The notes under the pieces: model-generated | Told to the model about the DNA's origin: nothing | Databases searched by the model: none | The model's input: the letters and a program-made list of their open reading frames with translations, nothing else | Translations under genes and position numbers: made by a program | Shown here: piece by piece, positions 1-64,000 of the stretch | Layout: every line of letters starts with the position of its first letter | Position numbering within the stretch: the stretch's first letter is position 1 | Assembly: GCA_039804205.1 (NCBI GenBank) | Contig: JBDRZY010000003.1 | Location: 23,857-87,856 of the forward strand | Length of the DNA stretch: 64,000 nucleotides | Direction of reading: 5' to 3' | Source of the DNA: a candidate division WOR-3 bacterium | Lineage (GTDB): Bacteria > Hydrothermota > 32-111

Positions 1-111
1 TGCCTCCTGAAGCGTGTTTAGGGTGTTTGACGGGCATTGTACTTGGAGCACTTTTCGCTTATTTTGTTCCTATTGGTAGTTTATCTTTCTTTTTATAAAA
101 AGGAGTATTTT

Positions 112-570
112 ATGAAAATTTTTAAATGTTCAGTTTGTGGTTATATCCATAAAGGAGATAATCCTCCTGATTTTTGCCCAAACTGTAGATCTCCAAAAGA
201 GAAATTTGTTGAGGTTGAAAAAGAGGATCCAACAAGAATATTTTTGTTCTATGGTGAAAAGGTATCATATTCTGACAAAATAGAAATAAATCCTTTCTTT
301 GATGGTTTAGAAATTTTGTCTCCCTTCATATACAATATGCCTGTTGGTTCAAAAGTTCCATTACATAAACATCCTGAAAATGATGAATTGTTTTTTGTTT
401 TAAGAGGAAAAATTAAATTTTACATTGACGGAAAGTTTCAAATTTTACAACAAGGTGATATGGCCTATGCTTCAAAGGGAGTTGTTCATAATTTTGAAAA
501 TATTTCCGATGAACCTGGAATATTTCTATCTGTAAAAAGTCCAAAACCCGTAACAACAGAATTTGTTTAA
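112..570 (+). CDS. rubredoxin-like zinc-ribbon / cupin-domain fusion protein
   Basis: ORF track 37..570. The N-terminus has two Cys knuckles (CSVCGY...CPNC) typical of a rubredoxin-type metal site. The C-terminus has cupin motifs (HKHPENDELFFVLRGK ... GDMAYASKGVVHNFEN). Start moved to ATG 112 because AAAGGAG (99-105) sits 6 nt upstream and the 25 residues before it look like non-coding read-through. Confidence 0.6.
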   Translation: MKIFKCSVCGYIHKGDNPPDFCPNCRSPKEKFVEVEKEDPTRIFLFYGEKVSYSDKIEINPFFDGLEILSPFIYNMPVGSKVPLHKHPENDELFFVLRGKIKFYIDGKFQILQQGDMAYASKGVVHNFENISDEPGIFLSVKSPKPVTTEFV

Positions 571-575
571 ACCTC

Positions 576-604
576 TTGACTGTTATTAGTTTGAAAGATA
601 AAAT
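576..604 (+). promoter_or_regulatory. sigma-70-like promoter of the giant repeat-protein gene (TTGACT-17-TAAAAT)
   Basis: TTGACT at 576-581, 17-nt spacer, TAAAAT at 599-604. A strong RBS GAGAGGAGG (613-621) lies 5 nt before ATG 627. Confidence 0.45.
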
Positions 605-626
605 TATTCTCTGAGAGGAGGTCTCG

Positions 627-3600
627 ATGAGAAAAATATCTCTATTTATTCTTTTATCTTTATTTACAATCGCTGTTTTTTCAGCTTCCTTTAATTTAAG
701 AACTCCAAATGGAAATGAGAATTATATAGTTGGAAATCAGATGCCTATACACTGGGATATTACTGGAAGTGCCGCATCAGCAAGATTGGAATATTCAATC
801 GATGGTGGTACAAACTGGGTTTTAATATACAGTTCAACACAGAATGATGGAGATTATCTCTGGACAGTTCCGAACAATCCTTCACTTACATGTAAAATAA
901 GAATTTCAAATCCATCAGATCCAAACGACTTTGATGTTAGTGATACTTTTTTTGTTATATCAAGACCTGAGATATTTATTAAAAAACCAGTTCAGAATGA
1001 TATTCTTATTATCGGAGAAAATTATCCGATCCACTGGGATTGGACAGGTGTTTTTTCAAATGTAAAACTTGAATACACAACTGACGGTGGCACAAACTGG
1101 ACGGTTATTACGAGTTCTACTCCAAACGATGGAGAATATATTTGGAGTGTTCCTAACTTTCCATCAACTCAGTGTAAAATAAGGATAACGAACACTACCG
1201 ATCCAAACTCTTTTGCTGTAACTGAAAACACTTTTACCATCGCAAACAATAGTTTAACTTTGATAACTCCGAATGGTGGAGAACAGTACATTACAGGGAA
1301 ATATTATCCGATATACTGGCTTTGGAGTGGATCTTTTACAAGTGTTAAACTTGAATATTCTGCTGATTCTGGAAACATCTGGAACAGTATAACAACTTCA
1401 ACCACAAATGATGGAAGTCATAACTGGTTGATTCCTTCGATAAATCCATCATCAAAATGTTTACTGAAGATTACGAACGTTTCAAATCCAGCTGTTTATG
1501 ATATATCCGATTATCCTTTTTCAATACTTTCAACTTCCCTTACTCTTTTAACACCAAATGGAGGCGAAACTTTTGTGGCTGGGACAAAAGCGAACATAAG
1601 TTGGGATTGGGAAGGGTCTATCGCTAATGTTAAACTGGAATATTCATCTGATGGTGGAGTGAACTGGAACTCTATAACAACATCTACAGCATGTGATGGA
1701 AGTTATCTATGGACTGTTCCGAATATTTCAACGAACAATCTTTTAATAAAAATAACAAATGTTAACGATGTGAACTGTTACGATATTTCAAATTCCCAAT
1801 CAAGTATAGTGACAGCACAGATAGATATAACTTATCCAAATGGTGGTGAACAGTTGATAGTTGGCGAAAAGTATCCTATAAACTGGAATTGGAGTGGGTC
1901 GTTTGCTAATGTGAAGATAGAGTATTCTACCAATAACGGTTCAAGCTGGTCGACAATCGATGCTTCAGATCCGAATGATGGTTCTTTTTTCTGGACTGTT
2001 CCTATAACACCATCATCTCAATGTCTTATAAAAATCTCTGATGCTGCAAATTCTTCTGTTTATGATATATCCAATTTTTCTTTCACGATAAAAAAACCTG
2101 AAATAAAGATAATCAAGATCAATGGGAATGATACACTCATAGCTTCAAACAAATATCCTATTGTCTGGCAAACAGAGGGAACCATTTCAAATGTTAATAT
2201 TGAATATTCAACCAACAATGGAACAACATGGAACACTATTGTAACAAATACTCCAAATGATGGAAGTTATGTCTGGACTGTTCCCTCAACACCATCTTCA
2301 AGTTATCGTTTGAAAATCATAAATTCTTCAGATGTGACATCGTACGATATAAGTGATACAACTTTTGTTGTAAAATCACCTCAGATAAACCTTATATCAC
2401 CTAATGGTGGCGAGACATATAAAACTGGAGAAAAGTATCCCATTTTATGGAGCAGCAATAGCGATTTTTCATCTGTAAATATAGATTATTCTTCCGATAA
2501 CGGAACAACATGGAACTCGATAGTTTTATCTGAAACCAATGATGGTTCATATGTCTGGAATGTTCCTTCAAATTTAACTCCTTCAACAAATTACAGGGTA
2601 AGGATAAGAAATAGCTCTGATAACAATTCTTTTGATATTTCTGATAACACATTTACAATCTCCTCACCTTCTATAAAAATTATATCTCCAGATTCAGGTG
2701 TTTCACTTCTGTCTGGAGAAAAAGTTTCAATAAATTATACCTATGATGCAAATTTTCCTAATGTAAAAATTGAATATTCAGAAGATAATGGTTTGACATG
2801 GAATGTTATTACTAATAGTACTTCAAATACTGGAACTTATATCTGGACCATCCCTAACTTAAATTCAAATGATTGTTTCCTAAAAGTTTTAAATTTGTCT
2901 GATACATTGAATTCCTTTGCTGTTTCAAAAAAATTCTCTATTTCCAAACCAACGATTACGATTAAATCACCAAAATCAAACGATTCACTTTTGGTAGGAA
3001 ATGTATATCAAATTGTATGGATCAATAATGGAGAAATCTCAAATGTTAAAATAGAATATTCTACCGACAATGGCTCTACATGGAATATCATAGTTAGTTC
3101 AACTGTCAATGAAGGTTCATATTACTGGACAATACCTTCAACAATAAGTTCAAATGTTTTAATAAAAGTTTCGGATGTTTCCGATCCTTCTAATTATGCT
3201 GTTAGTGCGAAATTTTCAATCATACCTGCCCAAATTACAATTGTTTCTCCAAACGGTGGAGAAACTGTGATTGCTGGTGAATATTTCCCAATAGAATGGA
3301 ACTGGATAGGTAGTTTTTCTTATGTAAAACTTGAATACTCAACAGATGGTGGATCAACATGGAACAAAATTGTTAATTCTGATACTTTAAATGATGGTTC
3401 TTTTATATGGGCTGTTCCTTCAACAGCAGTCAGTTCAAATGTCCTTTTTAGAGTTTCAAACAATCAGGATCCAACAAACACTTTTGATATTTCCAATGGA
3501 GTTTTTTCAATAGTTTCTCCTTCAATCACCATCATCTCTCCTAATGGAGGGGAGAGTTTGGTTGGTGGAGAGGTTTATCCAATCAGGTGGAGAAGTCAGG

Positions 3601-6600
3601 GTGCTTTTGCAAATGTTATGATAGAATATTCAACAGATGGAATAAACTGGATTTCAATAGATCCCTCAGATCCAAACGATGGTGTATTCAACTGGACGGT
3701 TCCTTCTATTGTCTCTTCGAATGTAAAAATTCGATTAACAAGTACAACCGATGGAAACACTCAGGATATTTCTGATAACAACTTTTCAATAGTATCACCA
3801 AATTTAACCATACTGTCACCCAACGGTGGAGAAAATTTTGTTTCAGGTGATATTTTACCTATCCACTGGAAAAATAATGGAATAGTTTCAAATGTAAAAA
3901 TTGAGTATTCAACAAACAATGGTAATACATGGAATACAGTTATTTCGTCAACCACAAATAATGGATATTACAGATGGACAATACCTTCGCTTGTAGTTTC
4001 AGATTCTGTAAAATTAAGAGTTATAAGTACATCAGATTCTCTAACAAAAGATATAACTGACGGATTGGTTTCTATTAAAAGACCAACGATAAAAGTTTTA
4101 ACCCCAAATGGTTCTGAAAATTTGACTGTAGGAGAATATACTCCAATTCACTGGGAAAATGATGGCCAATTTTCAAATGTTAAAATAGAGTATTCAACTG
4201 ATGGGGGAACAGTCTGGAAAACTATTTCATCTTCAGAAACAAATGATGGTAATTATATCTGGAAAGTTCCGAACGATGTTTCAAACAACTGTATGATTAG
4301 AGTAACAAACACCTCTGATAACCTTTCCTATGACATAAGTGATAACAAATTTTCAATTCTAAAACCTACAGTTTCGATATTCAATCCAGATTCAGCAGCG
4401 GTACTGGTTGTTGGAAACAGATATCCAATTTACTGGAATTGGACTGGAACAGTTGATAGTGTGATCATAGAATTATACTATAAAGTTTCAGGAATCGTTC
4501 AAAGTACATTCATCTCGACAGCGACCTTAAACACGGGAAGTTTTATTTTTACGGTTCCAAATTATGTAAGTGACAGTTGCTGGATAAAGGTTACAAGTAC
4601 CGCAAACGATTCTGTATATTCTTTGTCAAAGGTCTTTTCAATAAAAAGACCAATCTATAACATAGTACAACCAAATGGAGGAGAAAAATTTTATCGTGGT
4701 GAAAAACTTGAAATTAACTGGAACTGGATCGGTGGACCTGATTCTGTTTCATTGTTCTATTCTCTCGATGGAGGATTGAACTACAGTGCAATTTCTACTG
4801 TAAAAAATGCTGGTTCTTATTTATGGAAAGCACCTCATTATTCTTTCAATACATATAAAATCAAGGTCATGTCAACCAAGGATAACTATGCTTACGATGA
4901 ATCGAACAATAATTTTTCAGTGAGTTATCCTATAATGAATATTGATCAACCAGTAGTTGGTGATATATGTTATTATAACAATTATTTTCCAATTTATACA
5001 ACGAACAGGGGATTCATCAATTCTGATTCTGTCTTGATTAGAATAACAAGCAATATTTTGGGAACAAAAAATATTGGTATTTTTCCAATAAATGAATATT
5101 TTACTTTTAAAGATACTTTCACTGATACAATTGATACTATTGAAATCAAGATTTATGATAAAACTGGAACATACCTTTACGATACATCTGATAAAGTTCC
5201 GGTTGTTCAATCTCCTTTGAAAGATACGATACTTTTCCCGAATCAAAACGATACAATGTATGTTGATGAAATTTACTATATAATTTGGAATTCATACTCT
5301 TTACTCCCAAGCGATAGTGTTGAACTTTATTATTCTACAGATGGAATAAATTTCATCAAATATGGTTCCAAAACAGCAAACACGAATTATAGATTGTTCC
5401 CACTTCCTCATAATGCTTCTTCAAATAATTTTATTATCAGGCTTGATTTTTATGATTCCTTAAATATCTTTAAAAAGAGTTTAAACGTAAACAATCTTAT
5501 TGTAAAAAAATCTATTTTTGATCTTGTTTATCCTGATAATACGGATACTCTTTATGTTGGTAGGAATCATAACATAATTTGGAGAACAGTAAAAGGTAAA
5601 CCAACTTCTGTTCAAATATATTACAATACTGATGGAATAACATGGAAAGAGGTAAAGAGTCAGGTTCCAGATACAGGATCTTATTTATGGACGATTCCAA
5701 ATGAACCAACTTCAAACGCTGTAATCAGAATAGAAGAATATGGAGATAATCAGGTAACTGCATATTCACAGAGTTTTGTAATAAAACCGCAGGAAATTTT
5801 TATAACCTCACCTTTATCGAATGATACTTTTGTATCTGGAAGGGACTATCATATAAGTTGGTATAACCTTGGTGGAGTTGATTCTGTAAACATATATTAT
5901 TCAATCGACGGTGGTTCAAACTGGATATATATCGCCAAACAAGTGAATTCCAACTCCTATAAATGGACAGTTCCAAATTATTCTTCCAATAAAGCACTTG
6001 TAAAAGTTGAATTCACAAGAAACAGCAATGTGTTTGGTGTTTCGGATACATTTACCATAATCCCTCAAAACATTTTGGTCACATATCCTGATAGTTCAAC
6101 TATATGGTATGCTGGGAACAAATATTATATAACATGGGATTATACAGGTAACTTTTCAAATGTTAAAATAACTTATTCAATTGATAATGGTAAGAATTGG
6201 AATGTTATCACTAACTCAACAACAAACTCTCAAAACTATCTATGGACTTTACCTCAAATTTATTCAGATTCTGTTCTGGTAAAAGTATCCAATACTGATG
6301 ATACAACAAAGTTTGATGTTTCTTCTCCGTTTAGAGTGATTCCACAACAGATAACAGTAAAGTATCCATTTTCAACTGAAAGTTTGATTTCTGGTAGACA
6401 ATACAACATTACCTGGGTTTACAAAGGACTTTTTGATACATCGATAGTTGAATATTCTACCAACAATGGAATAAACTGGAACACACTCGGTAAAACTCTT
6501 GCATCGAACAGATACTATCTCTGGACAACTCCAGATGTAAAGAGTGATTCAACTCTTATAAGGATAGTCAACAAAGATAATACCTCAATTCTTGGAGTTT

Positions 6601-9600
6601 CAGAATTGTTCTCAATTTCAAATAAAATCATAACGATAAGTTCACCGAAATTAAATGATGAATACATAGTTGGAGAAAAGGCACTGATCACTTTTGATTT
6701 TTTGGGTTCTTCAAACGATTCAGTTATAATTTCATACTCAACCGATGGTGGAACAATATGGACACAAATTGATACGATTCCATCTTCCACTCAATATCTT
6801 GAATGGACTATTCCAAATGTTATAAGTTCAAATTGCTTTATTAAGATAACCTGTTTAAGGTTAACATCATCATCAGCAACAAGTGAAAGATTTTCGATAA
6901 TTCCTCAAACAATAAATGTTACCTCACCTCTTTCAAGTTCAGAATGGATTGCTGGTAGGAAATACTATATAACATGGAATTATACTGGAAGTTTTTCGAA
7001 TGTTGATCTTGAGTATTCAACAAATGGTGGCTCCACATGGCAGACGATCACTACAACAACGAACTCGAAATATTACCTCTGGACTCTACCGAACATCTCT
7101 TCTTCCAATTCTCTTGTAAGGGTGAAAAATAGTTCAAATACTTCTGTATTTGGTGTTTCTCCTATTTTTACCATGAAATATCCATCGATAACTGTTGTTT
7201 CGCCCGGATTATCGGATACTCTACTCTGTGGAAAATATTATTATATTACCTGGTATTCTAACATGGGAAGTGGTGATAGTGTTGTTATTTCTTATTCAAA
7301 GAATGGAGGAACAACCTACACAATCATAGATACCATAAGTGCTACACAAAAATACTTTAAGTGGAAGGTCCCTGAAATCGGAGCAACAAACTGTTTAGTT
7401 AAAGTAACAGGTTATGAATCACCTGTTATTGAGGGGTATTCAAAGCAGTTTGTGATAAAGGATCAATCAATAACCATAACATATCCAGATATAAATGATA
7501 CGATTTTGTCTCTTTCACCTTTCTATATTACATGGGATTATACTGGTGGACTAGATACACTTGTTGGTGAATACTCTTTTGATAATGGTTCAAACTGGAC
7601 TACATTCTCAAATTCAATTGTTGCATCGAATCAAAATTATCTGTTTAATCCTTTCCCGATTTCAAACTCTTTACAGACCCTTATCAGATTGAAAAATAAA
7701 GCGAATGTTCTCGTTCAGGGTGTTTCCAATCAAATTGTAACAGTATATCCAGTAATAGACATAACATCGTTTAAGCCAAATTCATCATTTACTGTTGGAA
7801 GTAAAATATTTATCACATGGAAAAACAATGGTCTTATTGATAAAGTAAACATTTATTATTCTATTGATAATGGAGCAAGCTGGAATTTGATAGTTTCATC
7901 TTATACCAATTCTGGATATTATGAGTGGACTGTGCCCAATTACATATCCGATAGTTGTTTTATTAAAGTCAGTTATACATCTCTTGAAAATGTATATGAT
8001 GTTTCTGAAAAATTTTCTATAATACCTCAAACCATAGTTCTCTTTTCTCCAGTATTCAACGATTCTTTGATGGTGTCAAAAACTTACCCGATAACCTGGT
8101 ATAACACTGGAACAATCGGTAATATAATGCTTGAATACTCACTTGATGGTGGATCAATCTGGAATACGATAACAGGTTCAACAGTGAACAACAAGTATTA
8201 TGAATGGACTTTACCAACAACCTTATCTTCAACTTCGAATGGTTTGATAAGAGTAAGTAATGTCGGAAACCTTAATGTTTTTGATCTTTCTGATAATTTT
8301 AGAATTATACCTCAAAAACTCGAAATAACATATCCAACCTTAAACTCTCAATTCTTTGTGAGTAGAAAATATATAATAACCTGGAAAACAATTGGAACCA
8401 TATCCACTGTTAACCTCTATTATTCTCTGGATAATGGTGCAAATTGGATTTCTCTTGCTTCTAATTTAACAAACAACGGTTATTATGAATGGACGGTTCC
8501 AGATGTTAATTCAAACCTTGTTCTTATAAGGGTAACCAATTCGAATAACGAATCTGTTTATGATGATAGTGAAGTGTTCTCGATCGTTCCCCAACTTGTT
8601 CTTGTTAACTCTCCGATCTCTACAGATAGATGGATAGTTGGAAGAAAATATTTTATAACGTGGACAAATATTGGAACAATTTCAAAGGTAAGAATAGAGT
8701 ATTCATATAATGATGGTGTCAACTGGAACATGGTGGTGGATAACCTTTCGAATACAAACTCTTATGAATGGACGATTCCAAATACACCTTCTGAAAACTG
8801 CTTTGTAAAAGTATCGAATTATGATAATACGAGTGTATACGGAACAAGTTCAAAATTCTCTATCCCGTTACAAACGATAGAGGTTCTTTCTCCAAAAATC
8901 ACAGATGATTATATTTCTGGCAATAAATATTTTATTACATGGAAATATACTGGAACAATCTCCAATGTTGATATTCAGTATTCAAAGGATAACGGAGCGA
9001 CATGGATATATGTGGCAACAGGTGTTGCCAACAATGGTTATTATGAATGGACGGTTCCAACCGAAGATTCTGATAACTGTTTGATAAAAGTTTTGAACAG
9101 TAGTAACAACAATGTTTATGGCGTATCAGAAAGGTTTACAATTTTACCTCAAGATATAACAGTAACATCTCCAAGTTCTTCTGATACGATGATCGCGGGA
9201 AGGAAATACTATATCACATGGAGAAACACAGGTGCTTTTACAAACTGTGATATTTTCTATTCAACGGATCTTGGTTTGCAATGGAGATCAATAGCATCAG
9301 GTGTTTCAAATACAGGTTATTATGAATGGACGATACCTGATATTGGTGTGTCCGACATGGCTTTAATAAAAATATCAAACTCCTCTCAATCAACGATCTA
9401 TGGAATATCAGATACTTTTGTTATTTCAAAACCTGTTGTAAAATTCACCTCTCCTGTTCTAGGAAATGTATTTCAAACAACAAAAAAATACTTTTTAACA
9501 TGGACAACTCTTGGAACTATTTTACAGTACAATCTTGAGATCTCTTATGATAAGGGTGTTTCTTGGATTCAGATTGTTGCAAACCAGAACAATAGCGGGA

Positions 9601-10028
9601 ACTATGAATGGACTGTTCCATCAGGTATGTATTCCGATAGTTGTATGCTTAAACTGACATCAAGTTCAAACAGTTCAATCTATTATTACTCGGATCTGTT
9701 CTCTATAGTCTCATATTCGAACATGGATAACATTTCTGTGTTGAAAAACAAAACCATTAAATATTTTAACACAAAACTCAATAACAGTATGAAAGAGAAA
9801 ATTCTATTTGTGGAGATTCCGGAGGATTGTTATTCTCAAATAGAAATTTTTGATCTTACTGGAAGAAGTGTTGGAAAAATTTATGATGGAAAGATCGATT
9901 CTGGAGTACATAGATTTGAACTTGAAAATTATCTGAACAGTAAGGGAATCTACTTCATAAAAGTTATATCAAAAAAAGATGGAAAAACTCTTTATGAAAG
10001 AAATATTAAAATGTTGAATTTGAGATGA
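627..10028 (+). CDS. giant (3,133 aa) secreted surface protein: signal peptide, ~33 tandem ~88-aa Ig-like modules, C-terminal T9SS sorting domain
   Basis: ORF track. The N-terminus MRKISLFILLSLFTIAVFSAS is a signal peptide. The repeating module consensus is [LI]TSPNGGE..(x)..YPI.W...G...NVK[IL]EYS[TS]DGG.TWN.I..ST.NDGSY.WTVP....C.IK[IV]...D....DISD..FSI, which resembles the Kre9/KNH-like GPI-anchored Ig-fold family. The last ~80 aa (IEIFDLTGRSVGKIYDGKIDSGVHRFELENYLNSKGIYFIKVISKKDGKTLYERNIKML) match the Por-secretion-tail (T9SS CTD) pattern. Confidence 0.85.
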   Translation: MRKISLFILLSLFTIAVFSASFNLRTPNGNENYIVGNQMPIHWDITGSAASARLEYSIDGGTNWVLIYSSTQNDGDYLWTVPNNPSLTCKIRISNPSDPNDFDVSDTFFVISRPEIFIKKPVQNDILIIGENYPIHWDWTGVFSNVKLEYTTDGGTNWTVITSSTPNDGEYIWSVPNFPSTQCKIRITNTTDPNSFAVTENTFTIANNSLTLITPNGGEQYITGKYYPIYWLWSGSFTSVKLEYSADSGNIWNSITTSTTNDGSHNWLIPSINPSSKCLLKITNVSNPAVYDISDYPFSILSTSLTLLTPNGGETFVAGTKANISWDWEGSIANVKLEYSSDGGVNWNSITTSTACDGSYLWTVPNISTNNLLIKITNVNDVNCYDISNSQSSIVTAQIDITYPNGGEQLIVGEKYPINWNWSGSFANVKIEYSTNNGSSWSTIDASDPNDGSFFWTVPITPSSQCLIKISDAANSSVYDISNFSFTIKKPEIKIIKINGNDTLIASNKYPIVWQTEGTISNVNIEYSTNNGTTWNTIVTNTPNDGSYVWTVPSTPSSSYRLKIINSSDVTSYDISDTTFVVKSPQINLISPNGGETYKTGEKYPILWSSNSDFSSVNIDYSSDNGTTWNSIVLSETNDGSYVWNVPSNLTPSTNYRVRIRNSSDNNSFDISDNTFTISSPSIKIISPDSGVSLLSGEKVSINYTYDANFPNVKIEYSEDNGLTWNVITNSTSNTGTYIWTIPNLNSNDCFLKVLNLSDTLNSFAVSKKFSISKPTITIKSPKSNDSLLVGNVYQIVWINNGEISNVKIEYSTDNGSTWNIIVSSTVNEGSYYWTIPSTISSNVLIKVSDVSDPSNYAVSAKFSIIPAQITIVSPNGGETVIAGEYFPIEWNWIGSFSYVKLEYSTDGGSTWNKIVNSDTLNDGSFIWAVPSTAVSSNVLFRVSNNQDPTNTFDISNGVFSIVSPSITIISPNGGESLVGGEVYPIRWRSQGAFANVMIEYSTDGINWISIDPSDPNDGVFNWTVPSIVSSNVKIRLTSTTDGNTQDISDNNFSIVSPNLTILSPNGGENFVSGDILPIHWKNNGIVSNVKIEYSTNNGNTWNTVISSTTNNGYYRWTIPSLVVSDSVKLRVISTSDSLTKDITDGLVSIKRPTIKVLTPNGSENLTVGEYTPIHWENDGQFSNVKIEYSTDGGTVWKTISSSETNDGNYIWKVPNDVSNNCMIRVTNTSDNLSYDISDNKFSILKPTVSIFNPDSAAVLVVGNRYPIYWNWTGTVDSVIIELYYKVSGIVQSTFISTATLNTGSFIFTVPNYVSDSCWIKVTSTANDSVYSLSKVFSIKRPIYNIVQPNGGEKFYRGEKLEINWNWIGGPDSVSLFYSLDGGLNYSAISTVKNAGSYLWKAPHYSFNTYKIKVMSTKDNYAYDESNNNFSVSYPIMNIDQPVVGDICYYNNYFPIYTTNRGFINSDSVLIRITSNILGTKNIGIFPINEYFTFKDTFTDTIDTIEIKIYDKTGTYLYDTSDKVPVVQSPLKDTILFPNQNDTMYVDEIYYIIWNSYSLLPSDSVELYYSTDGINFIKYGSKTANTNYRLFPLPHNASSNNFIIRLDFYDSLNIFKKSLNVNNLIVKKSIFDLVYPDNTDTLYVGRNHNIIWRTVKGKPTSVQIYYNTDGITWKEVKSQVPDTGSYLWTIPNEPTSNAVIRIEEYGDNQVTAYSQSFVIKPQEIFITSPLSNDTFVSGRDYHISWYNLGGVDSVNIYYSIDGGSNWIYIAKQVNSNSYKWTVPNYSSNKALVKVEFTRNSNVFGVSDTFTIIPQNILVTYPDSSTIWYAGNKYYITWDYTGNFSNVKITYSIDNGKNWNVITNSTTNSQNYLWTLPQIYSDSVLVKVSNTDDTTKFDVSSPFRVIPQQITVKYPFSTESLISGRQYNITWVYKGLFDTSIVEYSTNNGINWNTLGKTLASNRYYLWTTPDVKSDSTLIRIVNKDNTSILGVSELFSISNKIITISSPKLNDEYIVGEKALITFDFLGSSNDSVIISYSTDGGTIWTQIDTIPSSTQYLEWTIPNVISSNCFIKITCLRLTSSSATSERFSIIPQTINVTSPLSSSEWIAGRKYYITWNYTGSFSNVDLEYSTNGGSTWQTITTTTNSKYYLWTLPNISSSNSLVRVKNSSNTSVFGVSPIFTMKYPSITVVSPGLSDTLLCGKYYYITWYSNMGSGDSVVISYSKNGGTTYTIIDTISATQKYFKWKVPEIGATNCLVKVTGYESPVIEGYSKQFVIKDQSITITYPDINDTILSLSPFYITWDYTGGLDTLVGEYSFDNGSNWTTFSNSIVASNQNYLFNPFPISNSLQTLIRLKNKANVLVQGVSNQIVTVYPVIDITSFKPNSSFTVGSKIFITWKNNGLIDKVNIYYSIDNGASWNLIVSSYTNSGYYEWTVPNYISDSCFIKVSYTSLENVYDVSEKFSIIPQTIVLFSPVFNDSLMVSKTYPITWYNTGTIGNIMLEYSLDGGSIWNTITGSTVNNKYYEWTLPTTLSSTSNGLIRVSNVGNLNVFDLSDNFRIIPQKLEITYPTLNSQFFVSRKYIITWKTIGTISTVNLYYSLDNGANWISLASNLTNNGYYEWTVPDVNSNLVLIRVTNSNNESVYDDSEVFSIVPQLVLVNSPISTDRWIVGRKYFITWTNIGTISKVRIEYSYNDGVNWNMVVDNLSNTNSYEWTIPNTPSENCFVKVSNYDNTSVYGTSSKFSIPLQTIEVLSPKITDDYISGNKYFITWKYTGTISNVDIQYSKDNGATWIYVATGVANNGYYEWTVPTEDSDNCLIKVLNSSNNNVYGVSERFTILPQDITVTSPSSSDTMIAGRKYYITWRNTGAFTNCDIFYSTDLGLQWRSIASGVSNTGYYEWTIPDIGVSDMALIKISNSSQSTIYGISDTFVISKPVVKFTSPVLGNVFQTTKKYFLTWTTLGTILQYNLEISYDKGVSWIQIVANQNNSGNYEWTVPSGMYSDSCMLKLTSSSNSSIYYYSDLFSIVSYSNMDNISVLKNKTIKYFNTKLNNSMKEKILFVEIPEDCYSQIEIFDLTGRSVGKIYDGKIDSGVHRFELENYLNSKGIYFIKVISKKDGKTLYERNIKMLNLR

Positions 10029-10029
10029 T

Positions 10030-10560
10030 ATGAAAAAAGAACAACCAGTAATCTTTTTAGATGGTAAAAAGGTCATACTCTCTCCAATTGAAGATGATGA
10101 CCTTTTTACCATTCAAAAAATTCTGAACGATCCTGATGTAAGAAAGAACCTTGCTGAAAGATTCCCACGAAACAGGATCATGTTAAAGGAGTTAATTTCT
10201 TTAAATAAAGAAAAAAAGGGAATTTTTTTAAAAATTGTTGAAAAAGAAAATTTTGAAACTGTTGGATTGATAAGTTTATCCGATTTTAATTGGCCAAACA
10301 GGAGAGCGATGCTTGCGATAGCTATTGGTAAAAATTTTCAGAATAAAGGATATGGAACCGAGTCGACAAAACTACTTGTTGATTACGGTTTTAAAAATCT
10401 ACAACTACATAAAATCTGTCTTGAGGTTTATGATTTTAATAAAAACGCTATAAAAATGTATAAAAAATTGGGTTTTAAACGGGAAGGAATTTTTAAAAAA
10501 CATTCGTTCAAAGATGGGAAATACGTTGATCTAATATTTATGTCCCTTTTAAATGAGTAG
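10030..10560 (+). CDS. GNAT family N-acetyltransferase (RimJ/RimL-like)
   Basis: ORF track. It has the GNAT core QNKGYGTESTKLLVDYGF...ICLEVYDFNKNAIKMYKKLGFKREG. Its ATG lies 1 nt after the TGA of the giant gene, indicating translational coupling. Confidence 0.7.
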   Translation: MKKEQPVIFLDGKKVILSPIEDDDLFTIQKILNDPDVRKNLAERFPRNRIMLKELISLNKEKKGIFLKIVEKENFETVGLISLSDFNWPNRRAMLAIAIGKNFQNKGYGTESTKLLVDYGFKNLQLHKICLEVYDFNKNAIKMYKKLGFKREGIFKKHSFKDGKYVDLIFMSLLNE

Positions 10561-11095
10561 AAAAAAATTTTTTTTATTTATCTTTTTTATTTTAACGAAT
10601 TTGATTTATGGAGATCCGATCGTTTTCTATCCTGGATCAGAAGAGAAGAGTGAACCTTTTGACAATATTTTCATTTTTAATTCGTCAGGTTTATGTTCTC
10701 TTGTAATAAAAGATCTAACAGGTTTTTACGATTTTGGAAAAGATGTTCTGATAAATTCAAAACCATTTTTAAAGGTTGACGTATCAGACAGAAATTACAT
10801 TGTTCTTGATACTTTTTTCTATTTATCAACCAAAAAATCTTTTGCGTGGTATCTTGAAAGTTATGAGAATGGTGTTTTGGAAAGGAGTAATATCCTTTTT
10901 TTCAACACTGGTGATGTTAATATACCATGTACATCAAATCAGAGTAAAGATGATTATCTTTCTATAATTTTTAAAATTTTTGGTATTGCAGGTTTTCATC
11001 CGACCGGAAGAGTATGGGTGAATGGAATAGAAATGGATATAAAAGATTTAAATTTTTATGATATTAAAAGTATAAGATGGAAAACAAAAAGATAA
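10553..11095 (+). CDS. hypothetical secreted protein (signal peptide)
   Basis: ORF track. The N-terminus is hydrophobic (FFLFIFFILTNLIYG). No family recognised. Overlaps the GNAT gene by 8 nt. Confidence 0.5.
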   Translation: MSRKKFFLFIFFILTNLIYGDPIVFYPGSEEKSEPFDNIFIFNSSGLCSLVIKDLTGFYDFGKDVLINSKPFLKVDVSDRNYIVLDTFFYLSTKKSFAWYLESYENGVLERSNILFFNTGDVNIPCTSNQSKDDYLSIIFKIFGIAGFHPTGRVWVNGIEMDIKDLNFYDIKSIRWKTKR

Positions 11096-11721
11096 TAATT
11101 CCCTTGATTTTAACACTATCGACTTTTTTTGTATTTTCAAAGGAAATAGGGGTTGTTAAAAATTCAAAAGGTTTTGTTTTCCAGAATGTGGGTGAGGAAA
11201 AAGAACCGTTAAAGAAAGGGGATATAATAAAAGATAGTTTCAACGTATCACTTGATAGATTTTCGTTGTTGGATGTTGTTTTGATTGACGGAAAAAGTGA
11301 AATGTCTGTTGTTGGAAATAGTGAATTTTCAACAAACATTTTTGAAATTTCTGATCAAACCGTTTTCAGATTAAATCTTAACTATGGAAACTTTTTCATT
11401 AAAACTTTTCAAAAAAATTTTCAGTTAAAAATTTTTGATACATTTATTTTTTTAGATAGTTCATATTTTTTCGTTGATTTAACGGATTCATTGGCGGAAA
11501 TTTTTATCATTTATTGTAAAAATTTCGAAGTTGAAAATGAGTACGGTAAACTAAGTGGGTCGAAAAATGAACAGATAATTTTAAGAAAGGGAGAAAACCC
11601 ATATAAACTTGAATCAGAAAAGAAAATTTCTAAACCAAAAATCTATAATGGTGAAAATATTATAGAAATAGAGTTGGAAAACTACAAAAATGATACGATT
11701 TATGTTCATATTGAAAACTAA
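11077..11721 (+). CDS. secreted FecR-domain-like protein
   Basis: ORF track. Signal peptide present. The segment VVLIDGKSEMSVVGNSEF...QTVFRLNLNYGNFFIKT fits the FecR-domain pattern (L.DGS...L...S......R.V.L..G.a.F.V). Confidence 0.4.
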   Translation: MENKKIIIPLILTLSTFFVFSKEIGVVKNSKGFVFQNVGEEKEPLKKGDIIKDSFNVSLDRFSLLDVVLIDGKSEMSVVGNSEFSTNIFEISDQTVFRLNLNYGNFFIKTFQKNFQLKIFDTFIFLDSSYFFVDLTDSLAEIFIIYCKNFEVENEYGKLSGSKNEQIILRKGENPYKLESEKKISKPKIYNGENIIEIELENYKNDTIYVHIEN

Positions 11722-13720
11722 GAAAATTTTTATCGTGGTTATTTTTGTTTTGTTATGCTTAAAAATTTTCTCTGGATTTATGGTGGATTACTCAAAAATA
11801 GATGAACTTTACAAAGGGGAAAACTTTACGATTTTTTTAATTTTTAAAGAGGATCCGTATAAGATTAGAGAAACATACATAGTTCTTTCAGATTTTAATA
11901 TTGAAAAAAAGTTTAAAATGAATTTTGAGGGTAACAGAGCTTTTATTTCAATACCTTATGATTCGTTACCACAAAAAGATTTCTATTACTATTTTGAAAT
12001 TTTAACAAAAGATAACAGAGTAGAATATCTACCGGAGATAATTCAGGAAAGGATGAAAAATATAGTTAGATTTATTAAAGAAAAAGAATTAAAAAAGGAA
12101 ATCATTTTATTGTTACCTGAAAATGAAGGAAAAATTGATCCTGATAATTTTGTATTTTCAGTTTATATTCCTGAAGGAACAAAAGATGTCAAAATAATAA
12201 TGGATGGAGAGGATATAACAAAAAAATGTTTAACAGGGGAAAAAATATTAACCTATGCACCAGAAAAACTTTTAAAACCGTCAAAATACAGAATAGATGT
12301 TGTAAATGAAGGGAAACTTGTCAAAACTTATCATTTTAACATTTCGAATAAAGATTTTTTTGAGAATCTTTTTAATGGAGAAATATCGTATAACTGCAGG
12401 TACGAAACAAACAATCTGGAAAACTTTTTCAACTCATATTCTGCTTATCTCTATGGTAACGTTGGTAATTTTTTATACAGTTTTAACATACACAATAATG
12501 TGTATTCAGGAGAAAATTTTTGGGACAAAAATAAAATAAACATTCTTCTAAATTTCAAAAAAGTTAATCTGAACTTGTTGGATCTTTATTATTATGATAG
12601 TTTTTCAAATTATGGTTTGATACCTTTAAAAGGATTTTACTTTTCCTATCAAGATTCTTTAACCCGTCTCTCAAATATTACAGCAAAAATAACGGATACT
12701 GAGAAAATTTTTTACATTATGACTTTTGATAAAAAATTGAAATTCTTTGGCTTGGGATTTGAAAACATGGTGTTGAAGGACTCCCTATTTCATATAAACT
12801 TCAAATTAAACAACGATTTATACCTCAACAGAAAGGTAAAACTATTCTACAACATCTCATCCCCATTCGTTTTATTGGAAAAAGATTTTTCAAATGGTAT
12901 GAGGGATTTGAGCAAATTTTCTTATAAAATCGGAAGCGAAATAGATTTAAAAAAATATCATGCTCTAATGTATATGATGAAAATTTCACACTACGATCAC
13001 ACTTTTTCTTATCATGATTACAATAAAATCTTTTTTAAAAATCAAATATTCGTAACAGAAGATCTTATTTTGACAGGAGATCTTGTTGTTAAAAATGATG
13101 AACAGGATAAAATTTTATTTTATAACTCAATCCGTAATGATCTCTTTACAAATTTGAACATTATCTATTCAAATAAAAATCTTCCATCTCTGTTTTTTTC
13201 TATCTCAAATAATATCTTCTCAAATAGAAATTTTGAAAACGATAAAGATTTTGTCTTCAAAACGACGACTGGAACATACTACGATACAAAATTAAAAGAG
13301 TTTGATCTTTTAGGAAAATTTTTTATAAATCAAACAAATTATAAATTTTCTGAAGAAGAAAAAAATCTTTCGACAGAGTATAATTTTTTATTTTCTTCAA
13401 CTTACAAAAGTATTTTTAGAACATCCATGAGTTTGAAAACATTGATAACTGATGAAAAGATAGAGAGGATAATTGATGAAAGATATGGTCTATATATTGG
13501 ATATGTAGATTCTGAAAACAGATTCTCGATGGGATTATTCACACAAATCTTTTTGAAACAAGATTCTGGTGTTTTAAAGAGAATGTTTTTATCTTTTTCC
13601 CCGGATCTGAAGTTGAAATTTAGATTTATAAATCTGAACTTTTATCCGTGTTTATGTCTAAATTTGTTGAGTCATAGTTATTATACATCTTTATCGTTAA
13701 ATTCTTCAACGACATTTTGA
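11690..13720 (+). CDS. hypothetical large exported protein, possible outer-membrane beta-barrel (676 aa)
   Basis: ORF track. N-terminal signal/anchor (IFIVVIFVLLCLKIFSG). Aromatic-rich with alternating hydrophobic residues and a C-terminal Phe (..SSTTF). No family recognised. Confidence 0.45.
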   Translation: MIRFMFILKTKKIFIVVIFVLLCLKIFSGFMVDYSKIDELYKGENFTIFLIFKEDPYKIRETYIVLSDFNIEKKFKMNFEGNRAFISIPYDSLPQKDFYYYFEILTKDNRVEYLPEIIQERMKNIVRFIKEKELKKEIILLLPENEGKIDPDNFVFSVYIPEGTKDVKIIMDGEDITKKCLTGEKILTYAPEKLLKPSKYRIDVVNEGKLVKTYHFNISNKDFFENLFNGEISYNCRYETNNLENFFNSYSAYLYGNVGNFLYSFNIHNNVYSGENFWDKNKINILLNFKKVNLNLLDLYYYDSFSNYGLIPLKGFYFSYQDSLTRLSNITAKITDTEKIFYIMTFDKKLKFFGLGFENMVLKDSLFHINFKLNNDLYLNRKVKLFYNISSPFVLLEKDFSNGMRDLSKFSYKIGSEIDLKKYHALMYMMKISHYDHTFSYHDYNKIFFKNQIFVTEDLILTGDLVVKNDEQDKILFYNSIRNDLFTNLNIIYSNKNLPSLFFSISNNIFSNRNFENDKDFVFKTTTGTYYDTKLKEFDLLGKFFINQTNYKFSEEEKNLSTEYNFLFSSTYKSIFRTSMSLKTLITDEKIERIIDERYGLYIGYVDSENRFSMGLFTQIFLKQDSGVLKRMFLSFSPDLKLKFRFINLNFYPCLCLNLLSHSYYTSLSLNSSTTF

Positions 13721-13725
13721 ATATA

Positions 13726-13753
13726 TTGACTTGAAAAAAAATTATGTTAAGAT
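13726..13753 (+). promoter_or_regulatory. possible promoter of the MCP gene (TTGACT-16-TAAGAT)
   Basis: TTGACT at 13726-13731 and TAAGAT at 13748-13753. The -10 is weak and no clear RBS precedes ATG 13766. Confidence 0.25.
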
Positions 13754-13765
13754 AAACTATAAAAT

Positions 13766-15493
13766 ATGAAAAAGTTGTTAAATGTGTTTACCCTTTCAAC
13801 AAATCTCCCAGCCCTGCTTATAGGTGTTCCATTGCTTGTTATAATGGTTCCCCAGTCGGTTGAATTTACTCAAATCCAAAGGAATATTATTCTGTACCTT
13901 GGTGGGATATTAGGATTGATACTTGCGATAGAATATGAGATTGTCCAGAGGATAAGGTACAGGTTAACAATAAATAACGAAGATATTGAAAAAAAAGAAT
14001 TGAAAGAATACATATTCATGATCAATTCTCCATTTGCCTCGTCAATTCATATGTTTTTACATTTTTTTTCAGGTTCGCTGATAGTCGCTATCATCCTTTT
14101 CTTTACTGATTCACCCATAAAATCAATAATCATTGGTTTTATGGATGGATTTCTTATAGCAATTTTTATGGGTCTTGTGAATATGCAGCTTTCGATACTT
14201 GTTTTTTCAAAAAAATTATCGGAGTATAAACTTTCGCCCGATGATTTTGACAGGATAAAAAAATATTTAAAAAGAATTCCAATAGGATTGAGATTTTTTA
14301 TAACCGTTAATTTTCTTCTGATATTCATAATTTTTATCAGTTTCGTGATCAAACATAATATAATACTTTACGCTATCCTTTTGGTTTTGAGTTTTCTTCT
14401 ATCCTGGATTTTTTTGATGTCGATAGTTCATCCGATAACAAATGTAAGAGAATCGATCAAAAAATTGTTTTCCGAAGAGGGTGAAGTTGGAGAAAACATT
14501 TCAATTTATGTGAACGATGAAATCGGTGATCTCGTATCTGAGTTGAACAAGAGTTTAAAAAGATATGAAAAGTTTATTCAAACATTACTGAATATTGCTG
14601 ATGAACTTACAACAATAACAACCCAACTTGCAGCTACAGGAGAAGAGATAACAGCATCCTCCCAGGAAATTTCCTCAACTGTACAGGAGATCGCACATGA
14701 TATGGAAGAGCAATCCAATAATACAAAAATAGCAAAAAATGATGCGTTAAAAATAAAAACTCTGTCTGAAAGTGTTTCATCAAAGATAAATATGGCGCAA
14801 ACAGCCTCAAAAAAGGCAAATGATGCAACAACGCTTGGTCTCGATAAAGTTGATAAAACGATGACGAATTTTGATTTTATAGTTTTAAATGTCAATAAAG
14901 CACTTGAAAAAATAGAGTTTTTACAAAACCGTTCGGAACAGATCAACGAAATAGTGGAGATCATTACAAAAATTTCAGAACAAACGGATCTACTCGCTTT
15001 AAATGCGGCTATTGAAGCAGCAAGAGTTGGAGAATACGGAAAAGGTTTCGCAGTTGTAGCTGAAGAGATAAGGGAACTTGCCGAACAGTCCGCGAATTCG
15101 ACGGAAAGGATATCACGTCTTATAGATGAAATAAAAGATGATATTAAAAGTACTGCCGAACTGATAAAAAATCAGCACAACAATGTTTCAGAAGGGAAAA
15201 AATTGATGGATGATACAAAGAATGAATTTCAACAGATTTCAAAGGCAATAACTCTCACTGTCAATATGATCAAAGAGATATACTATTCTTCAGAAGAGCA
15301 GATGGAACTTATAAACAAATATATAGAAAAAATTTCAAATATAGCAGAACTTTCAGAGAAGACATCAGCGAACACTGAGGAGATAGCAGCATCGATTGAA
15401 CAACAAACAGCATCTATGGAAGAGATCCTTTCGAATGTTCAAGAAGTTGATAACAAAGCATCCTTCTTAAAAAGTTTTAGAAAGAAAAAATAA
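13766..15493 (+). CDS. methyl-accepting chemotaxis protein with polytopic N-terminal membrane domain
   Basis: ORF track. Several predicted TM helices lie in the first ~230 aa. A HAMP-like segment follows, then the conserved MCP signalling core ([36 protein letters not shown]). Confidence 0.8.
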
Positions 15494-15496
15494 ACC

Positions 15497-15524
15497 TTGA
15501 CTTTCTTTAAAAAAGATTTATAAT
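15497..15524 (+). promoter_or_regulatory. sigma-70 consensus promoter upstream of rho (TTGACT-16-TATAAT)
   Basis: TTGACT at 15497-15502, 16-nt spacer, TATAAT at 15519-15524. ATG of rho is at 15558. Confidence 0.45.
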
Positions 15525-15557
15525 TATTGTTCATTTAATCCCTAAAAAGAAGAGTTT

Positions 15558-16805
15558 ATGAAAATTGATGATTTAAAAAATAAAACTTTTAACGAATTGA
15601 TAGACCTTGCCAAAAGTTTTGAAATTGAAAATGTAAGTACCCTAAAAAAACAGGAACTCATTTTCAAAATACTTGAAAAACAATCAGAACTTAATGGCAA
15701 CATCTATGGAGAAGGAGTCCTTGAAATTTCCTCAGAGGGGTTTGGTTTTTTAAGACAACCGGAATATTCATATACTCCCGGTCCGATGGATATTTATGTT
15801 TCCCCATCGCAGATAAAAAAATTTGGACTTGAAACGGGTGACACAATCTATGGACAGATAAGACCTCCTAAGGATAACGAAAAGTATTTTGCTCTTTTGA
15901 AAATCGAAACAATAAATTATGTTCCCTATGAAGAATCAAGAAAGAGAATACTTTTTGATAATTTAACACCGCTTTATCCAGATGAAAAAATAAATCTTGA
16001 AACAAAAAGCAACGATCTTTCTTTAAGAATAATAAATTTACTGACTCCGATTGGAAAAGGACAAAGATCTTTGATAGTGTCACCACCAAGAGCTGGTAAA
16101 ACAATAATCTTACAAAAGATAGCCAACGCAATATCTGAAAACCATCCTGAAATAAAACTTATAGTTTTACTTATTGACGAAAGACCTGAAGAAGTTACTG
16201 ATATGGAAAGATCTGTGAAGGGAGAAGTTATCTCTTCTACATTCGATGAACCAGCAGATAGACATGTTCAGGTTGCACAGATAGTTATCGAAAGAGCTAA
16301 AAGATTGGTTGAGCAGAAATATGATGTTGTTATCCTTCTTGATTCTATAACAAGACTTGCACGAGCATACAACGTAGTAACCCCACATAGTGGAAGAACG
16401 TTGTCAGGGGGAGTTGATTCGAACGCTCTACATAAACCTAAAAGATTTTTTGGTGCTGCCAGAAATATTGAAAATGGAGGAAGTTTAACCATAATAGCAA
16501 CAGCGTTGATAGAGACAGGATCAAGGATGGATGAGGTAATTTTTGAAGAGTTTAAAGGTACAGGAAATATGGAACTTGTTCTCGATAGGAAACTTGCCGA
16601 TAGAAGAATTTTCCCTGCTATAGATGTAAATAAATCGGGAACAAGAAAAGAAAACCTTCTTCTGACAGAATTTGAACTTTCAAGGGTTTGGGTTTTAAGA
16701 AAACTCTTAAGCGAAATGAACCCGGTTGAAGCAATGGAATTTTTAATAAACAGAATGTCAGCAACTAAAAACAATCAGGAATTTTTGAAAGTGATGACCG
16801 AATAG
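15558..16805 (+). CDS. rho: transcription termination factor Rho
   Basis: ORF track, 415 aa. N-terminal RNA-binding domain. Walker A ([14 protein letters not shown]), [11 protein letters not shown] and the C-terminal RecA-like fold motifs are all present. Confidence 0.9.
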
Positions 16806-16813
16806 GAGGAACA

Positions 16814-17029
16814 ATGAAAAAAGGGATACATCCAGAATATGTTGATGCAACGATACAATGCGCTTGTGGAAACCAGATAAAAACAAGAGCAACAAAAAAA
16901 TTGATAAAGGTTGAAATATGTTCAAAATGTCACCCATTCTTTACTGGAAAGCAGAAATTTGTTGATACAGCGGGAAGGGTTGATAAATATATGAAAAAAT
17001 TTGGAAAAAGCGATAAGAAAGAAAAATAG
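16814..17029 (+). CDS. rpmE: 50S ribosomal protein L31 (zinc-ribbon type)
   Basis: ORF track, 71 aa: MKKGIHPEY...CACGN...[21 protein letters not shown] lies 6 nt upstream. Confidence 0.85.
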
Positions 17030-19588
17030 TTATATTTCTATTTGGTATAATATTTTTATCTCTTCATCGTTATAGAATATTTTACCATTATCTTCAATAA
17101 AGATTTCATTTATATCAACATTTGTTTCTATAACCTGGTCTTTATTTTTCTTTAAAGGATAGTATATACCATAATATTTAATTTTAAAATTTTCAACTAA
17201 AAAACTTCTTTTAAAATCAAAAAGATTTTTTAAATAATTCCCATTTTGTGAAAAATTTTCCTGAATTTTTGTTTCTATATAATTTGAATTGAGTATCGTT
17301 GAAAATAGTGTAAAATGATCGATTAATATTATTGACGATGATGGATCTTTACCACCGGAAAGTATTTTCGCTTCATTTATTGTTACGCCGTATATATCGA
17401 TATCTCCAAAAGCGTTTATTGAAATGTTAACATCTCGATTAACTATACCACTTGCTATTCCAACGCCCACTCTGAACAACGATTTGAACTCAGGAGGAAG
17501 AAGTGCATACTCTATACCTTCATGGATCAATTTTTTTTCGTGAACATCGAAAAACCACTCTCTATAGTTTATGTAATTATCTTTGATGAACTGTTCAGCG
17601 TTTTCTACAAGTTTAAGTGAACATTTTAATGATTCTATTGATGAGGTCGAGGATTCTTTGATTATAAGATCTGAACCCGTTGCTATAGAATGTCTTATCA
17701 GAACATTTTTTGATGAAACGGACTCTTTGAAAAGAGTTCTATAAATTTCTTTTGAGTTTGAACAAAATATTGCGATACCTCCGTCACCGGTTTCTTTTAA
17801 AGGTAATCCAAAATTGTTTTTTATAGTATTATTTATGATATGTTGAAATTTCTTCATAATAAATTTTTGTTTTTCAGCATTGTTCAATTTTGAACTCATA
17901 TAACTTGATCCTCTAATATCATAAACAAGCACACTAACTAGTTTTGAATAATTCTTTTTTATAATGTTTTTTAGCTGTTCAACATCTGTATCTAAAAATC
18001 TTTGAGAAACCCCTTTCTCTGTATTTGAAATGAAAATAACCCTGTTAAAAGGTAAAAGGTTTACAGAGAGATTAAAGTTTAGAAGTTCTTGTTTGCTCTC
18101 CTGGTTTGTCAATTCTATGTTGAAAATTGTAAATGAATCGAAGAGAATCGAAACAATAAATTTGTCGATCAAATTTTCAACGATTTGTAAAAATTTTGAC
18201 TTTAAAAGTTCAAAATTAAATTTCTTTTGAAATTTCGATTCAACAAACAGATCCGAAATAAAATTTATCTCTTTTTGAACAATGCTGTTCTTTTTTTCAC
18301 TATACTCTTTTTTTAATTCTTCAAAAGAATTTTTTACAACTTTTATAATCTGTGGTTTAAATTTTTCAAAAAAGTTTTCAAAATCTTTTGAGTAATCAAA
18401 ATATATTAAAATTGAGAGAATAATATCATTTTTATCAAGTGTACCCTCATTTTTTAATATCTCGATATACTGGTCAAATGTCAGGTTTCTAAGATTTTCA
18501 TTTTTTACCATCTTCTTTTGAAAATTGTTCCATCTTTCTGTCAATTTATTCGCCTGCAATATATTTCCCATTACACTTCTGTTGAAGTCAATTATAAAAC
18601 TATTGATCTTGTTTGTAACCGTTGGATTTACAGGATATTTTATAGAGTCGATGGTTTCCTTTTTTATGTTCGAAGAAAAATTTTCTAAAGCGTCAACCAT
18701 ATCGTTTTTTATCTGTTCAAGTTGTTTTTCAAGGTCATCCTTTTCTTTGAGTAAAAATTCTCTCGTTTGTTTGGATTTTTTGATTATCGATTTTATCACT
18801 ATATCTTTTAATTCATCTCTTAAAAAAGGTAGATAGATGATATTGTCTGGTTTCATTATATCGTCTATTGACCATATAGTCCTGTTTTCATAATATTCAA
18901 TTATTTCCAATTCTTTTTCAAGGCTGGCTGCCGTATTGAACATTTTTAAAAGGTTGATAAATGTGTTCAATGAAAATCCATGTTCGTTAAAGAAACTTTC
19001 CCTTTCGATTTCAAGATCTTTGTTAATAATAGAGTTTCTTGTAAACTTTAAATTATCGAAGATCTTTGTTTGAAACTCTCTGTTAAAAATGTTTGTGGAA
19101 TAAAGTTCGTTTCTTACATCTTTTAAAATCTCTCTTATTCCATTAAGTTTTTCTTCAAAAAGAGTTTCATTGTGATCAAGATTTTCTTTGTGGGTATAAA
19201 ATACGCTGAAAAAAATTTTTAGCACTACGAGTTCAAACAAAAGGGAAGAATTCTGGTTTGTTTCAATAACATTTTTATAAAATTTTTTTATTTGTTGAGA
19301 AACCTCATTTTTATCGAGGGAGTTTAATATGTATAGTTTGAAAAGTGACTGTAACATTTCAAATTGATCAAAAGGAATCAATATAAAAATTTTACCATTC
19401 GATGAGTTGTCTAAAAAAATTTGTATCTGTGAAAGGTTAATGTTTCGATTTTTTAGGAGTATTAAGAGCCTCTGAATATTTTCTTGATACTGTTGTTTCT
19501 GACTAAAATTTTCATCAATATTTGATACAAATTTTGATTGGTTGAAAGTGATTAAAAACAGGTCTTTATATTCTACTTTTAAACCCAT
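17030..19588 (-). CDS. large protein with C-terminal class III nucleotidyl cyclase homology domain (divergent) and ~480-aa N-terminal domain of unknown function
   Basis: ORF track, 852 aa. The C-terminal part aligns to the adenylate/guanylate cyclase pattern: VLVYDIRGSSYMS (metal Asp), KETGDGGIAIF (second Asp), RVGVGIASGIV and YGVTINEAKIL. The last of these corresponds to GdtVNlAsRl, with Lys replacing the transition-state Arg, and there is a ~50-aa insertion. Its ATG overlaps the pyrC stop (TAATG). Confidence 0.5.
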   Translation of the reverse strand: MGLKVEYKDLFLITFNQSKFVSNIDENFSQKQQYQENIQRLLILLKNRNINLSQIQIFLDNSSNGKIFILIPFDQFEMLQSLFKLYILNSLDKNEVSQQIKKFYKNVIETNQNSSLLFELVVLKIFFSVFYTHKENLDHNETLFEEKLNGIREILKDVRNELYSTNIFNREFQTKIFDNLKFTRNSIINKDLEIERESFFNEHGFSLNTFINLLKMFNTAASLEKELEIIEYYENRTIWSIDDIMKPDNIIYLPFLRDELKDIVIKSIIKKSKQTREFLLKEKDDLEKQLEQIKNDMVDALENFSSNIKKETIDSIKYPVNPTVTNKINSFIIDFNRSVMGNILQANKLTERWNNFQKKMVKNENLRNLTFDQYIEILKNEGTLDKNDIILSILIYFDYSKDFENFFEKFKPQIIKVVKNSFEELKKEYSEKKNSIVQKEINFISDLFVESKFQKKFNFELLKSKFLQIVENLIDKFIVSILFDSFTIFNIELTNQESKQELLNFNLSVNLLPFNRVIFISNTEKGVSQRFLDTDVEQLKNIIKKNYSKLVSVLVYDIRGSSYMSSKLNNAEKQKFIMKKFQHIINNTIKNNFGLPLKETGDGGIAIFCSNSKEIYRTLFKESVSSKNVLIRHSIATGSDLIIKESSTSSIESLKCSLKLVENAEQFIKDNYINYREWFFDVHEKKLIHEGIEYALLPPEFKSLFRVGVGIASGIVNRDVNISINAFGDIDIYGVTINEAKILSGGKDPSSSIILIDHFTLFSTILNSNYIETKIQENFSQNGNYLKNLFDFKRSFLVENFKIKYYGIYYPLKKNKDQVIETNVDINEIFIEDNGKIFYNDEEIKILYQIEI

Positions 19589-20871
19589 TACTCTTTTCTC
19601 CGAAATACTATTTTACCTTTCAGTATTGTCATCTCTATGCTTCCAAACAATTTTTTATTAAAAAAAGGAGTGTTTATTGATTTTGACTTGATAAAGCTCC
19701 TGTCAACGGTAATCTCTTTATCTAAATCGACCACAGTAAGGTTTGCCACATTGCCTGTTTTGATATACCTTTCATCGATGTTTAGAATCTTTGCTGGATT
19801 GTATGCTAAAAGTTTTACGATTGTTTTTAAATCAGTTTTGTTTTTTAAAACAAGGTTTGTATATAAAGATGGGAATGATGTTTCAAATCCGATTATTCCA
19901 AAAGGTGCATAGATAAATTCGACCTCCTTTTCGTATACCTGATGGGGAGCATGATCTGTTGCTATTGCATCTATGGACCCATCGTTTATTCCTTTTATCA
20001 GATATTCAACATCGGTTTTTGATTTTAAGGATGGTTTTACTTTAAAATTTGTATCATACATGAAATGAACACTTTCATCAAAAATCAGATGGTGAGGGGT
20101 AACCTCACAGGTTATTTTTTTATTTTTCTTTTTAAAATCCTTGATAAGAGACAATGTATCCTTTGTTGATATATGTGCGATGTGAAGACCGGTTTTTAAA
20201 TATGTTGCAATTTTTAGATTTCTGTAAACCGCTATATCCTCTTCAATGTATGGGATTCCTGAAAGACCTGTTTTGATTGATACATCGGATTCGTTTATCT
20301 GTCCACCTTCAGTAAGATTTTTATCTTCACAATGTACTGAAACAAAAGTATCAAATCTTGAAATGTATCTTAATGCGTTAAAAAACACCCTCGAATTTTT
20401 GGTTCCTGTTCCATCGTCGGAAAAACCTTTAGCACCCGATTTTAACATATCATACATTTCTGTTATTTCTATTGATTCCATATTTTTTGTTAAAGCTCCA
20501 AGTGGATAGATTTCTATTCTTCCGAACTCCTGCTCTCTTTTTTTAATATATGTAATCGATTGGGGATTATCTATAGGGGGTTTTGTGTTTGGCATAATTA
20601 CTATTGAAGTATAACCACCACTCAAAGCTGATTCGCAACCCGTGAATATATCTTCCTTGAATTCTTCGCCGGGTTCTCTCAAATGTGAGTGTAGATCTAC
20701 GAAAGATGGAAAGAGATATTTACCTTTCAAATCTATACCTTCCTGTTTACCCCCATTTTCAATAGAAGTTATAATTCCATTTTTTATCACAACAGTTTTA
20801 TTTTTTTCTATTTTATCGTAATTTACTATATTGCAATTTTTTAAAACAAGATTATTCATTCTTTCCTCCAT
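19588..20871 (-). CDS. pyrC: dihydroorotase
   Basis: ORF track, 427 aa. DLHSHLREPG (HxH metal site) and ATDHAPH are present. Lies downstream of pyrB. Confidence 0.85.
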   Translation of the reverse strand: MEERMNNLVLKNCNIVNYDKIEKNKTVVIKNGIITSIENGGKQEGIDLKGKYLFPSFVDLHSHLREPGEEFKEDIFTGCESALSGGYTSIVIMPNTKPPIDNPQSITYIKKREQEFGRIEIYPLGALTKNMESIEITEMYDMLKSGAKGFSDDGTGTKNSRVFFNALRYISRFDTFVSVHCEDKNLTEGGQINESDVSIKTGLSGIPYIEEDIAVYRNLKIATYLKTGLHIAHISTKDTLSLIKDFKKKNKKITCEVTPHHLIFDESVHFMYDTNFKVKPSLKSKTDVEYLIKGINDGSIDAIATDHAPHQVYEKEVEFIYAPFGIIGFETSFPSLYTNLVLKNKTDLKTIVKLLAYNPAKILNIDERYIKTGNVANLTVVDLDKEITVDRSFIKSKSINTPFFNKKLFGSIEMTILKGKIVFRRKE

Positions 20872-21778
20872 TGAGTAAGTATAATATCGCCATCCTTATA
20901 GCAACTCCATTTGTGACCTGATCGAGGATAACAGATTTCTCACTATCAGCAACATTTCCATCAAGTTCGACGCCTCTGTTGATAGGTCCTGGATGCATTA
21001 TGATGCTTCTGTCTTTTATTCTCAGGTATCTTTCATAGGTCATTGAGTATTCTTTGACATACTCTCTTAAAGATGGGAACAGGCCTTTCTCCTGTCTTTC
21101 AAGTTGCATTCTCAAAATGTAAATGACGTCTTTATCCTGAATGGCTTTATCGATATCGTATTCGATAGTCACATCAAAATCGTTTAAATATAAAGGCATG
21201 AGTGTTGGAGGAGCACAGAGTGTTACCTTTGATCCATACTTTGAAAAGCCCCAGAGAAGTGATCTTGCAACTCTCGAATGGAGAATATCTCCAAGTATCA
21301 GAACTTTTAAATTTTTAAAATCTTTGTAGATTTCTTTAATCGTCATAAAATCAAGTAGCGCCTGTGTTGGATGCTCATGCGTTCCATCTCCCGCATTGAT
21401 AACATTTGAATTGATTCTTTCTGATAAAAATTTAGCTGCTCCTGGAGAACTGTGTCTTATAACAACCATATCCGTTTTCATAGATTCTATATTCTTTGCA
21501 GTATCAAGAAGCGATTCACCTTTCATAACCGATGATGTTTTTGTTGATACATTTACAGAATCAGCGGAAAGATGTTTTTCAGCTAGTGAAAATGAAACCA
21601 GAGTTCTAGTACTTGGCTCAAAAAAAAGATTCACTACCGTTTTTCCTCTCAACGCTGGAACCTTTTTTATTGGTCTTAAAAGTATATCTTTAAAGGAAAA
21701 ACCGTTTTCGATTATAAAATCAATCTCTTCCTTCGTTAATTCTTCGATAGATAATAGATGTTTCTTTGTCCAGTTCAA
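20852..21778 (-). CDS. pyrB: aspartate carbamoyltransferase catalytic subunit
   Basis: ORF track, 308 aa. STRTLVSF (STRT motif) and HPTQALLD (HPxQ motif) are present. Confidence 0.9.
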   Translation of the reverse strand: MNWTKKHLLSIEELTKEEIDFIIENGFSFKDILLRPIKKVPALRGKTVVNLFFEPSTRTLVSFSLAEKHLSADSVNVSTKTSSVMKGESLLDTAKNIESMKTDMVVIRHSSPGAAKFLSERINSNVINAGDGTHEHPTQALLDFMTIKEIYKDFKNLKVLILGDILHSRVARSLLWGFSKYGSKVTLCAPPTLMPLYLNDFDVTIEYDIDKAIQDKDVIYILRMQLERQEKGLFPSLREYVKEYSMTYERYLRIKDRSIIMHPGPINRGVELDGNVADSEKSVILDQVTNGVAIRMAILYLLNGGKNE

Positions 21779-22311
21779 AATTCCTCCTTTTCAACACAAT
21801 CTTTTCCATCGAGTTCTTTTAAAAAGACATTTATGTTATCTTTTTTAGGAATCTCTATCTCTATACCTGAAAAGTCAGGTCTTATTGGAAGTTCGCGTGA
21901 TTTTCTATCGATAAGAACAAAAAGTTTTATGGTTCTTGGTCTTCCAATATCAAGGATTTCGACAAGTGCACTCCTGATGGTTCTTCCAGTAAAAAAAACA
22001 TCATCGAAAAGGTATATAACTTTATCATTTATATCAAAGAGAACTTCTGTTGATCTTACCAATGGTTGATGATCGATTAAGGAAAGATCATCCCTGTAAA
22101 GATTTATATCGATTTTCCCAATCTGTATGTTGAGATTCTTTTTTTTAAGGATTTTTTCAGCCACTCTTTTTGCAATAATATCTCCCCTTTTGATTATGCC
22201 TATAAATGCAACATCTTCTGGATTTTTTTCGTTTTCCAGTATTTGATCAGCCATCTTATCTATAATTTTTGAAATGTCATTTTCGTTCAATATTAAAGTT
22301 TTTTTTGACAT
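21775..22311 (-). CDS. pyrR: bifunctional pyrimidine operon regulator / uracil phosphoribosyltransferase PyrR
   Basis: ORF track, 178 aa. PRTase motif LFDDVFFTGRTIRSAL. Overlaps pyrB by 4 nt. Confidence 0.8.
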   Translation of the reverse strand: MSKKTLILNENDISKIIDKMADQILENEKNPEDVAFIGIIKRGDIIAKRVAEKILKKKNLNIQIGKIDINLYRDDLSLIDHQPLVRSTEVLFDINDKVIYLFDDVFFTGRTIRSALVEILDIGRPRTIKLFVLIDRKSRELPIRPDFSGIEIEIPKKDNINVFLKELDGKDCVEKEEF

Positions 22312-22316
22312 ATTAC

Positions 22317-22778
22317 CTACTTTTTAAAGTTCTGTTTTATAAACTCTATAGATTCATCTATCAAACCTTTTTTTAAAAGTTCAACAACATGTTCAATTTT
22401 TTTTTGATCGATATTTGTACTTTCGGTTGTTAAATCGTCAAAAGTTAAGTCCTGTGTCGAAGAGGTAGTATTGAATAGAAAGGAAGAACCATCAGCAACT
22501 TTCTCTTCATTTTTTTCAAAAATATTCTCTCTGGAAATGTCCTTTGATGGCAGTTTTGTATTGTCTTTCTCAACATTTTCTGTATCTGGAAATATTTCAC
22601 CCTCATCTTTTGAAGTTGGTGATGTTCCCAGATTTTCTATTCCAGAAATTCCTTCATCTTTTTTTTCTTCAACTTTTGGAGTAACTTTTTCCTTTTTCTC
22701 CTGAAAAAGTTTTGCAAACGGATTATCTTTTTCATTTTCTTTGTTTGTCGAAATTTTTTTTAAAAAATCTTCAGACAT
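22317..22778 (-). CDS. hypothetical acidic Glu/Lys-rich protein
   Basis: ORF track, 153 aa of low-complexity acidic sequence with a structured-looking C-terminus. Overlaps the upstream TPR gene by 8 nt and ends 5 nt before pyrR. Confidence 0.4.
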   Translation of the reverse strand: MSEDFLKKISTNKENEKDNPFAKLFQEKKEKVTPKVEEKKDEGISGIENLGTSPTSKDEGEIFPDTENVEKDNTKLPSKDISRENIFEKNEEKVADGSSFLFNTTSSTQDLTFDDLTTESTNIDQKKIEHVVELLKKGLIDESIEFIKQNFKK

Positions 22779-23805
22779 CTATTTCTCCTTCTTTTATGAT
22801 TTTTAGTTTTTCTTTTGCTTCTTCAAGATATGGATTTATTTCCAGAGCTTTGGACCAGTTTTTTACAGCATCATCATATTTTTTCAAAGAATGGAATGCA
22901 TTTCCAAGCATTAAATATGCTTCTGAAAAATCAGGATTCAAATCGATAGCTTTTTTGAAATTTTCCGATGCGAGTTCAAATTGGTTATTCGATAGATACA
23001 TTAAACCAAGATTGTTGTAAACTTCCGCAAAGTCAGGGAAAATTTCAATCGCTTTTTTAAAGTTTTCTTCTGCTTTTTGCTGATTGCCAAGTTTTAGATA
23101 GGTTTGAGCTATATTGTTGTAAATTTCTGGTGATGTTGGATCGAGTTCATTTGCTTTGAGAAAATAATTCAATGCTGTACTGAAGATTCCTCTATAGAAC
23201 AAGAGTAGACCTCTTTCGTTGTAAATCTTAGCTTGCATCATTGCAAATTCAGTTTCCCTTTTCTTTGAAAGGTTTTCCTCATAATCAACGACCTTCATGA
23301 TGGTTTCCGCAATTTTCCCAAGATTTGAAATTAAAGAATCCATTTTAACTAACATATTCTGATTTTTCTCATTGAAATTTTCAATGAGAAGTTTAATATT
23401 TTCCCTTTCTTCAGAGATCAGTTTCGTGATGTTATCAAGGTTGTTTGAAATGTTTTCAAGTTTTGATTCCAGAATCATTATCTGCTCTTTTGAACTATCA
23501 GAATTGTTTTTTATAATTTCTTTCATTTCTGGAAGAATCGATATCGTTTCATTGATCGCTTCGAATCTCAACAATGTTTCTTTAAAATTGTTTGTTATCG
23601 AATCGTTAGAATCTTTTATCTGTTTTAAAAATTCCTTTAAATCTTCTTCTATTTTTTCAAGATTAAAAGATCTTTGTTCATCACTTTTCTTATTTTCACT
23701 TTCACTTTGTTTTGAATAATTTACTTCCTCTTTAGGGATCTCCCTGTTTTCTTCTTCTGGAGTTTGTTCTTCTATCGGATTTTGGTTCTGAAGATTATCT
23801 TCCAT
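22771..23805 (-). CDS. coiled-coil + TPR-repeat protein
   Basis: ORF track, 344 aa. The N-terminal half shows a coiled-coil heptad pattern. The C-terminal half has ~5 TPR units (e.g. AEVYNNLGLMYLSNNQFELASENFKKAIDLNP). Confidence 0.65.
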   Translation of the reverse strand: MEDNLQNQNPIEEQTPEEENREIPKEEVNYSKQSESENKKSDEQRSFNLEKIEEDLKEFLKQIKDSNDSITNNFKETLLRFEAINETISILPEMKEIIKNNSDSSKEQIMILESKLENISNNLDNITKLISEERENIKLLIENFNEKNQNMLVKMDSLISNLGKIAETIMKVVDYEENLSKKRETEFAMMQAKIYNERGLLLFYRGIFSTALNYFLKANELDPTSPEIYNNIAQTYLKLGNQQKAEENFKKAIEIFPDFAEVYNNLGLMYLSNNQFELASENFKKAIDLNPDFSEAYLMLGNAFHSLKKYDDAVKNWSKALEINPYLEEAKEKLKIIKEGEIDV

Positions 23806-23818
23806 ATATACTCCTTTT

Positions 23819-26800
23819 TTAAATTATAATCCTATAATCAGAGAAGAGGTTTTTATAATATTTTGTTTTGGTTAACTCTGAAGAGAATCCAATGTCCATT
23901 TTTTTATTTCTTAACATACCTTCTATTTCACCATAGTATCCGAGTTTTTTCATCAAATTTATCAGATGGTTTAAATGTTTCGTTTCTGAAGAATCTCTTA
24001 GTTTTGATCCTATTTCTAAAGCGTATGTAATGTTACCAATTCTCTCATAATTCAACGAAAGTATATAGGTCCTCTCATAATCTAAATTTTTGTCTTTAAA
24101 TTTTCTGTTGAGCAGATTTATGGATTCATAATATCTTTGTTGTTTGTATAAATTGAAAGCGTATTCGATTCTCATTTTCTCATCATCAATTTTTTCTTTT
24201 TGGAATAATTTTTCAATTTTTGATCCCTTTTTACTTTTTTCCTCTTCATACATCTGGAAGATTATCTCATAGTAAAGGTCGATGTTCAAATTTTTTAAAA
24301 AGGAGATTATTTCATTCTTCTTTTCTTGGTTTCCCAAAAATCTGAATGCCTGAGCAAGCAAAATCCCATATCTGATCTTTTCTTCATTTTTGGTGGTTTT
24401 CTCATAAATCTCCATCGTTAATTCAATAAGTTTATCAAATTTATTCAGGTCGTAATACAGATGGGAAAGAAGAGATATCATTTTTTGATTTTTTGGATCT
24501 TTACTGAGGATAAGATTTGCTTTTTCTATTATACGATCGTAATCATCAGATTCTGATGTAAGATAGAGGAAATTCAACCAGTTTGACGCATTTTCAAAAT
24601 CATCTTTTTCAAAGTAAAGGTCAACAAGAAATAGTTGTATTTCAAAATTTTTATTTTCAAGTTCTATTATTCTATCGATAATCTCCTCAATATACTTTTT
24701 GTTTATCTTTATAATCTTTGAGTAAAGTTCAACAGCATCAGTTGTTCTATTCAATTTAAGATAAGAATCAGCAAGGGATATCAAAAGAAAAGTGTTGTTA
24801 GGTTCGTTTACAAGCATTTCTTTGTAAAAACTTATTACATTTTCTGTCTCGGAAGGATTTATAAGTTCTATTTGTCTTAAAAGTGTTATCGCCTGCATAT
24901 AATTATGCATATCTTTATAGACCTGAGCGAGCGAAAATCTTGGATCCACCTCATCGGGTTGCTGATTTATTATAAACAGTAGCTGTGATATCACTTTTTC
25001 CTTTAAACCAGTCTCTATAGACATAGCATTGTACAGGTAATCGGAAGCAAGTTTATAAAGACCTTTTTTTGCATAGAAAACTCCGGTTGCATAAAGAATC
25101 TCTCCATTTTCAGATTCCTTTTCAATATAATTTGACATAAGGTTTAAAATCGAATCGAGGTACGAACTATCGATTTCAAAAGTTTCATACATTTTTGAAA
25201 TACCTTTTTCGTACTGGGCTGTTTCAAAATACAGGGTTCCCAGAGAAAAATTAAGTTTTGGATTGTTTATAATGTTTTCGTTCCATTTTTCCAATTCTGA
25301 TATTGCTATGTTTATCTGATTGGGATCGATCTTTACTATTTCAAGTAGTTCATCTATAGCTGAATCGATATTTTTATTCAGATAGTATGCAAGGGAGAGT
25401 GTATAATGGATTCTGAGTGAAAATGGATCATACTTCAACAGATCTTTTAATATGGTGAGCGTATTTTCTGTTAAGGTTTTATCAAGGATTATTGCTTGAT
25501 AAAGAACTGTTGCCGCATCGTTTACCATACCTTTGTTTGCATACGCTTTTCCAAGGAAAAATTTTATTTTACCAATTTTTTGTTGATCAAGTTTTGAAGA
25601 AAGGTTATCAGCTTCCTTTATTATCTTTTCGTAAAATCCCATTTCATCAAGAATATCCATTATGCTTTCAACTATGGAAACGTTTTCTGGATGATTTTTG
25701 TTCAATATATAGAGATTATCAAGAATGTGTCCTAATTTTGTTTTGTCTTTTCTAAGTTTTATAAGAGATTCGTAGGCTTTCCTGTAATCTTTTTTGTCTG
25801 TGAAAAGTTTGAATTCAAAGTCGGCAACGAGTTCATTTTCAGGATAAAAATCTTTAATCCTTCCAAGAAGTTCAAGTAAATCATCCTCTTTTTCGGGAAA
25901 TTTTTCAAACATTTCTTTTAACATTCCAAGAGAGAATTCAAGATCTGAAGCAAGATAGGACATCTCACAGAGGGAAAAATCATATAAAAAAGGATCAAGT
26001 TTTTTTCTTTCAATGCTTTTTAAGATCTTCAAAACTATTGTTGCAACATCTTTATCGTTTTTTGCTGAATTGTAGAACTGAGGGATGATTATATAAAATG
26101 TCTCAGGGTTCGATTTTAAAGTTTCGGTTATCATTACTTCTGATTCTTTGATTTTTCCCAATTTTATTAGAGCGATACTCAGGTTTAATCTTATATCAAC
26201 ATCTGATGGGTTTTTATCGTAGATTGTTTGCAGGTATTTTTTTGCGATAGAGATGTGTTCTTCATTGTTTATTGAAATAAGATATTCACATATCTTTTTC
26301 AGTTTCTCCACCTCGTTCTTATCAAGAAAAATTTGACAGATTGTTTCCAGTGCATCGATATTTTCTGGATCTTTATCAAGAATTTTATTTGCGAGTTTTT
26401 CAACATCGAAAGTATAGGAATTGTTTTTGAAATATACATTTTTGATTATTTTTGCTGATTCATTAAATTCGTTGCTATCGGAAAATATGTTTGCTTTAAG
26501 TAAAAGTATTTCTTCGTTTGACAGGTTTTCATTTTCTATTCGATTTATCGTATTGAGAATAAAATCCTTTTCTTCTTTTTTTAACTCATAAATTTTTTCA
26601 AGATTTGTGAATATTTTTGATATTTCTTTTTTTATAAGGAAAATTTCGACTAAAAGTTTATAACCTTCAACAAATTCTGGAGCACCCTGTATTATCTGAT
26701 ATGTTCTCCTGACGATCTCTTCCGTGACTTCATTTTTATCTTTTATCATTTCATAGATAATATCCAGTGCTTTTTTATAATCTTTTTTTTCTATCGCGAG

Positions 26801-27607
26801 ATCAACAATTGAATATTTACTTGTTTCAGAGATCTCTTTAGTGTCAGTTATATGTTCTTCAATCTTGTTTGATATATCTGTTTTTAATTTAGGATCTATT
26901 GAAGAAGCTTTTTGAAAATAGTTTATCGCTTTATCTTTATCGTTTATCAATATATAAAGATCTCCTATTGCGATATAAGGTTCAGGATTACCGTATGTTG
27001 TTTTTGCAACATTTATATACTCTGAGAGTATATAATCTCTATCCTTAACCTGTGTTCTAAACATCATTTCAAGAATCGGTTTTGCCTCTTTGAAATTTTT
27101 GTTATAAAGATATAAAATGCCCATCGATAAACATATCTCAATATCCTTTTTGTTAAACTGGTCAACCGTTTTTATATTTTTAACATTGATATATAGTTTC
27201 TCGAAGTATCCTATAAGATTTTTTATTTCTTCACCTGATAATGTATCGAAAATTTTTCTAAAAGATTCAAAGTCCCTTTTTTTTATATACATTTCAATAA
27301 GAACGGATGCAGTTTGATCCTTTTGTGATGTTGCCCTGTAATGTAGATCCTCTCCAACATTTATAATCTTGTTTATCTCTTCAGGTGAAAGATAATATGA
27401 ACTTCTCAGGGTATTTACAGATTCAAAGACTTTACCCATCTCAAATTGTGTTTTTGCAAGTTCAAGCAGTATTATGAAATCTGATTTTGAATTTTTAATG
27501 CTCTTTTTTAACAGTTGTTCAGCTTTATCATGTTTACCTTCTATTCTCAGCTTACTACTTCTTTCAATTATTTTTGTGGGATCACCTGAAGAGAAAAGAT
27601 CTAACAT
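23819..27607 (-). CDS. very large TPR-repeat protein (1,262 aa)
   Basis: ORF track. Dozens of TPR-like units of 34 aa with W/LG/Y...A...P spacing run throughout. No signal peptide. Confidence 0.7.
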   Translation of the reverse strand: MLDLFSSGDPTKIIERSSKLRIEGKHDKAEQLLKKSIKNSKSDFIILLELAKTQFEMGKVFESVNTLRSSYYLSPEEINKIINVGEDLHYRATSQKDQTASVLIEMYIKKRDFESFRKIFDTLSGEEIKNLIGYFEKLYINVKNIKTVDQFNKKDIEICLSMGILYLYNKNFKEAKPILEMMFRTQVKDRDYILSEYINVAKTTYGNPEPYIAIGDLYILINDKDKAINYFQKASSIDPKLKTDISNKIEEHITDTKEISETSKYSIVDLAIEKKDYKKALDIIYEMIKDKNEVTEEIVRRTYQIIQGAPEFVEGYKLLVEIFLIKKEISKIFTNLEKIYELKKEEKDFILNTINRIENENLSNEEILLLKANIFSDSNEFNESAKIIKNVYFKNNSYTFDVEKLANKILDKDPENIDALETICQIFLDKNEVEKLKKICEYLISINNEEHISIAKKYLQTIYDKNPSDVDIRLNLSIALIKLGKIKESEVMITETLKSNPETFYIIIPQFYNSAKNDKDVATIVLKILKSIERKKLDPFLYDFSLCEMSYLASDLEFSLGMLKEMFEKFPEKEDDLLELLGRIKDFYPENELVADFEFKLFTDKKDYRKAYESLIKLRKDKTKLGHILDNLYILNKNHPENVSIVESIMDILDEMGFYEKIIKEADNLSSKLDQQKIGKIKFFLGKAYANKGMVNDAATVLYQAIILDKTLTENTLTILKDLLKYDPFSLRIHYTLSLAYYLNKNIDSAIDELLEIVKIDPNQINIAISELEKWNENIINNPKLNFSLGTLYFETAQYEKGISKMYETFEIDSSYLDSILNLMSNYIEKESENGEILYATGVFYAKKGLYKLASDYLYNAMSIETGLKEKVISQLLFIINQQPDEVDPRFSLAQVYKDMHNYMQAITLLRQIELINPSETENVISFYKEMLVNEPNNTFLLISLADSYLKLNRTTDAVELYSKIIKINKKYIEEIIDRIIELENKNFEIQLFLVDLYFEKDDFENASNWLNFLYLTSESDDYDRIIEKANLILSKDPKNQKMISLLSHLYYDLNKFDKLIELTMEIYEKTTKNEEKIRYGILLAQAFRFLGNQEKKNEIISFLKNLNIDLYYEIIFQMYEEEKSKKGSKIEKLFQKEKIDDEKMRIEYAFNLYKQQRYYESINLLNRKFKDKNLDYERTYILSLNYERIGNITYALEIGSKLRDSSETKHLNHLINLMKKLGYYGEIEGMLRNKKMDIGFSSELTKTKYYKNLFSDYRIII

Positions 27608-27738
27608 TTATCCTCCTTCCAAATTCCCATACTCTTTTATTTTATATATAGGTGAAAAAATGTCAATTATTAAAAATATAATTTTTCTTGTTTTTTTTTT
27701 GAAAGTTAATAGAATATTTTAAAACGATAAGGGGATAT

Positions 27739-28797
27739 ATGAAAAAATTTGTTATTTTATTTTTAATTTTTTGTGCATTTTCTCAAACATTGTTATCGTC
27801 TGAAAAATTCTATAGATTTTTGGATTTTGATCTGATAGGTAGAATCGATGGCAAAGAAAAGATTACAAAATCAGAATTTGAAAAGATAGAGGGTTATAAA
27901 ATATACTATGATAATAAAAAAAGACCAATTTCTATAGAAATCTGTTATAAAGGAAAACCTGTTGAAAAAGATATTTTTGATTGGAAAACCAACATTTCAA
28001 AAATAGAGATTTCCTATACTGACACATTTGTGAAGATAGAAGATGACAGTTTGTTTGCTGAAAAAATGGTTTATAGATTCTTTGATAGAAAAAATGAAAG
28101 TGTTAAAATTTTTAATAGGGCTGAAAAAATAGTTTTTGTGACTTTTGATACGAAAAAACATTGTTGTGAAAAGATTATTTCATATTATGAAGATGGGCTG
28201 GGAGAAAAGGTTCCATCTGTTGATTCTGTCCTGATAAAACTCACCACTATCGTTAAGAATAAAAATTCAACTAGATGGGAAGTAAATTTTTATAGTGTTG
28301 GAGAAAAGGGAAATCTATTTTTATCACCTGACATTCTTGGATTTGAAAAGATTGTTAGAATTCAAAAAAATGAAACTATCGTTGATTCGTTAAAATTCTT
28401 TAACAGGGAAGAATACATTGTTTTAAGTACCGAAAAGGTTGAGGAGGGAGATTTCCAGGGTACCAAGAGTCTAAAAATAAAGGAAGATTCTAAAGGTGAT
28501 CTTCAAAAATTTTACGAGTTAATTTTTTATGATGATATTGGATATGAGTTTAAAAAGATTTATCTTGATACACTTTTAAAACCTGTTGACATTGATTCAA
28601 ATTTTGCGACCAGAATAATCAAGAGAAATAGTAATTTTACATATGATAAAGTTGAATATTTTTCTTCAGATCCTCTATTAAAAGCAAAGATGCCTCCTTC
28701 GATGAAATATAATGGGTATCCTTTGTTTAAAATTTTAACAAAGAAATTTGTATACGATAAAGATTACAACCTTTTGGGAGTTGAAAAGATAGAATGA
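27739..28797 (+). CDS. hypothetical secreted protein
   Basis: ORF track, 352 aa. Signal peptide FVILFLIFCAFSQTLLSS. RBS AAGGGG lies 4 nt upstream. Overlaps the following GT4 gene by 4 nt. Confidence 0.5.
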   Translation: MKKFVILFLIFCAFSQTLLSSEKFYRFLDFDLIGRIDGKEKITKSEFEKIEGYKIYYDNKKRPISIEICYKGKPVEKDIFDWKTNISKIEISYTDTFVKIEDDSLFAEKMVYRFFDRKNESVKIFNRAEKIVFVTFDTKKHCCEKIISYYEDGLGEKVPSVDSVLIKLTTIVKNKNSTRWEVNFYSVGEKGNLFLSPDILGFEKIVRIQKNETIVDSLKFFNREEYIVLSTEKVEEGDFQGTKSLKIKEDSKGDLQKFYELIFYDDIGYEFKKIYLDTLLKPVDIDSNFATRIIKRNSNFTYDKVEYFSSDPLLKAKMPPSMKYNGYPLFKILTKKFVYDKDYNLLGVEKIE

Positions 28798-29918
28798 ATA
28801 TTCTAATAATCAATTGGAGAGATTTAAAAAATCCTCTGTATGGTGGTGCTGAAATTCATATAACAAAAATTGCAGAGCACCTTGCTAAAAAACATAAAGT
28901 ATTCTTCTTAACATCTGGTTATAAAGGTGCAAAAGATGAATCGATCAACAATGTTTCCTATATACATACCGGAAACGAATTGTTGTTCAACTATTTTGTT
29001 ACCTTTAAAATAAGAGATTTAGTTAAGGAAAAAAAAATAGATCTTATCATAGAGGATATAAATAAAGTTCCATTTTTTACGCCTTTACTTGTTAAGATTC
29101 CAGTTTTCGTTGTGGTACCCCATATTTTTGGAAAAACGATTTTTAAACAAACGAATTTTATTTTTGGAACCTATGTGTATCTTTTTGAAAAACCTATAAG
29201 GATTGTATATAAAAAATCCTATTTTGAGGTTATTTCAAATTCAACGAGAGATGATCTTTTAAAAAGAGGCATAGATGGGAAAAGGATAAAAGTAATAGAA
29301 TGTGGGATCGATAAAAGATTTTTTGGTTATGATTATCAAAAAAAAGAATACCCTCAGATATGTTATGTTGGAAGGTTGAAAAAATATAAATCTGTTCATC
29401 ACCTTATAAAAGCTTTCAAAAAGGTCAAAGAACAATGTAAGGAATGTGTTTTATACATTGTTGGAATGGGAGATTATGAAACTGAGTTAAAAAAATTGGT
29501 TAAAAGGTTAAGGATAGAGGATGTTATTTTTACAGGATATGTTCCTGAACATGAGAAGATAAAAATTTTACAGGAAAGCTGGATATCAGTATATCCATCC
29601 TATATTGAAGGGTGGGGCATAGTCAACATTGAAGCGAACGCACTTGGAACTCCCGTTATTTCATCAAATGTTTTAGGACTCAAAGATTCGGTTAAAGATG
29701 GATTTTCGGGTTTGCTTTATGAATATGGAAATATAGAACAACTTGCAGAGAAAATACTGACTCTTTTAAAGAATCGGGAAAAACTTAAACAGATGGAAAA
29801 TGATGCTAAAAAATGGGCAAAAAATTTTGATTGGGAAAAAACGAACAATCTTTCAGAAGATTTTATTGAAGATTTCATTACAGAAGTTGTAAAATCCAAA
29901 ACTATTGACAACAAATAG
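28794..29918 (+). CDS. glycosyltransferase family 4 (GT-B)
   Basis: ORF track, 374 aa. C-terminal GT4 signature EGWGIVNIEANALGTPVISSNVLGLKDSV (E-x7-E). Confidence 0.75.
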   Translation: MNILIINWRDLKNPLYGGAEIHITKIAEHLAKKHKVFFLTSGYKGAKDESINNVSYIHTGNELLFNYFVTFKIRDLVKEKKIDLIIEDINKVPFFTPLLVKIPVFVVVPHIFGKTIFKQTNFIFGTYVYLFEKPIRIVYKKSYFEVISNSTRDDLLKRGIDGKRIKVIECGIDKRFFGYDYQKKEYPQICYVGRLKKYKSVHHLIKAFKKVKEQCKECVLYIVGMGDYETELKKLVKRLRIEDVIFTGYVPEHEKIKILQESWISVYPSYIEGWGIVNIEANALGTPVISSNVLGLKDSVKDGFSGLLYEYGNIEQLAEKILTLLKNREKLKQMENDAKKWAKNFDWEKTNNLSEDFIEDFITEVVKSKTIDNK

Positions 29919-29940
29919 TTTAATAATTAAAATATATTTT

Positions 29941-31356
29941 ATGAAAAAAATTTTTTATCTTTTATTTCCCCTAATCACATTCGTTTTTGTTTTTCCACAA
30001 TGGAAAACACCGGTAAAAATATGGGAGTATGGACTCGCTTATTTTCAACCTAATGCTTCCCATCTTTTAGTAAAAGATACCCTTGGCAATTTACATCTTG
30101 GTTGGTACGATACTTCAAAAGATGTTTATTTTTGTATCAGAAAGTATAAATATGATGGAAACGAATGGCTGTATGATGGTATAGTTTATGATAAGCCGGA
30201 AAGTGGAACAGGATACTATCTTCTATCATGGATGCCAACACTGTCTGTTGATGAAGATGGTAGATTTTTGTTTCTCTGGGAAAGCAGACAGGATGGTAAC
30301 TTTAACATCTTTGGAAGATATTTTAATGGTGTTTTACTCTCTTCCATTTTTCAGGTGACAAATACAACTTCAAACTCATGGTATCCCAAATCCTTTTACA
30401 GAAACAAAAAACATCATTTTATCTATTGTGATGATTCAACAGGTGTGTTCAACATATACTATGGTTATTTTGATTCAACTATCCATACTCCTTCAAATAT
30501 AACGAACTCGGATAAAAGTTGTTTAAATTACGATTTTTATGTTTATCCAAATGAGGATATTTCACTTGTATACACTAAAATTAATAATGGATATCAAAAT
30601 ATTTTTAACAAAAGAAGAGTAAACAATCTATGGCAGAATGAAATTTCGATTTTTAGTTTAACAGCTGATATCTATTATCCCAACATAATTTCCGACGGTC
30701 AGAATGAATTTGTGGTTTTTACTATTTTGTTAAATGGATTGAGTCAACTTTATATTTCAAAATATTCGAATGGTATATGGTCAACACCTAAACTTTTGTC
30801 CGACGATAATTCGAATATCTATTATCCAACCGGTCTTATTTTGAACAACAAAATTCATCTGTTTTATGTTTCAGATAACTATTATTATGGAGAATTGTAT
30901 GAACTGGTTTATGACATATCAAATGAGGTTGTCGACAGCATAAAACTTATCGCTCGTCATGATACTTCTTATATTGCTACACCACAATGCATTCTGGATA
31001 AAGATGAAAACATTCATCTTGTTTATATACTTAACGATAAAACTCCCGCATCATCGTTCTGGCCTAACAACATTTACTGGACCTACTATACGGATTCCAA
31101 AAAATATTCTATGAATGAAGATTACAAAAAACCATACAAGTTGAGTAAAGAGAAAACAAAGATGGTTTTCGATTTTATAAATCAGGGAAATTACAGAATC
31201 TCTGTTTATGATGTATCCGGTAAAATGGTTGATAAATATTCAGTCTACTCGAAGAAGTTCATTTTAGATCAATCAAAATTTAAAACTGGAATTTATTTTT
31301 TAACTGTTGAAGAAGGTGAAAAAAGATGGAAAGAAAAGTTTTACAATTTAAAATAG
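29941..31356 (+). CDS. secreted beta-rich protein with C-terminal T9SS sorting domain
   Basis: ORF track 29905..31356. Start moved to ATG 29941 (MKKIFYLLFPLITFVFVF is a signal peptide). Repeated Y/W-rich strands suggest a propeller-like fold. The last ~65 aa (MVFDFINQGNYRISVYDVSGKMVDKYSV...GIYFLTVEE) match the T9SS CTD pattern. Confidence 0.6.
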   Translation: MKKIFYLLFPLITFVFVFPQWKTPVKIWEYGLAYFQPNASHLLVKDTLGNLHLGWYDTSKDVYFCIRKYKYDGNEWLYDGIVYDKPESGTGYYLLSWMPTLSVDEDGRFLFLWESRQDGNFNIFGRYFNGVLLSSIFQVTNTTSNSWYPKSFYRNKKHHFIYCDDSTGVFNIYYGYFDSTIHTPSNITNSDKSCLNYDFYVYPNEDISLVYTKINNGYQNIFNKRRVNNLWQNEISIFSLTADIYYPNIISDGQNEFVVFTILLNGLSQLYISKYSNGIWSTPKLLSDDNSNIYYPTGLILNNKIHLFYVSDNYYYGELYELVYDISNEVVDSIKLIARHDTSYIATPQCILDKDENIHLVYILNDKTPASSFWPNNIYWTYYTDSKKYSMNEDYKKPYKLSKEKTKMVFDFINQGNYRISVYDVSGKMVDKYSVYSKKFILDQSKFKTGIYFLTVEEGEKRWKEKFYNLK

Positions 31357-34300
31357 TTGTTCTTCTTTTTATCATATTAGGTTTTTCTCATTTATTTTCT
31401 TCATTTAATTATAGTTTTTCAGAAGAGAGTATAACCGTGAATTATTTTCCAAAAGAAAATGATTCTACAAAAGTTCTAATACTTCCACCTGTTGATTTTT
31501 CTTTAAATCTATATCCATCAAATTTAAAAGATATCGTTTTGGGAAAACCTTTCTTTTTTAAAGATTTTCAACTGCTTCCTTTAAAACCTTATAAAGAAAA
31601 ATATACTGTTACAGTTAGTTTCAAAAAAACAAAGAGTAGTGGAAAAATTATCTATCCTGATATAAAAACTGAAAAATTGTTAACATCTATAGCGATTAAT
31701 GGTAAAGATTTAAAAAATTTCATAAAGCCGAGGATAACAAAACAGGTTAAATCTTTAAGTTATGATGGAACACCTCTTGCAAAAATTAAAATAGGAGAAA
31801 ATGGACTCTACAGAATATACTATGATGATATCAAGAATAAAACTGGTATAGATCTCTCGACCTTTGATCCAAAAACTATAAAGGTTTACAACAGAAATAT
31901 TCAGATACCGATAAATATATATGGGACCAGTGATAATGTTTTTGGAGCAGGAGATTATTTTGAATTTTATGGTGAAAGAAAAAAAGGTGAGAACACTTAC
32001 TTTGATAAATTTCAACTCCAAAATGTATATGTTATAGTTGCTGGTGGAGGAAACGGGATAAGGTATGTTTTGGATAACCAGTTTATCGATGATTCTTTAA
32101 TAGATTCCACTATCAGTTCATATCTCTGTGAAGAACATATTGAAAATGATTCCTTTTATCAACCACTTGGGGGAAGAACAACAATTGATACATCCGACCT
32201 CTGGTTTATGTACTCAATAAATGAAACGACTCCTTATGAGAAGTACATAAATTTTTATGATTATGATACTCTTTATCAGAGTTTCAATTTTTCAGCATAT
32301 TTTCATGGATTTTCCTATAATCTTCTTTTGAATCCTGATCATGTTTTGGGTTTCTATATTAACGATTCTCTTGTTGATACTATAAAATGGGATGATCTTT
32401 CTCCATATAAATACTTAAAAAATTCTTTACAGTTTACAGGGGATTCTTGTAAGATTAAATTTCAACTCATAGGTGGTGACACGATAGGTGTTGGTCTAAA
32501 CTATTTTGAATATTCATACATGAGAAATCTTATTGTAAAAAATGGAAAACTTGACTTTAAAATCTCGAATCTGAATTTTGGTTCATACAAATTTCACATT
32601 AAAGGTCTCACTTCGACCGATATTAAAATATACAGGAAAGATTTGAAGAATATAACCAATTTCATAACGGTTTATGATCCAGTCCTTGGAAACTATGACC
32701 TTTATTTTACCGATCAGATTTTTACTTCTTCGGTTAACTATTCAGTGTATCAAAACACCTCTTTTCTTAAACCCGACACCATAGAGACCTTCAATTTCAA
32801 CAATCTCGATTCTCCGACAAATGCAGGAAATTATGTTATCATCGTTGATCAGAATCTGAAAGAAAAAGCGAAAGAATTCGCTGAACTTTTTTCATCGGAA
32901 AACAAAGTTTTTCTTGTTGGAACTGAAGAGATTTATGATGAGTTCAATTATGGAATGAGAGGTGTTAGGCCTATCAAAGATTTTTTGATCTCAGCATATA
33001 ATAACTGGAGTGTTCCACCAACACATGTTCTCCTTTTGGGTGATGGATCTTATGACAATAATAACCATTTAAAAATTTTTGATTACAGTATACCTGCAGC
33101 ATACTACTATGAAAATTCAGCATATTCAAGAGCTCTCATAGCATCTGACAACTATTATGCAACCATAGTGGGAGACGATCCTGTTGAGGATATATCGATT
33201 TCAAGGTTCCCTGTAAGAAACGAAAATGAAATTGATATCGCTATAGAAAAGGTTAAACATTATCTTGATTGGAAAAATTCAGGAATATTCAATCTAAAAT
33301 TTATATTTGCATACGATACAACCCCTCCTGGCGCTGGACTTCCTTCCTATGTTGATGCAAAGTACCAGTCACTCAAACTTGCATCGATGATGCCTGATTA
33401 TATTGGTGTTGATTTTATGGCCAATCTTTACGATAACAACGGTGATTTCATAAACCAGTTGAATTATGGAGCATCGATTTTGAACATATATGCCCATGGA
33501 GCTTCCCAATCTATAGGTAGTGGAGTTTATATCAGGTTAACCGATGTTTTGAGAATGAACAACATCAACAGGTTGCCTTTTGTGAAAGTTTATTCCTGTG
33601 ATACAGGTTATTATGATGAACTTTTGAGGGATCAACAGTCAATAGGGGAGGCATTCGTTCTCGCTCCTTTTGGTGGAGCGATTGCGTATTATGGATCAGC
33701 GACTGCAAGTACTGATAATCTTAACAACAGTTTGGGAGAATCAAATTTCAGACAGATCGCTTTCAATGGTATAAAAAACATTGGAGATATAATACTTTAT
33801 GGTGAGTTAAACTTTTTTATCAACAGCAGTGCTTTTGGTAGTTCAAATCTGGATGATCCTAATGTTTACGAGATAAAAAATTATGGGTTACTGGGAGTGA
33901 ATCTTCTGGATTTAAAGATACCTGATATCTCTGAAAAAACATGTTCACTTTCTTCTTATCAGATAGCACCCAAAGATACTCTTGTTGTTATACATTCAGA
34001 TTCGAATCTTAAGGATGGGTTCCTTGAGAGTGTTCTTATCGATACAGAGAGAAGAATGTTGATTTTTGATCATTCAAATCTTGTGAATGGCTATGGAGAA
34101 AATACTCTATATCTACCAGATTCTCTTCCCAATTCAACTATGGTTTTAGCAACAGTTGCTTTTACTGATGATACCTCAGTTCTTTATCTATCATATCCGA
34201 CTGTTGGAGGAGATGGTGTTAAAAGTTTTTCTATATCTCCTTCAAATCCTGATACCCTAACAGAAATCAGAATATATGCGAAGGTAGGTGGGAAAAACAT

Positions 34301-35831
34301 AAAAAATCTTTCAGCGAATTATAAATACCCAAATTCTACCTATTATTATACTGCAAATATGGTTCAGGATTCTGTTGATAGTTTACTTTTTTACACAAAT
34401 CTGTTACCACCGATAAAAGCAAAAAAAAGTTCGTACGATTATTTTTACTACTATATCTCTTATTCTGACTCAACAGAAAATATGAATTTTACAACTTTCA
34501 CAAAAAAGCTGTTGATTCCTCCTTATCCCGATGCGAAGGTTCTCCAAAAACCTTATCTGTCATTCAAAGATAAAAGTCCGGCAATAACAGTAAGAATTTC
34601 GAATGGTGGAGAAAGGGATATCAGTTCTATGCCAGTCCATTTTTATCATATAGATCAAAACGATGATACTCTTTTAATAGGGATTGATACTGTTTCGTTG
34701 AAAGGAGGAGAAACAAAAGAATCGAAGGTCAAAATTTCTAAAAATTATTTTGGAGAAAAAATCTATGTGTTTGCTGCAAAGGACACCTTAAGTTTCCCAG
34801 ACAGGAATTTTACGAACAACAGGGTAATTGAATCAGATTTTGATTACATTTACTCGTATATATATGGAAAACAGCCTTTTGATTCATCAATAACATATCA
34901 TTCCCTTTGTATTTTTAACAATGGACAGACAGACGATGATACGAATCTCATAATTGTTTCAAGGGACTCGTTAAAAAAGACAGATCAAAACATAGAAATA
35001 TTGAACATTGATAAACAACAGATGGATGTCTATAGAATAGATATTTTAAATCCTGATTATAGAAATGTTCTTTCACTTTATCCAGATTCAGAACTTCTCC
35101 CTGCGAATGTTTTAATGTACGATTCTCTTTCAAATAAGTTTGTTTTGAAGGGAGAGAAAAGAGAAGATACGATTCTTTTTGTATTTGAAAGGAATACTGA
35201 AAGATTTGTTATCGGGAGATGGAATGATACTGTTCCACCGGTTGTAAAAATCTTTGTCGAAAACAAAGAGGTCTACTATTCTACAATACTTGTTAACAAT
35301 ATAGATTTTGGAATTACCGTTGAGGATAATGAGGGAATCGACACCAGAAGTTTTTTGATTATGATGGATGATGATACTCTTTCTTCTGAAACTGATTATA
35401 AGGTTACAGAGGAAACAGTAAAAAAAACAATGCCAGTAAAAATTTCAAAATTTCTTGAAAATGGAGAACATACTCTTAAAGTTTACTGTAAAGATATTTA
35501 TGGAAATTCAACAGAAAAGGTGTTTGATTTTCAAGTTTCAAACCAGTTTAAGATCATCAATGTTGCAAATTTCCCGAACCCTGTTGTTGGGAAAAACACG
35601 AGGATAGTTTGTGAACTATCAAAAAATCCACAGTCAGCAATACTCAAAATATATAAATCAAGTGGTGAACATTTTAAAACTTATAATCTCTCATTTCTTA
35701 AAGATAGGTTTGTTTATGTTGATATCCAGATCGATGATTATAAAAATGGAACATATTTTTACTGTATAGAAGCAGAAAGTGATGGAGAAAGAGTGAAATC
35801 AAAAATCCAAAAGATGAGTGTAATAAGATGA
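31326..35831 (+). CDS. porU: PorU-like T9SS C-terminal signal peptidase candidate (peptidase C25/clan CD domain + own CTD)
   Basis: ORF track, 1,501 aa. Signal peptide present. The central region fits the C25/gingipain family (VIIVDQNLKEKAKEF...HVLLLGDGSYDNNNH...ISISRFPV). A His/Cys dyad is present (NIYAHGASQS ... VKVYSCDTGYYDE). The C-terminus FPNPVVGKNTRIVCEL...GTYFYCIEAESDGERVKSK has the T9SS CTD signature. The next gene is a FadL-like barrel, reproducing the porU-porV pairing. Confidence 0.55.
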   Translation: MERKVLQFKIVVLLFIILGFSHLFSSFNYSFSEESITVNYFPKENDSTKVLILPPVDFSLNLYPSNLKDIVLGKPFFFKDFQLLPLKPYKEKYTVTVSFKKTKSSGKIIYPDIKTEKLLTSIAINGKDLKNFIKPRITKQVKSLSYDGTPLAKIKIGENGLYRIYYDDIKNKTGIDLSTFDPKTIKVYNRNIQIPINIYGTSDNVFGAGDYFEFYGERKKGENTYFDKFQLQNVYVIVAGGGNGIRYVLDNQFIDDSLIDSTISSYLCEEHIENDSFYQPLGGRTTIDTSDLWFMYSINETTPYEKYINFYDYDTLYQSFNFSAYFHGFSYNLLLNPDHVLGFYINDSLVDTIKWDDLSPYKYLKNSLQFTGDSCKIKFQLIGGDTIGVGLNYFEYSYMRNLIVKNGKLDFKISNLNFGSYKFHIKGLTSTDIKIYRKDLKNITNFITVYDPVLGNYDLYFTDQIFTSSVNYSVYQNTSFLKPDTIETFNFNNLDSPTNAGNYVIIVDQNLKEKAKEFAELFSSENKVFLVGTEEIYDEFNYGMRGVRPIKDFLISAYNNWSVPPTHVLLLGDGSYDNNNHLKIFDYSIPAAYYYENSAYSRALIASDNYYATIVGDDPVEDISISRFPVRNENEIDIAIEKVKHYLDWKNSGIFNLKFIFAYDTTPPGAGLPSYVDAKYQSLKLASMMPDYIGVDFMANLYDNNGDFINQLNYGASILNIYAHGASQSIGSGVYIRLTDVLRMNNINRLPFVKVYSCDTGYYDELLRDQQSIGEAFVLAPFGGAIAYYGSATASTDNLNNSLGESNFRQIAFNGIKNIGDIILYGELNFFINSSAFGSSNLDDPNVYEIKNYGLLGVNLLDLKIPDISEKTCSLSSYQIAPKDTLVVIHSDSNLKDGFLESVLIDTERRMLIFDHSNLVNGYGENTLYLPDSLPNSTMVLATVAFTDDTSVLYLSYPTVGGDGVKSFSISPSNPDTLTEIRIYAKVGGKNIKNLSANYKYPNSTYYYTANMVQDSVDSLLFYTNLLPPIKAKKSSYDYFYYYISYSDSTENMNFTTFTKKLLIPPYPDAKVLQKPYLSFKDKSPAITVRISNGGERDISSMPVHFYHIDQNDDTLLIGIDTVSLKGGETKESKVKISKNYFGEKIYVFAAKDTLSFPDRNFTNNRVIESDFDYIYSYIYGKQPFDSSITYHSLCIFNNGQTDDDTNLIIVSRDSLKKTDQNIEILNIDKQQMDVYRIDILNPDYRNVLSLYPDSELLPANVLMYDSLSNKFVLKGEKREDTILFVFERNTERFVIGRWNDTVPPVVKIFVENKEVYYSTILVNNIDFGITVEDNEGIDTRSFLIMMDDDTLSSETDYKVTEETVKKTMPVKISKFLENGEHTLKVYCKDIYGNSTEKVFDFQVSNQFKIINVANFPNPVVGKNTRIVCELSKNPQSAILKIYKSSGEHFKTYNLSFLKDRFVYVDIQIDDYKNGTYFYCIEAESDGERVKSKIQKMSVIR

Positions 35832-36796
35832 GAAAAATTTTGATTTTTTTTATCATTTCTTTAAATTTAAAAATTTTTTCAAGTGATTTCCTATCCATTT
35901 TACCAACACCTGTTGGAGAAGGAGGTAAGGGTGCTGTTCTGACTTTCAGTTCTTCAAGGTTACCACTCTTTTACTTTAACCCTTCAAACTCTTCAAATAT
36001 GTTTGGTCAGCCAAGAAAAAGTTTTGTGCTTTTTTATGAACATAAATTTTTATTTTCTAATATATCAGATTATAACAACTTCTCGTTTCTGTTACCCGAA
36101 ATCAAAGGAGTGAATTTTGGTTTTCAAGTTTTAAACCAGAATATAAACGATATTCCGATCTATCCAGAATATTCTGATTCTGTTTCGTTTGTTCCCGAAG
36201 GATTTTTTTCAGATAACTGCTTTGCTGGAATTTTTAATTTTTCATACAGGACGAATGGACACAAAGATGAAAACTTTTATGAGTGGAGTTTTGGTGGAAA
36301 CATAAAATCGTTATATCAGAAATTGTATACGAATAGAGGTATAGGGTTTGGAATTGATCTTGGAATAACCGTTAAATTTTCATTTGATCATTTTAAATCG
36401 AAAATTCCTGGAATATTCTCCTTTTCATTCGTTTATAAAGATGTTGCAAAAACAAGAATTGTATGGGATACTGATTCCAACACTGTAAACTTGATAAAAG
36501 ACAGATTCTTTACAGCCCTATCCTATTCTATCGATATCCATAAAATAAAATCGAACATTTTTTCAGAAGTATCCTATGATCTTAATGATAAAAAACTCAT
36601 GACATCTTTGATTTATACCTATTCAAACATTATAGGTTTCAATATAGGTTACAACCAAAATCTTTTTGAAAGATCGGACATAAAAAATACTGGGTTCGGA
36701 GTATTTTTAAATATCTTGAATGGTTCAATTTATTATTCTCTATCAATATTTGAAATAGGTAACACGAACTCTATTGGAATCTCATATTTATTCTAA
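35828..36796 (+). CDS. porV: PorV/PorQ-family-like outer-membrane beta-barrel
   Basis: ORF track, 322 aa. Signal peptide present. Alternating-hydrophobic beta-strand pattern with a C-terminal aromatic (ISYLF). Sits immediately 3' of the porU-like gene with a 4-nt overlap. At 322 aa it is shorter than typical PorV, so PorQ-like is an alternative. Confidence 0.4.
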   Translation: MRKILIFFIISLNLKIFSSDFLSILPTPVGEGGKGAVLTFSSSRLPLFYFNPSNSSNMFGQPRKSFVLFYEHKFLFSNISDYNNFSFLLPEIKGVNFGFQVLNQNINDIPIYPEYSDSVSFVPEGFFSDNCFAGIFNFSYRTNGHKDENFYEWSFGGNIKSLYQKLYTNRGIGFGIDLGITVKFSFDHFKSKIPGIFSFSFVYKDVAKTRIVWDTDSNTVNLIKDRFFTALSYSIDIHKIKSNIFSEVSYDLNDKKLMTSLIYTYSNIIGFNIGYNQNLFERSDIKNTGFGVFLNILNGSIYYSLSIFEIGNTNSIGISYLF

Positions 36797-37740
36797 TGGA
36801 AATAAATGATATTTTGACTTTATCGGAAAATAAAAACTTTTTTGTAATATCAGGGAACTATTCTGAGGATATAAAAAGTATTATACAAAAGTTGAAAGAA
36901 AAATATATATCAACTGGTGCTGAGGATTTTGATTACTTCGAATTTTATATTGATGAGAATAACGAAGAAGAATTTTATAGTAAGATTTTAACACCTCCAT
37001 TTATCTCTGAAAAAAAAATTTTTGTCTTCAAAGATGGTTTAAAGATTTCTAAAAATTTTGCCGAAAGAATAGATGATTTAGCCTCTGGGCTTGAAAAAAA
37101 TATAATACTTATAATTCTTTGCATTGATGAAGAGGAACTTGCCCCATATGAGATAAAAAAAGTTTCTGAACAAAAATTCAAAAACGCACTTCATTTTTTT
37201 GTTGAGATGGATCCTCGCTTTCTTAAAAATATAAACATAAAACGAATAGTTGAGTTTGGAAAAGTTAGAGATATGGAAATAACTGATCTCATGGCACAAA
37301 AATTACTCGACTTTACTGATGGAAATATTTATTCTGTTTTTAACATAATCAACTCTTCATACATGAAAGGAGAAATTTTAACTTTAGATGATATTCAGAA
37401 ATTACAGGATAAAGTTGAATTTTACGATTCATACATTTTCGATTTTCTTAACAATCTATCGGAAAAAAGATTAAAGGAAACAATAATGTCGTATAGAAAA
37501 TGTCTTGAATGGAAACTTCTGACTAACGATGGACTTGTTATGATGCTTTTAAAACAATTCTCTGAAGCAAAAAAAAATGAAAAAAGCAAATTTAAAAATT
37601 GGGATGAAAAAGTGTTGAAAAAAAGTTTTGAAATAGTATATAATCTTTTAAGGGATCTAAGAAAATTCAATCAAAGGTATGGAACATTGTTAGTAGAAGA
37701 ATCTCTCATAAAAATAATAAAGGGGGAAGAATGGACTTAA
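36796..37740 (+). CDS. holA: DNA polymerase III delta subunit-like (HolA-like)
   Basis: ORF track, 314 aa. The N-terminal pattern FFVISGNYSEDIKSII...ILTPPFISEKKIFVFKDGLKIS fits the HolA N-terminal domain. Start overlaps the porV-like stop (TAATG). Confidence 0.4.
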   Translation: MEINDILTLSENKNFFVISGNYSEDIKSIIQKLKEKYISTGAEDFDYFEFYIDENNEEEFYSKILTPPFISEKKIFVFKDGLKISKNFAERIDDLASGLEKNIILIILCIDEEELAPYEIKKVSEQKFKNALHFFVEMDPRFLKNINIKRIVEFGKVRDMEITDLMAQKLLDFTDGNIYSVFNIINSSYMKGEILTLDDIQKLQDKVEFYDSYIFDFLNNLSEKRLKETIMSYRKCLEWKLLTNDGLVMMLLKQFSEAKKNEKSKFKNWDEKVLKKSFEIVYNLLRDLRKFNQRYGTLLVEESLIKIIKGEEWT

Positions 37741-38585
37741 AAAGTTTGATCTCAGAGAAAGAGGAACTTGAAAATAGAATGAAAAAACTTGAAGGAATGA
37801 AGGGACAGATAAAACTTGCGATCTATGAGAAGATCAAAAATGAATATGAAGAGAAATTGAAAAACATATTTGAACAGATTAAAAAGGATGCAGAATTTGT
37901 CAAAAGTGAGATAGAAAAGATAAATATAAATGAAAAAGAAATCAATGAAAAAATAAGCGGTTTAGAACTTGAAATAGAAGAATTAAATGTTAGAAGTATA
38001 CTTGGAGAGATTACATTAAAAGAGTTTGAAGAAAAAAAACAAATACTGGATAACAGAAAGAATGAATTAAATGATCAACTGAGAAAACTTCAGGAAGAGA
38101 AAAAGGAGTTAACCAAAATATTACCTGAAGAAAAAATGCCGATGGAACCTTCTCTGGAGCAGTTTAGAGAAAAAATAATTTATGAAAACAATCTGGTATA
38201 TCCTGAAAGTAAAATCGAAGCAAATTTTCCACCTATAGGAGAAAATATAAATGAAAATGTCCAACCGGAAGAACTGGACAGCAATTTATCTGAAAATATC
38301 AAATCTGCGATAGATAATATAATTCAACCTGACATTGTTAAAGAAGAAAAATTTTCTTTAGGGGAAGATCTCCCCAAAGAGGAAAAAATGGTTAAAGATA
38401 ATCCTCTTGAGATGAACAACAAAAAATATAAGAGTGAGGATGATCTTGTTTTTGAAAAAGATTTTGATGTCAACGTTAAGGAAGAAAACATTGAAACGAT
38501 TGAAGGTCTTGTATGTCCCAAATGTGGTCATATTAACAGATCAGATCTGTTTAACTGTGAGAAATGTGGAGCTGAACTTCTTTAA
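37731..38585 (+). CDS. coiled-coil protein with C-terminal zinc ribbon
   Basis: ORF track, 284 aa. About 140 aa of heptad-rich E/K sequence. Terminal CPKCGHINRSDLFNCEKCGAEL (CxxC-x11-CxxC). No TM segment. Confidence 0.5.
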   Translation: MDLKSLISEKEELENRMKKLEGMKGQIKLAIYEKIKNEYEEKLKNIFEQIKKDAEFVKSEIEKININEKEINEKISGLELEIEELNVRSILGEITLKEFEEKKQILDNRKNELNDQLRKLQEEKKELTKILPEEKMPMEPSLEQFREKIIYENNLVYPESKIEANFPPIGENINENVQPEELDSNLSENIKSAIDNIIQPDIVKEEKFSLGEDLPKEEKMVKDNPLEMNNKKYKSEDDLVFEKDFDVNVKEENIETIEGLVCPKCGHINRSDLFNCEKCGAELL

Positions 38586-39940
38586 TGGTGATTAGAAGTG
38601 TCACTTTTTATACCATATCAAATTACATAAATATTTTTTTATCGTTCATCCAGGGTTTTTTTCTTGTCAAAATGCTTTCACTCCAACAGATGGGAGAATT
38701 CAGTCAATTCAAAATTATCTTAAATTATCTTTTACTGTTCAATTTTGGTTTAACAAATTCTTTTCTTATCCTTCTTCCAAAAGTATCTGATAAAGAAAAA
38801 GAAATTTACAAAAATAAAATCTTTACAATAAATTCTTTAATTTTTCTTGTTATTTCTTTATTCCTGTCCCTTTTAGTTTTATTCCTTAAAAAAGAAATCT
38901 TTCTTTTTTTGTCCTTAACGCTCTTTTTTTATTCTGCAAAGGAGATACCCTTATACTATTTGAAATCCACAGGAGATTTTTCTAAATATTCAATAAATCT
39001 TGTTCTTTCACAGATCATACTTTTGGTTTTAACAATAGTTTTGACTTATTTTTTTGGTTTGAACGGAGCATACATTAGTTTTATTTTTTATTCCTTGTTA
39101 TCATTTGCTGTTGGTGTTATGTTTACAAAAGGTATTCGTTTTGAAACTTTCAATTTCGAGAATCTTTTGTTTTTTTTAAGAAAAGGATTTTCTATCTATT
39201 TCGTGGGACTTTTAAACCAGATAATCTCCAGTTTTGAAAGATTATTTTTAAGTTTTATTCTCATTAAAGAAACTTTTGCAATATATTCAACCGCAGTGTT
39301 TTTCCTTTCATTCGTTCAGATGTTACCTGTTTCGATAGTTCAATATTTTTTACCCGATTTTGTAAAAAATATAGATAAGTATTCTTGTAAAAGATTGAAT
39401 TTCTTTTTTATAACTATTTCGGTATTGACTTTTTTCTTTATAACCGTTTCATACGTTTTTTTGAAAATCGTTACAGGAAAGTTTTTAACGAATTATGTTG
39501 AATCGGTTAACATATTTTTAATACTTTCAATAACGATTTTTTTTGATATATTTTTTTACATAATGTTCAACAAACTCCTCTCAATAGAGAAGTTGAAATA
39601 CTATAACTACCTTCAAATCGCTGGTTCACTTTTGATTTTATCTGGTGTTTTAATTTTCTACATTTTTGAAAAAAAAATTGACATCGTTAAATTTTCATAT
39701 TATTTTTTAACTTTGAAAACTCTTTATTTTTTTATTTGGATACTTTTATCAAAATTTATTTTGAAAGCAAAAATTTTGAATTTGTTTTCTCTCGCTACCG
39801 TGCTGCTTTTTTCTTTGTTGATATTCTCATTTGAAAAATTGAATCTAAATCTTTTGATAGGTATAATCATTTTTATATGTTTTATATTTATTTTTGAGGG
39901 GAAAAAACTTGTATTATGGATGAGAAAAAATTTGAACTGA
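38585..39940 (+). CDS. Wzx-type polysaccharide flippase (polytopic membrane protein)
   Basis: ORF track, 451 aa with ~12 predicted TM helices. Lies in a glycosyltransferase operon. Start overlaps the preceding stop (TAATG). Confidence 0.6.
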   Translation: MVIRSVTFYTISNYINIFLSFIQGFFLVKMLSLQQMGEFSQFKIILNYLLLFNFGLTNSFLILLPKVSDKEKEIYKNKIFTINSLIFLVISLFLSLLVLFLKKEIFLFLSLTLFFYSAKEIPLYYLKSTGDFSKYSINLVLSQIILLVLTIVLTYFFGLNGAYISFIFYSLLSFAVGVMFTKGIRFETFNFENLLFFLRKGFSIYFVGLLNQIISSFERLFLSFILIKETFAIYSTAVFFLSFVQMLPVSIVQYFLPDFVKNIDKYSCKRLNFFFITISVLTFFFITVSYVFLKIVTGKFLTNYVESVNIFLILSITIFFDIFFYIMFNKLLSIEKLKYYNYLQIAGSLLILSGVLIFYIFEKKIDIVKFSYYFLTLKTLYFFIWILLSKFILKAKILNLFSLATVLLFSLLIFSFEKLNLNLLIGIIIFICFIFIFEGKKLVLWMRKNLN

Positions 39941-40767
39941 ATCTTATAGTTGTTTTATTTAAAAGAAAAAATGCCGAGCAATTTTTTATACATAATTACA
40001 AAATTTTAAAAGGAGGTAATGTCAAACTAATATTGGTAGATAATGGTGATAATGAAAGTGTTATTCCGAAAGGTTTAGAAACAACATATGTAAAAAATCA
40101 GGAAAATTATGGCTATGGTAAATCTGTAAACATTGCCTCATCTTTTGTCGAAACAGATTATTTTCTTGTATCGAATGATGATATTATTTTTGAGAGAGAA
40201 TTTTTTAAAAAACTCGAATGGAAGATAAAGGAGTATAAAGAAAAAGGTTATTCGATTGTTGGGTTCAATATTTTTTCAAATGTAAGTTTCAGGAAAGGTA
40301 TTCAAAAAAAATGTTATGATCCTTTTGTTATTCTCTATCACTTTTCATTTTTACCTTTTATTCTTTCACTTTTCGATAAAAAGAGTAATGGATATTTGGG
40401 TGTGTGGGAAGGGATTCATTTTTATAAAAGTTCAAAAGAGGTCTGTGGAGTTAACGGATCTTTGATGCTTATAGAAAAAAAATCTTTTGAAAAAGTTGGT
40501 AAATTTGATCCTGGATTTTTTTTAACCTATGAGGAAACAGATCTTTTTTTAAGATTCAGAAAACAGGGTTTTAAAATATTTTATGAGTCAGAATTAAAAG
40601 CGTTTCACAAACATAACCTTTCTGCATCAAGAGAATCTTTGAATTATTCTTTTAAATCTATGGATTATTTCCTTGAAAAACATTATGGGCAAAAGATAAA
40701 AAAACTTATAAATATCTATTTAAAAATATTTTTATTTTTTAAAAAAATGGTAAAATTAAACCGATGA
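39916..40767 (+). CDS. glycosyltransferase family 2
   Basis: ORF track, 283 aa. LNLIVVLFKR...KLILVDNGDNESV (DxD-type nucleotide-sugar site) followed by the GT-A catalytic region. Confidence 0.65.
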   Translation: MDEKKFELNLIVVLFKRKNAEQFFIHNYKILKGGNVKLILVDNGDNESVIPKGLETTYVKNQENYGYGKSVNIASSFVETDYFLVSNDDIIFEREFFKKLEWKIKEYKEKGYSIVGFNIFSNVSFRKGIQKKCYDPFVILYHFSFLPFILSLFDKKSNGYLGVWEGIHFYKSSKEVCGVNGSLMLIEKKSFEKVGKFDPGFFLTYEETDLFLRFRKQGFKIFYESELKAFHKHNLSASRESLNYSFKSMDYFLEKHYGQKIKKLINIYLKIFLFFKKMVKLNR

Positions 40768-42080
40768 GAAGGTTAGGAGTTTCAAATATCTTTAAATTGT
40801 TATCGATTTTTATGGCAATATCTTTTTATACGTTCTTTGCGGTTAAGGAAAAAAATTTATTTTTCGTTTTTCCTTTGGTGCTGTTTTTCATTATAGTTGT
40901 TTTTGATATAAAAAGTAAAAACAGTATTTCCTTTTTGTTTTTCTTATTGTTCTACGGATTCTTTTCGAGATTGTTTTATTTTTTCACAGCAGGGTATACC
41001 TATAATCTTGTTTTTCTTATACCTTTTTTCTATATTATTTTCTTTTTAAAAGAGATTTTTTATTCATTTTTGGATTTAACAAAGGAATTAAAACTATTTT
41101 TTTTACTCCATTTCCTTATAATACTTTACATGATAATTTTACCGCTAAAAACAGACATTTTTGATTTTTTCGTCCTTCTGAATCTTTACATTCTTCCTTT
41201 TTTCTTTTTTTTAAATTTTAAAAATTTTACTGTTGTGTTCAACAGGTTTCTTGTTTATCTTTTTCCTTTAACATTTTTTTATGCAGTGTTACAGTATTTT
41301 AACATTTATTTTTTGTCTGATATTTATTATGTTAAGAATGTCTCATTTTATCAATATACTTCCTTAAAACTTGGTAACTATTATAGACCCTTCTCAACTT
41401 TTTCATCTGTTGAAGAATTTTCCTGTTTTCTTGTTTTATCATTTATTCTTTTTCTTAAAAATAAAAATAGATTATCTATCGCTTTTTCTTTGATTTCGTT
41501 TTTTCTTGTAATACTTTTTTCGTTTCGAACGGCTATGTTTCTTGCAATATTTATGTTTTTTATTTTTCTTCTATTTGAAAAAAGGTATAAAACTTTTTTT
41601 GTTGTTTTTTTACTTTTTTTTATCTTAACTGAATCTTTATTAATTTTTGTTAAGATTGATACAACCGTGTATAAAGATGACAGCAGGCTTGAAACAATAT
41701 TAAAGCATAATGTCGAACCTTTCATAAGGAATTTTGAGACATATTCTCTGAAAAACAGAATACAAAAGGTAAAAAATGATATGGTTAATTTAAAGAGGAA
41801 ACCTTTTGGAGACGGTTTGTATCTTTCGAGTAAAGCTCTTGATAAAAATATCGATAAGAATAAGTATGAAACGAGTTTTCTGAATCTTCTATTCTCTGGT
41901 GGGTTTGTTTTCGTTTTATATTTTGTTCTTTCAGTTTGGATACTTTTTAGAAAGATCAATATTTTTACAATTTTTTACATTCTCCTTTTCCTCCTTTCAT
42001 CGTTGTTCAATTTTCATTTTGTTTTACCGGTCATTTTAAAAGTTTTGTTTGAGGAGTATGATGGATACAGAATCGATTAA
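40764..42080 (+). CDS. O-antigen ligase / Wzy-like polysaccharide polymerase (polytopic membrane protein)
   Basis: ORF track, 438 aa with ~10 TM helices. A larger periplasmic loop (residues ~290-370) is typical of Wzy/WaaL-family proteins. Confidence 0.5.
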   Translation: MRRLGVSNIFKLLSIFMAISFYTFFAVKEKNLFFVFPLVLFFIIVVFDIKSKNSISFLFFLLFYGFFSRLFYFFTAGYTYNLVFLIPFFYIIFFLKEIFYSFLDLTKELKLFFLLHFLIILYMIILPLKTDIFDFFVLLNLYILPFFFFLNFKNFTVVFNRFLVYLFPLTFFYAVLQYFNIYFLSDIYYVKNVSFYQYTSLKLGNYYRPFSTFSSVEEFSCFLVLSFILFLKNKNRLSIAFSLISFFLVILFSFRTAMFLAIFMFFIFLLFEKRYKTFFVVFLLFFILTESLLIFVKIDTTVYKDDSRLETILKHNVEPFIRNFETYSLKNRIQKVKNDMVNLKRKPFGDGLYLSSKALDKNIDKNKYETSFLNLLFSGGFVFVLYFVLSVWILFRKINIFTIFYILLFLLSSLFNFHFVLPVILKVLFEEYDGYRID

Positions 42081-43341
42081 AGAATATCAGATAAAAAAAT
42101 ATATTTTGTCAGTTGAAAAAGTTGAACATTTTTTAAATCTCTATCCTGAATTTAAGAATTTAAAATATTCTTTGTTATGGGCGACTTTTGACAGTGTATC
42201 AAGAAAATTTTTATACAGGAAAAAAAAGAAAAATTTGTTTTCAATAAATCTAAAAATTAAAGATCCAAAAGGACCATTTTTTTTGAGTTTTGGAAACCTT
42301 CCATCGAGTATACGGGATAAATTTTTTGAAAAAAAGATAAATAATATAACTATAAAAATCACAAACAGTCCTTTTGGATTTTTTGATGGACAAAATCTTG
42401 TTTATTCGAGAATAGGAAGATTTCCGATTTCGATTAAAATAGTTGATAGAGGATACGAAATGGAGAATCTTTATAAAGATATAGTTCAGGACAATTATTA
42501 CGATCTTGAAAGATTTAACAAATTACTTCAAAAATATTTTTCAAAAAATTTACCTTTATTCGTGTTGGTGGATGAAGACAGAACAAAATTCAAACAGATT
42601 CTTGTAGAATATTTCAAAATGCAGGGTGTAAAAACATTTGTTTTTCAACATGGTATTACACCAATTTCTGAAAGTGGTTTACCTATGATAAAAGAATCTT
42701 TTGCTCCTTTGAATGCTGATTTTTTCGTGTGCTGGGGAAATGCCTCGTATCTTTATTTAAAGAATTTTATTCCTGAAAACAGGATAATAATAGGAGGTAA
42801 TCCTGATTTTGAGATCAACTGTGATAAAACTGAGAGGGACATAGATCTCCTTTTGATAGATCAACAGTTTATAGGGTTTGAAGAGGAATTTGAATATGTT
42901 TATAAAAAAATTGCAGAAATGCTTGAAGGTTTAAAGATCAACTATAAAGTATATCTAAGGAATGAGTACAACTTTCATTTTTTGAAAAAAATTTTTTCAG
43001 AAAGTAAACTTATAAGATGGAAAAAAGGAAAAATTAAGGAATTCATAGGAAGATCTAAAATTATTACAGGTTTTTATTCAACAGCACTTCTTGAAGCGAT
43101 GTTTTTCTGTAAACCTGTAATGGTGATAGATTTTCTTAACAGAGGAGATTTTTTAGGATTGACAAAAAGTGGAATGGCGGAGATAGTTTCAGATGAAGAT
43201 GATTTTATAAGATTGTATAAAAGATTTTCTGAAAAAAGTTTTGATAAGGATTATGTTGGGAACAGATTGAAATTTTTTGTAGAACATTTTGGTGAAACTT
43301 CCTCAAATTTTATAGTTGAAAAAATTTTGGAAAGATTATGA
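42049..43341 (+). CDS. polysaccharide biosynthesis protein, GT-B-like fold (TagF/capsule-synthesis-like), uncertain
   Basis: ORF track, 430 aa. The C-terminal Rossmann-like segment (GFYSTALLEAMFFCKPVMVIDF) resembles GT-B enzymes. No confident family call. Confidence 0.35.
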   Translation: MRSMMDTESIKEYQIKKYILSVEKVEHFLNLYPEFKNLKYSLLWATFDSVSRKFLYRKKKKNLFSINLKIKDPKGPFFLSFGNLPSSIRDKFFEKKINNITIKITNSPFGFFDGQNLVYSRIGRFPISIKIVDRGYEMENLYKDIVQDNYYDLERFNKLLQKYFSKNLPLFVLVDEDRTKFKQILVEYFKMQGVKTFVFQHGITPISESGLPMIKESFAPLNADFFVCWGNASYLYLKNFIPENRIIIGGNPDFEINCDKTERDIDLLLIDQQFIGFEEEFEYVYKKIAEMLEGLKINYKVYLRNEYNFHFLKKIFSESKLIRWKKGKIKEFIGRSKIITGFYSTALLEAMFFCKPVMVIDFLNRGDFLGLTKSGMAEIVSDEDDFIRLYKRFSEKSFDKDYVGNRLKFFVEHFGETSSNFIVEKILERL

Positions 43342-44369
43342 AAAGAATTACTTTTGTTGATCTCTCCCCCTATAGAGGTGGAGCTGAAATATCACTCGAA
43401 AAGTTGATAAATATTCTTGTTGAGGATTTTGATATTAAAGTGTTAGTTGCAGATAAGAGGATATGGAATTTTAATAAAAATGTTAAAATTGAAAAAATCT
43501 CCATAAAAAGAGAAACTCTTCTTTTAAAAAAAGATTTAAAGAATCTTATTCTTTTTTTAAAGGAATCTGTGGATGCCTTAAAAATGATTGATTTGACATC
43601 CGATATGATCATCACAAACACTTTTAAATCACATATTTTGATTTTTTTTTACAAATTAAAATATCGCAATTTCAAATGGATCATTTTCGAAAGAGATATG
43701 TACGAAAACGGAATGATAAAAGTATTAAAAAGATTTATTTACACTTTTTCATACCAAACAGTTTTTAACTCCAATTTTTTAAAAACAAGGTATGGATTAA
43801 AAAACGGAAAAGTTTTGTACAATATCGTTGACAGAGTGGAAGAGTGTGCGAAGGATTTTAAAATATTTTTGTATTTCGGTGATCCAACATATGAAAAAGG
43901 ATATGATAGGATTTTTGAAGTTTTTGAAAGGATTAAAAGTGTTATGGGCGATGCCAAATTGATAGTTATAAAAAAGGAAACAGGTTTTTTTGGAATCGAA
44001 TACATGAAAAAGCACGATTTCAAAGAAGTGATTTTTAAAAATTATGAAGAAGTTGAAAATGTTTTGTCGATCGCTTCTTTTTTATTATTTTTTAACAGGA
44101 GAACAGAAACTTTTTCGAGAGTTGTAGCGGAAAGTATGGCGTCTGGTGTAATTCCTTTACTTTTGAAGGGAAATGGTATGGATGATTATGTGAAAACTGG
44201 TTATAACGGATTAGTTTTTGAATATTATGATCCTGAAGTTATCGTAAAAAAATTTTTTGATTTTTACAGTAAAGAAGATCTAACAAAAATTTCTAAAAAC
44301 TGTCAAAGAGTTGTTTTGAAATGCTTTTCAAGTGGAAAGATAAAGAAAGATTTTATAAGTTTATTGTAG
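43338..44369 (+). CDS. glycosyltransferase family 4-like (GT-B)
   Basis: ORF track, 343 aa. RVVAESMASGVIPLL...GYNGLVFEY resembles the GT4 C-terminal donor-binding domain. Confidence 0.55.
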   Translation: MKRITFVDLSPYRGGAEISLEKLINILVEDFDIKVLVADKRIWNFNKNVKIEKISIKRETLLLKKDLKNLILFLKESVDALKMIDLTSDMIITNTFKSHILIFFYKLKYRNFKWIIFERDMYENGMIKVLKRFIYTFSYQTVFNSNFLKTRYGLKNGKVLYNIVDRVEECAKDFKIFLYFGDPTYEKGYDRIFEVFERIKSVMGDAKLIVIKKETGFFGIEYMKKHDFKEVIFKNYEEVENVLSIASFLLFFNRRTETFSRVVAESMASGVIPLLLKGNGMDDYVKTGYNGLVFEYYDPEVIVKKFFDFYSKEDLTKISKNCQRVVLKCFSSGKIKKDFISLL

Positions 44370-44392
44370 GTGGGAAGGAGATTCCTTCCCAC
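44370..44392. terminator. bidirectional intrinsic-terminator-like GC-rich hairpin between convergent GT4 and ftsZ genes
   Basis: GTGGGAAGGA (44370-44379), loop GAT, TCCTTCCCAC (44383-44392): a perfect 10-bp stem. It is the only strongly GC-rich palindrome in this AT-rich region and sits in the 43-nt gap between two convergent stop codons. The U-tracts on both sides are weak. Confidence 0.55.
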
Positions 44393-44412
44393 CATGGGGG
44401 AGGTAAAAAGTT

Positions 44413-45528
44413 TTAATCACTTGCTCTTCTTAGGAATGCAGGTTTTTCGATATCCTCTTCCTTTGAATAGTTTCTTTTTACTGTAAATTTATCTTCAAAA
44501 CTTTCCTTAACATCTCTATTTTCAGGGAAAAGTTCTAAAGCTTCAGCTTTTTCAGGTTTTTTATCAATATTCCCATTTATACCTGTAGCAACGATTGTGA
44601 TTCTAACTTCATCTTCGATATTGTTATCGTAAATTACACCCCATGTCAGATTAATGTCGTTATTGTTTGTTCTTTTCTTGATTATCTCTATAGCATCCTC
44701 AACATCTCCCCATGCGAGTCTTTCTGGTCCTGTTATCGATAAGAGAATTGCAGACGCTTTGTCTATGGATGCATCTTCAAGAATTGGACAATCGAGAGCT
44801 ATCTGTGCAGCACTTGCTCCTTTATCATCTCCTTTTGCACTTCCGACACCGATTATAGCATCACCTCTATGGGACATTATACTTTTAACATCCGCAAAAT
44901 CTCTGTTGATGTATCCCGCTCTCGTAATGATGTCAGATATCCCCTTTGTTGCCTGATATAGAACGTTGTCTGCACTTTCAAACAACATGTTCAAAGGTGT
45001 GGATCTATCACATATCATTTTTAATTTTTCGTTTGGGACGACGATCATGGTATCAACTATCTCTTTCAACTTTTTTATTCCTATATCAGCTGCCTCATTT
45101 CTTTTCCTACCTTCAAAAAGGAAAGGTCTTGTAACAATTGCAATCGTTAGGATTCCAAGTTCTTTAGCAATTTCAGCGACAACAGGGCTTGCACCTGTTC
45201 CGGTTGCACCCCCCATACCAGCTGTTATAAAAACAAGATCACTTCCTTCAAGAACCTTTTTTATTTCATCTTTGTTTTCCTCAGCTGCTTTTTTCCCAAT
45301 CTCAGGGTCTCCGCCTCCACCGAGACCTTTTGCGATCGATTTTCCAATTTGAATTTTTGTTGGTGCTTTTGACAAACTCAAAATCTGAAGATCCGTGTTT
45401 ATTGAAATGAAGTCAACGCCCGTAAATTTGTAGTTTATCATTCTATTGACAGCGTTTCCTCCAGCACCTCCGATTCCCAGCACTTTTATTTTGGCTGGTT
45501 GAATTTGATCGTTAACTGGCATAAACAT
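44413..45528 (-). CDS. ftsZ: cell division GTPase FtsZ
   Basis: ORF track, 371 aa. Tubulin signature GMGGATGTGASP. Last gene of the dcw cluster. Confidence 0.95.
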   Translation of the reverse strand: MFMPVNDQIQPAKIKVLGIGGAGGNAVNRMINYKFTGVDFISINTDLQILSLSKAPTKIQIGKSIAKGLGGGGDPEIGKKAAEENKDEIKKVLEGSDLVFITAGMGGATGTGASPVVAEIAKELGILTIAIVTRPFLFEGRKRNEAADIGIKKLKEIVDTMIVVPNEKLKMICDRSTPLNMLFESADNVLYQATKGISDIITRAGYINRDFADVKSIMSHRGDAIIGVGSAKGDDKGASAAQIALDCPILEDASIDKASAILLSITGPERLAWGDVEDAIEIIKKRTNNNDINLTWGVIYDNNIEDEVRITIVATGINGNIDKKPEKAEALELFPENRDVKESFEDKFTVKRNYSKEEDIEKPAFLRRASD

Positions 45529-45542
45529 TTTTCTCCCCCTTT

Positions 45543-46766
45543 TTATAATTTAAAAAGATCTTTTATCGTGTTATAGATTTTTGAAAAGGAACCTGAAAAA
45601 TTTATTCTCTTTTTATTTGAATATCCTCTGTTTGAGTATCTGGGAGTTATATACTCCAGAATACCACAGGCTACAGCAAACGAAGGATCTTTGATCTGCT
45701 CCGACATTCCTACGTTCAATTTTGGATATCCTATCTTTACAGGCAGATTCATTTTTCTTTCAAATCTTTCTTTGATCCCTTTTAGATTTGCTGTTCCACC
45801 TGTTAAGACGAGTCCGGCGTTCAATTTGTCAAAGAGTTGTGATGATGCCAGAGATTGTTGTATAAACTCTATAAGTTCATCAACCCTTGGAGCTATTATT
45901 TCATAAAGTTCTAGAGAACTTATCTCTCTTTCCTCGTTATCAGTTAAACCTTTTACTTTAAATCTTTCGTCTGGATTTATATTATCTTTGATACAACTTC
46001 CATATTTCTTTTTAACATTTTCAGATTCACTGTTTGTTAACCTCAAACCGATAGAGATATCTTTTGTTATATTCATACCACCTATCTCTATCGTATCGAT
46101 CTCTCTGATAACCGAATCGGTAAAAGTGGTAATCTTTGTTGTTCCTCCTCCGATATCTATTAGAGCGACTCCAAGTTCTTTTTCCTCTTCAGAAAGAACA
46201 GAATATGAAGCGGCAATATGTTGTGAAATGTAATCCTCAACTCTATAACCGGCTCTCTCTATAACGTTACTATAGTTTTGAATTATAAGAGATGGAATAG
46301 TTATAACCATCGTTTCGCATAAAAGTTTTGATCCAATAAGTCCAATCGGATTTTTTATGTTCTCCTGAGTGTCAACTGTAAAATTTCTTTCGATAACATG
46401 TATAATAGGATTATCTCCTATGGACATAACTTTGCTCTGATTTATAGCTCTTATAACATCGTTTTCTGTTATTATTGAATTTTGTTTGGGTAAAGCTATC
46501 GTTCCCTTTCCCGTAATACCTTTTGTTTCAACTCCACCGATGGAAGCGAATAGGTTATCGGGTTTAAGTCCTGCCATAACTTCTGCTTTTAACATAGAAT
46601 CTTTTATTGCTGCAACAGTGGATTCGACATCGGTAATTTTCGATTTGTACATTTTATGTTTTGATGATTCTCCAACTCCTCGAAGATTTATGGTATTTTC
46701 TTCTTCAATTGTTGCAATAAGAGTTTTAACTGTGGATGTTCCGATATCCAATACAGTGATAACCAT
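45543..46766 (-). CDS. ftsA: cell division protein FtsA
   Basis: ORF track, 407 aa. Actin-like ATPase fold (VLDIGTSTVK..., DIGGGTT). Immediately upstream of ftsZ. Confidence 0.9.
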   Translation of the reverse strand: MVITVLDIGTSTVKTLIATIEEENTINLRGVGESSKHKMYKSKITDVESTVAAIKDSMLKAEVMAGLKPDNLFASIGGVETKGITGKGTIALPKQNSIITENDVIRAINQSKVMSIGDNPIIHVIERNFTVDTQENIKNPIGLIGSKLLCETMVITIPSLIIQNYSNVIERAGYRVEDYISQHIAASYSVLSEEEKELGVALIDIGGGTTKITTFTDSVIREIDTIEIGGMNITKDISIGLRLTNSESENVKKKYGSCIKDNINPDERFKVKGLTDNEEREISSLELYEIIAPRVDELIEFIQQSLASSQLFDKLNAGLVLTGGTANLKGIKERFERKMNLPVKIGYPKLNVGMSEQIKDPSFAVACGILEYITPRYSNRGYSNKKRINFSGSFSKIYNTIKDLFKL

Positions 46767-46783
46767 ATTTACCTCTCTTTCAT

Positions 46784-47524
46784 TTATTTTTTTACATATA
46801 TTCCATTTTTAAATCTTAAATCTATTGTTCTATATTCGATATTTTCAAAATCTTTCAACTTTGGTATTCTATCACCTTTATTTATGATTAAAGATTTATT
46901 ACTTCTTGTATAAACTTTTATTCCTCTATCTGTGAAACATATTTTTTTTATGTTGTCCTTTTCTCTGATAATATCGGGAAAGATCGTTGGAAGACCTGGA
47001 ATGTCATAAACCGATCTGATATTTTTTTCAAAGGTTTCAACAAATATATAATTTGCTGCAGAGTATTTATTACTTATCCCCACTTCCATATCCTGGTATA
47101 CAACAATATTATCTTCCACCAACAGAAGGGGTATCTTTCTGTAAACTATGATTTCAAGTTTTGAAGGAAAACTCTTTTTTATGTTTTTTAATTTAAAGTC
47201 ACTATAATTTCTATCCACAATCTCCTTGATCTTTTCGCCTTCTATTTTAAAAATGTTTTCTCCCACTAAATTTTTGAAAGGTTTATCGTCAATGTAAATT
47301 TTTTCATTAACGACTTTTATCTCTATGTCCTTTACTCTGAAAATCTTCATATTGATGAACTTATTTGATAAGAAAACGAGTGTTGCTGCGCTTAACATTA
47401 TCAGTACCAAAAGTTTTAAGGTTTTCACAAAAAAACTTTTGATCTTTTTTATACCTTTACTTTTTTTCTTTTCTTTCTCTCTTAGAAGAAGATCGTATCT
47501 TCCGTTATAGTATTTCAACTTCAA
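46784..47524 (-). CDS. ftsQ: cell division protein FtsQ/DivIB-like
   Basis: ORF track, 246 aa. Basic N-terminus, a single TM segment (LLVLIMLSAATLVFL), then a POTRA-like region. Sits between murB and ftsA. Confidence 0.65.
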   Translation of the reverse strand: MKLKYYNGRYDLLLREKEKKKSKGIKKIKSFFVKTLKLLVLIMLSAATLVFLSNKFINMKIFRVKDIEIKVVNEKIYIDDKPFKNLVGENIFKIEGEKIKEIVDRNYSDFKLKNIKKSFPSKLEIIVYRKIPLLLVEDNIVVYQDMEVGISNKYSAANYIFVETFEKNIRSVYDIPGLPTIFPDIIREKDNIKKICFTDRGIKVYTRSNKSLIINKGDRIPKLKDFENIEYRTIDLRFKNGIYVKK

Positions 47525-48326
47525 GCTCCAGTTTTACTCTTTTTTTACTATAAACTTTTTTTCGTATTAAAGAGATCATCTTTAAAAAGCTTTTTGCATC
47601 ACCGGTGCCTCTATTGACTATGAAGTTTGTATGTTTTTCTGAAACACAGATATCGTTGATGCAAAAACCTCTCATTCCAACATCATCAACAAGTTTCCAC
47701 GCTGGAAGATCGGGAGATGGATTTTTGAAAGTCGAGCCCAAAGTTTTGATATCTTTAGGTTGATTTTTACTTCTGAGTTTTGCGAATTCTTCAATATTTT
47801 TAAGAATTCTGGACTTTTTATTTTTTTCAAATTGAAAGGTTGCAAAAATAACAGGATAGTCAACGTTTGATTTTCGATAAGAAAAAACAAGATCTTTTTT
47901 ATCTTTTTTTCCATCGATGGTTTCTAATGAAATAAGGTTGTTAGAAATATTTTTTCCAAAAGCTCCAGCATTCATTTTAATCATACCACCTATTGTTCCC
48001 GGTATTCCAACGAGTTCCTCAAATCCAGATAAATTCTCTTTGATCAAAAAGTTCAGAAAATTTACAAAGAGTACTCCGCCGCCAACTCTGATTTTTTCAT
48101 CATCAAGTTTTTCTATTTTTAAAAAGTCACCACCGAGTTTATAAAAAGTGTATCCGTATCTTTTTTTAGAAAAAAGAATTTTTGAGCAGTTCCCGAGAAT
48201 TTTTGTTTTTTGTAAACCGTTGATTTCCAAAAGATCTTTTAGATTCTCAACAACAAATAGTTTTCCTTTATGTCCTATTCCGATGTAAGATATTTTTGAA
48301 AAGTCAAAATTTTTATAGATTTTCAT
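47505..48326 (-). CDS. murB: UDP-N-acetylenolpyruvoylglucosamine reductase
   Basis: ORF track, 273 aa. FAD-binding segment GGGVLFVNFLNF..IPGTIGGMIKMNAGAFG. Confidence 0.8.
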   Translation of the reverse strand: MKIYKNFDFSKISYIGIGHKGKLFVVENLKDLLEINGLQKTKILGNCSKILFSKKRYGYTFYKLGGDFLKIEKLDDEKIRVGGGVLFVNFLNFLIKENLSGFEELVGIPGTIGGMIKMNAGAFGKNISNNLISLETIDGKKDKKDLVFSYRKSNVDYPVIFATFQFEKNKKSRILKNIEEFAKLRSKNQPKDIKTLGSTFKNPSPDLPAWKLVDDVGMRGFCINDICVSEKHTNFIVNRGTGDAKSFLKMISLIRKKVYSKKRVKLELEVEIL

Positions 48327-49701
48327 TCTTGATTTCCTCTACGAAAGCGCGTGAATAATTGTTTATATCTCCCGCACCTATGAAGAGAAATACAGTTTTT
48401 TCCTTTATGAAATCTTTTAAAAAATCTTTTATTGTATTTTTATCTTCAACATAGTGAACATCTTCACTTTTCAACTTTTTAATCTCTTCGTAAAGGTTTG
48501 CTCCCGATACTCCCTTTATTGGCAATTCTCGTGCTGGATATATATCTGTAACTATCGTTATATCAGATTTTGATAGAATCTCGGCAAACTGGTTTAAAAG
48601 CTTAATCGTTCTTGAATACAGATGTGGTTGAAAGATCGTTATTAGTTTATAATCCCCCATATTCTTTGCGGAACTTATAACGGTAAATATTTCATTTGGA
48701 TGATGTGCGTAATCGTCTATAACATAGATATCTTTTTCTTCATTTTTATAAATGATTTCAAATCGTCTTTTTACACCTGTAAAATCTTTTATTCCCTCAA
48801 ATATTGTTTTGTAAGGTATACCCATCTCGATTGCAACAGCGACCGCAGCAAGAGAGTTTAAAATGTTATGTTTTCCAGGGATGTTTAACTGGATTTCCCC
48901 TATAGGCATATTTTTAAAAACCATAGTGTATGAAGAGTTTAAAACTCCCATTTTCACATTGATCGCTTTGACATCAGCTTTTCTTAAAAAACCATAGGTG
49001 ATGATCTTCTTTTCAATTTTTGGAATAATCTCATTATTGTTAAGATCATCTATGCAGATAACAACACAACCATAGAAGGGAACAGAGTTGGCAAATTTTA
49101 CAAAATGTTCTTTTATTTCATTTATATCGGTATAGTTATCGAGATGATCTTCATCTATATTGGTTATAACAGCTATCGACGGGAATAATTTTAAGAATGA
49201 CTTATCGCTTTCATCAGCTTCAGCTATAAGATAATCTCCCTTTCCTAAAGTAGCGTTCGAATCAGAGAATATTTTCACCTGTCCTCCAATTATCAAAGTT
49301 GGATCGAGTTTTGCTTTTTTGAAAATTGACGCGATTAATGAAGTTGTTGTGGTCTTTCCGTGTGTTCCAGCAACACCGATTGAAAACTTCATTCTCATGA
49401 GTTCAGCGAGCATTTCCGCTCTCTGTATCACAGGTATTTTTTCTTTGATAGCATAAACGAGTTCAACGTTGTCCATCTTTACAGCGGATGAATAAACCAC
49501 AACATCTGCATTGACAACATTTTCCCATCTGTGTCCGATATAAACTGTAATCCCGATATCTCTGAGATGTTGTATGATTGGCGAATCTTTGATGTCCGAT
49601 CCAGTTATCTTATAACCCATTCCAGCAAGAACTTCAGCGATTCCACTCATTCCTATTCCACCTATTCCAACAAAATGAATGTTTTCAATATTTCTAAACA
49701 T
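48313..49701 (-). CDS. murC: UDP-N-acetylmuramate--L-alanine ligase
   Basis: ORF track, 462 aa. N-terminal VGIGGIGMSGIA and the Mur ligase P-loop GTHGKTTTTSL. Confidence 0.9.
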   Translation of the reverse strand: MFRNIENIHFVGIGGIGMSGIAEVLAGMGYKITGSDIKDSPIIQHLRDIGITVYIGHRWENVVNADVVVYSSAVKMDNVELVYAIKEKIPVIQRAEMLAELMRMKFSIGVAGTHGKTTTTSLIASIFKKAKLDPTLIIGGQVKIFSDSNATLGKGDYLIAEADESDKSFLKLFPSIAVITNIDEDHLDNYTDINEIKEHFVKFANSVPFYGCVVICIDDLNNNEIIPKIEKKIITYGFLRKADVKAINVKMGVLNSSYTMVFKNMPIGEIQLNIPGKHNILNSLAAVAVAIEMGIPYKTIFEGIKDFTGVKRRFEIIYKNEEKDIYVIDDYAHHPNEIFTVISSAKNMGDYKLITIFQPHLYSRTIKLLNQFAEILSKSDITIVTDIYPARELPIKGVSGANLYEEIKKLKSEDVHYVEDKNTIKDFLKDFIKEKTVFLFIGAGDINNYSRAFVEEIKNENL

Positions 49702-50713
49702 ATTGTTTTACCATCCCGATCTGTTTATATAAATTGTTAGAGGAAAATTTATTTTCATTTTTAATGGTTAATAGTTTTTCAACAGCAAATGTTAAATTTT
49801 CTTTTGATAATTTTTTTTCTCGAATTACCACAAATCGGTTTGGATCAAGATTAATTTTTTTAATGTTGATTATCTGTTCTTTGTTCGATGCATTTTCAAA
49901 AGGTATGAAGATCGCTTTTTTATTTAATGCTTTTATTTCAGCAACAGAAATTGCTCCACTTCTTGAAATGACTATATCTGATAAAGAATAAAGATAACCC
50001 ATGTTTTCATAGAAGGGGAGTACTGTAATATTTTTATATTCTTTAAACTCCCCATAATGATTTCCCGCAATGAGAATTATATTGTATTTTTCATTTAAAG
50101 GATAAAGGAAATCCAAAATTTTTTTTGCGACATTTTTAGCACCCTGACTTCCACCAAATATAAGGATCGTTTTTTTATCTGTATCGATAGCAAAATTGCT
50201 ATCTTTTGAAAATTTAAAGATGTTCTCTCTCAATATATGGCCTATATGAACTATTTTTCTGTTGTTTACATATCTGAAAGGCGCAGGGAATCCAGTGAAA
50301 ATTTTATAAGAGAAAGATGAAAATATTCTGTTAGTTTTTCCAATTACAGCATCCTGTTCAAGAATTATAAGTTTTTTCCCGAGTAATAATGTTGCAAGAC
50401 CCACTGAAAAAGAAATATAGTTTCCGGTTATTATAACTGTTCTTGGATTTATTGATGATAGAGTTCTTATTGAATTGAAGAGCAAAGAAGGGAATTTTAA
50501 AATGTAAAAAAATGGTCTAAAAGATTTTATATCAAGAACAATTGGATTGAGATCAAAAGTTTTATATATTTTTCTCTCTATATCTCTGTTTCCACAGATA
50601 TAAAAAACATCATAACCTACCAAGTTTTTTCCTAAAGTTATGGCAGGTATTATATGACCTCCAGTGCCACCAGCACAGATGACTATTTTTCGATTTTGTT
50701 TTTTAAAACTCAT
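49694..50713 (-). CDS. murG: undecaprenyldiphospho-muramoylpentapeptide beta-N-acetylglucosaminyltransferase
   Basis: ORF track, 339 aa. GGTGGHIIPAI and the C-terminal GT28 domain. Confidence 0.85.
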   Translation of the reverse strand: MSFKKQNRKIVICAGGTGGHIIPAITLGKNLVGYDVFYICGNRDIERKIYKTFDLNPIVLDIKSFRPFFYILKFPSLLFNSIRTLSSINPRTVIITGNYISFSVGLATLLLGKKLIILEQDAVIGKTNRIFSSFSYKIFTGFPAPFRYVNNRKIVHIGHILRENIFKFSKDSNFAIDTDKKTILIFGGSQGAKNVAKKILDFLYPLNEKYNIILIAGNHYGEFKEYKNITVLPFYENMGYLYSLSDIVISRSGAISVAEIKALNKKAIFIPFENASNKEQIINIKKINLDPNRFVVIREKKLSKENLTFAVEKLLTIKNENKFSSNNLYKQIGMVKQYV

Positions 50714-51770
50714 TATACCTCTCTATGTTGACAAGTAAACCGAGCAGGATGAGATTTATCAACATCGATGTTCCACCGTACGAGATAAAGGGAAGTGTAA
50801 CCCCTGTTGATGGAAACATCTGAAGTGATATCGCAATGTGAAACATAGCTTTTATAAAGATTGTAAAAGATATGGAAAAAGCGAGGATGTAAAAAAATCT
50901 GTTTATATACATATTCTTTTTCGAAATTTCCTTACCAAGTTTAAAAAGGAAAATGTATATCAGTATGATGAAGATACTTCCCAGAAAACCTGTTTCCTCT
51001 GCTATTGTTGTAAAGATATAATCACTCTGTATCTCCGGTATGAAAAGAAGTTTCATCTGTCCAGATCCTATCCCTTTTCCAAAAAGTCCACCGTTTGCTA
51101 TCGCAAGAACCGAATCGGATATCTGTGAATTGTCTGGAACTTTGTTCAAAAACATCTTTATTCTTAAAAGAGCGTGTGGATATTTTAAAATTATTATTGG
51201 AGAAACTAAGATCGTAAACAAAATTATAGACAGGGTGTATCCAGCGGGAATTTCACTGTATATCATTATAACGATCAGGATTATCATCAGAGTCAAAGCA
51301 TACGATATGTTCGGTTCTATAGCTATTAGACCAATTACTATGAAAGAAAAGAAAATCGGGATAACTATATCTTTTTGATTCTTTATACTTGAAAATTTTT
51401 TTGAAACGTATAAAAGCAGGGCGAGTTCAGCGAATTCTGATGGTTGAAATGAAAAAGAAGAAAATCTTAACCATCTTCTTGCACCATTTATTGGTGTTGT
51501 AAAAAGAACCACTATAAGAAGTATAATCGATATGATCAAAATATAAAAAAACACTTTCTCGTTAATCTTTCTTATATCAATATTACTTATGGCTATTGCA
51601 ACGAAGAGCCCTACGATTACCCAGCATATCTGTCTTGTTAAAAAATAGTATGGATTGTTTTTAAAGGATTTGTTCTGGTAACTTAAAAATGTTGTAGCGG
51701 AAGTCAAAATAACAAGTCCACATATTAAAAGTAGTAAAACTATAAAATAAATTTTATGGATGTCTCTCAT
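50703..51770 (-). CDS. ftsW: peptidoglycan glycosyltransferase FtsW (SEDS family)
   Basis: ORF track, 355 aa with ~10 TM helices. Canonical dcw position between murD and murG. Confidence 0.8.
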   Translation of the reverse strand: MRDIHKIYFIVLLLLICGLVILTSATTFLSYQNKSFKNNPYYFLTRQICWVIVGLFVAIAISNIDIRKINEKVFFYILIISIILLIVVLFTTPINGARRWLRFSSFSFQPSEFAELALLLYVSKKFSSIKNQKDIVIPIFFSFIVIGLIAIEPNISYALTLMIILIVIMIYSEIPAGYTLSIILFTILVSPIIILKYPHALLRIKMFLNKVPDNSQISDSVLAIANGGLFGKGIGSGQMKLLFIPEIQSDYIFTTIAEETGFLGSIFIILIYIFLFKLGKEISKKNMYINRFFYILAFSISFTIFIKAMFHIAISLQMFPSTGVTLPFISYGGTSMLINLILLGLLVNIERYNEF

Positions 51771-53106
51771 ATTTTTTTACTATTTCTTTAAATTTGTTAC
51801 CTCTATCAATAAAATCTTTAAACATATCAAACGAACTGAACCCCGGAGAAAAGTTTACAATTTCTCCGTCTTCGATTTCAAGAGATTTTTTTACAGCATC
51901 ATCCAGTGAATCCGCGGAATAAAATTTACTGTAACCATTTTTAAGAAGCTTTTCTATAATAATATCTTTTACTTCTCCTATAACCACAACAAAAACAGCA
52001 TGCTTTTTTATAGTATCCATTATCGTTTCTACATTGAAATTTTTATTTCTTCCGCCGAGTATTATGATCTGTTTTTTTCCCAGTGATTCTACAGATTTAA
52101 TGAACGCTTCAGGATTCGTGCACATTGAATTGTTGTAGATTTTTTTGTTATTTATCTGTCCAACAAATTCAAGCCTGTGTTCGATACCTTTTAATTGTGA
52201 AAAGTCATCAGGAGTGATTTTCATTTCTTTATCAGATATCAGGAATGTTGAAAGAATAGCAAAAATTAAATTTTGTCTGTTATGTATCCCGATGAGATTG
52301 AATTTTTTAATATCGAATATCAGTTCTCTTTTGTCGATCCTTAGAATCACGCTTTCATCATTTAAAAAACCTCCATTTTCAATTTCTTCCTTAACTGAAA
52401 CAAAGAAAGTATTTTGATCTTTCTGAGTTCTCAAAAATTCGTTATCATAATTTAAGATTTTATAACCATCTTTTTTTACACTCTTCAAAAGTTTTAATTT
52501 TGTGTTGAGATAATCTTGAAATGAAGAGTATCTATCAAGGTGATCATCGGATATTGATGTTATGATTCCTATGTTCGGTGAAAATTTTGAAATGTTTTCA
52601 AGTTGGAATGATGATATTTCAACAACTATGATGGCATCTTTTGAAGGGTTTTCGATTACGATTTCACTTAAAGATTTCCCTGGACTTATGTTTCCTCCAA
52701 GATAGGCTTTTTTGCCGTTCAACTTTAAAAGCTGGTATGTTAAAAATGCTGTCGTTGATTTACCGTTTGTTCCCGTAATTGCAATAACTTTATTTTTTAA
52801 AAATCTTGCTGCTATCTCGATTTCAGAAAAGATTGGAATTTTTTGGTTTCTTGCTTTTTTTATTATTTCAATATTGTTATCAACTCCTGGACTTATTACA
52901 ATAATATCACTTGAAAGAAGTTTTTCTGAATGTCCTATCTCATACTCCAGATTGTAATCTGCAATTATTTTTAACTGGTCCTTGTTCATATTTTTGTTTT
53001 CACTAACAAAAATATTCGCACCCTTTGCTTTTAAAATTTTTGCAACATTTTGCCCACTTCTTCCAAATCCAACGATTCCTATTTTTTTATTCTCAAACTC
53101 GTTCAT
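51754..53106 (-). CDS. murD: UDP-N-acetylmuramoylalanine--D-glutamate ligase
   Basis: ORF track, 450 aa. N-terminal Rossmann segment IGIVGFGRSG and the P-loop ITGTNGKSTT. Confidence 0.9.
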   Translation of the reverse strand: MNEFENKKIGIVGFGRSGQNVAKILKAKGANIFVSENKNMNKDQLKIIADYNLEYEIGHSEKLLSSDIIVISPGVDNNIEIIKKARNQKIPIFSEIEIAARFLKNKVIAITGTNGKSTTAFLTYQLLKLNGKKAYLGGNISPGKSLSEIVIENPSKDAIIVVEISSFQLENISKFSPNIGIITSISDDHLDRYSSFQDYLNTKLKLLKSVKKDGYKILNYDNEFLRTQKDQNTFFVSVKEEIENGGFLNDESVILRIDKRELIFDIKKFNLIGIHNRQNLIFAILSTFLISDKEMKITPDDFSQLKGIEHRLEFVGQINNKKIYNNSMCTNPEAFIKSVESLGKKQIIILGGRNKNFNVETIMDTIKKHAVFVVVIGEVKDIIIEKLLKNGYSKFYSADSLDDAVKKSLEIEDGEIVNFSPGFSSFDMFKDFIDRGNKFKEIVKKYERHP

Positions 53107-53107
53107 A

Positions 53108-54181
53108 TCATCTCACTTTCAAAGTACTCAAAGCTATTATCACAAGAAGGATAGTTATAATCCAGAATCTTATAACTATTTTTGGTTCTGGTATTCCAGA
53201 GAGTTCAAAATGGTGATGCAATGGAGCCATTTTGAAGAATCTCTTTCCTTTCGTTATTTTGAAATAGTATATCTGTATCAATGAGGATAACGCTTCAACA
53301 GCGAACAACCCACCACCTATGAGTAAAAGTATTTCCTGTTTTGATATTATCGCAATAGTTGCAAGAAGTCCTCCAAGTGTGATGGAACCCGTATCTCCCA
53401 TAAAAATTTCTGCTGGATAAGAGTTAAACCAGAGAAATCCAAGGGATGCAGATGCACAGGTTAGAACGAACACGGAGAGTTCCCCGATGTTTTTGATATA
53501 AAGAATGTTGAGATAGTTACTGAACACTTTGTTTCCCATGATATAGGTTACTATCGCAAACAATGTGAAAACGATAGCAAGCATTCCAGAGGCAAGGCCA
53601 TCAAGTCCATCCGTTAAATTTACTGCGTTTGTTGTTCCAAGAAGAACTATTATGATGAATGGAAGATACATTAAAGAGAGATTGAAAAGAATATTTTTTA
53701 TAAAAAGAATATTTGTTTGATATTTAAAATTATAGTAATCGGGATTTTTTGCGATGAATACAAAAATTAAAATTGAGATGATAAACTGAAAGATAAGTTT
53801 GTATTTTGGTATCAATCCCTTTTTGTTTTTAAACTTTAAAATATCATCCGTAAACCCGAGAATGAAAAATAAAAAAGTTATCATCAGAATAAATTTGATA
53901 TAAATGTTTGAAAGATCAGCCCACAGAATAGTGCCCAGCAGAATAGAGAGAATGATTATTATCCCGCCCATCGTTGGAGTTCCTTCTTTTTTATAATGTT
54001 GTTTTGGTCCATCCTCTCTTATCTTTTCGGTAACTGAAAATCTTTTCAAAAGATTAACAAGTTTTCTTCCCAAGATGAATATGAAAAAAAGAGATGTTAT
54101 AGAAGACATGGCAGCCCTGAATGTTATATATTTGAACAGAGCCACATCATTAAAGATGGAGGATAAAATAGTTGTTATCAT
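53108..54181 (-). CDS. mraY: phospho-N-acetylmuramoyl-pentapeptide transferase
   Basis: ORF track, 357 aa. Polytopic, with NAVNLTDGLDGLA and the MraY motifs. Confidence 0.9.
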   Translation of the reverse strand: MITTILSSIFNDVALFKYITFRAAMSSITSLFFIFILGRKLVNLLKRFSVTEKIREDGPKQHYKKEGTPTMGGIIIILSILLGTILWADLSNIYIKFILMITFLFFILGFTDDILKFKNKKGLIPKYKLIFQFIISILIFVFIAKNPDYYNFKYQTNILFIKNILFNLSLMYLPFIIIVLLGTTNAVNLTDGLDGLASGMLAIVFTLFAIVTYIMGNKVFSNYLNILYIKNIGELSVFVLTCASASLGFLWFNSYPAEIFMGDTGSITLGGLLATIAIISKQEILLLIGGGLFAVEALSSLIQIYYFKITKGKRFFKMAPLHHHFELSGIPEPKIVIRFWIITILLVIIALSTLKVR

Positions 54182-55512
54182 GTTAAATATTCCTTTAACT
54201 TTTTTACTATTTCAAACATTTCGAAATGGTGAGAACCTTTAACGAGTATTGAATCACCTTCCCGAATAAAACCTTTTAAAAAATCTATAATTTTCTCCTT
54301 TTCCTCAAAATGGTATTTTTCTCCGATGAAAATTGAGTCAATGAATTTGGAATGGTTTCCCAATGTTATTAATACATCGATTTTATTTTCATTTAATATC
54401 TCTCCAATTTTTTTGTGTAACCTTTCAGATTCTTTTCCGAGTTCAAGCATGTCAGAGAGAACAGCAATTTTTCTTGAATTAAATTTTGAGAGCACCTCGA
54501 TCCCATTTTTCATCGATGCTGGATTTGCATTGTATGAATCATCAATTATCGTGATTTTATCTATTGAAATGATGTTCATTCTGTTTTCAGATGGATAGAA
54601 ACCTTCAAGACCTTTTTCAATGTCGATCTCAATAACATTTTCAAAAAACTTTTTTAAAGTGTAAACGATAAGAAAAGAATATATACCACCGATTCCCGGA
54701 ATGTTAATTTTAAATTCCCTTCCATCTATAAATATTTTTGAATATGTTCGCTCGATTTCAAATTTTTCTGGAAAAACATTATTTTCATTTTTTATACCAA
54801 AGGTTATGAACTTTAAATTTTTTGGAAGTTTATTTAAAATGTAAGAGTTATCACCATTTATCACGATAGGATAATTTCCCTTGAAATTTTTTAAAATTTC
54901 GAATTTAGATTCGATAAGATGATCGAAAGATTCAAAATTGCCTATATGTGATTCATTTATATTTGTAATTATTACTATATCAGGGCCAACAGTATCACTC
55001 AGTAAAGAGAGTTCTCCTTTGTTATTCATCCCCATCTCAAGGATTAAATATCTTGTTTTTTCCCCAACCCGGAATATATTTAAAGGAACTCCGATAAGAT
55101 TGTTTGTATTGCCTTTTGTTGCGATCTTATTATCGTTATTTATAACTGAAAAGATCATATCTTTGGTTGTTGTTTTTCCATTTGAACCTGTTATTCCTAT
55201 TTTTAGGGGCTGGAATTTTTTTAAATATTCTTTTGCCAAATCGTTTAGTGCCAGTATGGTATCTTTTACTTTGATATACGGTAAACCGGTCAGATCTTTT
55301 TCACTTAATGTTAGAATCGCACCTTTGTTGAAACTATCCTGTATGAAATCGTGACCATCAAACTTTTCTCCCTTTATTGGCACGAATAGACAGTTTTTTG
55401 TAATATTTCTACTGTCCGTTGAAACATCTTCAACAGAGATAGTAAAATCTTTTATGTTAACAGGTTTTCCTTTTGTGGCATTTTTGATAAATTCAAAGTT
55501 AATTTTTTCCAT
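54178..55512 (-). CDS. murF: UDP-MurNAc-tripeptide--D-alanyl-D-alanine ligase
   Basis: ORF track, 444 aa. P-loop GITGSNGKTTTKDM. Sits between murE and mraY. Confidence 0.85.
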   Translation of the reverse strand: MEKINFEFIKNATKGKPVNIKDFTISVEDVSTDSRNITKNCLFVPIKGEKFDGHDFIQDSFNKGAILTLSEKDLTGLPYIKVKDTILALNDLAKEYLKKFQPLKIGITGSNGKTTTKDMIFSVINNDNKIATKGNTNNLIGVPLNIFRVGEKTRYLILEMGMNNKGELSLLSDTVGPDIVIITNINESHIGNFESFDHLIESKFEILKNFKGNYPIVINGDNSYILNKLPKNLKFITFGIKNENNVFPEKFEIERTYSKIFIDGREFKINIPGIGGIYSFLIVYTLKKFFENVIEIDIEKGLEGFYPSENRMNIISIDKITIIDDSYNANPASMKNGIEVLSKFNSRKIAVLSDMLELGKESERLHKKIGEILNENKIDVLITLGNHSKFIDSIFIGEKYHFEEKEKIIDFLKGFIREGDSILVKGSHHFEMFEIVKKLKEYLT

Positions 55513-55517
55513 ATTTT

Positions 55518-56969
55518 TTACGATTTCATAAAACCTTTCACAATTTCACTGTCATCGAAATGGTATTTCTTATTCTTAATTATTTGATAATCTTCATGAC
55601 CTTTGCCTGCTATTATGATTGAATCCTTATCACCTGCATGGGAAAAAGCAAGTTTTATAGCATTTTTTCTATTAACTTCAACTATATAATTTTTTTCAAT
55701 TATCCCTTCAATGATATCATCGATTATTCTGTTGGGATCTTCATTCCTTGGATTATCTGAAGTCAGGATAACTATATCTGAAAGGTGGGAGGCTATTTTA
55801 CCCATTATTGGTCTTTTCTCTTTGTCCCGATCTCCTCCACAACCAAAAACGGTAATGATTTTTCCTGGTGTCAATCTTCTTACGGTTTTTATCAATCTTT
55901 CCAATGAATCTGGAGAATGTGCGTAATCGATTATGATTTTAAAACCCCTTTTATCATAGTATATTTCGTATCTTCCCTTTACAGGATTAGCTTTTTCTAA
56001 ACCTTCTTTTATTTTTTCTACAGGAATTTTAAGAGAGTAGCATGTGAGAAAAGCTGATGCACAATTGTATATATTTGGTTCACCTATAAGTTTTGTTTTT
56101 ATCTGATAGTTTTTATTTTCTTGTTTATCAACGATCATGAAGATTGAACCATCGAGTGAAATCTTTTCGATTTTTATTTGAAACCTTGCATCCTGATTTT
56201 TTATTCCGAAGGTAAAAATATTTTTCGTTTTGGATGATTCCAGAAAAAATTTTGAATTCGGATCATCGAGGTTTATTATACTACTTCCATTTTCTTTTAC
56301 TAAAGAGAACAGGATCAATTTAGAGTTTCTATAATCTTCCATCGTTTTATGAAAATCGAGATGATCCTGAGTAAGATTTGTGAATATAACTGACTCAAAA
56401 GTTATACCATCTATTCTGTTCAATTTGAGTCCATGACTCGAAACTTCCATAACCGCATAATCAACCTCTTCATCAACCATACGTTTGAAAAGTTTTATCA
56501 AGGTTAGCGTGTTTGGTGTGGTGTTTATGGATTCAAATTCTTTATTGTTTATTATTGTTTTTATTGTTCCTATAAGACCAGTTTTGTAATCTATGTCTAA
56601 AATAGATTTGATCAAATATGTTGTGGTTGTTTTTCCGTTTGTTCCCGTTACTCCTATAGTTTTTATTTTGTTGAAAGGATTATCATAAAATTTCTTTGCG
56701 ATTTTTTTTGTATCTTTTTGTATATCTTTTGAAATTATTATTGGGATATCTAAATTTTCTTTTGGTTTTTCTTCGGTCAAAACTGCCAGAGCACCTTGTT
56801 TTATTGCATCTTTTATAAATAGATTCCCATTGTAATTGTTTCCTCTTATCGCAACAAAAAGGGAACCTTTTATCACTTTCCTTGAATCGTCAGTGATATC
56901 ACTTATCTCAACATTTTTTAAGTTCAATGTTTCGATATCAAGATCTTTTAGCAAATCTTTTAGTTCCAT
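55518..56969 (-). CDS. murE: UDP-MurNAc-L-Ala-D-Glu--2,6-diaminopimelate (or L-Lys) ligase
   Basis: ORF track, 483 aa. P-loop GVTGTNGKTTTTYL and the Mur ligase C-terminal domain. Confidence 0.85.
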   Translation of the reverse strand: MELKDLLKDLDIETLNLKNVEISDITDDSRKVIKGSLFVAIRGNNYNGNLFIKDAIKQGALAVLTEEKPKENLDIPIIISKDIQKDTKKIAKKFYDNPFNKIKTIGVTGTNGKTTTTYLIKSILDIDYKTGLIGTIKTIINNKEFESINTTPNTLTLIKLFKRMVDEEVDYAVMEVSSHGLKLNRIDGITFESVIFTNLTQDHLDFHKTMEDYRNSKLILFSLVKENGSSIINLDDPNSKFFLESSKTKNIFTFGIKNQDARFQIKIEKISLDGSIFMIVDKQENKNYQIKTKLIGEPNIYNCASAFLTCYSLKIPVEKIKEGLEKANPVKGRYEIYYDKRGFKIIIDYAHSPDSLERLIKTVRRLTPGKIITVFGCGGDRDKEKRPIMGKIASHLSDIVILTSDNPRNEDPNRIIDDIIEGIIEKNYIVEVNRKNAIKLAFSHAGDKDSIIIAGKGHEDYQIIKNKKYHFDDSEIVKGFMKS

Positions 56970-58683
56970 TTTCGATTATCTCCCTGTCTTTATCCTTTTC
57001 TACAAGGAACCTGTAATCGTCGAGGTTTATTATTCTTTTTAAAACATCTGAAAACATTGGAGCCGTTGTCTCACTTGCCCAATACTGGTTTTTGGGTTCA
57101 TCGAGAAGTGTCAAGATCGTAAATTCGGGGTCATCGACGGGAAAGAAACCAACAAAGGAAGAGATATAGTATCCTTTTTTATAACCTGTGTTTTCAACAT
57201 ATTTTTCTGCAGTTCCAGTTTTCCCCGCAATTTTTATCCCATCCACTTTTGCTTTAGTTCCAGTTCCATTTTCAACTACAGATAACAATAACTCTTTCAG
57301 TTTTAATGCGACATTCTTTTGAAGTATTTTTTCTTTAACATTTTTACACTCTGTCCTGTTATCGATTTCTTTAACTATTTTTGGATTTATATAAATACCA
57401 TCGTTTGCTATGCAATTGTATGCAGCAACAAGTTGTAATGCAGTCACACTGATTCCCTGTCCAAAACAGAGATTAGCAAAATTTATTTCTCTACATTTCT
57501 CTACAGGTGTTATTTGTCCAGATTGTTCTCCTGGAAAACCCGAGTATGTCTTCGAAAGGAATTTAAACCTTTTTATCATACTATAAACTTTTTCTTTCCC
57601 TAATTTTTTGCCAAGGTTAACGAACGCTATATTACTTGAAACAGTAAAAGATTCTTTGAAATTCAATTTTCCAAAATCGTGTGAATCGGTAATCCTTCTC
57701 TTTGAGATTATCAAAGTATCTTCATCTTCCTGTTTTAATATGATAGATGTATCAACTCCTGCTTCTATCGCTGCTGCAGTTACAACAATTTTGAAAACTG
57801 AACCTGGTTCAAACAGGTTTACGGCTCCATAGTTTTGATAGGTGGAAATATCACCCAAACCATGAAGATTCGAATTATATGATGGGTACTCCGCTATCGC
57901 AAAAATTTCACCCGTTTTACTTTCCAAAACTATAACTAAAGCTTTTTTTGCTGAAAATTTTTCACAATATTCTTTTGCAATGTTATAACACGCTTCCTGA
58001 AATCTATAATCGAGTGTTAAAATTATATCTTTTCCTTTTTTCGCTGGTTTATCTTCATTTAAAGGATGTTTATATATTTTTCCATTTGGTTTTTTTTGGT
58101 AAGTTATATAACCACTTCTACCTTTTAAGATCTTGTCATACTTGTATTCAATCCCTTCAAGTCCGGTATCATCCACACCTACAAAACCAACAACATTTGA
58201 GAAAACTTCTGGTTTATTATAATATCGAGTTTTTTCTTCTTTAACTATTATACTTGGATACCTGTTTTTTAATTTTAGAGCTATATTTTCATCAACATTG
58301 AATTTTATAGGAATCCACTCTTTCTTTGAACTCAGTTTTTTTAATGCTGTATAATAATCAACTATACAGTTTTCCGAAAGAATCCTTGCCACATTTTCTT
58401 TATCTTTAACGAGTTTTTTTGATACATAAATATTGTAAGAGTTAATACTGGTTGCAATTACATATCCTTTTCTATCTTTTATGAGTCCTCTTTCAGCTTT
58501 ATCAAAAAATTTTATTGAACTTTTTTTTCTATACAGATCATCAAGAGAATAATGTAGAACTATCTGTTTGTAAAACAGGTTCAAAACCAAAGTAATAACG
58601 AATATGGTTGTAAAAATGCTCAACAAATTTTTAAGAAAAATGTTTACACTTTTTTCTTTTTTATTTTTTAGATAACCATTCAT
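56938..58683 (-). CDS. ftsI: peptidoglycan transpeptidase FtsI / class B PBP
   Basis: ORF track, 581 aa. N-terminal TM anchor. SVFK (SxxK), SSN and KTGT motifs (GSVFKIVV, TVSSNIAFV, AGKTGTAEK). Confidence 0.85.
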   Translation of the reverse strand: MNGYLKNKKEKSVNIFLKNLLSIFTTIFVITLVLNLFYKQIVLHYSLDDLYRKKSSIKFFDKAERGLIKDRKGYVIATSINSYNIYVSKKLVKDKENVARILSENCIVDYYTALKKLSSKKEWIPIKFNVDENIALKLKNRYPSIIVKEEKTRYYNKPEVFSNVVGFVGVDDTGLEGIEYKYDKILKGRSGYITYQKKPNGKIYKHPLNEDKPAKKGKDIILTLDYRFQEACYNIAKEYCEKFSAKKALVIVLESKTGEIFAIAEYPSYNSNLHGLGDISTYQNYGAVNLFEPGSVFKIVVTAAAIEAGVDTSIILKQEDEDTLIISKRRITDSHDFGKLNFKESFTVSSNIAFVNLGKKLGKEKVYSMIKRFKFLSKTYSGFPGEQSGQITPVEKCREINFANLCFGQGISVTALQLVAAYNCIANDGIYINPKIVKEIDNRTECKNVKEKILQKNVALKLKELLLSVVENGTGTKAKVDGIKIAGKTGTAEKYVENTGYKKGYYISSFVGFFPVDDPEFTILTLLDEPKNQYWASETTAPMFSDVLKRIINLDDYRFLVEKDKDREIIENGTKRFAKRS

Positions 58684-58918
58684 AATCTTTTCCTGCAGGA
58701 TACTTCAAATTTAAAGTATCAAAAGCAATCTTCTCCAATCTTGTTATGGATGTTAGGTAATCGATTTTCAACAAAAGTTCGTTTTTTTTCTTTAGATTTT
58801 CTTTCAAATCCCGTCTTAAAATATCGTTTGAATTTGTTAATTTTAGAATATAGAATCTCGTTAAAGGGAAAAGTAGAAGATAGATAAAAGTAATAATTAT
58901 AAAAAAAACTCTTTTCAT
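58661..58918 (-). CDS. ftsL: cell division protein FtsL-like
   Basis: ORF track, 85 aa. Single TM segment then a short coiled-coil. Sits between rsmH and ftsI. Confidence 0.6.
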   Translation of the reverse strand: MKRVFFIIITFIYLLLFPLTRFYILKLTNSNDILRRDLKENLKKKNELLLKIDYLTSITRLEKIAFDTLNLKYPAGKDYEWLSKK

Positions 58919-59754
58919 ACTCTTTCGAAAACTCTCATCTTTGCTGATTTTGCTCTTTTGTTGTTAACGATCTCTTCGAATGTTGGTTTTAACACCTTTT
59001 TGAAAACTGGAATAAAATCTTTTGAGTTTTTAAAAAAATTCTTGACCAGCCTATCCTCGATCGAATGGTAAGTGATGATAACTACTCTCGATTTTGGATT
59101 TGTATATTCTGATAATTTGTTCAAGAGAACTTCAAGTGAGTTCAGTTCATCGTTGACAAAAATTCTAAAAGCCATAAAAACTCGTTTTAAACCTTTTGAA
59201 ACGTCCTTTCCTTTTTTCCCTTTAATTATTGCATCTTTCAGGTCAAAAGTTGTTTTTAACTCATCTTTCTGGATCTTTTTGAAGATTTCCTTTGCAATAT
59301 TTTCAGAGTCGTATTCTTCAGAGTAATCTTTTATAATTGAAGCGATCTGTGATATGCTCATTTTAAAAATCTCTGAGAATCTATTTTTTTCTTCAGGATC
59401 CATTCTCAGATCGAGAGGTGCATTGTATCTATAAGAAAAACCACGGGAAGGTGTATCATATTGATAGGATGAAACACCGAGATCTAAAAGTATTCCATCG
59501 AATTTAAAGTCAAAAGAAATATCTTTAAAGTTCATTTTTAAAATAATAACGTTTTTGTTTTCTTTAAAAATCTTTTTCAAATGTTCTATAGCAAAAGGAT
59601 CTCTGTCAACAAGTATCAACTTCCCTCTTTCTGATAATTTTTCAAGAATCTTTTTTGAGTGTCCCCCAAAACCTGCTGTCAGATCTAAATATGTTCCATC
59701 TTCCCGTATTTTTAAATTTTCTATTACACTTCCCACCATTACGGGTTGATGCAT
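58915..59754 (-). CDS. rsmH: 16S rRNA (cytosine1402-N4)-methyltransferase
   Basis: ORF track, 279 aa. YLDLTAGFGGHS SAM-binding motif. Confidence 0.9.
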   Translation of the reverse strand: MHQPVMVGSVIENLKIREDGTYLDLTAGFGGHSKKILEKLSERGKLILVDRDPFAIEHLKKIFKENKNVIILKMNFKDISFDFKFDGILLDLGVSSYQYDTPSRGFSYRYNAPLDLRMDPEEKNRFSEIFKMSISQIASIIKDYSEEYDSENIAKEIFKKIQKDELKTTFDLKDAIIKGKKGKDVSKGLKRVFMAFRIFVNDELNSLEVLLNKLSEYTNPKSRVVIITYHSIEDRLVKNFFKNSKDFIPVFKKVLKPTFEEIVNNKRAKSAKMRVFERV

Positions 59755-59756
59755 AA

Positions 59757-60098
59757 TCAGATTTTCAATTCAATAAAATTTTTTGCTGAAACGAGATCTT
59801 TTGTTGTGTCGTACACTATATCATAATCAAAGAGCGAAATAATCGTAAGTATATAGGGATCTCTGCATACGATTTTTAATGGTAGACATCTCCTTAAAAA
59901 TAATCTCTTTATCCCTCTTAAAAGTAATCCTATTTTGTAATGTGTATTTTTCAAATTTCTCAAATCTATTATCAGAGGTTTGTTTTGATCCGCCAACATC
60001 TGTAAAGTTTCTCTCAAATTTTTAAGATCGTTTAAATCTATGTTTCCAGTTATTTTTAGGAGAGAATATGATACCTTTTTTTCAAGATAGAGTTTCAT
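59757..60098 (-). CDS. STAS-domain protein (anti-sigma-factor-antagonist-like fold) inserted in dcw cluster
   Basis: ORF track, 113 aa. The pattern LLKITGNIDLNDLKNLRETLQMLADQNKPLIIDLRNL ... LKIVCRDPYILTIISLFDYDIVYDTTKDLVSAKNF matches the SpoIIAA/STAS layout. The usual phosphorylatable DSSG serine is absent (NTHYKIG). Its ATG overlaps the mraZ stop (TAATG) and its stop lies 2 nt before the rsmH ATG. Confidence 0.5.
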   Translation of the reverse strand: MKLYLEKKVSYSLLKITGNIDLNDLKNLRETLQMLADQNKPLIIDLRNLKNTHYKIGLLLRGIKRLFLRRCLPLKIVCRDPYILTIISLFDYDIVYDTTKDLVSAKNFIELKI

Positions 60099-60535
60099 TA
60101 TAAACCTACCTTTTTGAATAGATCAATTTTTTCTGATAAAAGTTTTCTGTTGAACTCTTCATGTATCTCTGGATTCCAGAAATCAAGTTTATCTTTCGCT
60201 CCAACTATTTTTACTTCGTTCTTCAAGTGTGCATGATCCAATAACTGTTGTGGAATTGATATTCTCCAGACAGAATCTCTTACTACCTTTCTTGAGTTTG
60301 CGAAGATTGTATTTATGATGATGCTTTTTTCCTCTTCTGATTCGAGTTTTTCAATTTTTTCTTCAAGTTTCAAAAAGGAAATTTCAGGATAGATATGCAA
60401 AACCTTTTCTCTGCCAGGTATTATGAAGAATACTTTTGAGTTGAGATTCTCTCTGAATACTGATGGAATGATTATTCTACCATTCTCTTCGATGTTAACA
60501 ATTTTAAATCCGATGAATCTCAACTTTGTTTCCAT
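60098..60535 (-). CDS. mraZ: transcriptional regulator MraZ
   Basis: ORF track 60098..60565. The segment FIGFKIVNIEENGRIIIPSVFRE aligns with the MraZ N-terminus ([23 protein letters not shown]). Start moved to ATG 60533-60535 (METK...) for three reasons. It gives a 145-aa product. GGAG lies 4 nt upstream. The longer ORF start would sit directly on the -10 element. Confidence 0.8.
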   Translation of the reverse strand: METKLRFIGFKIVNIEENGRIIIPSVFRENLNSKVFFIIPGREKVLHIYPEISFLKLEEKIEKLESEEEKSIIINTIFANSRKVVRDSVWRISIPQQLLDHAHLKNEVKIVGAKDKLDFWNPEIHEEFNRKLLSEKIDLFKKVGL

Positions 60536-60540
60536 GGTAC

Positions 60541-60575
60541 TCCATTTTTTACCATTTTTTACCATATTTTACCTT
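60541..60575 (-). promoter_or_regulatory. candidate MraZ operator: three and a half direct repeats TGGTAAAAAA with 10-bp periodicity in the mraZ leader
   Basis: Plus strand reads tccatttttt accatttttt accatatttt acc. On the mraZ sense strand this is GGTAAAATA TGGTAAAAAA TGGTAAAAAA TGGA. The repeats lie between the putative -10 and the mraZ RBS. Known MraZ boxes are GTGG-core direct repeats spaced about one helical turn apart. Confidence 0.45.
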
Positions 60576-60593
60576 TTTACTCCATTTTGTCAA
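60566..60593 (-). promoter_or_regulatory. mraZ/dcw promoter (TTGACA-16-TAAAAT on minus strand)
   Basis: Minus-strand TTGACA is the complement of tgtcaa at 60588-60593. TAAAAT is the complement of atttta at 60566-60571. Confidence 0.4.
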
Positions 60594-60615
60594 TAGGAAA
60601 ATTAAAAATTTTTTA

Positions 60616-60643
60616 TTGACTTGGAAAAAAACTTTCTTATAAT
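60616..60643 (+). promoter_or_regulatory. promoter of the M23 peptidase gene (TTGACT-16-TATAAT), divergent from the mraZ promoter
   Basis: TTGACT at 60616-60621 and TATAAT at 60638-60643. ATG is at 60651, which implies a very short leader. Confidence 0.4.
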
Positions 60644-60650
60644 AAATTTT

Positions 60651-61574
60651 ATGAAAAAAAGAATTTCGATAATATTACACAACGAGTATATTTCTTCCGG
60701 TAAACCTGTAATTCTCAGTTTTGAAGTTCAAAAATTAAAAATATTCTTTTTAACTTTATCTTTTCTTCTCTTGTTTTCTTCGTCAGTTCTTGTGTTCTCG
60801 TTTGTTAACAATCTGAATCCCGAATCTCTAATTGAAATCTATTCGAAAAGAGATTTTTACATTTCATCGATTACAAAGAATCTGAATATTCTTGAGCAGA
60901 ATATCCAGAAGATGAATGTGTTGATAGATTATGAAAAAAAACTTAGAATTCTTGCAAGTCTTGATCCCTTATCAGACGATATAAGGCAACTCGGTCTTGG
61001 TGGTTATCAGATAGAGGATTCAAGGTTTAAAAAATTTGATCCTCTAACAAAAAGGTTGATAACAAATGTGGATCAAAAAATTATGCACCTTGATAAGGTT
61101 ATAGATTTCGAAAAAAAGAACTTTTCAAAAATAGAAAACGCACTTCAGGAAAAATATAACCTTTTAAAACATACTCCATCAATAGTTCCAACGAATGGAA
61201 CGATCATGAGTGGTTTTGGATACAGGCTGGACCCATTTACAAAAACACCTGAGTTCCATACTGGTCTTGATATAGCCAACCAGTCTGCTCCTCCAATTTA
61301 TGCTTCAGCAGATGGAGAAGTTATCTTTGCTGATTATTTGCCTGGATATGGAAAAACATTGAAAATCGATCATGGTTATGGATATATAACAGTTTATGCA
61401 CACCTCAATTCTTTTAAGGTAAAAGTTGGTGATAAAGTAAAAAGGCATCAACTTATCGGTTATATGGGTAGTACTGGAAGATCAACCGGTACACATCTCC
61501 ATTATGAGGTTAGGATAGCCAACGATAAAGTTAATCCTTTGAATTTCATCGATTTTGATTCTATTGTTGAATAG
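60651..61574 (+). CDS. M23 family metallopeptidase (LytM domain) with N-terminal coiled coil, EnvC-like
   Basis: ORF track 60621..61574, which opens at a TTG. ATG 60651 is the likely start (MKKRISIIL...). LytM motifs: HTGLDIA ... DHGYGYITVYAHL ... GSTGRSTGTHLHYEVR. Confidence 0.8.
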   Translation: MKKRISIILHNEYISSGKPVILSFEVQKLKIFFLTLSFLLLFSSSVLVFSFVNNLNPESLIEIYSKRDFYISSITKNLNILEQNIQKMNVLIDYEKKLRILASLDPLSDDIRQLGLGGYQIEDSRFKKFDPLTKRLITNVDQKIMHLDKVIDFEKKNFSKIENALQEKYNLLKHTPSIVPTNGTIMSGFGYRLDPFTKTPEFHTGLDIANQSAPPIYASADGEVIFADYLPGYGKTLKIDHGYGYITVYAHLNSFKVKVGDKVKRHQLIGYMGSTGRSTGTHLHYEVRIANDKVNPLNFIDFDSIVE

Positions 61575-62513
61575 ATGGATGTTAGAGGGAAAATCTTTTT
61601 AGCTCCCCTTGCAGGAATAACGGATACATATTTTAGAAGGATATGTAAAAGGTTTGGAGCTGATTTCACATACAGTGAACTGATTTCTGCGGATGGGTTA
61701 TATAGAAACTCAAAAAAAACTTTTCTGTTAACATATTTTACTGAAGAGGAAAGACCTTTCGGAATTCAGATTTTCGGTAAGGATCCGGAAATTCTTTCAA
61801 ATGCAACGATGAAACTGAATGAACTTTCTCCTGATTTCATAGATGTAAATCTTGGATGTTCAGTAAAAAAAGTTATCAAACAGGGATATGGTTCCGCTTT
61901 ACTGAAAGATTTCAGAAACCTGAAGGATGCAATAATCTCTGTTGTTTCTTCGACAAGATTGCCAGTATCATGTAAGATGCGTTTAGGATTCAATGCCGAT
62001 AAAGGGATAAAGATTGCTCAAATACTTCAGGATTGTGGAGTCAGTTTTATAACTGTTCATGGAAGGATAGCAACATCTTTGTTCTCCGGAAAAGCTGACT
62101 GGGATTCGATAAAACTTGTTAAGGAAAACGTTAATATTCCGGTTGTTGGAAACGGTGATATACAAACTCCAGAGGATGCTCTAAGGTTATGGGAAGAATC
62201 AAAAGTTGATTCGATCATGATTGGAAGAGCAACTCTTGGAAATCCATGGATTTTTAAACAGATAAAAGATTTTTTAAAAAATGGGAAATATGAGATACCA
62301 TCACTTGAAGAAAAGGTGAAAATTTTAAAAGAACATTATAAACTTGCAACCGATGATGGAAAGAAGAAAGAAAACATTTATATTATGAGAAAGCATTTTC
62401 ACTGGTATTTGAAAGGTGTAAAAAATATAAAGTTTTTCAAAGAAAGGATTAACAGAACAACCGACTATTCAGAGATAATGGAGATGTTGGACAACATATT
62501 AAAGAATGGATAA
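61575..62513 (+). CDS. dus: tRNA-dihydrouridine synthase
   Basis: ORF track, 312 aa. LAPLAGITD, DVNLGCSVKKV and the TIM-barrel FMN-site pattern. Confidence 0.8.
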   Translation: MDVRGKIFLAPLAGITDTYFRRICKRFGADFTYSELISADGLYRNSKKTFLLTYFTEEERPFGIQIFGKDPEILSNATMKLNELSPDFIDVNLGCSVKKVIKQGYGSALLKDFRNLKDAIISVVSSTRLPVSCKMRLGFNADKGIKIAQILQDCGVSFITVHGRIATSLFSGKADWDSIKLVKENVNIPVVGNGDIQTPEDALRLWEESKVDSIMIGRATLGNPWIFKQIKDFLKNGKYEIPSLEEKVKILKEHYKLATDDGKKKENIYIMRKHFHWYLKGVKNIKFFKERINRTTDYSEIMEMLDNILKNG

Positions 62514-63237
62514 GATTTTTTTCAATTATGATAGAATTGCGAATTTATACGACTCTTTTATGAGTATGGTTCCATATAAAATCTGGGCTGAAAACATTTA
62601 CAATGTTTGTAAAAGTTTTAAAATAAAAGGTGTTGAGTTGATCGATTTGGGTGCTGGAACAGGAAATCTTTCCAAATATCTTTCTGATTATGGATTCAAT
62701 GTAACTCTTGTTGATATTTCAATTGAAATGTTAAAAGAAGCACAGAAGAAAAATTACAGAAATTCTTCAACTTTCGTTTGTTGTGATATTGTTAACCTCA
62801 GTATCAAAAAAAGTTTTGATATCGCGATCTGTATGTATGATACGGTGAACCATATATCAGCAGAAAATATAACAGGTTGTTTTTTAAATGTGTTCAACAT
62901 CCTCAAAAATGATGCAATTTTTGTTTTCGATTTTAACACCGAATTTGGACTTGAACTTATGTCGAAAAATTCTCAGATTAGAGATGGAAATGGTTTCATT
63001 TCTTTCTGGGAGACCGAATACGATCAGAAAAGTAAAATATGCACTTTGAATTTAAAGATTGAGTATTTTAACAAAAAAACTGAATCTTTTGTATTTAGCG
63101 AAAGAGCACTATTTCCAGAAGAGTTGGAGAATGATCTGAAGGAAGTGGGTTTTCGATCGGTTGACTTTTACGATTTTTCAACGATGAAAAAATTGAGCGA
63201 TTACTCCGAAAGAGGTCTTGTTGTATGCAGAAAGTGA
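62506..63237 (+). CDS. class I SAM-dependent methyltransferase
   Basis: ORF track, 243 aa. Motif [16 protein letters not shown] and post-I acidic residue (TLVDIS). Confidence 0.7.
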
Positions 63238-64000
63238 CTTTTCTTGATTTACACCTACATTCGAAGTATTCGCTCGCATCATCTAAAAATGGAGATATAA
63301 AAAATTTTTCAGAGTTTGCAAAAATAAAAGGAATCGATGTTATTGGAAGTTCTGATATACTTCATCCCATGATGCTGGAAGATGCAAAAAAGAATCTGAA
63401 GGAGGTTGGATACGGTGTTTATGTTTACAACGGAACAAAAGTTTTGCTTACCACGGAAATCTCTTTATTCTATAAAGAGGAAACTGGTAAAAAGATCCAT
63501 CTTGTATTAATATTTCCAGATTTTGAAAAAATCCACAGAACAAAAAAAATACTTTCTGATTGTTCAAATTTTGATAGTGATGGTAGAGGTATTGTTAAGA
63601 AAGATTTGAAGGAAACTGTTGAAATATTGAAAAATATCTCAGAAGATATTCTGATAATACCTGCACATATTTGGACACCACATTTTGGTCTGTTTGGTTT
63701 TAAATCGGGATACTCTTATTTACCTGTTAAAAAGGAATTTTTTTCCGCACTTGAAACAGGTCTATCTTCAGATCCTTTTATGTGTGTATCGGTAGATATG
63801 ATTAAAAATTTTACTTTCGTTTCATTCTCGGATTCTCACTCACCAGAAAATATTGGGAGAGAATCCACAATTCTCGAAAAATGGGAAGATGACATAAGAT
63901 TTCTAAAAGATGTTTTTGACAATAACAAAATATTTGGAACAGTGGAGTTTTATCCACAGGAGGGAAAATATTTTCTATCTGGTCACAGGAAATGTGATTT
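63225..64000 (+). CDS. PHP-domain phosphoesterase, COG1379/EndoQ-like (5' partial, runs off window)
   Basis: Not in the ORF track because no stop occurs before the window end. My manual translation from ATG 63225 is open through position 64000: [20 protein letters not shown]...[15 protein letters not shown]...[14 protein letters not shown]...LSGHRKCD. It shows PHP-type His/Asp metal motifs (DLHLHS, SDSHS) and the start of a Cys-containing C-terminal segment. It overlaps the methyltransferase stop in another frame. Confidence 0.4.

Follow-up and report, generated by a model that had tools for sequence, protein, structure and literature searches.

A likely variant MraZ operator in the promoter of the dcw cluster of a candidate division WOR-3 bacterium

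Described MraZ operators and the WOR-3 locus

The E. coli promoter Pmra reportedly carries three TGGGN direct repeats with 5-nt spacers, through which the dcw operon is said to be auto-repressed, a finding attributed to Eraso et al. 2014. Repression of the mra operon of B. subtilis depends on three GTGG[A/T]G repeats (bioRxiv 10.1101/2022.02.09.479790). The structure of an MraZ-DNA complex was solved only in 2026 (PMC12957436). The operator of M. genitalium, for which the cryoEM structures 9R4J and 9SZ7 are available, consists of four AAAGTGT-N3 boxes, each occupied by one MraZ subunit, and the transcription start lies inside box 1 (PMC12957436). The TG(T/G) bases of these boxes are read by Lys13, Arg15 and Arg86; Lys13 touches the T:A pair and, at box 1, also the G ahead of it, and the K13A substitution abolishes binding (PMC12957436).

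The locus described here comes from a stretch of DNA of 64 kb, referred to below as the window. An open reading frame at 60098..60535 of the minus strand (stop codon included) matches the MraZ family (Pfam PF02381, E = 3.8e-19) and would encode 145 aa beginning METKLRF. The gene is the head of a complete and co-linear dcw cluster that extends on the minus strand from 60535 down to 44413. After mraZ come a 113-aa STAS-like ORF, rsmH, an 85-aa FtsL-like ORF and the gene of a class B penicillin-binding protein, and the order continues with murE, murF, mraY, murD, ftsW, murG, murC, murB, a 204-aa ORF, ftsA and ftsZ. Many neighbouring genes of the cluster overlap or abut. A spacer of 115 nt separates mraZ from a divergent gene for an M23 peptidase. 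Near-identical loci are present in metagenome-assembled genomes labelled candidate division WOR-3, “Acetofilamentum sp.” and “TA06 bacterium 32_111”, while WOR-3 and Candidatus Stahlbacteria are among the labels of a subgroup whose MraZ is 61-63% identical. An Rfam scan of the 64-kb window returned no RNA family.

The STAS-like ORF is an unusual insertion for a dcw cluster. It lies between mraZ and rsmH at 59757-60098 of the minus strand, with an ATGA overlap with the mraZ stop codon. Of five clade members, four matched the STAS domain weakly (best E = 6.8e-5, short of the Pfam threshold), and a PDB profile search gave only marginal matches (E about 0.2), with anti-sigma-factor antagonists and MlaB-like chains. 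All WOR-3 loci keep the ORF, including the sister loci whose MraZ is of the Lys type, whereas the other phyla examined lack it.

The segment 60531-60593 of the minus strand likely comprises the dcw promoter and a variant MraZ operator, repressive in effect and placed ahead of a 145-aa MraZ. By sequence the element is homologous to the known MraZ operator; we file it as a variant on account of the first letter of the box and the Lys of the protein, neither of which is canonical here. The canonical box reads GTG(G/T), and in the window the TGG core is present with the leading G absent. The likeness to E. coli Pmra lies in the TGG core and the 10-nt period, whereas the box differs (TGGG there, TGG(A/T) in the window), as do box number and the way in which the boxes overlap the promoter. 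With Pmra of B. subtilis the window shares a TGG core followed by A or T. That promoter, however, has three GTGG[A/T]G repeats with 4-nt spacers, while the window has six boxes with A or T in place of the leading G, its -10 element lies inside the array, and the array runs on into the ribosome-binding site and the start codon. The window unit AAAATGG-N3 has the same layout as that of M. genitalium (AAA, one base, TG, G/T, N3), and in both the promoter is so near that the transcription start, predicted in the case of the window, coincides with the first canonical box. Position four of the unit, G in M. genitalium, is A or T in the window, and the two MraZ proteins are only about 30% identical.

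A further comparison is provided by L093 and L094, two WOR-3 sister loci of the Lys type with the same gene order and an MraZ 34-39% identical to that of the window. In both, TTGACA-17-TAAAAT stands at the same place, and three boxes and an ATGG start in phase with them come directly after it; as in the window, an M23 gene diverges from mraZ and a STAS-like gene follows it. The sister boxes are GTGG-ATGG-GTGG and the DNA-reading loop of the sister MraZ is D-x-K-G-R, whereas the window clade has ATGG-ATGG-WTGG and the loop E-E-N-G-R.

The promoters, the box array and the start of mraZ

The preliminary description of the 115-nt spacer had placed a consensus-like promoter on each strand and a GGAG 4 nt before ATG 60535, and all three features were recovered. 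On the mraZ-sense (minus) strand, the -35 hexamer TTGACA (60593-60588) and the -10 hexamer TAAAAT (60571-60566) are separated by 16 nt and together fit 11 of 12 consensus positions; the GGAG lies at 60543-60540. The promoter of the M23 peptidase gene (60616..60653, plus strand) consists of TTGACT at 60616-60621, 16 nt, TATAAT at 60638-60643, again an 11/12 match, and 7 nt to the ATG at 60651. Matches of this quality are not rare in DNA of roughly 30% G+C, with 7 observed in the window versus 5.75 expected. Two of the seven sit back to back in the 115-nt spacer, each facing its gene, and both are conserved in relatives despite diverged spacer sequences.

Downstream of the -10 TAAAAT, the minus strand reads ATGGTAAAAAATGGTAAAAAATGGAGTACCATGG. 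Transcription usually starts 7 nt from the -10 element, and from this distance the mraZ start is predicted at about 60559. A transcript from this position would have a 24-nt leader, in which the GGAG would act as the ribosome-binding site for ATG 60535.

Among 13 distinct WOR-3 relatives, the M23 promoter has kept both of its hexamers unchanged between diverged spacers, and the ATG of the M23 gene follows the -10 by 6-10 nt with no ribosome-binding site in between. This points to an M23 peptidase mRNA that may be leaderless or nearly so. A second leaderless candidate in the window is TTGACA-17-TAAAAT at 29905-29933 of the plus strand, followed by ATG 29941. We considered whether the M23 promoter shares the mraZ operator. 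The stretch 60594-60615 lacks any TGG, and over 30 nt separate box 1 from the M23 -35; direct co-regulation of the M23 gene by the operator is therefore not indicated, and its promoter is not counted as part of the operator.

The repeats of the mraZ leader had been described as three copies of one unit. Two exact copies of TGGTAAAAAA are indeed present (60564-60555 and 60554-60545), but the copies flanking them are imperfect, and the phased series is longer than first described. Six WTGG-type boxes in exact 10-nt phase extend along the minus strand from 60585 to 60531, wrapping around the -10. Box 1 (ATGGA, 60585-60581) lies inside the -35/-10 spacer, exactly 20 nt upstream of box 3; box 2 (AAGGT, 60575-60571), degenerate but in phase, abuts the -10; box 3 (ATGGT, 60565-60561) contains the ATG that has been called as the start of a 155-aa protein; box 4 (ATGGT, 60555-60551) would fall in the predicted 5' UTR; box 5 (ATGGA, 60545-60541) overlaps the ribosome-binding site GGAG; and box 6 (ATGGA, 60535-60531) is formed by the start codon ATG (60535-60533) plus GA. 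Relative to a start at 60559, the T positions of the six boxes are at -25, -15, -5, +6, +16 and +26, with the start codon at +25.

By definition, an MraZ operator should have at least three direct repeats at a 10-bp period (4-nt box plus 6-nt spacer). The window has four consecutive exact TGGs at this period and, beyond them in the same phase, a GG at -10 nt and a TGG at -20 nt. Tandem Repeats Finder reports a period-10 array of 3.7 copies at 60542-60578 with 88% matches. The pattern TGG-N7-TGG-N7-TGG occurs three times in the 64-kb window versus 0.10 expected from dinucleotide shuffles; two of these triples are the operator array, and the third lies within an ORF of 3133 aa. The only phased-TGG sites in the window apart from the array, at 8434 and 8714, are this third triple and one two-box match; both are inside this ORF and were taken as chance. 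The ORF itself occupies 627-10028 of the plus strand, and 5 nt ahead of its ATG stands a GGAGG ribosome-binding site.

With ATGG boxes in place of GTGG, the predicted 5' UTR acquires two upstream AUGs, at 60555 and 60545 of the minus strand. Each begins a short ORF out of frame with mraZ and overlapping its start, namely MVKNGVPWKQS* and MEYHGNKVEIHRI*.

Where mraZ begins is closely tied to the reading of the array. The preliminary description had preferred the METK start at ATG 60535 to the longer frame from ATG 60565, and the sequence comparisons support this choice, that is, a protein of 145 aa (60535-60098) and not 155 aa. ATG 60565 abuts the conserved -10, starting one base after this invariant hexamer at about -6 relative to the predicted transcription start; with a start near 60559, the transcript would therefore not contain it. 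The alignment of the N-terminus with homologues, which had been suggested as a check, places the two nearest outgroup proteins, P0011 (39% identical) and P0012 (34%), residue by residue on the short form: both have 145 aa, begin ME[SE]KYSFKG and align from 1-145 to 1-145. In canonical MraZ proteins, 3-6 residues precede the conserved F-x-G. The arrangement of GGAG, 4 nt and ATG is invariant among relatives, and its spacing is shared with other operon-first genes in the window.

It could be argued, on the other hand, that the 155-aa ORF is real, with the repeat encoding an N-terminal peptide MVKNGKKWST and transcription starting further upstream. Almost all public copies have been called at 155 aa, no relative has a stop in this frame, and an (A/G/C)GG stands 6 nt before ATG 60565. 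We did not accept the open frame as evidence for the long start, for only codons 6 and 10 of the extension could become stops without destroying a box. Across relatives the extension reads M[VE]KNG[KLVRA][KN]W[SR][TNIF]. Its constant residues are M, N, G and W, for which TGG or GG bases code, and K3, which comes from the conserved A-tract, whereas codons 6 and 10 vary radically (K/L/V/R/A and T/N/I/F). The long form would also place 16 residues before F-x-G, against 3-6 in canonical MraZ and the nearest outgroups, and it would begin directly after an invariant -10. As for transcription from further upstream, there is no conservation upstream of the -35, and in one relative (L008) the next gene starts about 35 nt upstream of it. 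Taken together, these points make the 155-aa protein distinctly improbable. A TTG at 60523 was also considered as the start of mraZ and set aside, as it is not conserved as a start in relatives.

The 145-aa reading thus corrects the start of mraZ, and it gives a name to a protein called “hypothetical protein” in WOR-3/Stahlbacteria records. The public records (P0001, P0171 and P0172) give 155 aa, mostly as “hypothetical protein”; the 145-aa call was seen in one cluster member only, P0176. A systematic mis-annotation of the public start is probable, the operator being readable as an open frame.

Conservation of the leader within and beyond the clade

Twelve distinct leaders from WOR-3 relatives were available for the clade comparison. 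Their consensus, in a 10-nt register, is CTATTGACAAA aTGGA...Aa.aGGTAaAAT ATGG..AAAA ATGG...AAA.TGGAG.a.. ATGGA. Conservation starts abruptly at CTATTGACA; the CTATTGACAAA at the -35 is invariant in 12 of 12 leaders, and GGTAaAAT at the -10 is conserved in all WOR-3 relatives, with TAGAAT in L005. Every TGG is invariant in the 12 leaders, box 2 keeping GG only, while the bases after the boxes vary. Box 1 has an invariant TGGA in all 12, even though sequence between promoter hexamers usually drifts; the base at the T position of box 2 varies among relatives (A/G/C); box 4 has an invariant ATGG followed by TAA, ATT, AGT, TAG or AGC; box 5 is an invariant WTGGAG; and box 6 is in phase and invariant.

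It is worth considering what each of these boxes may owe to other constraints. Judged from the alignment, the conservation of boxes 1, 3 and 4 is unexplained by the promoter hexamers, the ribosome-binding site or the start codon. That of boxes 2, 5 and 6, in turn, could be due entirely to what they coincide with, namely the stretch just ahead of the -10, the ribosome-binding site and the start codon: box 2 could be kept for promoter reasons instead, and box 6 is, at the sequence level, inseparable from the coding constraint (Met-Glu/Asp).

Between the window and the group with 61-63% identical MraZ, the 64-nt promoter-operator stretch is 78-86% identical, compared with 65-71% for the first 210 nt of mraZ coding DNA, 33-51% for mraZ third codon positions and 35-48% for the 70 nt further upstream. 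The operator would thus be conserved more strongly than the coding DNA of the gene that follows it, a clear phylogenetic footprint in the aligned sequences.

A scan of a genome collection provided 72 further mraZ loci from Nitrospirota, Bacillota, Bacteroidota, Ignavibacteria and others. The Lys-type set drawn up for comparison has 73 distinct leaders, 71 from other phyla plus the WOR-3 sisters L093 and L094, and in 70 of the 73 the start codon is closely preceded by three or more boxes that keep an exact 10-nt phase. A representative Lys-type array, GTGGtaaaaaGTGGtagaaaGTGGagg...ATG, is like that of the window, ATGGtaaaaaATGGtaaaaaATGGagt, except for the first letter of each box. The occurrence of the same array ahead of mraZ in so many leaders supports the proposal of the preliminary description that the repeats are the MraZ operator, as far as sequence can tell. 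A search for the opposite, relatives whose leaders lack phased TGG repeats, was also carried out as an attempt at refutation and failed; the relatives do carry them. In the Nitrospirota, the third box, GTGGAGG, doubles as ribosome-binding site much as box 5 does in the window, but the promoter lies wholly upstream of the boxes, whereas in the window the two are interleaved.

Box 3 of the window corresponds to the first canonical GTGG box of L093 and L094. L093 has a box 1 as well, at 21 nt upstream of box 3, but L094 has none, and box 1 is therefore probably auxiliary.

The same comparisons bear on whether the repeats are an MraZ site at all. Tracts of A5-6 at 10-nt spacing are expected to bend DNA, and the repeats might be phased A-tracts that curve the promoter, or else the site of another regulator. 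However, it is the TGGs that are the invariant letters, while the A-tracts are only partly conserved; the same pattern of box and spacer stands before mraZ across phyla in which MraZ binding is proven; and the box variant tracks a change in MraZ itself, as described in the next section. We regard either possibility as highly improbable. The repeats are very probably, by analogy with the described systems, the sites at which MraZ binds to repress its own operon.

By homology with B. subtilis, M. genitalium and E. coli, each MraZ subunit would place a beta-sheet cradle in the major groove at one box, with neighbours in the opened MraZ ring cooperating to occupy box after box along a single face of the helix. 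Once filled, the array would mask the -10, the transcription start and the first part of the transcribed region, and so keep RNA polymerase out. The outcome would be negative autoregulation of mraZ, the STAS-like gene, rsmH, ftsL and ftsI, possibly on to ftsZ.

The sign of the regulation is uncertain, since M. gallisepticum MraZ was reported to be an activator on overexpression, according to the citation of that report in PMC12957436. MraZ might bind the WOR-3 array as an activator or a dual regulator in the same way, and the location of box 1 upstream of the -10 would be in keeping with such a role. Boxes 3 to 5, on the other hand, cover -5 to +18, a position typical of repression by occlusion, and equivalently placed arrays repress in B. 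subtilis and M. genitalium; either of these roles is, in our view, very unlikely at this locus. If the array is repressive, as proposed above, the promoter-operator logic of MraZ would extend to an uncultured phylum.

The box letter and the DNA-reading residue of MraZ

Phased TGG repeats before mraZ were already known. The new element at this locus is the pairing of A/T-TGG boxes with an Asn as DNA-reading residue. Known PDB chains of MraZ match the window protein with E = 8e-9 to 2e-7. Aligned to M. genitalium MraZ (PDB 9QLR and 9R4J), Asp11 corresponds to Glu16, Lys13 to Asn18, Arg15 to Arg20, Asp82 to Asp87 and Arg86 to Arg91, which identifies the DNA-reading motifs of the window MraZ as E16-E-N18-G-R20 and D87-S-V-W-R91. 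Pfam finds two MraZ stretches in the protein. The DXXXR pattern fits the second motif, while the first keeps the Arg with Glu in place of Asp; two residues before this first Arg, where a base-contacting Lys is canonical, the window protein has Asn18.

The change at this position is a rare one. It was scored in 159 sequences, consisting of the 150 nearest cluster representatives and protein-search matches to the window MraZ. About 135 of the 159 have Lys, and among all those scored, Asn is found only in the window clade and in two further proteins, P0031 and P0037. A metagenome scan for more Asn-type loci yielded one new locus, L089, among the matches listed.

The first letter of the box changes together with this residue. 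In 13 scored leaders of the WOR-3 clade, the base before TGG is A in 33 of 39 boxes, T in 6 and G in none, whereas G occupies this place in 210 of the 229 boxes (92%) scored across the 73 leaders of the Lys type. The two Asn-type proteins from outside the clade belong to loci that also have no GTGG. P0037, with the loop D-S-N-G-R (locus L091), has the boxes AAGG-TTGG-TTGG in the leader aAAGGcaaagaTTGGcagagaTTGGca; P0031, with D-E-N-G-R (locus L090, on a G+C-rich contig), has ATGG-ACGG-ATGG in the leader tataATGGttttcaACGGgtcaaaATGGgagg. Both arrays are weaker than that of the window clade. The Lys-type sisters L093 and L094 are as AT-rich as the window clade and keep GTGG at two of three core boxes; base composition therefore does not explain the change of the box. 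Five other loci (L095-L099), with Arg, Ala or Ser at the Lys13 position, have arrays that are irregular, absent or cut by the contig end, and therefore give no word either way on a wider recognition code.

A switch from Lys to Asn may thus have re-targeted MraZ from GTGG to A/T-TGG boxes; on the sequences at hand, we hold this to be about as probable as the contrary. The M. genitalium structure offers a link between residue and letter, in that Lys13 reaches the G at the first place of one box. The association of Asn with the box letter represents at most three independent events, and that the one change caused the other is what we infer from them. The binding specificity ascribed to the window MraZ is likewise an extrapolation from homologous proteins, with both the leading G and the canonical Lys replaced. 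Nevertheless, matching the first box letter (G or A/T) to the loop residue (Lys or Asn) gives a simple, testable recognition rule that could guide the prediction of operators in other divergent lineages. If it holds true, the change between Lys and Asn would be a natural specificity switch in a beta-sheet DNA reader.

A further peculiarity of the window protein concerns the second motif (residues 87-91, encoded at 60262-60276 of the minus strand), in which a Trp precedes the second Arg. The other two Asn-type proteins are without this Trp. It is found in 8 of 133 relatives, including the window clade, and the residue at this place is Gly in 104 of the 133.
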